A DNA stretch of 63,796 nt, filler included, from Reticulomyxa filosa (lineage: Eukaryota > Protista > Foraminifera), in assembly GCA_000512085.1 (NCBI GenBank). It is 21 parts of 21 records of this genome, joined end to end, with 100 filler letters (N's around TTAATTAATTAA, not from the genome) between each part and the next. Parts side by side here need not be neighbours in the genome. Positions count along the whole stretch, not along the records: positions 17,008 to 19,044 come from ASPP01028157.1; 20 more parts are not named here. The stretch is one strand, 5' to 3'. A program made the position numbers and the translations under genes. Each line of letters begins with the position of its first letter. The first letter of the stretch is position 1. A model generated the notes under the pieces. The model was given only the letters and a program-made list of their open reading frames with translations. It was not told the origin of the DNA and did not search any database. Positions 1 through 63,796 of the stretch are shown here, in pieces.

Positions 1-1143
1 AGAGAGAGAGAAAGTGCAAAAGGTACAACAAAAAACAAACAAAGCGACGTAAATTTTGTAAACGATTCCGAGGGCCTATCGAGACTGAGGAATGAAATGG
101 TTCATTCAAAAGAGATAAAATTTTTTGATACGTTTTGGATACAGTACCTGTTTGTATTGTCGAATCAAAATACGACATTGATGTTGGAATGGTATTCCAA
201 GACGTTTCAAGGGACAAACACAGACAAAAAGAAGTTCTACTTTGATGCGAGTCCGAATTACTTTTACCAATCGCAAACGCCAAAGCTGGTCAAGTATTTT
301 CTGACCGACGCAAGTACGCCCATTCGTCTGTTGTTATTGTTACGCGATCCAACAGATCGCTTTTTGTCACATCTCAAATTGAAAAAAGTATTTTGTAAAC
401 TTCGCGGCGAAGGCAATGCTCTGTCTTTGAACTTCACGAAACCCCATTTGCCGACTGCACGTTTGGGCCCCTCGAAACTCAATGAATCGCACAGACAGAT
501 CTACAAAGGTTCAAATGCCTCCACTGTCGACAGACACACTTTGTATCGTCGTCTCTTGTCAAAACACAACGACGACTCGTCCTCCTTTGTCGATACAAAT
601 CAAACACATGCTCCTTGGAAAGATCTGCACGAAATGTATTGTCATTGTCTTATTAACATGCCAACAAAGGATCTGGTGCACATGCTGGTCAATAACAATA
701 CCCGGCCGTCATTGAAGGACGCAAACATCCTTGTGGAACACTTGTCCAATGCTAACTCACTTGGGTGCATCCACAATATGTTACTTTGGAACTCTTTGGA
801 CGAGATGTTCACTTTCGGATTGTACGTTAAGCACTTGATGCCTTGGCTAGCTCTATTTGAATTAAATAAAGACTTGCTCATTGTACAAAGTGAAGAATTT
901 TTTACAAACACTGTCAAAGTCTTGCGTGAAATCGAAATTTTTTTGCATGTGTCAACCACTGAAAGATTGACCGAAAAACAATGGGAGGGCATTGTTCCCA
1001 ACGATAATGGTCACACTTTCAGATTTGATACTCAGACGAACAAAGGCTTGGATACTGCTGCTACTTCCACACTTGCCTTGCTGTATCGTGATCATAACCA
1101 AAGACTTTTTCAAATTATTGGTAAAAAATTTGACTGGAAGTAA
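1..1143 (+). CDS. PAPS-dependent sulfotransferase (heparan-sulfate 3-O-/N-sulfotransferase-like fold), probably 5' partial
   Basis: Motifs KEIKFFD, FDASPNYF, LLLLRDPTDRFLSH (3'-PB motif), GLYVKHLMPWL..F...LLIVQSEEF and LYRDHNQRLFQIIGKKFDW match the HS3ST-like consensus. The frame is open from base 1. Confidence 0.82.
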   Translation, partial: RERESAKGTTKNKQSDVNFVNDSEGLSRLRNEMVHSKEIKFFDTFWIQYLFVLSNQNTTLMLEWYSKTFQGTNTDKKKFYFDASPNYFYQSQTPKLVKYFLTDASTPIRLLLLLRDPTDRFLSHLKLKKVFCKLRGEGNALSLNFTKPHLPTARLGPSKLNESHRQIYKGSNASTVDRHTLYRRLLSKHNDDSSSFVDTNQTHAPWKDLHEMYCHCLINMPTKDLVHMLVNNNTRPSLKDANILVEHLSNANSLGCIHNMLLWNSLDEMFTFGLYVKHLMPWLALFELNKDLLIVQSEEFFTNTVKVLREIEIFLHVSTTERLTEKQWEGIVPNDNGHTFRFDTQTNKGLDTAATSTLALLYRDHNQRLFQIIGKKFDWK

Positions 1144-1530
1144 CTAAACTTTGCTTTTTAAATTTTTATAACAATGGTAAACCAAACTAGCCTACTCTTT
1201 GTTGCTGATAAGTCATGATAACAATAACTATATTCCGCCAATATTTACAGAATTCATTATTTCAAATCAATAATTGTGCCTTGCAATTTGATACATTTAT
1301 CTAAAACTTAAAATTTGCAATTAAATGTGCTGCCTTTTGTTCTTTTTACATATTATACCTCGTGTCCGCTCTGGCTCAACTGAATTTTCTGACCTGCAAA
1401 GGGACCTTCAAATACACATAGGCGTACCAATAGATATCCTCTCATCGTCTTTTCAAAATTATTATTGTCACGTGTTTTTTTTTTAGTTCAATTCATGATT
1501 ATACATTGATCTTACTAACCAAAATATTCA

Positions 1531-2352
1531 ATGTCATACAAAGATAACGACAATAGTTTTTCCATTAGTCTGCCTGACCTTTCGAGCTTAGATGTATGTT
1601 TTCCTGGTTTTTTGCTTGTTTTATGTAATGAAACTTTCTGGAAATTTCTGTGCCATCACAACGACAATGAAAAGGTCCAAGCACTTCCGATGGGCTTTGA
1701 GCCGAAGCAAACCGGATTGACATATGTTGGAGAGCTGACAAATCGTGTTGGTATAGCATATTTTAGTGGTCTGTTAGCATGTGGAGTATACGGTGCAATA
1801 AAGGGGTTTCGTGTGGCCCAACCAGGAATTCCAATGCGACTAAAGCTCAATTCAGTGTTTAACCATGCCACTAAATTGAGTGCAAAAAATGCCAACATGT
1901 TTGCTGTCTTAGGTAACCAAATATGCGCTCTATTTTGTTGGCTTGTTTCAACTATGATCCAAACATTATTTTAAAAGTGAACATATACTCTTGTGGATCA
2001 AACTTGGACAGCATGCTATTTTGTAACGTTCAAACGCCTTTATCCAAAAATATATCCTGATATAAACCCATCATTTAATTTAATAGCCTCTGGTGCATCC
2101 GCGGGGGCACTTTGCAAATTCTTCAGTTCATCGCAGTGTCTCTTCTCTGTGTTTGTTGTCTTGTCTTGAACCAGAATGTCATCTGCAGAGGAACTATCTT
2201 TAGAAATGTTGTGTGATATCTTTTTGTATTTGAAATGATGCTATCTACACACAGATCCTTGGACAATAGTATTGCGGTATTCCGTTGCTGGAGCTGCTAT
2301 TCCAGGATCTTACTGCCTTGTAACTTATCTCATTGATGAAGGATATCTGTAG
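1531..2352 (+). CDS. TIM23: Mitochondrial inner-membrane translocase subunit Tim23 (Tim17/22/23 family), about 4 exons
   Basis: VGIAYFSGLLACGVYGAIKGF...RLKLNSVFN...NMFAVL. Later exons read by eye give ACYFVTFKR..DINPSFNLIASGASAGALCKFF and NPWTIVLRYSVAGAAIPG..EGYL* (TAG at 2350-2352), with GT..AG introns between. Confidence 0.8.
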
Positions 2353-2749
2353 AGCCAATTTTTTTTATCATGTGTTTCCAAAATTTCAATTTAGTTGCTT
2401 TAAAATCACTTTTGATTAAAAGATTTATTATTTTGTCAAACTAAAACTTATTTTCCAAAAGTGGGCGAAGGATTGTCAAATGAAAGAATTTGAATCGAGC
2501 GCTTCTTTACAACTAATTCATTTAAATTTTTGTGATCATCAAAAAAAATTTCAGATAACGTCAAATTGTTTTTTTTGACTTGTGATCCGACACAAATATC
2601 TTTCTGATATGGAGGAAAATGTACTGTTAGAGCTGAGACAAACCTCTAAAGAGTTTTCTGTTAATATCCCGAAAAATGAAGTCATGTTGCAGAAATGACT
2701 AGCTTTCATGTTTACTTTGAAAGAAAAGTAAATCCAACCATTAAAAAAA

Positions 2750-4348
2750 ATGTTGAGAAAAGAGAAAGAATCAACGTCAGCCAATAAGAAAGCCTCCCTG
2801 AAAGAAAAGGAAGAAGAGCGTTCACATTCAGATGAAGAGGTAATAGTGGAGTCAGGTAGTGAGTGGTATTACCCTCCAGGCCACGAATTATTGGCAAAAC
2901 AAGGAAGTGGACGAGCGGATAAGAACAAATACGGGCAAAAATTGCAAGCAATGAAGGTGTTGAATGAGATGCTTTCAAAAAAGAACGAAGAAAAAGAGCA
3001 AATACAGCACTCGGAAATGGCAGACAAAAAAAAGGAATCAAAAGTGAGCCAAATAACACAGTTGGAAATGAATTGCTGAGTTCTAACTCGATCCTTGAAG
3101 CGGGTGATTTGGACGACAAAGAAATCGACGACATATTGAATGCGACATCGATGCGTAGTGCAAGTTCAATGCGCAACTACCTGCAAGGAAATGAAACGAA
3201 CGGGAAGAGCGAAGCAAAAGAGACGAACAGACAGCCGTTGGAAAAGGAGACGAAAGAGCTAATGGAATGGACAGAAGAAGACAAAGCAAAATTGAATAAA
3301 GCCAATTATCAGATTAAAAGAAGACTGTCAAGTCAAGAGCTGTGGAAGTCACATTATAAAAATGACAAAATGCATCGTTTGCGATATCGTCGCCGTTCGA
3401 AATCAGATCCAGAAAAATTGGCAATGACTCAAAGATGGCATCGAAAATGCGACTATGAATACCGTCCAAACACAAAAAATCTCTTTATGTTGTCCGCTGT
3501 CGGTACACATTCCAACGATCCAAATAAAATAAACGAACATGAGCCCAAATTGGGACTGATTCCGTCATCTCGTCAAGACGAGCAATTTCTATTTCGATAT
3601 TTGTTTGATGATGAGGATTATACCGACAGTGAACCGTCCTTGTCCCTTTCAGTTATTGTTTTTTTTTTCTTATGACAATTTTGAGTATGAATGGTGATAA
3701 TGACAAATAACAGTATAATAATAATAATAAATGATAAATGATAAATGATAAATGATAAATGATAATACATAATACATAATAATAATAAACAATAGGCAGG
3801 TGATGTTGTTGACTTATTGGACTTGAATGCAATAGACGAAAAAGAGTCGTATGTTGGAAAGGACAAAACGACAACAGAATCCACAATGGTCTCAGAAAAC
3901 GTTGCTCTCCACAAGGACAAACAAAAAACAAAGAAGCAAACAGACAAAAGAGACAGCGATATGCCAAATGAATCGCGTCGAATGTCTTATCGCGAAAGTA
4001 TGATGAGTCGAATAATCCCCAATTATCGAAACAAAACAACAGTAAGTCAGGCTAACAAGTTATTCGATCACGACACACAACATCAAGGACACACGTATGC
4101 CAAGAAAGAATGGATCGAACAGGAGTTTGGCAAATACACCAGCACGTTGTTGGAATTTAACGTAAAGAAGAAGGATAAATGGGGTCGAGACCAGCCAAGA
4201 GTGTTGGTCGTGGATATTACCATGCAAGTGTTGCGTGTGAAAGACAAGTCCGGAAAAACTCACAAAGAGCATTCTGTCCATACCATTTCGTCGTTTGAAG
4301 ATTTTTTTAATCCAAAGCAGCCAACACCACAACTCAGAGTGTGTGTGT
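2750..4348 (+). CDS. Hypothetical multi-exon protein with a PH-like domain at the contig end (3' partial)
   Basis: Consecutive + ORFs at 2750, 3073 and 3817 are separated by an (ATGATAA/AAT)n intron and a frame break near 3073. The final part, FNVKKKDKWGRDQPRVLVVD..VLRVKDKSGKTHKEH, resembles PH-fold strands b1-b3. Confidence 0.45.
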
Positions 4349-4448
4349 NNNNNNNNNNNNNNNNNNNNNNNNNNNNNNNNNNNNNNNNNNNNTTAATTAA
4401 TTAANNNNNNNNNNNNNNNNNNNNNNNNNNNNNNNNNNNNNNNNNNNN
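4349..4448. other. Artificial contig-joining spacer (N44-TTAATTAATTAA-N44); first of 20 identical spacers
   Basis: The same 100-bp structure, with a stop codon in all six frames, occurs at 4349, 6212, 8681, 16908, 19045, 22880, 24011, 25732, 28383, 30594, 33490, 35191, 38579, 41101, 42507, 45385, 47996, 50207, 58413 and 62638. Flanking sequences are unrelated across each spacer. Confidence 0.98.
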
Positions 4449-6211
4449 ATTATTCAAACAAGGATATCCAATATCACTGTCAATATTACTATCATTCCAC
4501 TTTGCTTGATGAGTTGGAAATGTCCATTCAATGGCCTGTTTATCACAATATCTGATTAATTCATTCAAAGCATCGAAATTGATATTATTATCATCATAGC
4601 TCAATTGAATACAAGGATTGAATATCATCAAACCAAATGCCAGTAATTGAATGTCCATATCATTGGCTGTTTTACAAATACGATTATTTGAATTCTGTTT
4701 ATTCATCAATGTATTTTCATTTTTCATTTGGACATTTTCTTTTAATACACAAATTATTACACGTTTCCACATATCTTCGGATATTTTTGATAATGAATCC
4801 CGTGCACAGCTCTTTTTCGCTCTTTCCAACAAATGTATCACCAATAAATACAATTGTTTGTCATTCAATTTCGTTGATATTAATTTAAGTAATTTCACCA
4901 ATCCCATCGACTGTTTGGAAAAAAATATCAAAGCGTTGAAAAACCTCTCCGATTGTGTTTCATTCCATTTCGTTGAAATTTCTTCAAGTGTTTTTTTATA
5001 TGATTTGAAGTAATTCCATATCTGCTTATTTGGCAAAGCATTGAAAACTCCTTCCAGTTGTTTATCAGTCAAATTCGTTGAAATTACTCCAAATAATTCT
5101 GCATATGAATCACAAACATATTCATTTTTATGTTTAAATCTACTTATCAAAGTATTGAAAACTCTTTCCAGTTGTTTCTCATTCGCTTTTGTTGCAGTGA
5201 TACCAAGTGATTTTACAAATGATCCATGATACCAGTTAAATTTATCTTCTAACCCTGAATGAAAGCACTGAAAACTCTATCCAATTGTGTTTCATTCAAT
5301 TTTGTTGAAATTGTTTCAAGTGATTCTGCACATGATACACGATCCCATTCATTGGTATCTTTTAACCCATGAATGAAAGCACTGAAAACTCTATCCAATT
5401 GTTTATCATTCAATTTTGTTGACATTGTTTTCAGTGATTTTTCACATAATGCACGAATACATTTATTTTCATCTTTTAATCCATCCAAACATTCGAAAAC
5501 ATCATCCAATTGCTTTTTGTTTAATTTCATAGAAACATGTCCAATACATTCTGCACACAAGTAATGATTCCATTCATTACCTTTGAGTTTATTGATCAAA
5601 CATGTGAAAAGAGAATCAATTTGTGTTTCATTTAATTTCATTGCAATTCCTTTAAGTAAATTTCTGGATGCATCACAACAATATCCATTTATATTTTGAA
5701 ATCCATCAATTAAACATTGAAAAGTAATATTCAATTGTTTGTCATTCCATTTCTTTGAAAGTGTTACAAGTGATTTTACACATGACTCCTGAACACTCGA
5801 ATCTTTTAATCCATTTGTGAAACATTGAAAAGCATCATCGACATGTTTTCCATTTAGATTCACTGCAATTATCCCAAGTAATTCCGTACATCTCCTACGC
5901 AGCCTGATTATATCCATTGAAGAGTCAAAAGCTTCATTCAATTGTTGTTCATTACATTTATTTGAATTATCAGTGATTATATCCATTGAAGAGTTAAAAA
6001 GCTTCATTCAATTGTTGTTCATTACATTTATTTGAAATTTCTTTAATTTTGATACGAATATTTGGATCTACATTTTTATCCTTTAATGTATCCATAAAAT
6101 AATTCAATGTAATGTTCATTTGTTTTTCATCCAATCTCTGCGCAATTCTTTCAAGTAAATCATCGTATTTATCTATTCTTCATAACCTAATCTACTAATT
6201 AAATAATTAAA
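4449..6211 (-). pseudogene. HEAT/PBS-lyase-like repeat protein of an expanded family, frameshifted
   Basis: About 38-aa repeats (SCAESLETISTKLNETQLDRVFSAFIHGLKD). ORFs 5249-6007 and 4401-5150 are broken by a stop/frameshift near 5249, and there is an imperfect tandem duplication at about 5906-6036. Confidence 0.75.
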
Positions 6212-7616
6212 NNNNNNNNNNNNNNNNNNNNNNNNNNNNNNNNNNNNNNNNNNNNTTAATTAATTAANNNNNNNNNNNNNNNNNNNNNNNNNNNNNNNNN
6301 NNNNNNNNNNNTTAGTACTTCCTTCAAAAATAGCATAAACAAAAGCGAATACTGGCACTCTGGCAAGAAAATTAACACACACAAAAAAGACACTGTAGGA
6401 AGCTCAGGTACAGAAGTTGTAAGTGTAATACGACGACGAATACTTTTATTGAGAGCAGTCTCAATACAACAAAATTGATTTAAAGAAAGAATACTTAACA
6501 ACAAGAAAAGAAAAAAAATGAAAAGAATTGTGAAGGAGTTTAACCATTTAAAGTTCGGCTATCTACAATAGGAACTTATCCTACAACATCTCAAGATGTA
6601 TACTTGTCTAATTCCAAACAAAAAAATGTTTGACGACTTTTAAAATATTCAACAAATATTATTTACTTGCATAATTTATATTATCTTTTTTTGCTTATTC
6701 ATCTTTTGAAAAACATTTCTCTGATAGAATATGAAAGAAAAAGATGTACATTTATTACTTTTATTTAATGGCAATGTTGTTATTTCATCACAATCGCAAA
6801 TAATACCAATATGATGATTAAAAAAATTTTCAGTAAACATTTTTTCAAACGTGGTTTTTCTTTGTAAGAGCTCTTTTGTCACAGCAATCAAAGTGAGTCG
6901 ATATCATTGATAGTATTGCACAAAACAAATTAGTCAAGATGTTTGAAGACAAGATTTGCTAATAAAAAATACAAGTAGTGTTTGGAGCAACGATGAAGTA
7001 TTGATAAATTTATATTCGTTTTTTTGAATATATGATAAGAATAACAAAATCTTTGTTCATAACCTCCACAAATGATGAATTCGTATTTATATAACACACA
7101 TGACTGCGCAAAGTTTGAAAGAGATGTTGATTTTACATTTAATGATTTCTACCGCTCTTATCAAAATATTACTATTGACCAAGTACATAATTTACTGAAG
7201 AAGATACAATTAGTTAAAAAGTTTTAATAATTACAAAAACTGATTTGATGAATGTATTTAATTTTGAAATATTTTCTCAAACTTGTCTTATCATAATTCA
7301 TTCAATAAAATTGTAGTTGTGTACATTACTCAATTATGAAGAATTCTGTAATTACTTTGAATGAAATAACATATAATCAATCATCAATTATGAATATCAA
7401 TATTCTTCTTTAATCATTGATAGAAATTTACAATCGATCAAATTATTTTTCGGATGAAATGGCAATACTTGTTAAATATACGATTTTAATAATTTTTTGT
7501 TTAATGGCCAAAAAAAAACAGCAATGAAACAAGATTTGATATTTAAAACATTCTTGTTCTTGGTTTAGTTGTCTGTTGTCCCCCAAATATTGGTTCAAAA
7601 AAAAAAAGTATCTAAC

Positions 7617-8330
7617 ATGTCTATTCAAATCAACAACATCTTTCAAAGTTTACCTGACTTATCTAAGCCATTCACAATTTCACAATGCATTTTATTCAAG
7701 GATGAGCTTCTTATTTGTGGAGGTTATGAAACTAATGACTGTATCCAGTTGAATGGACATTGTGTTATACAATTGCTTCATCCACAAACCAATTCCAATG
7801 AAATTGATTTATTATCCTTTGAAGGACAATATCCAAGTCAAATGAAATAAATATTTTTAATGAAATATAAAAATAATTCCAAATTTGAACATGATTCTAT
7901 TTCTCAATCTTTTAACACTTGGATAAGATATAATAAAGACACTAATATTCGTGGATTGATTGGTGAAATGAATAATGATTTATTGTTCATTACACATTAT
8001 CCAAAAAACGATGAACAAAACAAAATATTTCAGTATGAAAAATTACTAATTTGTCCGGCTTTGAATGATTTCACTACTTATTCATTTATATATCTTTACG
8101 ATTTTATTTTTTTATTTGCAAATATGAAAGAACAAGGAATGTAAATAAATATTCAATGAAAGAGAAAATATGGAATAAATGAAAATTTAAATTGCTAATG
8201 GAAGTATCTCAATGTTTTGCAAATATTCATGTCATTGATGGATGGAATGACAAAGACAAAAAACAGAAAATACATGTTAGCAAATATTTGAATCAGAATT
8301 ATTAAAAATATCAAAGATGTGTTAATTGGA
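7617..8330 (+). pseudogene. Degenerate kelch-like beta-propeller family member
   Basis: FQSLPDLSKPFTISQCILFKDELLICGGYETNDC..LNGHCVIQL..IDLLSF parallels ORF 22980-23398. It carries multiple stops and deletions. Confidence 0.65.
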
Positions 8331-8780
8331 AAAAAATGAAAACACAAATTGAAACATTGGAAAAGAAATTGAAAGTATGGAATTAAATAGAATAAATCGG
8401 GATAATGTTTGGAGTTTTGATGTAAATTTCAGCAAACTAGAAAAAAGGATTTGATTTGGATGAATGAGATTCCATCCACAATTAGAATATCAATGTTTGA
8501 TTTAATATTTATTTTTATATGCATTATATATTATAGATAGATTTTAAAGAAGTGATTGAAAAATAAAAATCAATACAATAAGAAATTTATGAAAAATATT
8601 TGGAAAAGATAAAATTGAAAAATCAAGTGCATGAAGCAATTTTAAATTATACAAAAAATGTATTGAACAATAATCAGATCNNNNNNNNNNNNNNNNNNNN
8701 NNNNNNNNNNNNNNNNNNNNNNNNTTAATTAATTAANNNNNNNNNNNNNNNNNNNNNNNNNNNNNNNNNNNNNNNNNNNN

Positions 8781-10940
8781 AAGGATAGCAAAGATGATAA
8801 GGATAGCAAAGATGACAAGGATAGCAAAGTCAACAATGAGGAGCAAACACAATCCAACACGCAGAGCCATTCATCCGGCAATGGCGTTGATTCCAATGCC
8901 ATTCCAGCACAACAAGGGTCCAATGAGACTACGTTGTCTCGCAATCCGTCGCATTTACCTGTCGAAAAGGAGCAACCATTGGTGGCGGAACAAAAACACG
9001 AACAAAAGCAAGAAAAAGAAAACAGAGATGACGGCGATGACGAAGAAGAGGAGGCGGAATTAGGACAAGGGCCGAGTGCTTATGACAATAACCCACTTGG
9101 CGCTTGTGCAAACGAAACTGAGTCCAGGCATGGTGCTGAACGAGGCGATTCATCCGAGCCGGAGTTAGGGGATGTTATGCCTGTCACAGATCCTGGCACT
9201 AGTGAGCCTTTACAATCCAATCCAGGTTCGTGTTTTATATTTGCTTGTAGGAAGAGGAGAGGAGGAGAGAGAAATGGAAAAGAATAAAACACAAAGCATT
9301 TTATATTTCAAATGGAAAAAAAAAATGCAAAAGGGGTCAACAAGGAAGAAAATATCGAAAAACCAAACGAAAAGAAATTGGAAAAACACAACAGTAAAGA
9401 CAAAGACACAAAGGCTCAATCTCGTCCACACAAAAAAGATTTGGGCATTCGTCCGTACATTCAAATCTTCAAAGATGCTAAGTTAATTTGGACATCGCGT
9501 AAAAAAAATAAGCCGCTGCAATTCTACGAACAATCCGATCGATCTGTCAAAATCGTTGTTCAAAAAGAAATGGAAGGAGATATTTTAATACGAATACGTC
9601 ATTTGTGTTCTGACAATCGAACCAAGCTTTCCGTCTGCCGATTTGTTATGTGTCACTAAACTGTGCATATTCAAAACAAAAAAAACTCTCGAATAAACTG
9701 AAAACACAAATTGATGTCCCCTTGGCATTCAATAATTTATCTTTGTTTGATTTGTTTAATATTTGCAAAAAAGGCGTTTCATACCGGATACTTGGAGGAT
9801 CACGGCGTGATTCGCTTCAAAAAGTCTCAATTAGATGGAGCTTGGAATAGTGACAGGTTATACTCAAACGGAGAGGGAGGAAATAAAAAACATTGAAAGG
9901 GCTTGAGTGCAATGTGTTCCAATAACAGATTTGGTCGAGACTTTATGATCGATATGATCATTGGAAATATAAAAGAAGAAGACACTGCTCAATCACGTTT
10001 TTCAGAGCTTTTTTGGAATGAAATTGTGAGGCGCAGCTTGTCGCTTGAGAATGCGAGACTTTTATCACAACAACAACAACAGCAAGAACAACAACAAGAA
10101 CAACAACAACAAGAACATACCCAAGTGCAACCACAGCCACAATCACAATCACAATCACAACCACAGCCATCGCCACAATTGAATCAAGATAATCCAAAAT
10201 CAACGGAAAAGGTTGTTAGTGATACCACTACTGCTTCACAATCAAACCAGACAATTGCTTCTGCTCAAAAGATAGCACCACAATTTGTTGTGGGAACAGT
10301 AGAGGATGAGCATTTGGCTCCTGATAGCAGCGAAGAGGCTGTCGAAGAGACTATCAATGATACAGTTATTCAAACCTCAGCGACACAATCCAGCTCAAAT
10401 GATGATCACAAAGGCCATTCCGAACTCAAGTCTGAGGTTCATAACGAGAACAAAGGTTATCTCTTTTCTCCTTTTTTTTCTCTCTCTTGATTCACACCAG
10501 CTTTTCAATTGGCAATAGAATCTTTGAAAGAATTTTCTGAATTATTTGAGCCAGAAAATAGCAAACCAAATAAAGGCAAAGAAGAGGCATTAGACGATTT
10601 GGAAAAATTTGCTGATGGATTGGATTTGGACAATATTCAAGTCGATTCTGACACAGAACAATATTTTGAAGAGCTGACTCAAAAGTTTTCACATGCTACA
10701 GATGTTTCGTTGCTTTTTTATATTTTTTAATGACGTTCATCAATTCAATATTTTCAATTGTTTAAATGTTTTGCATTGTTCTTGGACTTAATCAAAAGGG
10801 GAAGCCGCTCACTGCAGACGAGTTAGATCTAATCAATGACGAGATTAACGAAGAAAACGACGACCAGAGTCTCAGCACAACTTCTAAGAACAACACCAAC
10901 AAAAGTAAATCAAGAGTAACTTCTGAATTACCTTAACTTT
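8781..10940 (+). CDS. PTEN/tensin-type C2 domain protein with acidic and Gln-rich low-complexity regions (5' partial, multi-exon)
   Basis: Spliced reading GIRPYIQIFK..EGDILIRIRH..VCRF|AFHTGYL..VIRFKKSQLDGAWNSD|RFGRDFMIDMI matches the tensin-type C2 consensus (GxRPYxxI, GDV/I, FxTxF, LD, FxxDF). Confidence 0.72.
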
Positions 10941-11541
10941 AGTGTTCCCTCTTTTTAAATCGTATTTTTGCCATTTGCATTGTTTGAAATATTGTCCAAC
11001 GTTTGTCCGTTTTCGTTTTTGCATCCTTTTGGCTTTGATAGAAGGAAAGATATTTTTTTAAAAACAATTTCACAAATTGTCAACATATCAAAAGTTTTAA
11101 CTTTTTATCTTATGAATGTATTGCGTTGCATTTCAAGCTTACTTTTGCTTCAGTGGTAACTATGTGTGTTAAGTTTGTAAATGACACAGTAGTTGTTACA
11201 AAATATATTTATTACTATACAGTCCTTTTTGATGATAACTTTTTTGCCGTGGCAAAACGCTAGCATACTTGTATTGTTTACAAGTCGACGTGTAATTTCG
11301 ACTCTGATCACAAAGCGGTAAGATGATGAAAAATTCCTTAGTTAAGCGTGGTTAAAATGATACGCTTTGAGGAAGAAATTTCAAAAATATTGAAATTTGG
11401 GTTTTTAAAACAACAATGCTTACATTTCAAAAAGCCAAGTTCTAAAATGTAGTGTTTCCGATTTTCCTGTGGAACTACAAAAAAAGCGTACGACGTACAG
11501 GGTTTAGCCAATTTTTCTGAAAGGCCTACTCCTTTCCATTC

Positions 11542-14500
11542 ATGCAATTCGTGTACAATCACCCAGTCTCTACTTCACCTCCTTGGATTCCAGATGAAGA
11601 ATCGAACAAATGTCACAACTGCAATGGCTTGTTCACTTTTTCCCATCGTCGGCACCACTGGTGAGTTTGAATAACGAATGACTGACTCTACCCTCTTACA
11701 AAGAAAAAGTAAAGAAGAAATAAAAAATAACAAAAAAAAGTCGGTCATGTGGAAATATCGTATGTGACGATTGTTCGCGAGGACGTGAATGGATAGGAGA
11801 AGAAAAGAAGCGTATATGTCTAGCGTGTTCAACGTACTTGCAAATCAGAAGAAGCGGCGAAAAGCCAGAACATATAGTGAGTGTGATTAACAAATGTGTA
11901 AAGAAGTACCAAAGCAAATGGAGAAAAATTCGAACGTTGTTGTTTGCACATGAGTGCATTTTATCGAAGATCCAAAAGCAGGACAATAATGAAATGCCAC
12001 AAGGGTACTTGACTATACGTTTGAAGGGGAAAAAACAAAAGGGGAGACCGCGAGCAATAAAACAATGCATAGAGAACTGAAGACGGACGTAACATTTGAA
12101 AATGAAAATACAAAATGGTTGACACAACACGAAATTGAGGAAATGTTAAAAAAGGAGCGCAATGATGAGTTGATATATTTCATAGCCGTTCCTCCAAAGC
12201 ACAATGCGAAGCAGTCGCCATGGACCAAAAGGATTCTGTTGATCCTGAAGGACTCCCGTATCGTGTTGTCGTCGCCCTTGGATCCGAACATTCCTTTCGT
12301 TCGTTTTGTGTCCATTCCAAAAAAGAAACGCAGCATAAAGCCCCCGAGACATTTTAAAGAAGACGACGATGATGAGATCATTATGCTGGAAAAGGAATCG
12401 GAGGATACCGATGACGACGATGACAACAACAACGACGATAGCGAGGATGGCGATAGCAATGAGGACGAGAACGATGAGGATGATGACGAGGACGACGAAG
12501 ATGGGACCAAATCTATCCAAGTGCCTGTCCAAAATATTCATTTTCAATTTTATTCCAAATTGACAAATTTGCAACTCAATCAGATCGAGGATCTGTCCGA
12601 GCAATTCTACTCTGTGATCCCACAATTCCCAAAGGAGTTCAATTTCAATGCTGGTTTCATTTATTTTATTTTTTTATAAAAAAAAAAATTATATATATAT
12701 ACATATATGTACATACATATACGCTACGTGTAAGCTTTGTAATTGTATGCATGTGTGTATGCACTTGTATACGTAGCTGCAAAATGGTTGTTTTGCAATT
12801 CGCGCGTTTGGATAAATTGGAGATGGGTAACCCAAAAACACCGGACTCGGTGCAGAGTCAGTATAGCCATAGTCATAGCCAGTTGCAAAAGCCAGCTCTT
12901 TTGAAGACCAATAGTCAGCCTTTCAAAGCGCCATTTGCTTCGTCCCTCCCTTTGAAAGGTCCGAATGGTGTTGTTGCTGCGTCATCCCAAATGTCAACAA
13001 CTCAAATATCAACAGCTCAAATATCAACAGCTCAAATGCTAACAACGAGACAACAAAGTGACAAAGGCGGCAGCGACAGCCTAGCGATCACAGCGAAAAA
13101 ATTGAAAATGGCAGAAGCGAGTCCATCCCCGCCGAACATAGCATCCAAGTCGCCAACACCTGAAAGCAACACCAGCAAGACAGCACCTATCTCGTCGTCG
13201 TCGCAATTGGCCGCACCGTCCAATATCCACTCCCGCAGCAGTTCCTTGTCCACGTTTTCTTTCTCGGGATTGCATTCGTTTTTCACCACCTTTGGAGCGA
13301 CTTCTGTGTCGGACGTAAACATGGACGACGGCAAAGGCAAGGACAAGACGAGGGGGGACAAAGAAGGAAATGACGAGGACAACGAAGACGAAGACAACGA
13401 AGACGAGGACGACGAAAAGGGCAGCAAAGAGAGAACGGAAAAACAGCGCAGACACAAGACAGTAAGCGTCGCTGGAAAAAGCACAATGACAAAGCCGCCG
13501 ATGATGGTGTCTATGCGTACTCTCAGCGTCCAAGAGAGCGACGCGGCCATGAAATTGGCGATATTGCCATTTGCAGTGCAGTTTTATTATGACAAAGATG
13601 TCGAAAAAAAGAGGAAATTGACCGGCCCTTTGCCCCCTCCCACCATTCCTCGTACGCGACTGTTCAGTAGTGATGATGACGATCTGTCCCAACGAGGAAG
13701 CATCGCGTCTCCTCTCACCACCACTATTCCGCCCACGACGACCACCGCGACAACGATACCGACAATGGCAACGACAACAACAGCCACCACTGTCGGCTCA
13801 GAGTCTTTCTTCGACACTCGAACTCGCTCCAGTAGTGTGTACAAAAGAATGCTAATGGAGAGCGAGACGCGAAAAAGAACAGGCAGTATCGTGAGACCCA
13901 TGGAGCTGCCAAAGCCCTACGCACCTCCGTCCATTAATGCCAGAGGTGACGACGACCTGGGCATTGACAACGACCACCAGCCAATGGGACTGGCCTCGTC
14001 GTCTCGTCGTCTTCAACAACAACAACAACAACAACAACGGCAAAGACAACTATCAACTGAAAAGAGGAACAAAGTGTCATTCGAGGAACATGACAATGAA
14101 ACCATAGGCAAACAGGATGAAGACATGGAATACGGAAGAAAGGCCAGCAATACAGTGTTGACAGTGGTGACTGTGGAGGATGATGACAATGACAATGACA
14201 ATGACAATAACAATTACAGAGATAAACATAAGGATAATGATAAAAACAAGGACAAGAACAGGGACGAAGATGGAAGTCAAGTCGAATACGAAGACGAAGA
14301 TACTATCGAATGGGTTCGACAAAGTATCGACGAAGTAACCACGGATGCTCCAATCGCTCCACTTCGTCCAAAGAAATTTTCTGGACCTGAAGACGAAGAG
14401 TTAACCAATGAGGACGAAATCGAATTCTATTCCTCCGTCTCGCCCGTCGATGAATGTATGCCCAATGGCTTCCACGCTGTCGCTATGACCGCTGCTGCAG

Positions 14501-16189
14501 TCGCTGCTGCACCGCCCATCGTGGAAGATGACGAGAGCAGCACCAGTAGTGCTCGTCCTCATCCGTATCATCCCCCTCTTCCTCCTCCTCGAGACACTGT
14601 CACAGCCAATCCGACCTATGACACGTTTTGGAAACCCACCAATGTCAATCCAGTTCCGCCCAACGATCCAAAGAAATCCAATGCCAATGCCTCCATCGCT
14701 CCAAAGACACGACACTTTCAAAGTCGAACCTGGGCTCTCGGGACCAATGTCAAATTTTACAACGATATGTTCTTGCCTACAAATAAACATACTTTCAAAC
14801 GGTCCTTTGAGAGCGACGAGGACTACAAAAAAACTCGATCAATGCCAAAGGAGGATGAAGATAGAGCCAAACATAAAAAAAAGGAGAAAAGAAAAAGGAA
14901 AAGAAAAAAAAGAAAATGAAAAGGAAAAAGAAAAAGAAAAAGAAAAAACAAAAGAAAAAACAAAAGGACAAGAACAAGGAGAAGAAGAAGGAAGAGGAGG
15001 AGGATATTCAATGGATCGCATTCGAGGATTTTTTGGAAATTGGGCCATTGTGCCTACCAATGGAGCACCGCTCTCATCCTCGACCTCGTCCATGCATAAC
15101 AAGCAGACAACTGTCGATCTAGACAATAATAGTATCAAGCATCCGCAGTTTTCTACATTTGTAAAAGAAGATTGGTTGTCCTTGCAACCACGCACTAAAT
15201 TTGATGTGTGTCAAGATATTCTCGATGTCTTGTCTTGCCATCGCGAAAAGTTTGAATACGCATACTCACAATACGTACTTCAATTTTTCAAATTTACTCA
15301 AGACATGCGAACTGAAGTGTCTTGGAAAAATCACTCTCACCAAATTATGCTTCAGACGTTGTGGAGGTGCTTCATGTTTGACACTCGCTATCGAAATATG
15401 GAGCCACCCTCACAGTCTCATGAAGGATGGAAAGAAATTGGATTCCAAGTTATTTTGCTTGTCTGCTTTCTGATATTTTTTTATATTAATCTTTTTCCTT
15501 TTTTTTTACATTACGGTGGAGGAAATAGGGAAAAGACCCAGTGACTGATTTTCGTGGCATGGGTGCACACGCATTGAATGTAAGTGTTTATGCATTATTT
15601 ACATATGCTAAGTCTTATTTTTTTTTTTTTTTAGGTTTGTATGGGACTTCAGTGTATGGCTTATCTTGCGGAACATTATCCACAACATTGTAATGCCATT
15701 TTTGGAAAAGAAAAAAGTCCAGACAATTATTATCCAATTTGTACATCCTTCATCAATTTAGTCAATCTTATCTGTGAATTAACCAATGCGTCAAAAGGTA
15801 ACTCTTTCCTAAAAAAAAATTGTAAAACATCAATAAAAGGTTTATGTCTACACAAAACACTAGTGAGTGAATTGGAAATGATTGATCAAGCCCCTTTATT
15901 TAAATTGTTTTGCACGGTCCCAATCGAATTAAATCCATTTCAAGAATTGTTTTGTTCATTGGTGAAAACATTTGACAATGTGTGGCGTGAAACAAAATGC
16001 TCTTACATGGAATTTCGATTCTTGTACAACGCTTTCCGAGAAAGAGTCGAATTTCTGTTACAAAAAGAGCCGTGTTCGTTTTCTGTTTTCATACAATGGA
16101 TTGAAACCGATTCATATTTGTATCAATACAAGACTGAAAACATCAACCAAAAAGACACTCTCAATTCCAATATCTCCTTCTTATCTTGA
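11542..16189 (+). CDS. FYVE zinc finger + long low-complexity region + ELMO/CED-12 (ELMOD-type) domain protein, multi-exon
   Basis: Exons 1 and 2 (intron 11661-11740) give WIPDEESNKCHNC..FSHRRHHCRSCGNIVCDDCS...RICLAC (FYVE). C-terminal exons give LQTLWR..WKEIGFQ|GKDPVTDFRGMG|..GLQCMAYLAEHY..YYPICTSFINL (ELMO). There is a frame break in the A-rich run near 14880-14960. Confidence 0.75.
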
Positions 16190-16751
16190 TTGGTTTATTT
16201 ATAGATATCAATTCTCTACTATTATTCCCTTTCATTTTAAAAAATAAAGTAGCTTTGTATACAACATTTGCTCATTTTTGAAGCCATTTATTTTTATTTT
16301 ACTTTTTATTTTTTAAAAAAAGGGGAAAAAAGTTGATGCATTAACAAAATAAGCATTACAAAAGTTGAACGTAGACACTGTCTTTTTTTTTTTTGTTACA
16401 CAATATTTGTCCAGTTTGTTCTTTTTATTAAAATCATATAGATTTTACTGAAATTTTATATTCATATTTCCACTTTGTCTGTTTTAACGTTATTTTTTTA
16501 ATGAACCAAACATGCTTTCTTTCCTCTATATTGCGTCTGGTTTTCTTGGATTTTTCTTTTGTTTAAGTAGTTAAACATCTTTCATAAAACATATTGCAAA
16601 AAAGTAAATGCTATTTATCAAACTTATGATCTTTTTTTTAAAAAAATCAAAAGTGTTATCCAAGTTAAAGTTAGATGAGCAAAGAAAATTATACTTGAAT
16701 AAATGTTTTCTTTGATTGAAATGATTAAATTCTATCATTCGTAAATTAAAA

Positions 16752-16822
16752 TATCTAACATTTTTAACATTTTTAACATTTTTAACATTTTTAACATTTT
16801 TAACATTTCTAACATTTCTAAA
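16752..16822. repeat. 9-bp tandem repeat (TTTTTAACA)n, about 7 units
   Basis: Directly visible. It generates the spurious VKN repeat in ORF 16571-16891. Confidence 0.9.
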
Positions 16823-17234
16823 TTTGAAAAATCTTAAAAATCTTAAATAAATTACAGGAACTACTTTGTTTTTAATGATTTCTTCAATCATAAATGTAAA
16901 AAAAAAANNNNNNNNNNNNNNNNNNNNNNNNNNNNNNNNNNNNNNNNNNNNTTAATTAATTAANNNNNNNNNNNNNNNNNNNNNNNNNNNNNNNNNNNNN
17001 NNNNNNNTCATAAAATACAATCCAATTCTTTTCGAAACATATTTATTGATTGAATTACTTTCGAACTTTTTCTATATTTGTCATTATATTATTTGAAAAG
17101 ATTCAATGAAAATGGCAATATATCAAAGATTTTAAATAAAAAATTCAAACTGCTATGTAATCGCATAAATTATATGTCTTCATCGATTCATTTGAAACAG
17201 TTTAATAATTAAGTTTTTTGTTATTTTTAAAATA

Positions 17235-17415
17235 TAATAGAATGCAAAGTAAGTTGAAACCTAAAATGGCACCTTATATAGATTATTGATTTTCTACATG
17301 AAAAAACAGCATTCAGACCTAATTTTTTTTATTTAAAAAAATATCTACGAATCGTGTAATTTTTAAATATCATTTTAAAATCTTTTCTAATTGTTTAAAA
17401 AATTTGAAATTTTCA
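17235..17415 (+). mobile_element. Partial copy (TIR and subterminal region) of the Tc1/mariner family found at 19472-20755
   Basis: AATGCAAAGTAAGTTGAAACCTAAAATGGCACCTTATATAGATTATTGATTTTTCTACATGAAAAAACAGCATTCAGACCTAAT..ATCGTGTA closely matches both TIRs of that element. Confidence 0.8.
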
Positions 17416-17483
17416 CTAGTGCAAAAGTAATCAAGTTGACCATTAAAAAAAATATCCAAAAAAAAGACATATTCAGCAGAAAT

Positions 17484-19044
17484 TTACCAATTGTAAGGCA
17501 ACATTGATAAATACTCGATTGTTTTTAATCTTGGCTTTGCACGTCCTATCTTCCATGCAAAGCGGTAAACTTTATTTATCTGATATCTCTCTAAAATACC
17601 TTTTGTGCACATTTGATCAAGCATATGCTCTATGTTACTGATATTTAAAGGCTTGACGTTCAACCTTTCACATATTCTTTTCAATCGCATTTTAATTTGA
17701 GAAGCTGACCAACAGTAATTGCCTTGAGAGAAACAGTGCTCAATCACATACATTGTTGCTGTATCTATATTGTAATATTTTTGTTTGAAATCTTTTTTAT
17801 TAAATCTTTCTTTTTTTTTCATTCTTTCAATTTCTTCTATTTCTTCCTTTTCCATTCTTTCATCCAATGCTGTGTCTATTTATCAAATTCATTTGAATTT
17901 ATTTATTGTGAGACAAAACGAGATAAACATAACATTCATCTTCATTTTCACAATAAACTAAAGAATCAATCCATCTGTTAGGATTATCTGTCATTAAATA
18001 ATCCAAAGCAACTTTGGCTTGCTCGCCTAAATCTTTCCAAACATATTCATATGAATATTTTTCGATATTTTCTGTACATTTTATCAAAATCATTGTTTTT
18101 TAAATATTTTTTGGACAAAGTAAAATGAAGTGAAAGATATCTCTTTGTTTGTTAACAAAACGCAAAACAATATTGTCCATGAGAATAGTGCAGTCTTTTA
18201 AATAATAATCGTTTGTTTTTTGATCCATGCCTCAATATCATTTGGTGTAATTAATGTGTCAATTGGTACTCTCTGATGAGGCCACATTAACATACCAGGA
18301 CTGAACATTGCTACATGTTCGCCAATGTAAACCAACAAAGAAAGGAATTGTTGAATAACATCAAGTAGAGTAATTTCTTGTTCTTCCTTTTTTTGCCCAT
18401 TATCATATTTTTTTTCTTCTTGTTGTTGTCGTTGTTGATCTTTCACAATCAAATCTTTGGCATATACACAAAACATTTCAATACTAACGTCTTCTATAAA
18501 ACTTTTGACCATTTTTCGACGAAGCAAATAGTATTTCCATGCCTTCAATACCAAGATAGCAAGTCGAGTTTCAGTTCCAACACGCTCCTCTCTGATGTGA
18601 TAGGTTCTCAAAATTGTAAATACAGTACTCATGTTTTGATTTAAAAAAGCAATATAATATTTGTGATTTTGTATTTGGGCATCTTGGATTGCATTTTTAT
18701 ATTGATTATAACTTGACATCAAATCATATGCAATCTTTTCAACCTCCTCAGAATTAAATAAACGTAAATATTGTTTATTTCCTTTGAAATTAAATTGATA
18801 ATACTTTTGTCTTTCATAAGTAAATGCAACCAAAATGTTAAATTCACATTTGTCATATTTAATCCACAGACTTCTTTCAGAATACCATTGTTCTTTCTTG
18901 AAATATTTGCATATCCAATCTAATGTCTGTTTTTGCATTTTTTCGGCATAATAAAGGTCATGTTTGTTGTTTTTGTCCAATTGAAATAAAAATATAATGG
19001 TCGAATTATGTTTATGACGGATAGCCAATCTATTTTGTAGACAT
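17484..19044 (-). CDS. OAS-like nucleotidyltransferase-fold protein, apparently catalytically inactive, with a probable C-terminal winged-helix domain (5' partial; spliced or frameshifted)
   Basis: RSLWIKYDKCEFNILVAF ~ OAS VEFDVLPAF. MSTVFTILRTYHIR..TETRLAILVLKAW ~ FSTCFTELQRDFLK..TKLKSLIRLVKHW. SIEMFCVYA ~ ALELLTVYA. WKDLGEQAKVAL ~ WRQLAQEAEAWL. ORF 17484-17867 has a wHTH pattern. Confidence 0.62.
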
Positions 19045-19144
19045 NNNNNNNNNNNNNNNNNNNNNNNNNNNNNNNNNNNNNNNNNNNNTTAATTAATTAA
19101 NNNNNNNNNNNNNNNNNNNNNNNNNNNNNNNNNNNNNNNNNNNN

Positions 19145-19436
19145 AGGAAATATCGAAAAAACATTTTCATTGCTGTTTGAATTTGAGAAATGGAAGTCGA
19201 AGGATAGCAATAAACAAAAATGCAAAATGAGAATGAATGAATTTATAGAAAGACGTTGTTGCAATAATAATGTGAATTTATTTTGTATTTTTTGTTTTGA
19301 AAAGAATATTACAGTTCGTGGTGATATTGAAGACGCAATGATAACTACAATAAACAACGGATTACCATTTATTGAGAAAGACAAGTATTTGAGAAGAACC
19401 CAGTTAGATTTGAAAAATATTTTATTTGAATTGTAA
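19145..19436 (+). pseudogene. Fragment of a lineage-specific hypothetical protein, ending just before the transposon insertion
   Basis: ORF 19170-19436 (FEKWKSKD..MNEFIERRCCNNNVNLFC) looks coding and stops 35 bp before the Tc1 TIR. No function is recognisable. Confidence 0.35.
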
Positions 19437-19471
19437 TGTAAATATAGTTTTGTGTTTGAAGAAAAGAAATA

Positions 19472-20755
19472 CAGTATAATGCAAAGTAAAGTTGAAACAT
19501 AAAACAGCACATTATAGAGATTATTGATTTTTTTCATGAAAAAATAACATTCAGACATAATTTTTTAAAAATATCTGCAAATCGTGTACTTTTTAAATAT
19601 CATTTTGCTTTTTTAATAAATCTTTACTAATTGTTTAAAAAATTTGAATATTTTATTGATTTTTGAAATTTTTGAGAAAGAGTTGACAATCGTGCCTCGT
19701 CGTAACCATGAAATTTGCCAACTTTTTTTTAAGCATTTTCAGAAAATTCTCAATGCATAGATATTTGTAAAAAAAAAGATTAGTCTTCTAAGTTGCGTAG
19801 TTTTTGAGAAAACTCAATTTTTTGTTAATAAAAAATTTTTTGCAGAATTTAATGTTATTTTGTAAAGTTTATACATTGTGAAGGTATGATGGTTTTTGGC
19901 TACTGTTTGCTTTGTCTTTACTTATTATTGTTTTTTTTGCTTTTTTTTTTGTCTAATGCCAATTAAGTCAAGTTAATTCAAAAGTATTCGAACTGAAATT
20001 TTTTTTTGTGGTAAGATTATTTTTAATGAAAATTACCATTTGTTTACATCACTTTTTGCATTCTATACTGCTTGCATTTTCTTTGGCATTGATTTTGTTA
20101 AGTTTCTTTGTCATATTTTTTCAATTTTAATTTAAATTGTTTCCAGAGTTCTTCTTTTGATCCGAATGTCCATTTTTGAATACTTTCGTTTTCACTATCC
20201 ACCACAGATTTGGTTCAGGTCTGGAGAATTTGGAGTGAAATTCAATACTTTGACAAAATTTTGTTCAAACTATTTTTTTCTGTAATATCTGTGTGGCCGG
20301 TGGCATTATCTTGCTGAAATATCCAATTTTCGTTATCTTCTAAACACCAATTAATGCTTCTTGAGCATTTCATTAACTATAATTTCTTTGTAAATATATG
20401 CATTTGCACATCAATTAATGTCACATGCATAAAAAGGTATTTACACTCCAAAGCAAGACCACAAGATTATGCTTCCACTACCAATTTGATATTTTTATGG
20501 TGAACGTCAGCTTTGATTTACGCACACATTCATGACTTACACAAAATTGTTCTGCAACTTTGCGCAAACTTCAACACTGAGGCAACAGCTACGTCTTTTG
20601 TTAAAATTCTACAAAAAACCAAATAATATTTAAAACTACACGATTTGTAGATATTTTTTTAAAAAATTAGGTCTGAATGTTGTTTTTTCATGTAGAAAAT
20701 CAATCATCTCTATAAGATGCCATTTTAGGTGTCAACTTTACTTTGCATTCTACTG
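19472..20755 (-). mobile_element. Degenerate, internally deleted Tc1/mariner DNA transposon with about 135-bp TIRs and a TA target duplication
   Basis: TA|CAGTATAATGCAAAGTAAAGTTGA.. at 19470 and ..TCAACTTTACTTTGCATTCTACTG|TA ending at 20757. Minus-strand remnants: GSGSIILWSCF (~20450-20485), WIFQQDNATGH (~20290-20330) and FTPNSPDLNQI (~20205-20245). Confidence 0.9.
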
Positions 20756-22979
20756 TATATAGTACATATCATAAAAAATTCTCGACATAATTGTCAAAGC
20801 TTGTACTTTCATTACTTTGTGAAAGAAATCAATGTATGCAACACTTTTTTTAGACAAAGGAAATAAATTGAAGATTATTGCAAAAGTATATTGTAAAACA
20901 GGATTGTTGGTGAAAGATAACAAAAAGTTTAAAGAAAGTCACTTTTCTCTCTTAGTAACAGATAACGCTTTTTCTTCTTCTTTTAGTTTTGTCTATCTCA
21001 ATGTGATTGCTCAAATTTTATTTAATGTTGATATCTATTAAAATATTTTAGATTTGCATGAACATAAATTATTCATAATCTGTTTAAACAAACTTAGAAA
21101 TATTTAAATAAGACAGCAGAATAGGATAGTCTATCTCTTTATCAAATTCATATACTCTAATTGCTAATTGAATAATTGCATTTTCATGATATTCGATTCC
21201 ATAATCTTTTCAATTTGAAATGAAATTATCTTATGTAAAATGATTTATTCTTTTGGAATTAGCATTTTGATTTTTTAAAAAATAATTCGTATTTTTCTAT
21301 TGTTTTAGATTAGATTTGATGGACATTATAACAAGTGAGAATTGTTTGAAAGAATTTTATAATCAAAATAAAAATCTTGTTCAGTTAGAAATTATGAAAA
21401 TTGTTTATATTCTACTAGTTAATTGATAAAACGATATATTTGTAAATTGGACGTTATTTGTCCAATGCAATTTGAAAAAGGTGAAGATGAAAAAAATAAT
21501 GAAAAAATGTTATTTTTAATGAAAAATTAAAGATATCATTTCACATTTGTTTAAAGAATGTAAACTGATATTTCGATTTATTTGGATGTGAACATAAATG
21601 CAAGTAATCAATGATTAATGATCGCTTAATATATAATATAAATTATTGTTATTAAATATGTTACAGTATTGAAAGAAATTATTTTAACATTTAAGGTAAA
21701 TTATTTTTTATTTTTTTTAACACTTTAATAAATAATAATCGAACGATATCGATAAATTGAAAAGTAAGAAATGTAATCAGATTAATAAATATAAATAATT
21801 ATTAAATAGAATATAATTTCATGAAAGATGAAAAAATCTTTTCTTAAATCAAGTTTTTTAGAATTGATAAATAAATCTGTTTTTGCAACAAGTGTTTCAA
21901 TCAATATTCATTTTTGTTTACAAAGTTCATTCAAAAAAAGAATAAACATCAAAATATAACATGTTTTTTTTGTAAAACAGAAAGTATGATCAAACATATA
22001 TATCTTAAACTTTGAATGTGTTTTCATTGTCTTCAATTAGTTGATAATTGCATTTTTATTTTAGATTTATAAAATGAATCTTTTTTCAAAATTTCTATGA
22101 CATAATCAATTTTTCAGTTGTTAATACTTTTCTACATAGTGAAATAAATGGAGTTGTCGTAACAATAAATTATGTTTTTGCTATTCAAAGACTGTCATGA
22201 GTTATTTGTGCAAGTCAGTAAAATTAGGTCCTGATCAAAGAAACAGATAAAAACAATTATGTCAGGCTCAACACAAATTTGAACTGCTAAAAAACACCAG
22301 TCGTTCCGTTTCTTATTTTTTTGTTAGTTTTAAATTATCAAGAAACTACAAAAATTTGTTTTTTTCTACAATGACCATAAGTTAATTTAAAAAATCCCTT
22401 GGGAAACACTATTGAAAAAAAACAACATGAAAAACAGTCAATAAATACAATTTAAAGTAAAATATACTATTTTTACAATTTTTTTGTAATTGAACAAATT
22501 AACGTTTTTTATTTTGTTTGATATAGGGGTAACCCCCTTTATGTAATGGTGGAAATCAAGTGTAGAGGAAATTTTGAGACTCCTTCACAGAAAATAAAGG
22601 AGAAGAATGAATTGGATGTTCGTGAATTTGGATACGAAGGACTCTTTGCAAGTGATTTCTTCGACAAAGAACCAGCTATTAAGAACGTCGGCAAGTGGAA
22701 GATAGCAAGGAAGAAAAGAAACCATTAAATGGGCAATGAAAGAGAAGAAAAGGCAATTGGAGATCAACAATATTGTGGATGGCCGACAGTGTATTACAAG
22801 ACTCGAAAGCACAAGACAATGCCGCAATGCAAGTGGACAAAGAACATCAGCAAAATCTCACCGTCAAAGAAATTCCAGANNNNNNNNNNNNNNNNNNNNN
22901 NNNNNNNNNNNNNNNNNNNNNNNTTAATTAATTAANNNNNNNNNNNNNNNNNNNNNNNNNNNNNNNNNNNNNNNNNNNN

Positions 22980-23398
22980 GTGTGTTTTACTGTATCATTG
23001 TTATTGCTAGTATTACCATTGTCGACATTATCATTATCCCAAACACTTACATATTTCATTATTAATGTGTGTTTTTTTTTGCCATTACTTTGTCCACCAA
23101 AAGATAATAATATTAGTTCATTCGCATTATCATTGGCATTGTTTATGCACTTTATCACACAGTGTCCATCTAATTGAACACTGCTTGGATATGAACAAAC
23201 GTGTTTGTATTGGTCTTTGAGTATATGATAAGAATAACAATCTCTCTTAAAATAATCACCACAAATCAGAATTTCGTGGTTGTGTGTTACACATTGAGTT
23301 TTAATAAATTGAGAAGAACAGGACGCCAAAGGCTCAAATAAGGTTCCAATGGTCAAACTTGAAGCTTGTTTTTCTGTTTTAACGTCAGTTGGATCCAT
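22980..23398 (-). CDS. Kelch-like beta-propeller family protein (3' partial)
   Basis: FEPLASC..QCVTHNHEILICGDYFKRDCYSYHILKDQYKHVCSYP..LDGHCV..LLSFGG..HTLIMKYVSVW. It is a paralog of the 7617-8330 remnant. Confidence 0.7.
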
Positions 23399-24110
23399 TT
23401 TCAACAAAAAAAGATATCAAAAGAAGTTAGTCCCCTGAGTTTTTCTAGTTGAACCGTCGACTTAAAAACTCAACTTGTCGTATTATGATCAACTGGCCTT
23501 ACAGACAGTATAATCTGCCCGGTTAATACTTTGAATACTGGCACTACTTGTTTTTTTCATTGCACAAATGAATTTTGTATGATCTGAACACGGGACATGT
23601 TTAGCAAATTGAAAAAAATAGTATAATTTAGTAAAAAACTATGACATAAGCACAAGCAAACCACATTGCGTGATTTTATTAATGGAATTTGCAAAAAAAA
23701 ATTTTAAATATCACATTCTTTCATACTTCTGACAATTTCTTGCTCATCTGCAAATATTTCAAGTTTTTTTTTGCCACTTTAGTTTCGGTAAGTAATTGGC
23801 CAGGTATATAAAACGCAATTGCTAAACTAAATTTACACGAAACAATGACTAAATGAATTAATTAAATAATCTTTAAATTTGAATAAAATAATCAAAATTT
23901 CGTGTACTGACTTTTGAAACATTGTTACACTCTAGAGAAAGATATATTGACAGCAAGTTTCATATATTTTACTGGATACAGTTGAGATTTCAAAAGATAC
24001 ACCAAAAACANNNNNNNNNNNNNNNNNNNNNNNNNNNNNNNNNNNNNNNNNNNNTTAATTAATTAANNNNNNNNNNNNNNNNNNNNNNNNNNNNNNNNNN
24101 NNNNNNNNNN

Positions 24111-24280
24111 GTATACATTTTTTGTGCAAAACGCACATGTCCACGTATTGCTATTATAGATGTGACCACGTCCTGTGCAAAAATTGTCATTGCAATGAAT
24201 TGAAATGCTCTTTGTGTCATGCAAATATTCTTCGAACGCTCGTCTATGACTATCGCTGAGCATTCCACACTCTTCCAAGA
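24111..24280 (-). CDS. Cys-rich zinc-binding exon fragment, possibly the IBR domain of an RBR ligase
   Basis: AFEEYL....HCNDNFC....WTCAFCTKNVY has IBR-like Cys spacing. It is cut by the contig end. Confidence 0.35.
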
Positions 24281-25070
24281 CTTTTTTTTAAAAAAAAAAA
24301 AAACAAAAACCACAACCCGAGTGAAATCATCAAAATAATTATCTTTTTTTTTTCAGTTGTGTTTTTTTTCACTTTACTACAAGTTAGCCGTTTTTTTTGT
24401 TGTCTGTAGCATCCCCCCGTTTTTTTTTTTTTTTTTTTTTTTTTTGTCCTTGTCTGGTATTTTTCGTTATTTCAATCACTTCTTTTTCAAATACCTTGTT
24501 TTTGTAGCTTTCTTTCCTGTTGATAAAACTTATGTTTTGCTTGTTGTTTTTTTTTCCCTTTCCTTATCCTTTTCCTTGATTTCTCTTCTCTTTTCTGTTT
24601 TGATTTGTTTCATTTCGTTTTGTCTTGTGTTGCCTTGTCTTGTTGGGTTTATTCGATGGGAGACGGCACAATAACAAAAAAGTTCATTTTGTTGCAAGAC
24701 AAACCAACTTCAAATGAATAGAAATTTGCGAAAGAATTATCATTCTGTTCCTTTTCTCCAAGAAAAATATAAATATATTGTTCGTTAATCTTTTCATACA
24801 ATGTAAACCAACATCTTTTTTTAAAAAAAGAGTGAAGCCAGCGGGGGAATTAAGCGTAATTACTCTTTTTGTTGTCTTTTGTTTTGTTTCAATCTGCTTT
24901 TAACTATGCTATGCTACGTTTTTCACGAGTTAATACGTTAACAAAAGAAATAAAAATCAGAAAAAAAATTTACAAACGCAGAGCCAAAGTGACAAAGAAT
25001 TTTTTTGACAAAGCAAATAGAAAATCTTCCCCGCCCCCCGTCTGTATTTGGTTAGGAACAAACATCAACA

Positions 25071-25592
25071 ATGGCAGCAGAAACTGCAGCAAAAGAGCCG
25101 CAGTCTACAACAGATGCATCCAAAGAAGCATTGGAAAAAGCAGAACACTTAAAAAGAGCGATAGAAAACGTGAGTTGTAGTGATATTTTTTGTTTGCGAT
25201 AGAAGAGAAAAAATAAAAAATTATTCGGGGGAAAAAAAAAAAGGTAATGGGAAATCGCTTAAAAGATTCGCGTTTGCGCAATAAGTCACCTCTTGTAACC
25301 GACGAAAAAAACAAGGAACAGAATTGGATCATTACATGTCCGGCTTACGTGAACAGCGAGCAGCACGAATAAAAATCAAAGCCACGGACTTTCACTTAGT
25401 AAAAGTGATCGGGAAAGGTGCGTTTGGAGAAGTGCGAATTGTGAAGATAAACATGGGAAAGTGTTTGCAATGAAGACAATGGTAAAAAAGGCTATGGTTG
25501 CTAAGAACCAAGTCGGGCATATTGTCGCAGAAAGAGATCTCATGGCAGCAGCCAACAATCCATGGCTTGTCAAACTGCACTATGCCTTTCAA
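25071..25592 (+). CDS. NDR/LATS-family AGC serine/threonine kinase (STK38/Cbk1-like), N-terminal part
   Basis: [26 protein letters not shown], then a 1-nt frame break near 25445, then [41 protein letters not shown]|gt. The N-terminal MOB-binding-like region lies in upstream exons. Confidence 0.85.
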
Positions 25593-25940
25593 GTTTTAAT
25601 TTTTGTAAAAAAAAAATTTTTATTATTTTTTTTTCTCCTGAGGGACGAAAGAAAGGGGGTTGAGAGGGGAGGAAAAAAAAAAAGCTCCCCCCCCCCCCCG
25701 CTCGTAGCTTCCCCCTTCCTCCCCTTTTTTTNNNNNNNNNNNNNNNNNNNNNNNNNNNNNNNNNNNNNNNNNNNNTTAATTAATTAANNNNNNNNNNNNN
25801 NNNNNNNNNNNNNNNNNNNNNNNNNNNNNNNGAGAGAGAAGGAGGGAGGGAGGGGAGGGGGGGAGGGGAAGGGGGGAAAGAAGAAGGAACAATAATGCAA
25901 ATACTAAGTTTTTTTTTTTGTAAAAAAAAAAAAAAATCAA

Positions 25941-26933
25941 AGGTATGGGTTGTCACGCTTTTTGTTTTTTCGGCCAAAGTCAACGGATTTGATCGATGAA
26001 AACGAATGCACTTTTATGCTAAGCACATTGAACGTGGCCACATTTAACACTCAATGGTTAACACTATCGCACACACACACACATACACAAATCGACGTAC
26101 CATTCGTTTGGATAAATAAACAAATAAACAAATAAATAAATAAATAAATTTATTTATTTGTTAATTGTTCAACATTTTTACTTCCAAAAAAAAAAAATAA
26201 TATATATATATACATATATAAGTGCATTGCACATGAGACAATCCACATATATACACACTGTGAAACACACGAATGGATATAAAGCTGCCTGGCATATTTT
26301 GTGCCTTATGGCGAGAGCTGGAATATGTCGATACGTGGCTGCATGCGTTACAACCAAATCAATGTCGATTTCATCTGCAAAGCACAAAGGACCATCCCTT
26401 CTCAGTGTCAACACTTGAGTGGCATCCTCAAAATTTTTCAAAATCATATGGTTTGAGATCATTGCTTTTATGTGTCACTACATACATATACGTATATGTA
26501 CATACCCTCCCAATATGCATATTTGCATTGACACCAACTTTTTTTCTCTCCCTCCTCTTTTGTTGCAAAATTGAAAATGCAAAAAAAAAAAAAGACTCTG
26601 TATTACGATCCAACGGATCCTTTGTCGCAACTGTCGTCGACGGCACATAACGCAATGTACGGCAACTATGCGTTGGTGACGTATACGTATGTGTACGACC
26701 CTGTCCTAAACAACCTGTCGTTGAACCCGGACAAGCACTGGCGCGACTTTGAACGGGATGAACACATATCGTTTGGAACGGTTTGGGGGCCGAGGCATTC
26801 GCCTCTGAAAACGCTGTCATTGCAAACCACTTGGCCTCATTTCCCCGAAGGGACTTATACCGATAACTCCATTACCTCGAATTTGGAACCGTTATCGGCT
26901 CCGAAATGGACCGTCATTGCTTCCTGGTTATAT

Positions 26934-26979
<46 letters not shown>

Positions 26980-28350
26980 ATATGTATATAATGATTCTCT
27001 GCTTTATCACCTAAATCTGTTCAAACACAAAATACACAATGGAAAGGAAGAATATAAGCGAAGAGGAGCTGAATTCGCATCGCAACACTCCGCTGATAAA
27101 CGCGTTTGAAAGACTGATTCAAATTGCGTACGTTGAAGTGAAGGACGACATGCTATGGAAAGACGTGATGGACATAAAGCAACAAGAGGCCAACTCCTCC
27201 AAACGCAGAGAAAAGCAGTCAATAACAGAAAAGGAGACACCCAAGCGTCCCTTTTGCACTCCGTCCACGTCACAGCACCCTTTGTTCGATGATTTCTTCA
27301 GTTGGCTAAAGACCGTCAATGACACCGACACTTCAGAACATCAACGAACCAAAGTAATGTGTTTTTTTTTTTGTTTATTGTTACATTAATACATACATAA
27401 TATATATATATATATATATTATGTATGTATTATTTGAAGGACTTTAAAAAAGAGTTGTTTTTTTTTTTTTTGGGATTTGTTTCGGTTACAACAGCAACGT
27501 AAAAAAAAAAATCAATTGCCAATTCAAGAACCTCGAACAGCACCTTTCGCATCGTTGCTGTCCGTTCTTGTCTTGAAAATATTCCGTTAAAAACAAAGCA
27601 AATCTAATACATATATACATTCAACAAATGTACACCATAAGTATCATATTGATGGTGATTCACATACACATATAAATGTATATATGTATGTATATATATA
27701 TATATATGTACATTTATATGTGTGTATACCAAAAAAAAAAAAAAAATGAAATGGAAGACTTGAAACTCTCTCGAATTGGTGAGCTTTGGTCGGATTTTCT
27801 GCTGACGGTATCTCAACGATGGGACGATGCGGAGTTGTTACCGGGCATTGAAGACTCGTCTCCCGACTATCGCTGTTGTTTTTTGCACCAGCACTTGCAG
27901 CTGCTGAACGAGTGCATTCGTCGGAAGTTGACGCACAAGGCGCGTTTGAAAAAGAAGCAGGAACGACAGAGTAGTTATTATGGCACAAGAAAAGAAGGAG
28001 AAGCATCGTCATCAGGACCTGTGTCTGTCGGCGTAGATAGCGAGCATCCTACCTTGAAACTCGTTCACCACGGCGATATTCCGCTGCGCATCCCAATCCT
28101 GCAGGAACACCCGGTGTTCACGTCGGATGGACTAGATCGACACTACCAGGAACTCGCGGCCATTGGGTCGTCCACTGAGGCGTCGCAAAAACGCGCAATC
28201 TTGCAAGGGACACAATTGCGATCAGATATGATGGCGTTCAAAGCCGCCAATCCAAAGTGTTGTTTGGAAGACTTTATTCGTTGGTTTTCTCCAAATGATT
28301 GGATTGAGGAGAGTGACATGGCAGACAATAACAACAACAACAACAATGGC

Positions 28351-28382
<32 letters not shown>
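25941..28382 (+). CDS. RAB3GAP1: Rab3 GTPase-activating protein catalytic subunit (partial, multi-exon)
   Basis: PDYRCCFLHQHLQLLNECI; LRIPILQE; QLRSDMMAFKAANPKCCLEDFIRWFSPNDW (family signature SDMxxFKAANPxxxLEDFxRWxSP); upstream WPHFPEG..TDNS..SNLEPLSAPKW. Confidence 0.9.
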
Positions 28383-29134
28383 NNNNNNNNNNNNNNNNNN
28401 NNNNNNNNNNNNNNNNNNNNNNNNNNTTAATTAATTAANNNNNNNNNNNNNNNNNNNNNNNNNNNNNNNNNNNNNNNNNNNNAAAAAAAAAAAAATTATG
28501 TAAAAACTTTCTAGAAAGTTGTAATTTCATTGGTACCCCTTTCAAAGTGTGAAAAGCAAGGGGGGGAGGGACGGAAGGGGGATTCGGAATCGCAAAAGGT
28601 GAAAAGTGAACTTTCAAAAGTGCAGAAACAAAAAAAAATCAAAAGTGTATTGAATCTTATCCAACACAACAATAAACATAAAATTAAGACTAGTTGTATT
28701 CCAGCTGCCACAAAAGTTACATTATCTGACGAAATTGTGTGGGGCATGCTAATCAAATTCTTTCAAGCATCGATTGGCTTTTTGACCCACAATTACTTTT
28801 CATTACATTTTTAAAGTAATGAAAAGTAATTGGAATTGGAATAAAACTTACAAACAGAACAAATTTTACTTTTGATCATTTTATAACCAAATCAAAAAAA
28901 AAAAAATAAAATAATTTGCTAAATAAAATTTTCACAAATTTAAACTAAACTTAAAAAAAAGATTATTCAAAATCGAAAATAATTTGTGAACGAAACAAAA
29001 CATATTGTGTGGCTGTGCGATTGAAAAAAATAAAAAAACCTATCTTTGGACAGGCCCAAGATCTCAAAAAAAAAGAGCGAAACACTCTAAAAAAAAAAGA
29101 GACAAAAAAAAAAAAAAAGTACAATCTCAATTAT

Positions 29135-30458
29135 ATGGAAATACCAGCGGGAACTGTTGTCAGTCCACTAATTGAGCCACGTGATTTGTCAGTGAGCTCC
29201 ATGTCAGGAATTACTGACTCATCTGACACAAAAACCTGGAGCGCAGCACAAGTACACGACTGGATAGCAAGTAAAGATTTGTTGTGTCAACATGCGGACT
29301 CGTTCTTAACAAACGGCATCGACGGAAAGAAATTATTGTGTTTGACAGAAGAAGAGATGCAAAACGTTTTAAATATACGTGCAGCAAATCACCGCACAAC
29401 ATTACTTTCCTACATAAACTCGTTAACGAATACTAAAAAATCGAATCGACAAAGAAATCGAACGGAAAAAAAGAAATCGGTGCGAAAGCATTCGTCATTG
29501 GCGATTTCGACCGCATCACTGACCTTAGCATCGAATAGACGAGCAAATTCCGCCAAAAGATATACAATAAGTTATGAGAGTGGAGGCACTCCAACTCACA
29601 GCAAAATGTCTCCTTCAATACACAGCAAAAGCAGCTATAATTTGGAGCACAAAAGTAAGCACGATGAAGAGAAAAGAGATGAATCACAGCCAACAGACAC
29701 GAAAGGCTTGACCAAGACCTTGAGAATAATAATAGACTCTACTGAAAATGCAACACAAACGATTGATCCTGACATGGCGGTCGAACAAAAAAAATCCGTT
29801 GCAACTGAGCCAGGTACGTTATGTAACAACTATAGTATTGCATGTTGACCTTTATATGTATAATATATATATATATATATATATGTATATGTACACATAT
29901 ATGTACATATACATATATTATACATATAAAGATCCACAATTAGGAAAAAGTGTGGAGGATGCAGAATGCGACGCGAAAACAATGGATGAAAAAAAGGAGT
30001 CGATGGATGTTGAAGTGCGCTCCTCGAAAAAATGGAGTGGCTTCCTTGTAAAGACTGGTTTTGAAAGCCTGTATAAAGGCATTAAACAGAAGCCCACGAA
30101 AGAAAAAAGATCGCACAAAGCGATGGGCAAGGCGATATACTTAATCACAAAACAACAACAAGAAATTATTCACTTCGGATGGATTAAAAAAAAAGGTCCC
30201 AAAAAAAATCACAAATTGCATGAGAGGTGGCTCGAGTTTTATAATAATGGCTATTTGTTTTATTTTCACAGTAGACCGGATGAACACACCAAACCCATTG
30301 GGTGCATTGATGTCAATCAAACTCAAGAGATGCAAATTGAAAAAGATCATTTTCTTTGTCTCAAGACTTCTCAACGCACTTGGGTTTTTCAGTGTCTTTC
30401 TCACCAAAGTTTGAATGATTGGGCCAACCAATTTCGTCCTTTTGTCGCCAAATGTTAG
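29135..30458 (+). CDS. SAM-domain + PH-domain signalling adaptor (2 exons)
   Basis: SAM: WSAAQVHDWI..HADSFLTNGIDGKKLLCLTEEEM..LNI..HRTTLL. PH: HFGWIKKKG..HERWLEF..LFYF..PIGCIDV..RTWVFQC..LNDW. A (TA)n intron lies at about 29814-29931. Confidence 0.85.
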
Positions 30459-30765
30459 AACGTGCAATGATGTTTCTTGCCACAAAACTTTTTTTTGTCA
30501 AAAAAAAGTTACACGTTAAAACATACTTCCTGAGATTGTTTCATGTATCAACGAAACAACGCCACCTCCGTATTGAAATTACACACCATTTTTNNNNNNN
30601 NNNNNNNNNNNNNNNNNNNNNNNNNNNNNNNNNNNNNTTAATTAATTAANNNNNNNNNNNNNNNNNNNNNNNNNNNNNNNNNNNNNNNNNNNNACATACC
30701 AAAAAATAAAAAATAATAAATAAAAATAAAAAAAAAACTCAAGTGAACGATGAATTTAACACATA

Positions 30766-31729
30766 TCAAAAATCTTCATCAAATGACACATCAAAGAAAA
30801 AAGCCAACTCTCTGGCTGCAGCCTCATTCGAATCACTACCATGAACAGCATTGTTTTCAATACTGTCTCCACCTGCAATTAAATTAACACAAACATACAT
30901 ACAAAAGCATATACATATATACATATATATTTTTAATATGAATATAGACATTAGATAAACACAATAGCATAGCAACAATAATAACAAAAAATAGTTCCAG
31001 TAAGTGACATACCATAGATAGCTCGAATACTATTCGGACTGACTTGTTTTGCTTCAATGGGATTGGTTGGGCCCATCAAGGTTCGCCACTTTTTAACAGC
31101 ACCCTTGCATTCCAACGCCAACACCAACACAGGTCCTACGCCAAACACGTTCAACAAGCATATGCAAAAGCTCACAGAAACAACAAACGAAATCTCAAAA
31201 AAATAAATAAATACATAAAAAAAAAAACAACCAAAAACAATAAGCGACCTTTTGTCATGTGTTCAATGAGAGTATCGTAAAACTTTCTCTGTGAGTGATC
31301 GGAATAGAAAAGCGATACTTGTTCTTTTGTCAGGTTTACACGCTTTTCTGCAATTATTGTAAACCCTTCTCTTGCAATACGAGCTTTAATATCTTCCTTC
31401 TTTTCATAGGCGTCAGGTTTTATTATTGCTAATGTTCGCTCTTTTGTTCTGTTCCATTATTTTTTATTTTTATTTTTTCTTCTCCTTTCTAATTCCGAAG
31501 GATTTTTTGCCAAAGGGATAGGAAAAATTGGAGTTTTTTTTTCCCTCCGGCTTTTTTTAATAAGGGCCTTCTCTTACCGTTTTTTTTCAGTCGATCCGTA
31601 CCATATGACTCCGCCAACTATCACAAGTGACACTGCGAGAAGACCTAGCTTTTGTGACATTGTCCAAGATTGATCACTTGGACTACTTGGAGTGGTAGTA
31701 TTAGACGACAATGAAGGATTCTGAGCCAT
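30766..31729 (-). CDS. NDK: Nucleoside diphosphate kinase with an N-terminal hydrophobic anchor exon (4 exons)
   Basis: ERTLAIIKPDA, GPVLVLALE..WRTLMGPTNP..PNSIRAIYG and NAVHGSDS (catalytic His)..RELAFFF. Exon 1 (31729-31578; 152 nt, phase 2) splices in frame: CG|GTAAG...CAG|A. Confidence 0.88.
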
Positions 31730-32348
31730 GATCTTAAAAAACACCAATATAATTGATCAAAAGGATACCTAAATGTCCAACAATTTCAGTTTTTCGTTTT
31801 TTAAAGTTTTGTTTTCACTAACACGCTATTTTAGGTATGTGGATATCATTGTTTGCATCTTGTTAACGTCCTTTTTACTAAAATACTTTTAAAGGCAAAA
31901 AGTGTTGATGTCCTGATATTTTTAAGGCAAGGAATAAGATGTATTTTTTCCTAATTTTTTATAAATAAAATAATTGAATTTTCAATACATTACGAAGTAT
32001 GTTCTCCTCTTAAGTTTTTGTACTTTTAAAAAAGCTGTGAACAATATTATCGCCTTGATATCTATCAAAAGGAAACATTATATCAACTATTCTCACAGTT
32101 CAACAAAATAAGCAAAACGTCAATGCTCAGTTTTTATTAGTGAGTTGTTCCGAGTGTATAAAGGATAATATGCACAGAGAATACATGGGCATGTTTTGGT
32201 TAACATTTTCGAATGCACTTAATTTTGTAGTTGAAGAACATGTGTTTTAAGGGCGCAACAACAAAGGAGCTGAGGAGAAGCCATTTTTCGATTTTTCACT
32301 ACCACATCTCCCCATTTTATCAATCAAAGACGCGTTGTAAAGAGCAAA

Positions 32349-32612
32349 ATGCCATATGGATCACCTGCTTGTAACAAACCCAAAACAAAATTTTTGGAAT
32401 GTGTGCTTCGCACTGAGTGCTTCGCCAAGCACAGGTCGTTTGAATATTGTATTAAAAAATGGAAGCAAGAGGCAGACGACGGCGAACCTGAACCACCATG
32501 TCATGACGAAAGAAGAATTTATTCCTTGTGTGTGCACGAACAATGGAGTCCTCAAAGTCGATGGCGCGGAAATCGATACTCCAATCCTGACGATGTAAAA
32601 GAAGCCAATTAA
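32349..32612 (+). CDS. COA5: Cytochrome c oxidase assembly factor COA5/Pet191 (twin CX9C protein)
   Basis: C-x9-C-x5-C..C...C-x9-C spacing and C-terminal SRWRGNRY ~ family RFRGN motif; 87 aa. Confidence 0.8.
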   Translation: MPYGSPACNKPKTKFLECVLRTECFAKHRSFEYCIKKWKQEADDGEPEPPCHDERRIYSLCVHEQWSPQSRWRGNRYSNPDDVKEAN

Positions 32613-32967
32613 TGTACCTTCTCTAACGTTCAACGTTTTTTTAAACAAACAAGAAAGTGTGGTTTATCTTTATTCATTTTGTTCCCTTTTCTTGGGTGAT
32701 CTGGACTCGTCGTGCCCCAGTGAAAAGGAATGACATAAAACATAAGCTTTTGGCAAAATCGTAAACAATAATTTTTCGTCTTTAATGAAGTATTGAGAAA
32801 AAGTATGATATGTTTTGTGACAGCTTTGAGCTATTTTTTTGGATAAATGATAAATGGCAGCATTTTCTGCGTTACTTTCAGTTTATAAAATCTCGTTCAG
32901 TTCGGCTCAACAATAAATTTACCCCCTCCCATAATAAATAAATCTCAAAGAGCTCTGAAAGATCCAG

Positions 32968-33398
32968 ATGGAGTTACGAGTTGGGGGAAAATATCGCCTT
33001 GGGAGAAAAATTGGCTCAGGAAGCTTTGGCGACATATACCTAGGTGATTTTTTTGTTGTTGTTTTTTTTTTTACAAAAAAACAAAGTGTTAGACGAAAAC
33101 GCGCAAGGAAATACTTGGGATGGTTGAATAAATGGCAGGGACAAACATAAACTCTGGAGAAGAAGTGGCAATAAAGCTTGAATCAGTAAAAACTCGCCAT
33201 CCGCAACTCGCGTATGAATATAAAGTGTACCGCATATTGGCAGGTGGAGTAGGCATTCCAAATGTGCGTTGGTTCGGACGTGAGGGAGACTTTAACGTAA
33301 TGGTGATGGACATACTGGGTCCGTCTTTGGAGGATCTTTTCAACTTTTGCTCACGAAAGCTGACATTGAAAACAGTCTTGATGTTGGCCGATCAAATG
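32968..33398 (+). CDS. CK1: Casein kinase 1 (delta/epsilon-like), 3' partial
   Basis: [26 protein letters not shown]|[47 protein letters not shown], with an intron at 33044-33138. Confidence 0.96.
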
Positions 33399-34186
33399 GT
33401 ACAAAAATCTGGACAAAGAAGGAGAAAGAGTAGTGGGGGGAGGGAAGGAGAAGTAGAGAAAAAAAAAAGGGGGAGGGAAGAAGGGGCCCNNNNNNNNNNN
33501 NNNNNNNNNNNNNNNNNNNNNNNNNNNNNNNNNTTAATTAATTAANNNNNNNNNNNNNNNNNNNNNNNNNNNNNNNNNNNNNNNNNNNNCTTTTTTTTAA
33601 AAAAAAAAATGATAGTTAAGTGAGTATTCATTTTTTTTTTTTTTTTTTGGGATTAGGATAGACGCTGTTGCTTCACCTCGCTTTCGGCGAACGAGCTCAT
33701 AACGCAATTTGTCCAAGGCTTCCTTTTTATGTATATCTTTAAGCCATCTGATTTGTGCAGGCGCTACCTTTACTGTTTTTAAATGATCTTCTGCTGGCTC
33801 TGTTTCTCCTTCTTGGCTTGTATGCTGTATCATCATCTTTAGTTTTTTTTATTTTTATGCAATCTTTGTGACCCTCGACAAAAAACACTTGCAACTGCGG
33901 TAAATGTTGAGCTTTACGCCTTATGCACAAAACCAGAACTTATGTTGAATAATAAACCACGCTTTTCTTTTTTTTTGGCAGTATCAAAAAAGAGTCTGTT
34001 TTTTTTTTAATTGAATTTATCAAATTGTCAATTCTTATTATCATTTCAAACAAAAATAACAATTTGGAAAAATGTTTGCGGAATGAAAGCAGTATCAAAT
34101 AATAAATTGTATTCCTTATGTGAACGTTTCAACTTTTAAAAAAGAAGCCCCATTCATCGTCTCCATAAGACGCAGCAAAGAACTCA

Positions 34187-35190
34187 TGGCGGAAATTGAT
34201 ATGAATGGGAAAAAAACAAGCTCGGATGCAGAAAACAGCGCAGTTGACTTAGAACTATTGTGTATCACTTTTTTAATTTTATTTTGAAGTTGGTGTGTAC
34301 ACACTTGTTGGATCGTGTTGGGGATCGAACTTATAGCGCGCATCCAAGTCCGACACAAGCACTGCGGCTGGGAGATCTGACCAACAAATGCCGATTGAAA
34401 GAAAGTTGCAATTGGCAGAAAAGGCCAATGAGATTTACCGAGAACAAGTTAAAAAAAAAAAGCCAACTATGCAATAAGAAAAGAGAACCTACGTATACAC
34501 CTTTTTTTTTTTTTGATTTTTTTCAAAAAAAAAAAAAGGTGAAATTTCTGCAATATCATTTAAACGATATCCGAACAATAGTGCAAGAGAAAGATAACAT
34601 AATAGAAAACTTGACATTGCGTTACGATTTAGGGTTGCTACCAAAAGACAAAGCGTATGGAGCAGATATGATTACATCGGACAAAATAAATGACAAAGAG
34701 CTTCGGATGAAGGCAGAAGGGCTAGCTCACTGTACTATTCTGGAAAACTTTGAATTGAGAGTTTAAAAAATAAAAAAGGGGGGGGGGGCTTTTTACATAT
34801 ATATTTTTTTGAATTGATGTTTTTGTGTTAAAAGAAATGATAACAAATAACAATGTGTATAATCTCATAGGAATTGGTTGGTGATTTGAAAGGTGAAAAT
34901 GTTTATTTAATCGGTCAAATTCACCAACTGGAGTTTTTTTTTTTTTTTTTTGGAATAAGTAGTGTGCATTTAACTTTATCGGATTAGACGCATATTGTAA
35001 TATATGCTATGTACACATATATATATAAGTGTAAATCGAATAAAAGAAAACATAACAAACAAAAATCAGCAAGACAAGCTAAACCTGCAAACATTTCATT
35101 TGAATAAGATACTAAAAAATGGGCCACTACCACAAGACCTATTCAATGTAATTATCTTTTCGTATTTTTTTTTTTTAAAAAAAAAAAAAA
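34187..35190 (+). CDS. Hypothetical coiled-coil protein, multi-exon, 3' partial
   Basis: Exon-like segments (EKANEIYREQ|VKFLQYHLNDIRTIVQEKDNIIENLTLRYDLG..ILENFELR) are separated by GT..AG homopolymer-rich introns. Confidence 0.4.
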
Positions 35191-35290
35191 NNNNNNNNNN
35201 NNNNNNNNNNNNNNNNNNNNNNNNNNNNNNNNNNTTAATTAATTAANNNNNNNNNNNNNNNNNNNNNNNNNNNNNNNNNNNNNNNNNNNN

Positions 35291-38200
35291 GCAGAAATCG
35301 GTTCTAAGGTGCTGTCTCTTACAAACTAAAAACTCGATTGAAGTCATGCTATGCCGGGCATGTCAAAAGTTTTAATTTTTGTTTTTGTATATTTCTTTCC
35401 TTTGACATGGATGAGCCTGGTAGTGGACATGTCAATCAAAGTGAGGATCAAAGAACAAACGCGGGAAAACCGAATACACTTGTAACATTGACAGAGAGTT
35501 GATAAAAGCCGGACATTCGAAATCAATTGGAATAAGAATTGGAGGAGAGCCTATTGTCTTGTGGAAGTGCAAGCGACAGCTGAATAGCGTATCAAAAAAC
35601 ATGCAAAGATTTTGGGGGTACAAATCATTGGAAGAAAGTAATCGCTTTGTGATGAAATACCGAAACGAATTTTTGGCCAATGAAGGCATGATATTTCATC
35701 GTCAATTCCTACAATCGTGTGTGTTTGTGGCGAAGCGAGATAACAATTTGAATTGGAATGACATGTATGATATACTGGATCATTATGTGGTTCGGTTCAA
35801 AGCGAAAAAGACACCACAAAGGTTTGTATCACTATTGCGAGAAACAAGCGAAGATTTTTTTGACATTTTGGCAAAAAGAGGACAGCCCAAGCAGTTGATA
35901 GCATTGATGGAAAATTGTTGCAAGTCAACTTATCTCCCTCACAACAGGAGTTGTCAGTAAATTCATTGAGTACATCCGTTCGATCTTTTTTCGGAAAAAG
36001 GGACGACAAAATGTACTCGCTACTGGTCCAAGCCTTTCGAGTATGCGGACAGCAGCAACAAGGATTGATGTGGTTTGAGCAATTGGTTCAGCATTTCAAT
36101 ATCACTCCTGGAGTCTTACTCTTGACCCAAGCCTATTTGGTTTTTTTTTTTTTTTTTTTTTTTTTTAGTAATTTGTTATGTATAAATTAAATGGATGAAG
36201 AGGGAGGAAAGAAGGGGGGTCCATTGTTTGTCTAGTGCGATTATCGGAAGTTTGGTAATTATTTAACATTTTTGGAAGAATATTCAACGATCCCAACGGC
36301 AGAATCTGTGGCGGATGTAATCCTGCATTTCGTTAGCGTGTTGAAAGGCCAGTTGCTGCCGAACATGAAGAGGACATTAGGGGTCGAACAGGAAAGACCG
36401 TCCGAGGACTGGGCTGAGCTTCTCGACGACAGTGCGATGATGTATGGTATTGACGTCGACATGGTCAAACAAATGGAATCATTGGAGTCACAATCGCAAA
36501 TGAAAACACATGCAAAGAGCAACACCAAAGTAAACACAAACACGACAATGGTTGGACGTGACATGCACTCAACGCATGCCATGGATATTTCAAAAATAAG
36601 GGATGACGTGGTAAAACACATCCATGATATCATTGAATTGAGCGATCAAACAACAGTTCGATATGGACTGTCGCAACGCTGGTATTACCATGTCATGCCC
36701 AATTTCAAAGACTATTCACAGCTGCATATGGCCAAACCGCAACAATGTGACCTTTTTTATTTGCTTTTGGATATCTTGTTAAATGACATTTACAAATTCC
36801 ACTACAAATTCAATCTTACATCTTCCTCTCTTCCAACCGACTTAGACTCATTTCACATACTCCAAAGTTCGTCGTGGATTCACCAAACCGTATTCCACAC
36901 GATCTTGTTGGAGTTGTTGCCAAAGCATCAAATTGCTTTCAATTCTGTTTATTTGCAATTGATTTTGCAGTTTGTCTTTCTTTTTTTTTTTTTTTTTTTT
37001 TTTCTATCTCGCGCGTATGTTCTTTGTGTATACCTAAATATATATGTATATATAAGAGCATGTTCGGACTGCAACGACGTAGCTCTCGCACGTGCAGTGT
37101 GGCAATACAGCGAAAAGCAGAAGACTTCTATCAACCCCGTGTGCCGATCCATATACGAACGGATGCTATTCCAAGCGAGCAAGCAACTAAACAAAAAGAC
37201 TCTCGAGTTTATTTTGTTGTTTGTTTTCGAGTATAGTGTTGTGTTCATAACGAGTATTTCGTGTGTGACAATACAAAAAAAAAAATAATAATAATAATAG
37301 ACAAGATGTGCATCCACACTGCTTTGCTTTGGCCAAGTCGTTGTCTGCAAGAGCCGAGATAGTAGCACAAATGGACAAGAAAGACGTCAAGAACAAACCT
37401 GGCGTTCAAAGCTATTTGTTGGATTTGTCCAATGGCATTGCTTTGTGTCACAAATACGATGACGTAGTTTCTGCACGTTTGTTGTATCAATCTTTGCTGC
37501 GATCGCAGCTACGTATTTCGGAATTTTCCGAATTGGCCACCTCACTCATGTATGCAATGAATGGAAAGAATACCACATATAGCGAAGTACCAACAAAATA
37601 CCGCATTACAAGCAAAGATGTCCTCACATTGTGGCCCATCTCCCCATCCGCGGCTTTCCTCAACAAGGCCTTCCAAATCTTTGTTCGAGTACAAGACTGT
37701 GACATGCTCCATTATTGGTGGAAGTGGTGTGTCGATGCCAATGGCTATGGCAATGATAATGATAAAGATAATGATAGCAATAACAATGACAATGATAATG
37801 ATAATGATAATGATAATGATAGCAATGACAATGACAATAACAATAGTAATAACAATGAAAATCGAAATAGAAATAAGGATAGGACGAAACACAAAACGAG
37901 TAAAAAGAAAGGCAATGGATCCGCCGAGACCAAGTCGAAATTGTTGATGCTCTATGCAGACAAATTTCGTATCACTTGCGATTTGTATTTATCACGTGTC
38001 ACCCAACTGGTGCAAGCAGGCAATGTAGATACAGATATCGACTGGGGTAATAAGATGTCGTACCATTGTTGGCTATTGGAAGCCGTGTTGAACACAAGAC
38101 GAACGAAAATGGACAGCGACAGCGAGGAGAATAACGAAAAAAATAATGAAGAGTTTATGGGTTGGCAAGAATCAAATCAAAAAAATGAAGCATGTAAAGT

Positions 38201-38536
38201 GTGGCGATACTTGTGGCTTTTGATTGATGGAAAAGAGCTCGACCTTCCCATATACGGATGTCGGAACTCGGCCGACTGCGTTTCTTATGCCACAGCCAAA
38301 ATATTGCTTTGGATTGTTGACTACACTCTGAAATTGAGACAAACGCAAGAGACAGAGGCAACTCAAGATATATCCGAAGGAAAAAAGAAAAAGGAAGAAC
38401 AATGGTGGGAAGATTTGGTCATTAAAAATGTCAAACGTTTATACGACATCTGCTCTACATTTGACATTATCTTGCCCAAATCAAGTATGCGACAGCTGCA
38501 TAATTGTTTGAACAGTCCACTCCACCAGTCATGGGT
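35291..38536 (+). CDS. Large helical-repeat (PPR-like) hypothetical protein with Asn/Asp tracts, multi-exon, partial
   Basis: ORFs 35499, 35915, 36272 and 37308 are collinear and separated by poly-T introns. YSLLVQAFRVCGQQQQGLMWFEQLVQHFNITPG and ACSDCNDVALARAVWQY..INP resemble PPR motifs. Confidence 0.45.
37750..37860 (+). repeat. Coding (AAT/GAT/GAC)n microsatellite encoding an Asn/Asp tract
   Basis: Directly visible. Similar tracts occur at about 14180-14270, 28325-28382, 56510-56560 and 59130-59270. Confidence 0.85.
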
Positions 38537-38539
38537 TAT

Positions 38540-38578
<39 letters not shown>

Positions 38579-39815
38579 NNNNNNNNNNNNNNNNNNNNNN
38601 NNNNNNNNNNNNNNNNNNNNNNTTAATTAATTAANNNNNNNNNNNNNNNNNNNNNNNNNNNNNNNNNNNNNNNNNNNNAAATTGTATTAAAATTTATAAA
38701 AACTGAAAAGTATATTTGAGTAATCCAAGTGTTTCTCTTTCCAAAATGCTACTTGGTTGGATTATATGATCTTTAGTTTTGTATTACTGTAATGAACAAT
38801 GACTCAAGATTTAAGGGTTTATAAAAAAAAATGAATATAAATTTGAAAAATTCGAAATTACAAAACCACTATGTGACGATAGATAAATGAATTGTAGACA
38901 CTGGGGTGAAATTCTGGTGAAAAAATATTGATTTTGTACAGAGTTGGACCTCAATCAGTTTAAAATCAGCAGTAATGGCCTTAATTGGCTTATAGTAAAA
39001 GCACATTTTCGTGTGCTCAAAAATAAATATTTTATACAACAAAGTGACAACAAAAACATGTTGCATTTTTTTCTTATTTGATATTTCAATTTATTTATGT
39101 TCCTCATTTCGTTTGTGCTGTTTTACCTTAATTGAAAATTTTATTAGTGTCAGAGTTCGATACCTTTTGTGCACTGTCATTCACAAAACTTTTAGCGTCC
39201 CTACGTCTTTTGGAGGGATTTTATCATGTTCAACATATCTTGCAAAGGCCGCGTGACACTAGAAGCCTCTGAACTTAAATCTTTTCTCATATTTGCGTTA
39301 GTGGCTTGTGAAAAAAGAAAGACAGCGAGCACAATTGTTGCCCCTCTTTTTTTAAAAAAAACAAACGAAACACAATTGCTGTGTAGTACAGTTTACAAAC
39401 TGACAGTAAATTAGGTTTTTAATAAAAAGACAAGACAAAATATTTCCAACTTTATAATTTGATGTAAAAATTAATATTAAATTGTTACTAAATAAGAACT
39501 TGTTTCTTTACTTGAATTATTCAGTAACAAATGCTATTTCAATACACATTTCTCAATTTCAACTTATCACTTAATCTTTAAACATAGCTTGTGTAAGATT
39601 AGAATTAAGTCTTGTGTTTGTTGTCATTGTTATTTATTGATGAAGAGTTGACACGTCTGTTTTCGTTCAACTCCGGTTTACAAAAAGAAGAAAACTGACA
39701 GAGCGTTAGTAAAAAGAAAAAGGTACAAAACAAAAAAAACTGTTTTCTTTGTTGGTGTTATTCTTGCCTTTTCTTATTGTCTTTTGAGTAGTGTTATTTG
39801 CCTACATACCAAAAA

Positions 39816-41100
39816 ATGGTGGTTGTTCATTTATCTTCAGCCTATGGTTCAACCTCAGGGACCTCTACAGGACCTTCAGGACCTTCTGGTCAAAGCACCG
39901 CCATCACTAAATTTAGTGTTTGGGCAACCAGTGATTACCTTTGTTTAGTATTTCTTTTTTTTTTTTCGATTTTTATTTTGCCATACAAAAAAAATGGTTT
40001 TATTTTAATAAATAGGTGCATTCAAATTGTTTTGGGGGACAACAACTGTCACATATGGAGATATCAGTTAAAAAAAAAAGAAAGAAAACATAAAATAACA
40101 ACGCATCACAAAAAGAAAATCTTTGTAAACAACACAAAAGCTAATGGAACGAAAACCACGGTTCAGTTAGGAAGTGGTGAATGGGTTTCTGCAATTTATG
40201 TGGATGTGGATAATCAAGGAATACTTCGAGGTATTAGCTTTGACAGCAACATTGTTCAACAAATTATGACTGTTGGATACATCGGTTAAGTTTCTGCTTC
40301 TAACGCATATACGTATTTGTGTATACGTACGAGTACGTAAACAAAAAGCAAGGAGAGCGAGGGGGGAGGAGTTAGAAAGTGTTATATAAAAAAAAAAAAT
40401 GTGGATTGAATTACGTTGAAAGTAATATATGGGTGTGTGTGTGAATGTATGCACATGTCGATTATTGAATAGGTGATGGCTTAACAACGTTTTGTCAATG
40501 TTTTTTTTTTTGCTTTTGAATATGTTTGTATGTGCATGAACGATGCTTACACCTTTTTTTTTTTGATCTTCGTATAAACAAAAACAGAGTAATTAATAAT
40601 TCAACGTATGAATGGACAGACATAATTGCATACACTGGGACATTAGGCGGTATTACGGTGGTATGGGGAATAAAATTTTATTACACTACCCCTACCTTCT
40701 CTGCACTTTCAGACCTCGCTCTTCCTGCCTTGGGAATTTTAGCTCATTCCGCAGTCGTTGGGCAAAGCTATTCGAAAGTAGACGAATTGAAAAGTCAGTT
40801 GAGCATCGCTGCCCCAAGTTGCGATCCTCCTCAAGGAACTGACCCGCAAAAAGTGCAATTGTGGTATCGCACTTTCCGTGCTCATGTTTTGTGCTTCTTT
40901 ATTTATCTTAAAAAAAAAAAAAAAAAAAAAAAGAGGAAAGAACCTTTTTTTTGCAAATTATTTAAAAAAAAAAAGGAAAATTGTAAAGAATCGTTTTTGG
41001 TGTATGCACCGTCGATACTGATTGCATCAACATTTGGCCGTGAAGTGTTTGGTGTCTGGGCCGCACGCGCTGTTGGTGCTCTGAGTTTGGTAGGGGCCTA
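39816..41100 (+). CDS. Jacalin-like (beta-prism I) lectin-domain protein with a C-terminal helical/hydrophobic region, partial
   Basis: SAYGSTSG..AITKFSVWA..CIQI; TVQLGSGEWVSAIYV..ILRGISFDSN..VG; VWGIKFYY. These follow jacalin repeat spacing. Confidence 0.5.
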
Positions 41101-41269
41101 NNNNNNNNNNNNNNNNNNNNNNNNNNNNNNNNNNNNNNNNNNNNTTAATTAATTAANNNNNNNNNNNNNNNNNNNNNNNNNNNNNNNNNNNNNNNNNNNN
41201 TGATTGATATGAACAGAGATGAAGAAATGAGTTGTTATACATTATGTGATGAATATCATCAAATGGATA

Positions 41270-41760
41270 GAGACGTATTAAAAAACAAAATGAAATATGA
41301 ATTTGGATTAAAAGGAAGAATGTATTGGTGGTTGGATAGCTTCCTCAAAGATCGAATCGAGTGGTATTGAATGAAATCAATTCCAGTGAAAGAAGTTTTG
41401 AAGTTGGGGTACCACAGAGGTCATCGTTATATCCGCTTTTATTCATACCGTATATCAACGGCATTGCTAAATCAGTTCAAGATCTAATCCAATGCAAGAT
41501 GTTTGCAGATGATATAGCTTTGTGAACATCCATTTACACCAGTGACGAAAAAGAGATTGAGATGCAACTGTCATTGATGCAAACAAGTTTGGACAAAATT
41601 TCATTGTGAGCATCAAAATGGAAAATGTTATTAGCTACAGACAAAACTCAATCAATCACATTCAAAATGAAAAATAAACGAAAAAATCCAAAGATGAAAT
41701 TGGAATGGAGCGGCAGAATCACACAAGAAAAGGCTTGAAAGAATCCAAAAATTGCAGTGT
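41270..41760 (+). mobile_element. Non-LTR retrotransposon reverse transcriptase remnant
   Basis: GLKGRMYWWLDSFLKDR..VGVPQRSSLYPLLFIPYIN..MFADDIAL*..LDKISL*ASKWKM..DKTQ, containing degenerate GVPQGS and (Y/F)ADD motifs and in-frame stops. Confidence 0.88.
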
Positions 41761-41892
41761 GTAGGATTGGTTTTTTTTTGGATGGGTTGCAGTGGGGGTG
41801 TCTCAAGTGTTGGACTACTATCTCGCTTCATCATCAACTTGAAATCCTTTTTGCTCTCTCTACATGCACGAGCTAAGGTCTTTCTAGTTAAA

Positions 41893-42506
41893 AGAGTACC
41901 TCGTTCTAAAAAATAGAACACAGTACTCAAAAGAAAACAAAAATAAAAGAAAGAACTTCACAAACTCTTATAACAACCAAAAGGTTCACACAAAAATAAT
42001 TAAAAGAAAAACATATATCTGGAAGCAATGCCTGGATATTTATCCACCAACTGCGACGAAATCTTAGTACCGCAAACATTCAATCAGGAAATGTTCAACA
42101 GTGTCTTCTTCTTCACACCAAATACAATCAGGAGCTATGATCTTTGGATGTTAAACAAATAATCATTCAATCCAACTTTGACAGTGATCAGCCGACAAAT
42201 GATCTTGCGCTCACTAAATGTCAATGAATGCGTGCTTCCATCAGGTTAGATAGGAAATATCGGGCATATCCAATGTATGTTCCATTGCTCTGTGAAATAG
42301 GGATTCAATCCATGATTATTCAGGAATGCAGCCGATCTGTGTTGTGGGGTCAAATCTGGTTGCAATTGCAACGCTTTCTTGCTAGCATTATTTGCAACAA
42401 GATCCACTTTATCATTTCCAGGAATCCCAGAATGACCTTTAATCCAATAGATCTCTGGAGCATTATCTTCATTAAATGATTTCAATATCTTCTGACAATC
42501 CATAAT
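41893..42506 (-). mobile_element. Non-LTR retrotransposon 3' remnant with RNase H domain
   Basis: IYWIKGHSGIPGNDKVDLVAN is the RNase H C-terminal motif (WxxGHxGxxGNExAD). It is followed by degraded C-terminal coding sequence and a 3' UTR-like tail. Confidence 0.8.
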
Positions 42507-42639
42507 NNNNNNNNNNNNNNNNNNNNNNNNNNNNNNNNNNNNNNNNNNNNTTAATTAATTAANNNNNNNNNNNNNNNNNNNNNNNNNNNNNNNNNNNNNN
42601 NNNNNNTCAATTATCATCATAATATATGTTTTATGCGTT

Positions 42640-43200
42640 CAGTTTTCTTTTCAACCTACTGTAGATTTGATTGATAGATTCATCATGGATGTAAAATGCT
42701 CTTGTTTAATAGTATGATATTTGCTTTTGCAACAAGTGCTTGTTCCCACTGTACATCTCTTCATATGGAACTTTCAATTTTTTTTTGAAAATAGTTTCAT
42801 CAATTCTGAGTGATTAATACAATAAATTACTTTTAATGATTATCTTTTTTAAATCATTTCGACTTACTCCCAATAATAAAGTTTAGTCTTCTTGTAAATA
42901 ATGTTTCATCAATGAATTTGATAATACTCTCTTCATCAATCAATTTACCTTTTTTTTACAAATTTGAATTTTTCCATCGTCAAACGCATTCATTAAAAAT
43001 TTCAAAAAACTCAATACCATTTTTTTTTGCAAGTGCATCTACATATCATCTTTGAATACCTTTGTCATCAAGTCCATCCATTAAAAATTCTAAAACATTA
43101 TTCAATTGTCTTTCATTTAATTTCTCTAATGTTTTACAAAATAAATATGTAAACCAATAGTCTTTTCTAAAAATTTGTTTGAAGTTTTTGTGGAAATACA
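42640..43200 (-). pseudogene. Highly degraded HEAT-repeat family remnant
   Basis: Minus-strand fragments such as LEKLNERQLNNVLEFLM and FLMNAFDDGK resemble the 4449-6211 repeats; many stops. Confidence 0.45.
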
Positions 43201-45484
43201 CAAATAATTCAATCAATCTATTATTAATTCCTTATTATTGATTATGTTCAATTATGTTTGAATTACCTTGATTTGATTGATGATACATTGATGGATATCT
43301 GAATAACGATTGAAAATTAGATAAATGCAATTTCATCATATTATTCAATTGTAGTTTAATCGATCTACCAGAGTAATTATTGTACGCATAATCCAAGTAA
43401 TAAGCAATGATTTGAATGACTGAATAAGTGATTTGTGACAAGTTTGAATTTTTAATGGAATGAATGAACTATCTGGTGTCTGAACCAATATTAATTATAT
43501 TTAATGAAAATTAATCAATAATAATTTCATACAATATTTTGAACTTTCTCTTCAATGATATCATTTGTCAGATTTTTAACATATTTACTTATTTGCAAAA
43601 AACCCTTTTCACATCTTCCATTGCAAAGCTTTAGAAGCTAGTTGCTTGAGAAAAGGTGAATAGCAATGACAACATCCGTATACACTAATGTTAGGTCTTG
43701 TGCTTTCCTAACAAAAATCGAACACTAGACCATTCGGAAAGAAGACAATATCCTTCAAGAAAGCAAGAATTTGATAAAAGAAGAAATTCGTATAATCACT
43801 TTGGCAATGATTAGATAGTCATCAAGATGTTTTCAAGGTTTTTCTAACTTTAATTGGTTCTTTTTGATTATAAATTTTTTTGGAGATTTTGAAAAAGATA
43901 GCCCGTTGAGACAAATCTCATGCTACTTTTCCTTAAGCAAATGTGTTGTGGTCGGTTGGAACAAATTTCCTCGCTGTATTCAAATTTGCTTGAGAATTAA
44001 CAAATTTTTTTTTTTTTATGTTCTTTTAGTTCTATGTAAATTTTAGAGTGAAAGAGAAAATACTGTTTCGTTTTTATAACTTTTTCAATTTATTTACATT
44101 TTTTGATGTTGGGCTATGTCCCGTTGGGATGGGGTCCTATAACCTTCCATCGAAAAAAAAAAAAAAACTTATTTGTACACAAAACAGCCTTTAATTCTTT
44201 GGAGCATTTTCATTACATGTCATTTTAAAATCACATTTGTGTATTTGAAACTTTGCTTTTTTTTTTATTATTTCAAGAAAAATAGTTAATGTAAAATTTG
44301 TCTTTTATCATTGCAATGCAAAAATATTTCATCCTTTAATGTGATCGCTAGTCCTTGAGTAATACATTGAACATCCAAATTTTCAAAACACATTAAGGTC
44401 AGTAAAAAAAAAAAAAACTAAATTTAAATGTCACAAAAAAAAAAAGTCATTAAAAATTTTGAATATGGTACTTCTCTATTTACAATTTAAAAATTTTTTT
44501 ATTTGTGATAAAAATCGTTCCATTTAAAAAAAATCAATTTGTTAATAGAAAAGAATTTATTTTTTGAAATCAAAAACATCTTCCAAGTGTAAATTATTTT
44601 GAAAGTCTCAATAGTTTACAAACTGCATTTTGATTATTGATATTAATTTTTTAATAGTTTTTTTTTTTAAAGAATTACGAAAAAAGAATAAAATTATTGG
44701 ATGGAATATCAAACATAATATTAATTTAAATACCTTCAAAAGTATCATTGATAAAAAAAAAAATATCAACAAAATTCTTGTAATTGATTTTCTAGCATAA
44801 TCTAAACTCTTTTTTGTTATCATTTGTAGACGAGATAATCCTGAATACACATTCCTAAAAAAAACTACTCAGTTCTTCTTTTTCCTTTTTCACAGTCTTT
44901 AAAACGATGGGGCAAAGAAAAATACTCAAAGGTTGTTACTGGTAGCAAGTTTTTACTTTTAAACCTTTTTTTTGCAAATGAACTTTTAAATTGTTTGAAT
45001 TGAAAAATCCTAAAGTCTTCTCCTTTTTGTAGGGAACAGACTATTTGAATAAGAATAAAAATATTGTATTCGTTTTTTTTTGCGCGAAACTTTACAAATA
45101 ACGTATCGTCTTTAACTATAAATATTTTATCTACTTTTCACATGATTTCAGAATCTAGAATATATTATCCTTTTTAATTTTTAAAAGTAAAAACAACTTT
45201 GTGACATGAATTTTTTTCAAGCATATGCAATTTTTATTTTTTAAAAAATTATAGTTGGCCACAACAAAACTTCCCCAGTTCAAAAAAAAACTCCAACAAA
45301 AAAACTCCAGAATCAATTCCTTTATATCATCTACTTAAGAGATCAAGGATTGAAAGAAAAAAATTGAGTAAGATGGAAGAAGAGNNNNNNNNNNNNNNNN
45401 NNNNNNNNNNNNNNNNNNNNNNNNNNNNTTAATTAATTAANNNNNNNNNNNNNNNNNNNNNNNNNNNNNNNNNNNNNNNNNNNN

Positions 45485-45796
45485 CCCCAATATCTTTTGC
45501 TAATTGGCAAGAACTAATGCCCTTTTTATGAGCATTAAAGATATAGCAAGCCATAAACCATTTTCTAAGGGAAATATTGGAATCTTCAAAGATTGTGCCT
45601 TTACGGATTGAAAAATCTTTTTTACAATTTCTACATCTATTCCTTTTTACATCTGAATATTCCATTATATTATTACTTCCACAATGCGGACATCTTGGAC
45701 TATCTTTCCAAAGAATTGATTTTAGATATTGTATGCAGTTTTTTCTGTCTTAAAGAATTGGCTTAATTCAAACAGATTTTTAAAATGTTTTTTCAT
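45485..45796 (-). mobile_element. IS1595-family transposase, N-terminal Zn-ribbon/HTH part (frameshifted in an A-run; cut by the contig end)
   Basis: ATG at 45796 gives MKKHFKNLFELSQFFKTE, then after a frameshift CIQYLKSILWKDSPRCPHCGS..RCRNCKKDFSIRKGTIFEDSNISLRKWF..HKKGISSCQLAKDIG. Confidence 0.88.
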
Positions 45797-45868
45797 ATAA
45801 GCTAATCAAAAAGTTATATTTATATATAATGATCTATTTTTGCCTAAATATCAAGCATTTTAGATCAC

Positions 45869-46753
45869 TTATAGGGTGACATTCTTTATAATTACCTCAT
45901 CTTTTAAGGAATGGATAGTATCTTTTTTTATGTTAATTATAATATCGTTGTTATTAGCCTTTCTAATTGTAAATAAAAAATTACCGTTAATATCATAGAT
46001 TTTTTTTATTTTTTCCTTGGGCTTAGTAACTAACTTCTCTTCAACTATTTGAGTTAGTTTCTCATGCCCTATTTTTCCTAACCTTATTCTCTCAGCTAAA
46101 TCAATAATGCAATTTTTATAAGCTTCTCCTTTGTTACATAATTGTTTTATTTTTTCTGCAGTGCCTGATGAGACTTTTCTTAAGTCTCCAATAGCACTAG
46201 AAATTTCAGTAGGGATTTGGCTATATGATAATAATCTAGACAATTTTTGTTTACTAATACCTAATTTTTCTATAAGATCTACTTGTTGAATTACTCCATC
46301 CCTTATTTGGTTAGCGTAACTTATGCCTTGCGCATATTCAGATAAAGGATTATAAAAATTTTCTTCTTCCTGTACTATAGAAGCTTCATTATCATTAAGA
46401 TTTTGTATTATTACCTTTAGCCCAATATTTGCTTTTATAGCTGCACGCCATCTCCTTTCTCCTGCTATTAATTCATAGTGATCTTTCTGATTAATGCTAG
46501 GTCTTGCTATGCAAGGTTGTTGTTGCCCTATTTCTAGCATCCTCTTAGCTAGTAAATCTATATCTCCTAATTCATTTTGCGGTCTATCTTTATATTTCCA
46601 TAAAGTGATTTTTTTAGGATCTATAGAAACAATCTCAGACTCAATTCTTTTTACTTTGTATGTATCGCTGCTGTCTATATAATCACTAAAATTTCTTGCT
46701 TTATGATCTGCATCTAAAAGTTTGTCTATTGGATCATTCCATTTTTTACTCAT
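45869..46753 (-). CDS. parB: ParB/RepB/Spo0J-family partition protein (bacterial)
   Basis: GQQQPCIARP..YELIAGERRWRA (ParB box II), EEN..PLSEY and an HTH (QVDLIEKLGISKQKLSRLL). It overlaps the parA stop by 8 bp, as in an operon. Confidence 0.95.
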   Translation of the reverse strand: MSKKWNDPIDKLLDADHKARNFSDYIDSSDTYKVKRIESEIVSIDPKKITLWKYKDRPQNELGDIDLLAKRMLEIGQQQPCIARPSINQKDHYELIAGERRWRAAIKANIGLKVIIQNLNDNEASIVQEEENFYNPLSEYAQGISYANQIRDGVIQQVDLIEKLGISKQKLSRLLSYSQIPTEISSAIGDLRKVSSGTAEKIKQLCNKGEAYKNCIIDLAERIRLGKIGHEKLTQIVEEKLVTKPKEKIKKIYDINGNFLFTIRKANNNDIIINIKKDTIHSLKDEVIIKNVTL

Positions 46754-47862
46754 GGTTGTTTACCGTTGATTTTATTCCCCAAATTTCTTTAAAAGCTTCA
46801 AAAATTTCTAAATTTACTTTATTGCAAGCCTCAATAGCTCTCCTATAAGTCGTGCTATTTGTTGCATATTGTTTTTCATAAAGAGATAATAAAGCGTTTG
46901 AAGTATTGTCTATTTCTGCGGAATCAATCATGTGATTTACAAGAATAAATTCTCCATATAATTTTCTCATTAATTGATCTAACTTATTTGCTGCATTATT
47001 GCCTTTGTGTTTAGTTAAAAGTATACGGAAAAAATCTAATTCATGAGGATTTGCTACACTAAATACTTTTTTCAGAGTTTTGGTTAATCTTACAAACGAG
47101 GCAAAATCTGGCATAGAGGGTGGTAAAGTTATCAGTACAGAATTAGCAGCAGATACTGCATTCATTGTTAAAGCACCTGTATTAGGTGGGCAATCAATAA
47201 TTATTACGTCATAGTTTGATTTTACCTCATCTAAAGCTGACTTTAAACGTTTTAGAGGACTTCCTATCTCGATAATTTTTTCATCTGATAGAAAAGGTAA
47301 GTTAAGCTCAACATTCTGTAATTCCAAATTTGCCGGAATTATATCTATACCTGCAAAGTATGTCTTTTTAATTACTCTATTTATATCTTTTTCATTTTCT
47401 AATAATGTAGTAGCTAGAGTATCATCTTCTAATAAGTCTATGTCCGGGATAAATCCAAACCAAGTAGTTAGAGTTGCCTGTGGGTCAAGGTCTATTCCTA
47501 GGATTCTAAGGCCTTCTATGGCTAAATATTGCATAAGTAATAAAGAGGTCATTGATTTTCCGACCCCACCTTTAAAATTTAAGATGCACAGAATTATAGG
47601 TTCTTTATCTATAGGTTTTGTAAATTTTACGTTAAGAGCATCCCTGATTTTGTTGATTAAGTCTAAGGAATATTGCTTTCTACCATTTATATCTCTGGTT
47701 GGTTCTGGGATAATTTCTTTTTGTTCTAAGGAGCGTATTGTATTAGGGGATTTACCCAGCATATTAGCTACAGCATTTATTCCCCAAGTTCTCAGTTGTT
47801 TCCTTTCTTGAGGTGCAGAAGAAGTCTTTACTATACTCAGTATAGCTTCTTGTCCTATATTA
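46746..47862 (-). CDS. parA: Type Ia ParA/RepA plasmid partition ATPase with N-terminal HTH; native 5' end interrupted by an IS
   Basis: Deviant Walker A NFKGGVGKS, GIDLDPQATLT, DIIPAN and YDVIIIDCPP. The frame stays open upstream of ATG 47762 (SAPQERKQLRTWGINAVANMLGKS..., HTH) up to the IS end near 47861. Confidence 0.93.
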
Positions 47863-47995
47863 GACTTCTTTCGAAACTCATAACTTCAGCTCCCAATTAT
47901 AAAAAGCAGTAATAAGATTAAAACGTAGGCCAAACCTCTTTCTTCTATTGCGATACCGATCAGCAATAATCTTAAAACGCTTTAACATACCGATA
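47861..47995 (-). mobile_element. IS5-family (ISL2-like, DDE_Tnp_4) transposase 3' end with terminal inverted repeat
   Basis: The minus strand reads IGMLKRFKIIADRYRNRRKRFGLRFNLITAFYNWELKL*, followed by GTTTCGAAAGAAGTCTA (putative IR), which abuts parA coding sequence. Confidence 0.8.
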
Positions 47996-48095
47996 NNNNN
48001 NNNNNNNNNNNNNNNNNNNNNNNNNNNNNNNNNNNNNNNTTAATTAATTAANNNNNNNNNNNNNNNNNNNNNNNNNNNNNNNNNNNNNNNNNNNN

Positions 48096-49171
48096 CAATT
48101 CGATTGCTCGTCAGTTGTGTTTTCACACATCCTCATTTGCGCAAACAGCGCTTCTATCACCACTAAGGCAGGTGCTAAGCCATGTAGTGACGACTGACTT
48201 TTTGTCGCCTGCAATCGCAACTGGTCTGTCCATTTGTCAAATCGTCCTCGTCCGTCCATGTTCAATTTGAACTGCGGCATATCGTAAGGTCTATTCATTT
48301 ATTTTTGTTTGTTTGTATTCAAGAAAAAAAATGTTGCAAAAAAAAAAAAGAACCTAACATTGCAATATTGGACACATTGGTACGAACACTGAATTTTGCA
48401 CCAATACTACATACAGTTGCAGCAATTCCACGTTTCCAGCGTATCGTATCCCAACCCAAACGAATTGTGATTCTGAATCTTTGCAAAATCCAACATCCGC
48501 ACACAAGCCATTGTATTCAATACGCACAACTTTGTTCTGCACCAACAAGATTGTAATATACTTGCTAGCCATTAAGTCACTATGTTTTTTGTTTTTGTTT
48601 TTTAAAATCCATCTTAAATCAAATCAGCTATATATACAATCTCTCATCCCCTTACTCTCTTCATCTACGTAAACCTCACTTTTTTTTTTCATGAACATTT
48701 TTTTTTTCTTCAATTAAATCTTTCAATCAATGTTATTTACCTGTATTTTGATTTGAAAATTAATGTATATGATGCTAATGACATACTCGATGTGGACGTA
48801 AAAATATTTATTGCTGGCATTTTTGTGTGTACACTATCATTGGATTGCATTGGGTCGATCATTGATGCGCTTTTGAAAATGCGTATACGTGAGTTTTTGA
48901 ATTGAACAAAAGATAATCTTCTTACTTTGTTACAGAATTGTGAACATTGTACATACTTCCACATTTTTGATTTCCATGTTTGGCTGATAGAGTAGCTGAC
49001 AAACGTATTCCATGATATTGTTGTTGTGCCCATATTGTCGTGATTATTCAAATATATTTGTACGTTTTCGTTTGAACTGTCTCTGCACAGATTTGCACCT
49101 AGCACGACCGAAACTACAAGTAAGACTTGAAGTGCGATCAATATATTCTCATACACCAGCGACGAGTCCAT
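48096..49171 (-). CDS. Hypothetical secreted protein, multi-exon, 3' partial
   Basis: Hydrophobic N-terminus ILIALQVLLVVSVVLGA. Collinear minus-strand exons at 48737-49171, about 48354-48570 and 48096-48298. Confidence 0.35.
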
Positions 49172-49879
49172 GTTGCGTTGAGAGAGCTAAGTTTCCACTC
49201 AATCGTTTCTCTTACGTTTGCCCCTCTTTTACCGGGCACTACGAAATGAAATTTTGTTTTTTCTTTTGAAAAGTTATTTTCTTTGTGAATGTACTTGCAC
49301 AAATTCAAAATAAAAACGAAGTCAATAATAGTCCTTCTCCTCCAAAGAAAAATCACAAACAAAATTGTGCTAATTGCTCAACTGAATATTTTTGCTAATA
49401 AATTGCCTCGTCTGCTTATCATCTTAATTTTTTTAAGGTGCAAAAAACAAAAAGCAAGAGGCAATTAAGGTTAGTGAGAATAAAGATCGCAATAATTACA
49501 AAAAAAAATTGTCATATCAAAAAAAAAAGGTCCAACCAACAAAAAACCAAATATCACAATTTTGATTGACTGAATGCTTTTTTTTTTGCTTTCCAAGACA
49601 GGTCAGTTGTCAGTCTTGCTTTTCGCAGCAAAGTCTTTATTTTTTTAAATACATGCCAGTAAAAAATTTGACACATTTATGTTTCAAAAAAAAAATATCT
49701 CAAGTGGTCAAACAGTCCTGTCAACTTATTGTTGTTATTAAATTTATATGCGTCGTTGCACTTCAGATACTCGGATGACCTTCCAATTCAAAATCGAAGG
49801 TCTGTCTTTTCTGCTTTCGTTTGCAATAGACTTTTCACACTAGAGCAGTATGGGTAATGTACTTTTGTAAACACTGCAA

Positions 49880-50206
49880 CGGGCGCTGATACAATCATTT
49901 CTTGTGAAATCCAACGAAGAGTATTAAATATAATCAACAATAAATATCCACGTAAAGATGTATCAGCGATATCTCAATGGTCTCGAATCAAGTCATTTGG
50001 ATTTGTTCAAGGACAAGAATCAAAAGATGAGTACAACCAAATGGTTCGGTGTATTTCGCTCATTTAACATTGCAGTGAATCTAAATGGAAATCTTTGGTA
50101 AATGAATTAAAAGATAGTTATAAGAGTGTTTGGAAGTCATGTGTACAATTATTTGTAACACTTTCAGAAAAATGGAATAAAAGATAATTGGATATTATTG
50201 TTCAAT
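49880..50206 (+). pseudogene. Degraded HEAT-repeat family remnant
   Basis: SVWKSCVQLFVTLSEKWNKR*LDIIVQ matches VQESCVKSLVTLSKKWNDKQLNITFQ in ORF 5249-6007. Confidence 0.55.
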
Positions 50207-53008
50207 NNNNNNNNNNNNNNNNNNNNNNNNNNNNNNNNNNNNNNNNNNNNTTAATTAATTAANNNNNNNNNNNNNNNNNNNNNNNNNNNNNNNNNNNNNN
50301 NNNNNNTAAAATCCAATCAACAAATCTTTAAAATAACAAATTTGTGACCTCTTTGTAATATCCCAAAGACCCTTTTCAAGGGTTTCAAATAAATCCTCCA
50401 ATTAATTAATCCAAGAAATTTTTTCAAATACTGATATTTCAAAATCAATTCAAATATTGAAAGATCTTGACCTTACCTACCTAGACCCCTTCAAAAAAAC
50501 AACTTTTGCAGTAAGTTGAAAATGATTATGAAGGTGGCTAAATATTTTTTTTTTCGTTGCTGTCGCGAGTGGTTTCCGCTCATCTAAATGAGGAGATATA
50601 TTTTGGCATTCTTGCCTTTTTTTTTTATAGAAAATGTTATAAGTTGAATTCACAGAAAATATTGCAAAATAAACACCTCACTCACACTTGAATGCAGTAC
50701 CAAGTATTACAATATGTTACAAAAGTAACATTCCAGCTTCAGCTTTGCAGCTATAGTTTTAATTTAAAATTGTTTGAATGAGATCAAAATTCATTGTAAA
50801 AAGATTTCAATTTATTCTTTAAGTCTTGGTGTCATCACTCGGTTAATGGCTTTTGTCTCACCTCTGTGGAGTTCAGATGGAGTCCAAGGATCTCTTTTCT
50901 TCGATCGTTGCTTGTATCTGATCTTTCCAGTTGTTTCTCGGTCTCAGGGAAATTTCTCTTTGTTTTCTGGCCTTCGGGGGCCTTTTCTTTGGTTTTTGGG
51001 CCATGTGGACATCACTGAAGAAGAAGGTATTGAGATATATTTCTTCACGCTATCTGGAGTTGAAAGATTATCACAATGATATTGATGTGATGTTTAAATG
51101 AAAATAAATTATTAACACAATTTGGCACAACACATCCGAATTATTATTACGAATGACTGAATCAATCTATTTATCATTAGATAATAATGGGTATCATATG
51201 CAGTGTTGTTGCATTTTGGAAATCTATTTACAGTATTGGAATTAAATGTAATATCACAGATACCTCCATTAAAATTAAGAAGACAACAAGAATAATTGAA
51301 ACTATATCATAAATGTATTCAACATAGTTCCTTTTTTTTTTTAGCAAGAATGAGATCTTATCCAAGTTAAAATAAGCACCTCGTCCCAAAAGGAACACAG
51401 TACTCTAATAAAAACAAACAAAATATATCAAAAACTCACACACAATCAACAACAAGTGAAAAAAAAAATTTTAAGTTTTAATTTGATCTTTAAAATAAAA
51501 AAAAAAACAAATAAAATCTCAAATGTTGTACGTCGATATCAATCAACGGTTGTGAAAACAAATTTGGCTCTTCCCTGTGGAATGGTCAGGGGGAATTATA
51601 GGAGCAATGCCAATTCTCAACTGAATCTTGTTGATATTATTTTGTTTCGACTGTTCATTTTAGGTGTTTCGTTTGTTATCTTGTATATATCTGATCTCGC
51701 GCAAAATCGCAATATTAGATATCTGACTAGTAAAAAATTTTTATCACGATAAAAAAAAAAATTTTACTAGTAAAAAAATTTCTTTGAAAGTATTTTCTTT
51801 TTATCTTTGTCTTTGTTTCTGTTTTCGCGAAGATTAACTTCGAACTTCTTTCAGATACTGCTAGATGTTGCAGTAGCTAGTTGTTCTGTGTTTGCCTTCC
51901 TTCAAAATACAACTTTTTTTTCAAAAGTTTATCGATGTATTAATGATTTTTTTTTTTTTTTTTTTTTGGTTAAGAAGTTCCCAAATCACAATTTATCAAT
52001 TGTGGAGAAGTAGTCACAATATTGAAAGTAATGTAAAGATTAGTTGGATAGTAAAATTATCCACACTATCAAGGTTGGCGTTTCAGATGCACAAAGCAAA
52101 TTGACAATGCAGATCGCGAAATTACCTCACTCAATTAGGTTTCCATTCGCAGATGAGGATCTGGATTGATTATTCAAGATCAGTCACGTTCATGGATTGA
52201 ATTGTGGATAAGATCTCATTCTTGCTAAAAAAAAATATTACTATGTTTGGTAATGCTGCTGTCTTTCACAAAATTCTAATGATCTTTATATGCGAAGCAA
52301 AATTTTTGCAAGTAGATTTCTCTATTCCGTAAATTGAACTTCAAATCTATGTTTTTTGTATCCTGACCGATCTTGTACTAATCTCCAATTATAAAGATGA
52401 TTAAATTATCTTCAAATACAGTAGAAGTGGATAATCGATTTTTCAATGAAGGAACAAAATCAAAATATCTGTAAAGCATGCTGCTTTAAATAAGAATATA
52501 TTACATTTAGTACTATGATATTATATTTCTACAACATTATATCAATGATTTACTAAATATCATTATACAACTCATTCAATGTGAAACGTTTGTTGACGAC
52601 TTGGTACTCGATATGTATAAATGATGCCAATGAGAAACTTTTTATCGGAAAGTGAAAAAATATTTCCTAACTTTTGTTGAAACTGAAAGTTTGGCAATAT
52701 AATCATCTATCCAAAAGAAACAAAACACCATTAAAATTTTATAGCAAGCTTGCTCTTGCAATGTTTTGCTGTTTCAAATTTTTGAAATTTATTGATGATA
52801 CATAAGCGATAATTTGTCTAAAATATTTCTAGGCCCAGCGATCACAACACAAAATTAAAAGCTTCGTGCATACCCTAGCAAGTCGAACTAAACACTACTA
52901 ATAGTTTCCACTTCTTTCAGAAATATGTTTTCCAGTTACCCAAGGCAAAGCTGTTGTTCAAACGCTTATAAAGAAAAGGGTCTTATGCTAAACAATTTAT
53001 AGAGATCC

Positions 53009-53860
53009 ATGCAGCAACCTACATATATATCTAAAGAATGCAGTGATGAACTCAAAAAATGTCACGCCAGCGGTGACTCTAGTGCTGGATCACAAACGAA
53101 AGAGCCCGAAATGACGTATGGACCTGTTCGTGGAACCAGCAGGGTTCCCACTGAGTTGTTTGATCCGATGAAAGGCAAAGTTTTGTGTTTCTTTCTTTTT
53201 TTTGCATTTGATCTCATGTGAAACTTTTAAAAAACTCATTATACACTATCAAAGAAAGAAGGAGCTGCTCCTATAACAGGAGATGTTCCTGTAACAGGAG
53301 ATATTCCTGTTACAGGAGATGTTCCTATGAAAGGAGATGCTCCTATGACAGAAGATATTCCTATAACAGGAGATGTTCCTATGAAAGGAGATGTTCCTAT
53401 GAAAGGAGATGCTCCTATGACAGAAGATACTCCTATAACAGGAGATACTCCTATAACAGGAATAACATGGTACGGTCCACGCTATGTCAGGCGTAAAAAA
53501 AATTCAAGCAGAAAAGATGACGCGGTCACGTTCTACAAGAAACGACATATGCCTACTAAAAGTACTTAAAAAGATGAAAAAGAGGAGCTCAATGATGTCA
53601 AATTGAATGTGCATGGCTTACCTGCGTGTATTAACAGTAGTAAATTGAATAAGTTTTTTGCTCCTTTCAGGGTGGTAAAGGCTCGAGTCCAAACGAATAA
53701 ATATGGTAAAAGCATGGGCTTTGGGGTTATTCACTTTGAAGATGAACATGACGCAGAAAAAGCGATACAATCAATGAATAACTGCAGAATTGGCAAAAAA
53801 GTACTTTGTATTGTGCCCCAAAAAAAATGCAAGGCAAAAAAAAAGCCTGCAACAGAATAA
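53009..53860 (+). CDS. Single-RRM RNA-binding protein with an N-terminal hexapeptide repeat (GDAPIT/GDVPMK), about 3 exons
   Basis: RNP2-like LNVHGL and RNP1 SMGFGVIHF..DAEKAIQSMN. The repeat ORF (53327) and the RRM ORF (53603) are in the same frame; the TAA between them probably lies in an intron at about 53493-53573. Confidence 0.7.
53261..53461 (+). repeat. 18-bp coding minisatellite (GGAGATGTTCCTATAACA-like), about 11 units
   Basis: Directly visible tandem units with variants. Confidence 0.92.
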
Positions 53861-54430
53861 ATACAAATTTAGATTAACTTTTATGCTTTTTCTTGCACAT
53901 TCGAATCCATTCTAACACCAATCCCCTCTTCCATCAAAAAAATTGTTGTGAGGTTAAATGTTTTCTTATTAAAGACAAGCGAATGGACTATTTTGTGGAA
54001 ACTTATTTTTTTGTTTCTATTTATTATATTAAAATGGTATAATACTTTCTGTATATTTCAGTTTTTTTTGTGGTGAGTTCTTCACAAGAAAAGTCGCAGC
54101 TGCAAAAAACGATAAATTGAACGGTAACAACACAAAGCTTCAGCAAGTAAACAGAATTGTTGAAGGGCGTATTGTTTTTAATTTCGCACTTGTTAATGAC
54201 AACGGCATTGAAAAATAAAAGCGCGTTCAAAAAAAAAGGTAGCAAATATGCACTATTTTGGGTGAAATTTCTCTCATGTCAAGTATTGTTTTGCATTGGG
54301 AAAAGAAAAAAAAGAATTGAGAAGATTGAACAACGTTTACATCTGCCTTTGTAGTCAACGTTTCTAATTTAATCGTTCTAATACAGTATCCATAAAGCCG
54401 AGAAGCGGTAAAAAAAATCGAAACAAAACA

Positions 54431-56851
54431 ATGGCCAATGGTTTTGCGAAGCTGAAATTGAAAATAGCACTGCCAGGAGAGGTGGCAAGTATCGAAAGCC
54501 CATGGATTCAAAAACTGCGTCAATATGACTTGCAGCATGATCCAAAGATCTATGCGTTTGCGGAGTCATTATATTCGAAGCTGCTGCATTTCCCACGTTC
54601 TCACTCGCACATGCGACGTCATTGTCGACGATGCATCAGTACGTCTTTATCATCGACAGGAGCAACCACAGCCATGGGAGTGGGAGTAACAGTGACGACC
54701 GAGTCGCAATGGTCGGGGACATCGACAAAGACGATAGGACCAAGTTATCATAACAGTAGTGGCAATAGCAGTCCTACCAAGTCTATTCATTATCATCAAA
54801 AGTGTATTCCAATGACACCAACAAATGAAAAGGAAAAAGAAAAAGAAGATTCGATAAGACATAGCACTCAATTGACTAGTCATGAAATGACCACTCCAAT
54901 ACCGATGACCCCATCAATGGAGGGAGGAGAAGACTTTGATGCGGCCTGTGGCCATCTCAGCAATGGCAATGGCAATGGAAAACATGGAATGGAGACACTG
55001 ACCCCCGTGGCACATATATGCTGTTATTACAATCTATTGTTTTTGGATGCGGATGGTGTGATCGTGCCGACCAAATCATTGAAAGAGTTTCCAAGTGAGG
55101 AGCATATGGCCCGACTGAAAAGCATTTTGGATCAAAACTCGCCCGAGTTGAGTGTGATTATCAGCAGTTCGTGGAGAAGCTCGCCCGATCATTTGTACTC
55201 GCTGTGCGCGGCTTTCAAAGAGATCGGCATTGATTATCAACACGTGATCATTGGATGCATTCCCAGCTGCAAAGACGAAAGCTTTTACAAAACACACGTC
55301 GAAGAGCGCAATGCCTGCATTCAGGCGTGGTTCTCGCAAATGCACATGGACTACGTTGACGTGTACTTCGATCCCAATCACACGTGTTACGCCAATCAAC
55401 ATCTGTGCAAAGGACATCCCACACACGTCCTGCCCTCGTCCGCCGACGACGACGACGACGACGACGACGACATCTTCGTCCTCGGCCACACCGTTGCCAA
55501 GGATTCTATACACTCACCGCACGAGGCACTCCTCCCTCTTCGCGATAAAACTCTCAAAAAAATCAGTTTTGAGTTTGAGTCGGGGTTCCTTTTTTTTTAA
55601 AAAAAAAAAAAAAAAAGAGGGGAGGGGGGGGAAGAAAAAAAAAAAAAAAAAAAAAGGGGGCTTCATTATTTCTTTCTCTGTTTATTAAATATATGTACAT
55701 ACATATACGAACAAAAAGAAAACGAGAGCGAGAACGCGAATAAGAATGGCGGAAAAGCTCATGAATCGACAACGACTCACTCACAACATAAACGCTCGCT
55801 TTCCCCACTATCCCCAGTGGAAAGCAAAACAGTACTGTCGACAACGAATGGTCGCGCACATGTGTCTCGCGGCGATGTGACGACCTCCACCCATCCCAAA
55901 GTATCCATTAAGCTACCCACGCCGACAATAACAATCAGCAATATATCCACGTCCACTGCAAAGGCGGCAAAGCCTGCGCGCGGCAAGCCGCGTGTGCTCG
56001 AGGACAGCGATAACAATGACAACAGCACTGCGAATGAGCCTGCGACTTCCAACACACATAACAATAACAGTGATGGTATTATTCACAACGACAGCAATGA
56101 CAATGACAACCACGATGATGACGAAAAACACGTAACAAATGGAGGACCCGTCAGCAATGTCTGCACATTAGTTCCGACGTCGACATCAACGCTTTCGCCA
56201 GCGCCTTGTTCATCGACTAAACGAATTATGAAAGTGTGGCGGTCGAAAGCGCAAAATTTCAATGTTTACAATTACTTAATTGTGGACGACTTTGGATTGA
56301 GCGGACCTATGATCGATGGACACTTTTTACGAACGCAACCGAGCGTTGGAATGACGGAATATGATAAACAAACCATTCTGACGTTCTTCAAAAATCCACC
56401 CCCTTCTGCACGTTCAAGTCGACGTAAAAAAAGCCATTCTCTCAAATCCAAACATACAGTTTCACCGATAAAATCCGCTCAATCACATGACCACAATCTC
56501 CATCTCAATCATGATCATGATCATGAGCATGATCATAATCATAATCATAATCATAATCATGGCCGTAAGCACACTCACTCTAAACTTTCGACTTCCACTA
56601 TCACTCCACATCCTGTTGACGACTCTCTCAATCCTGCTGTTGTCTTACAACACCAAAACAGCGATGTGGATAGAAGAGCAGAAGAAGGAGGGGAAGAAGA
56701 AAAAAATGGACCAGTAGATAGTCATGACGACGACGATGAAGAAGAACAAGAATGGGAAGATGAATCATCTGAAGGAACTCGGGAACGAAATGCTTTGTTA
56801 GCTAATATCGACCCAGACATTTTAATGATGATACCTTCTGCACAGGATTAA
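54431..56851 (+). CDS. HAD-superfamily protein of the Swiss-Army-Knife RNA-repair type (HAD_SAK_2-like) with long low-complexity inserts, 2 or more exons
   Basis: LLFLDADGVI (motif I), VIISSSWR, IIGCIP and RNACIQAWF; after the insert, NYLIVDD and HFLRTQPSVGMTEYD. Likely intron at about 55566-55817. Confidence 0.72.
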
Positions 56852-58192
56852 TTCCTTTTTTTGTTTGTAATGGACCCCTCAACAGAGTGCTACCTCATCT
56901 GCTACAGAAATTAAACGTAACACACAAATTCTTTTTTTTTCCTCCTCACGTGCATTTCTCGGCCATGCTTTTTATTTTTGGAAATTCTTGTTTTTTGTTT
57001 GCGGAGGAATGACATACTTGTTATGATAAGAGAAATTTGGAAAAGAAGAAGCAGAGAGGAAGAAGGGAAAAAAGAATACATTTGTTGTTTGCTCCCTTTT
57101 TTTATTTTGTTCAATGGAAGGCAATTCGTGTTATTTTTTTGTAGTCTGTGGGGCTTATGAGTTTTTTGGTAGTAATCTTTTCATTATTATTATTATTATT
57201 TTCTTTTCTTTTTGTTCCATTGCCTTTAGACAACTCCATGTTTGCGGGCTTTCAGTTGTTAAAATTTTTTTCTTTTCTTTTTTTTCATTTTTTTTTTCTT
57301 TTTTTTTCTCCATTTTCTTAATCATTGTGTTCTCAAACTCTTTTATCTGTTTTACGCTTTTTTGTTTTTGGCTCCAACAAAACTGAATTACAAACAAAAT
57401 TGAAAGAAACTCTTTTTATACTTTTGCCGCGTCTAATAGACTATTTTATTTGTCGAAAATCATTATCTTTCTCAACTGTCACAATTTTAAAAATCGCACT
57501 TTTGTGAAGTGACGAAGAAGAAAGTCAAAGAATTGAACGAAAATAATCAACAGTACTCAAAACCACGAGTACTCCTGTGTAAAGCTGTTTCAGAAGCCAC
57601 ATCACGATCTGTGTATTACTTCCAAAACTCAGTAAACATCACATGATGAAACAAATGATAATTTTAATTCCCACAACCAAAAAATGAAGAGATGTTAAGA
57701 TCACTTGGATGCACATCTTCAATCGCAATTTTTCGTGGTTGTTTGTTACAAATGTACAAATGTAAATATATATTTATTTTCTTGCGTTTTGAATCACAAT
57801 TAAGCTAAAATCCTTTTTCAGTTAATACAAAAGTTGTTATTTTCTAATTTGGGAAGATTCTTTTAAAATAGGTGATCATATTTGTAGAAATCAACACTAA
57901 ACATTTTATTTAATATTATCATTGCAAAATTAGGATTTTTTTGTTATTAAATATTGACGAGATGCTAGAAAAGAGAGAAAGAGATTTCAACAGTGCTGTC
58001 TTTTTATTTCCTTGCTTTTGAGTTCTTTTGAAAAAGAAATGTTGTTCAAATCCAAAACCATGGAATACAAACAAACTTAGGACAAAAGGAAAGAGTTTTA
58101 AGTGATAGAGTTTTTAAAGTTTCCCCTTTAGACTTTGGAGTTATTGATTTTGTGTTGCTTCATCAGTCTTGCATTTTTTTATTGTGAATAGC

Positions 58193-58330
58193 CAGTATGT
58201 TGCAAAGAAAACTGAACGCCTAAAACGATATATTATGATGATAATTGATTTTCTCCATGAAAAATCAACATTTAGACCTAATTTTTTTTTTATTTTAAAA
58301 AATATCTACAAATCTTGTAGTTTTCATATT
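58193..58330 (+). mobile_element. Diverged solo TIR copy of the Tc1/mariner family
   Basis: CAGTATGTTGCAAAG..CCTAAAA..ATTGATTTTCTCCATGAAAAATCAACATTTAGACCTAATTTTTT..AATATCTACAAATCTTGTAG aligns by eye with the TIR at 19472. Confidence 0.72.
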
Positions 58331-58512
58331 TTAATTTTATTTTTATTTTTTTATTTTTTTTTATTTGAGTCCTTTTTTTTGTTGTAATATCTTCAATATT
58401 AAAATTTTAATCNNNNNNNNNNNNNNNNNNNNNNNNNNNNNNNNNNNNNNNNNNNNTTAATTAATTAANNNNNNNNNNNNNNNNNNNNNNNNNNNNNNNN
58501 NNNNNNNNNNNN

Positions 58513-60874
58513 TTGTTGTTGTTGTTGCAGCAAAAAAAAAAAAAATGAGACAAAACTTGGTCATTAGTTCCATCACACGATTCGGGTGAAGACGGAGAAG
58601 AAAATGGACTCAGTTTGGCTTTTCTTAGAAAGATAGGTGATGCATCATCGAGTGGCAGACGACAAGTGGTTTTGCACACCAACGAATCAGTGAGCATGGC
58701 GGTGGATTTTTTCAAATCATCTCTGCGACAATGTTTCGTGTTGCACAATGTCGGAGTCGATGTCATTGTTACTTTTTGATGCAAAAAATCGCGATGCAAA
58801 GAATTCAAATTGATTGGGCCTTTTTTGGACTCGTGTGTCAACGTGTCATCCAAAGTGCCACTTAGAAAAGCATCAACAAAATCATGACTGAGATAGTCTT
58901 GCTCATTGGCGTTATTACTCTTATATTTACGTTTGTCCACAATGTCGGTTGCACTCTTGCCCTGTTTCTTCAAACAATCAAACTTTAGCATTATCTCTCG
59001 TTTTAGCTCCACTTCATTTCTTCCATCTTTTGACCCCAACGAATCCACACTTGTCGGTGTTTTCAAATTGCTCCAATCCACACTTTCCGACCATTTGTTA
59101 CTCCTGCTTGTGTCATTCTCTTTGTCGCTGTCATTGGTATGGGTATTGCTTTTGTCATTGTCATTCATATTGCTATTGCTATTACTATTGCAATTACTAT
59201 TGTCATTCATATTACTGTTATCATTGTCATTCATATTACTGCTGTCATTGTCATTGCCATTGCCATTGTCCTGCTTATGTGATGCTTCTTCCACTGCAAA
59301 CGGACGGATACGCTTTTTTGGCTTCGTCTCGCTCTGCACACGTGGTCGTGACATTGACATAGCCATTACTCTTCTGTCATCCAACTCACACTCTCTTCGT
59401 ATTTCAATCGCTTCACTTGGCATCATTGATGACTCAGCCAAGTGTTCCGGACAAATACGTTTTTTCAGTGCTTGTGCATGCTCGTGAGGTTCGAGATGCT
59501 TCTGATCCATTTCCTTGAGGGTTCTTTGTCTTGCAGCTGACAATGAGAACAACACAAGTCAGAGCAAAAAAAAAAAAAAAAAAGCACATTCCTTTTTGTT
59601 TTGTTTCGAACTTTTCTTCATATCAAACATACCACGCGCTTGCTAGTCAACTGGCCGCCAAAACCACCCTTCCCCAAGTCAAATGCTTCTTCCAACAACA
59701 ACTTCAATTCACTCGCGTTCAATTGGTCAACCTCTCCATCATCTATCATTGATGGATCGTATTCATTGAACTTCACGCTCGTCCAACAATCCAATCACAC
59801 ACACACATATACATATATGTATATGTATGTATATACACATGCCAACCGTCATTTGAAAAAAAAAAAAAAAAACCAAAATTGGTTTGACAAAAGGGTCAAA
59901 TGATCTGTGAACGTACTGGCTCTCGCTTTTTCCCACTGTTCTGGCTTTGTTCCTCGTTCTCATCATCACTTATTCGTGTCTCTTCACCACGTGTTGCTTC
60001 CAACTTTTTCTGAAACTGTTCCACGGAAATATATTTCAAAACATGCATGTGTATTACAATATTGTTTCATTAAAAAAAAAAAACAACAAAAAAAAAAAAA
60101 CGTTTCTCAATGAAAAGGGGTTGCTACCGGACAAGTAATAATTTTTGCTGAAACAGCAAAAATTTTTTTAAAAAAACAAAAAGTCCGTTTTTACTATACA
60201 TTTTACACTTTATTTAGAAATATTTTTTTTGATATATTCAATATATATATTTCACAAGTTAGGAACAACAATTATTAGTGTATTAGTTCATTTGTTCCTT
60301 GATTGGTTTGAAAGTTTTGTTTTACACTAAACAAATACTCCTTTTCTTGAAACGAGTACAAAACTGTTGACAAAACACCTCCGTGATGGACCATAGAAAT
60401 AATTTGACGGTTTTTTAGTGCTTTACTTTGAACGAGGTCAAGAAACACTTCTCGCAAATCGTCATTATGTTCATGCATCAAATGCTGGTAAGACTTGTCC
60501 AGTGCTTGTTCACCGTTGGTTGTCTTTTCCTCATTGTTTGCATGTGGGGCGGGCTTACGCTCCGTTGCCCAAAGACGCTCTTTTTTATGACCATTAGTAC
60601 TACTCTTATCATCCAGTCTTTGCTTCCGTGCGCTACCCTCTTTTACCTTGCCTTGTACTCTGCCGTCACACAATGGAATACGCTCTGCCCAGTGTGTTTT
60701 CTTCCCCACGTCTTTGCTTATTTTCTCAGGGGTGCTCTCCATTCCTTCACTTGTTTTTGCCACTTCTTCGGCAAGAGACTTGTTCTGGGTAGCTGGTATA
60801 AGGAAGCAATGAGGCGCTGTCTTTGACTCAGTCCGTGAATGCTTCTCGGAAACACTTGTCTTCATGCGTGCCAT
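58513..60874 (-). CDS. Hypothetical multi-exon protein with Asn/Asp low-complexity tract, 3' partial
   Basis: Collinear minus ORFs at 60275-60913 (MARMKTSVSEK..) and 58461-59555, with short exons between poly-A/T introns. No domain recognised. Confidence 0.4.
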
Positions 60875-61529
60875 TTTTTTTTTTTTTTTTTTTGTTACTT
60901 TGACGCCCACCAAAACAAAATTTTACTGAACAATTTGCTCACCACCTGAACCAATTTTTTTCTAAACTGTCAAAAACAGACCGGTGACAGAAAAAAAAAT
61001 TGTGATGAAAAACTGGAAATGTTTGCCTATATAAATAATAGGAAACAAAGAAACAGCAAAACCAGACAAATACATAAAGCTTCGACTAAAATGGCAGGCA
61101 TTTTTTTTTTTTTTTTTTTGAGCCAGTTAAAAACTTTTATTTTGATCCGAAAATTCATTTTAAATAATCAATACGCACAACATTGCACAATATATGATCA
61201 AAACATTGACATTTGACAATGAGCACAAATAAATTTTCTTTTACTTTCTTTTATTTTTCTTTTATTTTTTAATTAAGTAAAATTTAACCTTTGGAGCTAG
61301 TAAGTCTCGTACACATACACACGTTACAAACAAAAGACGCAAAAAACAAAAAGAAAAAATGCAAAATAAAGATAATGTGCCACTTTTGAAAAAGGGAGGA
61401 AAAAAAAAATTACTACTAAGAATAACAAGAAAGAAAGAAAAAAAAAAACAAACAAGCAAACAGTGTGAAAGCCAAATTTTTTTTTTTTTTTTTTTTTAAA
61501 AAAGATGAAAAATAAAATATATTGCGATA

Positions 61530-62637
61530 TTAAATGATTTTGTCCTTTAAAAAATCCAACATTCTTTTAGCATATCGCCGAGGTGGTACTGCCGAGATTG
61601 TGTTCTAACAAGTGAATTATTAGAGGGAGGGGAAAAAACAAATAAAAATTGAATTTGATTTGAAGAGAAAAACAAACCTTGTCTTGGGTGATTCCTTTGA
61701 TGAAATGTTCGATTTTTTTGCATTTATTATATTTTTGAAGGATATCAATGATGCCACATAAATAAACCTCATTTCCAAGATTTCCCTGATCGTCAACATA
61801 GGTGATGCCGCCGTGATGTCTCATGAATATGTTGGGATTGTCCTCGTCGTGGATAGAATCCCTGGATTGATCTTGAATGAGCTCGGGTACATCAAACTTG
61901 CTTTCCAGTGGACGCTTAATCACATAGCGTGTGGAAAAAGGATTCGATCCGAGCTGTGACATCTTTTGCGATGTCATGTGTTGTACGTTCGACACATATA
62001 CTCGTGGCGGTGCATGTCTGGTGTCCACTACTTCTGTCGCCTCTATTTTTGTTGTGATGGAGTCACAAACATATATACATATACATATACATGTATATAT
62101 ATATATATATAAATATATATATATATATGTATATATATATTTATATATATTTATTTATTTATTTATTTATTTATACATTAGTTCCAATATAATTGTAAAA
62201 AAAAAAATAAGCAAACTGTGCGATGTGGGCTTAATGGATATTTGTTCACGGATAATGTATTGATCCTTGGAAACGGGTGTGAGATCCACGTGGAGTGAAG
62301 ACGGCAACTCATTGGACGAGGATATTGGCATTGGCGTTTGCGTTTGCGTTTGCATTTGGGATGTGGCTGGGCCCTCCATGTTTATACGTAGCGTCATATC
62401 CAACGTGAGCATGGTCTCGCTTGTGCACGTGTTTTGCGTCGCGCTTGATTGATCCCGTCCTCGTCCCCTTTCTTCTTTCCCATCATCTTCCCTTTCCCCC
62501 TTCTTGTCCGTTTTGTCTTTTTTTTCGTGCTGTGCTCGGTCGCGATAATGAATGCCAACCAGAAACGAATAATCCATTATATTAAGTTTTCGTAGCAACT
62601 GTGCATGTGTACGTATGTGAGGACAAATAATAATAAT
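61530..62637 (-). CDS. Phosphatidylinositol phosphate kinase (PIP5K family), C-terminal part
   Basis: LRKLNIMDYSFLVGIH (MDYS motif) and EVYLCGIIDILQKYN..KKIEHFIK|TISAVPPRRYAKRMLDFL..*. Confidence 0.92.
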
Positions 62638-62939
62638 NNNNNNNNNNNNNNNNNNNNNNNNNNNNNNNNNNNNNNNNNNNNTTAATTAATTAANNNNNNN
62701 NNNNNNNNNNNNNNNNNNNNNNNNNNNNNNNNNNNNNTTCATTTTAATAGAAAATGCTTTGCCAGATGCGTTTGATGGATAAAACAACAGGGACACAAAG
62801 GGGTAGTTGTTCTTTGTTCAATACGTCCAGTAATCATATCACCCACTCCTTTAATGGTTATAAACACCACTGACTGGCATACAGAATGATTTGTTTGTTG
62901 GTCTTTTTGGTCAACTGACGGTTTTCTCCAAATCATCCA

Positions 62940-63295
62940 TCAAAATCACATCACTTTTATCAAGTTTTCTCTTTTGAATCCCACTCATTGGAATAAATGA
63001 AATTTCTTTCGTTTTGTATCCAATCTTTATTAATATTTTCTCGACCTCCAATTTGACTTCCTCAAAGCGATCTTGAGTTTATTTCACTGAAGGGTCATCC
63101 ATTTTGTTCGCGCCAACTATCAATCGTTCAATTCCTAACAATTGAGCATGTTGTTGAGTTTGTCCTTGAATTTTTCTATTTTTTTTTTTGTTTATTTTTT
63201 TGAAGAAAAAAAATTATTACACCTTTTTTTTTTCCACACAAACATACCCTTTTTTTGTTGCTTCCTTTCGCAATCGAAGTTTCTACTCCAATGAG
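62940..63295 (-). pseudogene. EF-like (EFL) / EF-1alpha-family translational GTPase fragment with in-frame stops
   Basis: GVETSIAKGSNKK|..KIQGQTQQHAQLLGIERLIVGANKMDDPSVK*..DRFEEVK..KIGY..IPMSG..ENL. It has the G4 NKMD motif and an EFL-type insertion before GQT. Confidence 0.68.
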
Positions 63296-63796
63296 GTTTG
63301 TATTTGAACATAACTTCTAGGCATTGGAATTATTCAGCACAAACGGCGGTGACTTGGTCATCAGGAAAGCTGTAGTTTTGTTTCAGTTCGCTGGAGGTCT
63401 TCAATTGATCTTTATAGCCCAAAGACTGGACAATTGGAAAAATATTCATGAAAATAAGATATTCCTTCACAACAATCGCCGAGAAGAAAATTGTGCAATA
63501 CATTAATGAAAAATTGTCCCATGTTACTTGTGCTCGACTACTTGGACCACATACTTGCCAACCAATCATTTGATCTTTTTTAACTGTTGGACCAATTGTT
63601 AAGTTATTGCTCTTCGTTCCGTTCTGTCTTTGCGTACTCTGTCGTTGAGTTGACTTCCCTAATGTCGTCATTCGCATACTTACTTCTAGAATTTGCTTCT
63701 AACACGCTTTCTCTTTTCTTTCCTGTTAACAAAGGACACTGATGCGGTATTCTTTGTTGTCAAAAACGACTCATTAAAAAAACCAGCATAAAAAAA

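What the first reader, a model, noticed from the sequence alone, without database searches (positions are those of the whole stretch)
17899..19044. OAS-like nucleotidyltransferase-fold protein in a protist that appears to have lost all three catalytic aspartates
Seen: five ordered motifs align by eye with animal OAS1. CLQNRLAIRHKHNSTIIFLF aligns to GSxGKGTxLRGRSDADLVVFL, EFNILVAF to EFDVLPAF, STVFTILR..RLAILVLKAW to STCFTELQ..KSLIRLVKHW, IEMFCVYA to LELLTVYA, and WKDLGEQA to WRQLAQEA. Established: OAS/cGAS/CD-NTase enzymes need the DxD...D metal triad. Here those positions read N-S-T and N. Inference: this is a pseudo-enzyme, comparable to catalytically dead OASL or DZF proteins, that may act as a nucleic-acid sensor, decoy or regulator in an uncharacterised protist innate-immune pathway.
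Basis: partly seen in the sequence, partly recalled or inferred. Interest (0 to 1): 0.78.

Follow-up and report, generated by a model that had tools for sequence, protein, structure and literature searches.

The report
Dead OAS-like enzyme family in foraminiferan
This incomplete protist gene encodes a protein predicted to have the shape of the animal antiviral enzyme OAS but lacking its three catalytic acids; it is one of many such copies that likely act as non-enzymatic RNA binders, although this copy carries a frameshift and may itself be dead.

Summary
The fold is OAS-type: the model's best match is porcine OAS1 (Z 10.8; Z 21.7 for a fuller paralog), and the family profile's best PDB hit is human OAS2 (E 2e-7). 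The register is fixed by two paralogs that keep D-G-D...D, so N-S-T...N is a true loss of the triad; the Ser and Lys of the GS loop are gone too. The gene belongs to an expanded family (23 aligned; 21 named Reticulomyxa filosa): of 22 members covering the triad, 2 keep all three aspartates and 16 have no acid, in two strongly supported clades (N-x-N, 5; C-Y-H, 11). The N-x-N clade shows purifying selection on the scaffold (p about 0.006). Five paralogs are frameshifted too, so assembly error and recent gene death cannot be told apart. One intact member is already in a published CD-NTase table; I found no report of the dead clades. Expression, RNA binding and any immune role are untested.

The parts
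18214..19044 (-). Coding exon, part before the frameshift: OAS-type nucleotidyltransferase lobe (from the GS loop on) and most of the helical C-lobe; 5' end cut by the contig edge
   Evidence: Open frame 19043-18201, 281 aa; model pLDDT 79, pTM 0.74; best structural match porcine OAS1, Z 10.8, rmsd 3.6, 209 aligned
19032..19043 (-). GS-loop positions: Cys in place of the Ser, Asn in place of the Lys (OAS1 K66) that the two intact paralogs keep
   Evidence: Residue table; codons; alignment to OAS2 domain II
18999..19007 (-). First two triad positions, N-S-T in place of D-x-D
   Evidence: Aligned to D-G-D of P0005 and P0009 and to OAS2 D408/D410
18837..18839 (-). Third triad position, Asn in place of Asp
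   Evidence: Aligned to Asp in P0005, P0007, P0009 and to OAS2 D481
18477..18593 (-). Kept OAS residues: Arg151 (OAS2 R533 / porcine OAS1 R198, RNA contact), Lys167, Glu189 (OAS1 E233)
   Evidence: roles of R533/R198 and E233 from PMC13372824 passages; role of the Lys recalled
18212..18221 (-). One-base frameshift in two adjacent A-runs (6 and 3 bases); leads to a stop at 18200-18198
   Evidence: Paralogs P0007, P0009, P0010 continue without a gap in the next frame
18162..18213 (-). Coding exon, part after the frameshift (ILMDNIVL strand, equal to the VILDP strand of OAS)
18072..18161 (-). Intron 1, 90 nt, GT..AG (inferred)
   Evidence: Removal gives gap-free alignment to P0010; P0007's annotation retains an insert at the same place with the same flanking residues
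17934..18071 (-). Exon with the last OAS helix (WKDLGEQA)
17876..17933 (-). Intron 2, 58 nt, GT..AG (inferred)
   Evidence: Removal gives gap-free alignment to P0007
17484..17875 (-). Last exon: charged linker, then a basic, probably winged-helix domain (about 17711-17541); stop TAA at 17486-17484
   Evidence: Pfam Cdc6_C E 0.002 and Penicillinase_R E 0.02, both under cut-off; Atlas leads BlaI and DsrD at 0.86, lead level only; pI 9.7 for the last 91 residues; homologous tails in P0007, P0008, P0010
19045..19144 (.). Artificial N spacer between contigs; neighbouring pieces are not genomic context

Best explanation
This is one copy of an expanded family of proteins predicted to have the OAS fold, in a five-copy branch that lacks the three metal-binding aspartates and so likely cannot make oligonucleotide signals, and that was likely kept for a time as a non-enzymatic RNA-binding scaffold or decoy beside a few catalytically intact paralogs. 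Shown: triad, GS-loop Ser and Lys replaced; intact paralogs exist; the replacement N-S-x...N is shared by all five copies; changes among them avoid conserved columns. Inferred: without the acids no two-metal catalysis is possible; the kept helical lobe, Arg151 and the basic winged-helix-like tail would bind double-stranded nucleic acid, so the protein would compete with or tune the intact paralogs, or act on RNA directly, as dead OAS domains do in animals. Open: this copy has a one-base frameshift, about even odds an assembly error or a recent inactivation.
For: Fold; paralog P0009 model to OAS1 Z 21.7, rmsd 3.8, 290 aligned, ahead of OAS2 18.2, poly(A) polymerase 17.2, CdnC 17.1, NF90/NF45 15.1. 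Profile to OAS2 E 2.4e-7, register on OAS2 domain II. Triad table: 2 of 22 D-D-D, 16 of 22 no acid. Clade support 100/100. Variable columns within the clade 18 of 91 conserved against 36 of 92 variable, Fisher p 0.006; neutral simulation gives so low a share in under 1 of 100 runs. No stop in 469 codons and both introns keep GT..AG. A second triad-less clade holds C (10 of 11), G (11), Y (10), H (11) at the site at a median 61% identity. Precedent: inactive OAS2 domain I, OASL, and OAS2 D481A still antiviral (PMC13372824 passages).
Against: The frame is broken at 18212-18221. The 9 changes private to this copy fall 5 in the conserved half and 4 in the variable half, no sign of selection on its own branch, and include a Tyr for a conserved Cys; absence of stops is not significant at that branch length (P about 0.07). 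Only one of two tested RNA-binding arginines is kept, and the other is absent from the intact paralogs too. No member reaches the Pfam OAS1_C cut-off (0 of 23; best E 0.044). Foldseek's best E for the window's model is 1.4e-3 with TM 0.38. Nothing here ties the family to immunity.
Confidence: 0.55

Rival explanations
1. Birth-and-death debris: the N-x-N branch is a set of pseudogenes of an OAS-like enzyme; the aspartates were lost as function lapsed and the copies spread with other repeats.
For: Frameshift here and shifted tails in P0003 and P0004 of the same clade; the other two copies are fragments on contigs of 538 and 707 nt, so 0 of 5 is seen as a whole intact gene. Private changes not skewed. 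R. filosa has very many duplications (PMC11069148 passage).
Against: Within-clade changes avoid conserved columns. The long stem of the clade (0.48 changes per column) left lobes, introns and tail intact. Frameshifts also hit an intact-triad paralog (P0005) and leave shifted tails 21 of 21 and 10 of 10 compatible with close paralogs, which points to very recent breaks or errors; an unrelated ELMO gene in the window changes frame in an A-rich run without a usable intron.
Confidence: 0.27
2. Repurposed site: the triad-less proteins still bind a nucleotide or oligoadenylate (receptor or sink for the signal of the intact paralogs) or have new chemistry, rather than binding RNA.
For: Lys167 and Glu189 kept; Arg146 replaces a small residue in 4 of 4 N-x-N and 8 of 10 C-Y-H rows with a letter there. 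The C-Y-H clade holds a fixed Cys/Cys/Tyr/His set and keeps the loop Lys in 11 of 11.
Against: In the window's clade the middle position varies (T 2, I 2, A 1) and the loop Lys is lost; 56 of 142 columns in the C-Y-H clade are as constant, so constancy alone does not mark a new active site.
Confidence: 0.12
3. A DZF-like (NF45/NF90) housekeeping RNA-binding pseudo-nucleotidyltransferase unrelated to defence.
For: Atlas feature search ranks a DZF_C cluster first (0.92) and an OAS1_C cluster second (0.90); NF90/NF45 appears at Z 8.6.
Against: OAS1 outranks DZF by 2.2 and 6.6 Z units; the profile finds OAS2/OAS1 and no DZF chain at E up to 10; paralogs keep the triad and P0009 hits the CBASS cyclase model NF041116 at E 7e-6.
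Confidence: 0.06

Closest known systems
Non-metazoan OAS-superfamily CD-NTases (Culbertson & Levin 2023, PMC10732462); its table lists EP00480_P025644, which is P0009 (RFI_14454) of this family
   Same: Same family as P0009 (36% identity over the aligned part); same fold; R. filosa is scored OAS-positive there
   Different: P0009 keeps D-G-D...D; the window's protein has N-S-T...N. The table has 4 R. filosa entries; of the 17 EukProt ids shown for this family only P0009's is among them. The passages read do not discuss dead members.
Porcine/human OAS1 (PDB 4rwn, 1px5, 4ig8)
   Same: Best structural match; motif order; E233, porcine R198 and the C-lobe Lys equivalents kept
   Different: About 15% identity; triad, loop Ser, K66 and R195 equivalents missing; extra C-terminal winged-helix-like tail; RNase L pathway is placed at jawed vertebrates (PMC10400998, abstract start in listing)
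Catalytically inactive OAS domains: human OAS2 domain I (9h1z), OAS3 domain I (4s3n), OASL (4xq7)
   Same: OAS fold without a full triad; all three appear in the structure lists; a model for how it may work
   Different: Those are partnered in one chain with an active domain or with ubiquitin-like domains; here the dead domain is a separate gene, in many copies, with a different tail. Analogy, probably independent origin (not tested by a tree).
DZF proteins NF45/NF90 (4at7)
   Same: Pseudo-nucleotidyltransferase of the same fold class
   Different: Lower structural rank, no profile hit, and this family has intact-triad members

Membership tests
OAS superfamily (fold and descent) | Pol-beta nucleotidyltransferase lobe plus OAS-type helical lobe, nearest to OAS1 | tested here: met
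   OAS1 ranks first for both models; margin 1.0 Z for the truncated window model, 3.5 Z for P0009
OAS superfamily (fold and descent) | Sequence profile matches OAS before other nucleotidyltransferases | tested here: met
   OAS2 E 2.4e-7, 3.5e-4, 2.1e-6 with three profiles
OAS superfamily (fold and descent) | Nests in the OAS clade of a CD-NTase tree | not tested
   No outgroup sequences were fetched; trees hold family members only. P0009 is in a published CD-NTase table; its place in that tree was not seen
Pfam OAS1_C (PF10421) | Score above the gathering cut-off | tested here: not met
   0 of 23; best 13.8 bits against 19.9
Active OAS / CD-NTase enzyme | D-x-D...D metal triad | tested here: not met
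   N, T, N
Active OAS / CD-NTase enzyme | GS loop Ser and K66-equivalent Lys | tested here: not met
   Cys and Asn; P0005 and P0009 have Ser and Lys
Active OAS / CD-NTase enzyme | Makes 2-5A or a cyclic oligonucleotide | not testable with these tools
   Needs an assay
dsRNA-binding OAS domain | RNA-contact arginines (OAS2 R529/R533, porcine OAS1 R194/R198) | tested here: inconclusive
   Second kept (Arg in 16 of 20 rows with a letter), first is Thr
OASL | C-terminal ubiquitin-like domains | tested here: not met
   The last exon gives weak winged-helix leads and no ubiquitin family at E up to 10
DZF (NF45/NF90/ZFR) | DZF_N/DZF_C match and closest fold | tested here: inconclusive
   Atlas 0.92 for a DZF_C cluster but no Pfam DZF hit and lower structural rank
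Intact protein-coding gene | Unbroken reading frame after splicing | tested here: not met
   One-base frameshift as assembled
Intact protein-coding gene | Transcribed and spliced | not testable with these tools
   No run could be listed

The most novel reading that the evidence does not exclude
A foraminiferan has built an OAS system in which a few active synthases are outnumbered about eight to one by dead paralogs under selection, in two clades with different fixed replacements of the active site (N-x-N and Cys/Cys/Tyr/His), some carrying a winged-helix tail: a decoy or receptor layer of nucleotide-signal immunity outside animals, with the Cys/His clade possibly a repurposed site.
Probability: 0.22. 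Interest if true: 0.75.

Novelty: new variant of a known kind. Interest (0 to 1): 0.47.

Why it matters
OAS-like enzymes are the commonest CD-NTases in non-animal eukaryotes, yet their products and effectors there are unknown. A lineage where 16 of 22 scored paralogs lack every triad acid, with signs of selection, suggests that non-enzymatic OAS functions known from mammals arose again in a protist, and gives matched active and dead paralogs for direct biochemical comparison. It also shows that HMM surveys seeded on active enzymes undercount the family. The window's own copy is a weak representative: truncated and frameshifted.

Tried and rejected
Single-sequence Pfam and PDB searches gave nothing useful. 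No whole genome is held, so no paralog DNA, no dN/dS and no search for effectors. Sequencing runs: none was listed. Related loci: none confirmed in viral contigs (12 pattern matches), metagenome contigs (138 and 282) or prokaryote genomes (32). P0010 found only itself. The profile search scored only the top 7996 candidates and found 9 proteins, all R. filosa; longer or shorter forms were not searched. Complex prediction of P0009 with the window's protein: no answer, score 0.00, alignments not used, partner fold uncertain. Foldseek of the P0009 model against PDB and viral structures was never run. The winged-helix-like tail was not folded; Pfam listed no Z-alpha family for it, which does not exclude one. 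A single origin of both triad-less clades is not rejected (p-AU 0.33), so independent losses are not claimed. One of two negative controls of the shifted-frame test beat all 60 shuffles by one point; the test was repeated with 300 natural stretches per case (0, 0, 0, 1 and 0 reached the observed scores). The 'no stops in five sequences' figure was dropped as biased, since the paralogs are annotated open frames. Rows left out: P0002 (same locus), P0016 (130-aa fragment); P0010 from both trees; P0011 and P0017 (long branches). P0008's first triad column is unsure because of a 10-residue insert. Pure-splice rescue via donor 18295 judged unlikely. Neighbouring genes were rejected as context. Literature: 7 searches listed no paper on dead OAS-like proteins in foraminifera; the R. 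filosa genome paper is not held; the supplement of PMC10400998 could not be read and may bear on prior listing; only 5 supplementary files of PMC10732462 were searchable.

Full report
Setting. The window is a chain of 21 contig pieces joined by N spacers; the finding lies on a 2037-nt piece, 17008-19044. Neighbouring pieces are not context. An open frame of 281 residues runs on the minus strand from the piece edge to 18201 (P0001). Close paralogs show that the first base of the piece ends the Gly codon before the first motif and that about 100-120 residues lie upstream.

Family. Sequence searches gave 4 proteins, 17 and 9, overlapping; cluster look-ups added two. I aligned 23: the window's protein, 21 named Reticulomyxa filosa hypothetical proteins and one unnamed JGI/IMG protein, P0010. 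The nearest are 82-85% identical, so the window is very probably R. filosa or a close relative (inference). That assembly is fragmented (50,809 scaffolds, N50 3609, mean intron 87 nt; PMC13746701, passages) and rich in duplications (PMC11069148, passage).

Fold. P0001 alone has no Pfam or PDB hit. A family profile hits human OAS2 at E 2.4e-7, then four OAS1 sequences at 0.1. The AlphaFold2 model of P0001 (pLDDT 79, pTM 0.74) ranks OAS1 first by Foldseek, weakly (E 1.4e-3, TM 0.38), and by VIA-align (Z 10.8, rmsd 3.6, 209 aligned; poly(A) polymerase 9.8, OAS2 9.6, NF90/NF45 8.6). The fuller paralog P0009 (pTM 0.81) gives OAS1 Z 21.7, rmsd 3.8, 290 aligned, against OAS2 18.2, CdnC 17.1 and NF90/NF45 15.1, and hits the CBASS cyclase model NF041116 at E 7e-6, far below its cut-off. 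The Atlas ranks a DZF cluster (0.92) just above an OAS cluster (0.90). On balance the family is OAS-derived; nesting in a rooted tree was not tested.

Register. Two paralogs, P0005 and P0009, keep GGS...D-G-D...D without gaps against the window's C...N-S-T...N. The profile lays these columns on OAS2 chain positions 428, 430 and 501, which with the chain's 20-residue offset are D408, D410 and D481, the catalytic triad named in PMC13372824 (passages). The loop Ser and the K66-equivalent Lys are also replaced (Cys, Asn); the E233 equivalent, the C-lobe Lys and the R533/R198 RNA-contact Arg are kept; the R529/R195 Arg is Thr, as in the intact paralogs (roles; the OAS1 numbers S63, D75, D77, Q194 and K213 are recalled).

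Spread of the loss. Of 22 members covering all three columns, 2 have three aspartates, 4 have one or two acids and 16 have none. The 16 form two clades, each 100/100: five N-x-N copies including the window's, and eleven C-Y-H copies. One shared origin of the two is not rejected (p-AU 0.33). The C-Y-H clade (pairwise identity 46-88%, median 61) holds Cys, Gly, Tyr and His at the site in 10, 11, 10 and 11 of 11 members and keeps the loop Lys in all; 56 of its 142 columns are equally constant.

Gene model. Paralogs continue past 18225 in another frame. One missing base in the A-runs at 18221-18212, a 90-nt intron (18161-18072) and a 58-nt intron (17933-17876), both GT..AG, give a 470-residue read-through that aligns without gaps at these joints to P0010 (intron 1) and P0007 (frameshift, intron 2). 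It ends at 17484 after a basic tail with weak winged-helix leads, present also in P0007, P0008 and P0010. There is no stop in 469 codons. As assembled, translation would stop at 18198 and lose the last strand and helix of the OAS lobe.

Error or dead copy. Five other members that I picked by eye (P0003, P0004, P0005, P0018, P0019) have annotated tails that match the family in a shifted frame, 26 of 30, 9 of 10, 15 of 22, 10 of 10 and 21 of 21 residues under the best codon choice, with 0, 0, 0, 1 and 0 of 300 control stretches scoring as high; P0004's case may be an annotation artefact. One of them has the intact triad. An ELMO gene in the window also changes frame in an A-rich run with no fitting intron. 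Breaks in A-runs are thus common in this assembly, which fits sequencing error but also real slippage; I recall, unverified, that the genome paper reports many pseudogenes (not held). I put the odds near even.

Selection. Among the five N-x-N copies, 18 of 91 columns conserved in distant members vary, against 36 of 92 variable ones (Fisher p 0.006); a neutral codon simulation reaches so low a share in 0.5-0.8% of matched runs. So the scaffold was under selection after the triad was lost, if the five copies inherited the loss, as their shared N-S-x...N implies. On the window's own branch the signal is absent (5 of 9 private changes in the conserved half), and the lack of stops has P about 0.07. 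The test is at protein level on annotated frames, not dN/dS.

Mechanism. Shown: loss of the metal ligands in a fold-intact, selected clade beside intact paralogs. From established knowledge: the triad is needed for 2-5A synthesis, and dead OAS domains can still act (inactive OAS2 domain I, OASL, antiviral OAS2 D481A). Inferred: the protein binds double-stranded nucleic acid through the helical lobe and basic tail and acts as decoy, tuner or direct binder. An immune role is by analogy only.

Prior knowledge. Culbertson & Levin (PMC10732462; passages, section 7 part 2, rows of two supplements) report OAS-like proteins in 8 of 12 supergroups and list four R. filosa CD-NTases, one being P0009. So the family is touched in print through its intact member. 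Seven literature searches listed nothing on the triad-less clades. PMC10400998 was seen as listing and four passages. Earlier scan notes show other protist OAS-like genes in other genomes and none at this locus.

Verdict. Real OAS-fold pseudo-enzyme lineage; a new variant of a known kind; this copy is truncated by the assembly and frameshifted. Interest 0.47.

Noticed in passing
P0012-P0015, P0018, P0019, P0021-P0025 (related proteins): An 11-member OAS-like clade with a fixed Cys/Cys/Tyr/His set in place of Ser/Asp/Asp/Asp and the loop Lys kept; three members share a contig of 9663 nt by the listed length and near accession numbers. A better target than the window's copy.
   Followed up: partly
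window 45872-47885 (-): Adjacent intron-free frames for a MerR-HTH/ParA ATPase and ParB, a bacterial plasmid-type partition pair, on one 2511-nt piece; likely a contaminant or symbiont contig.
   Followed up: no
window 12487-16189 (+), break near 14875-14920: Long ELMO-domain gene whose frame changes in an A-rich run with no fitting GT..AG.
   Followed up: partly
window 4449-6007 (-), break near 5255: HEAT-like repeat gene with a one-base loss against its own neighbouring repeat unit.
   Followed up: partly
window 17214-17413, 19467-19654, 20621-20778, 58201-58337: A dispersed AT-rich repeat of about 140-200 nt, 79-85% alike, one copy 70 nt behind the gene's stop.
   Followed up: no
window 54368-55597 (+): HAD_SAK_2 domain (Swiss Army Knife RNA repair type), E 1.7e-11.
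   Followed up: no
P0010 (unnamed JGI/IMG protein): The only member not named R. filosa (44-46% to the window's protein), lacking the intron-1 insert, so perhaps a transcript of another foraminiferan; it starts behind the triad, whose state is unknown.
   Followed up: partly
P0006 and P0020: Both begin with the same seven residues unrelated to the family, just before the first motif, suggesting a shared indel or insertion there.
   Followed up: no
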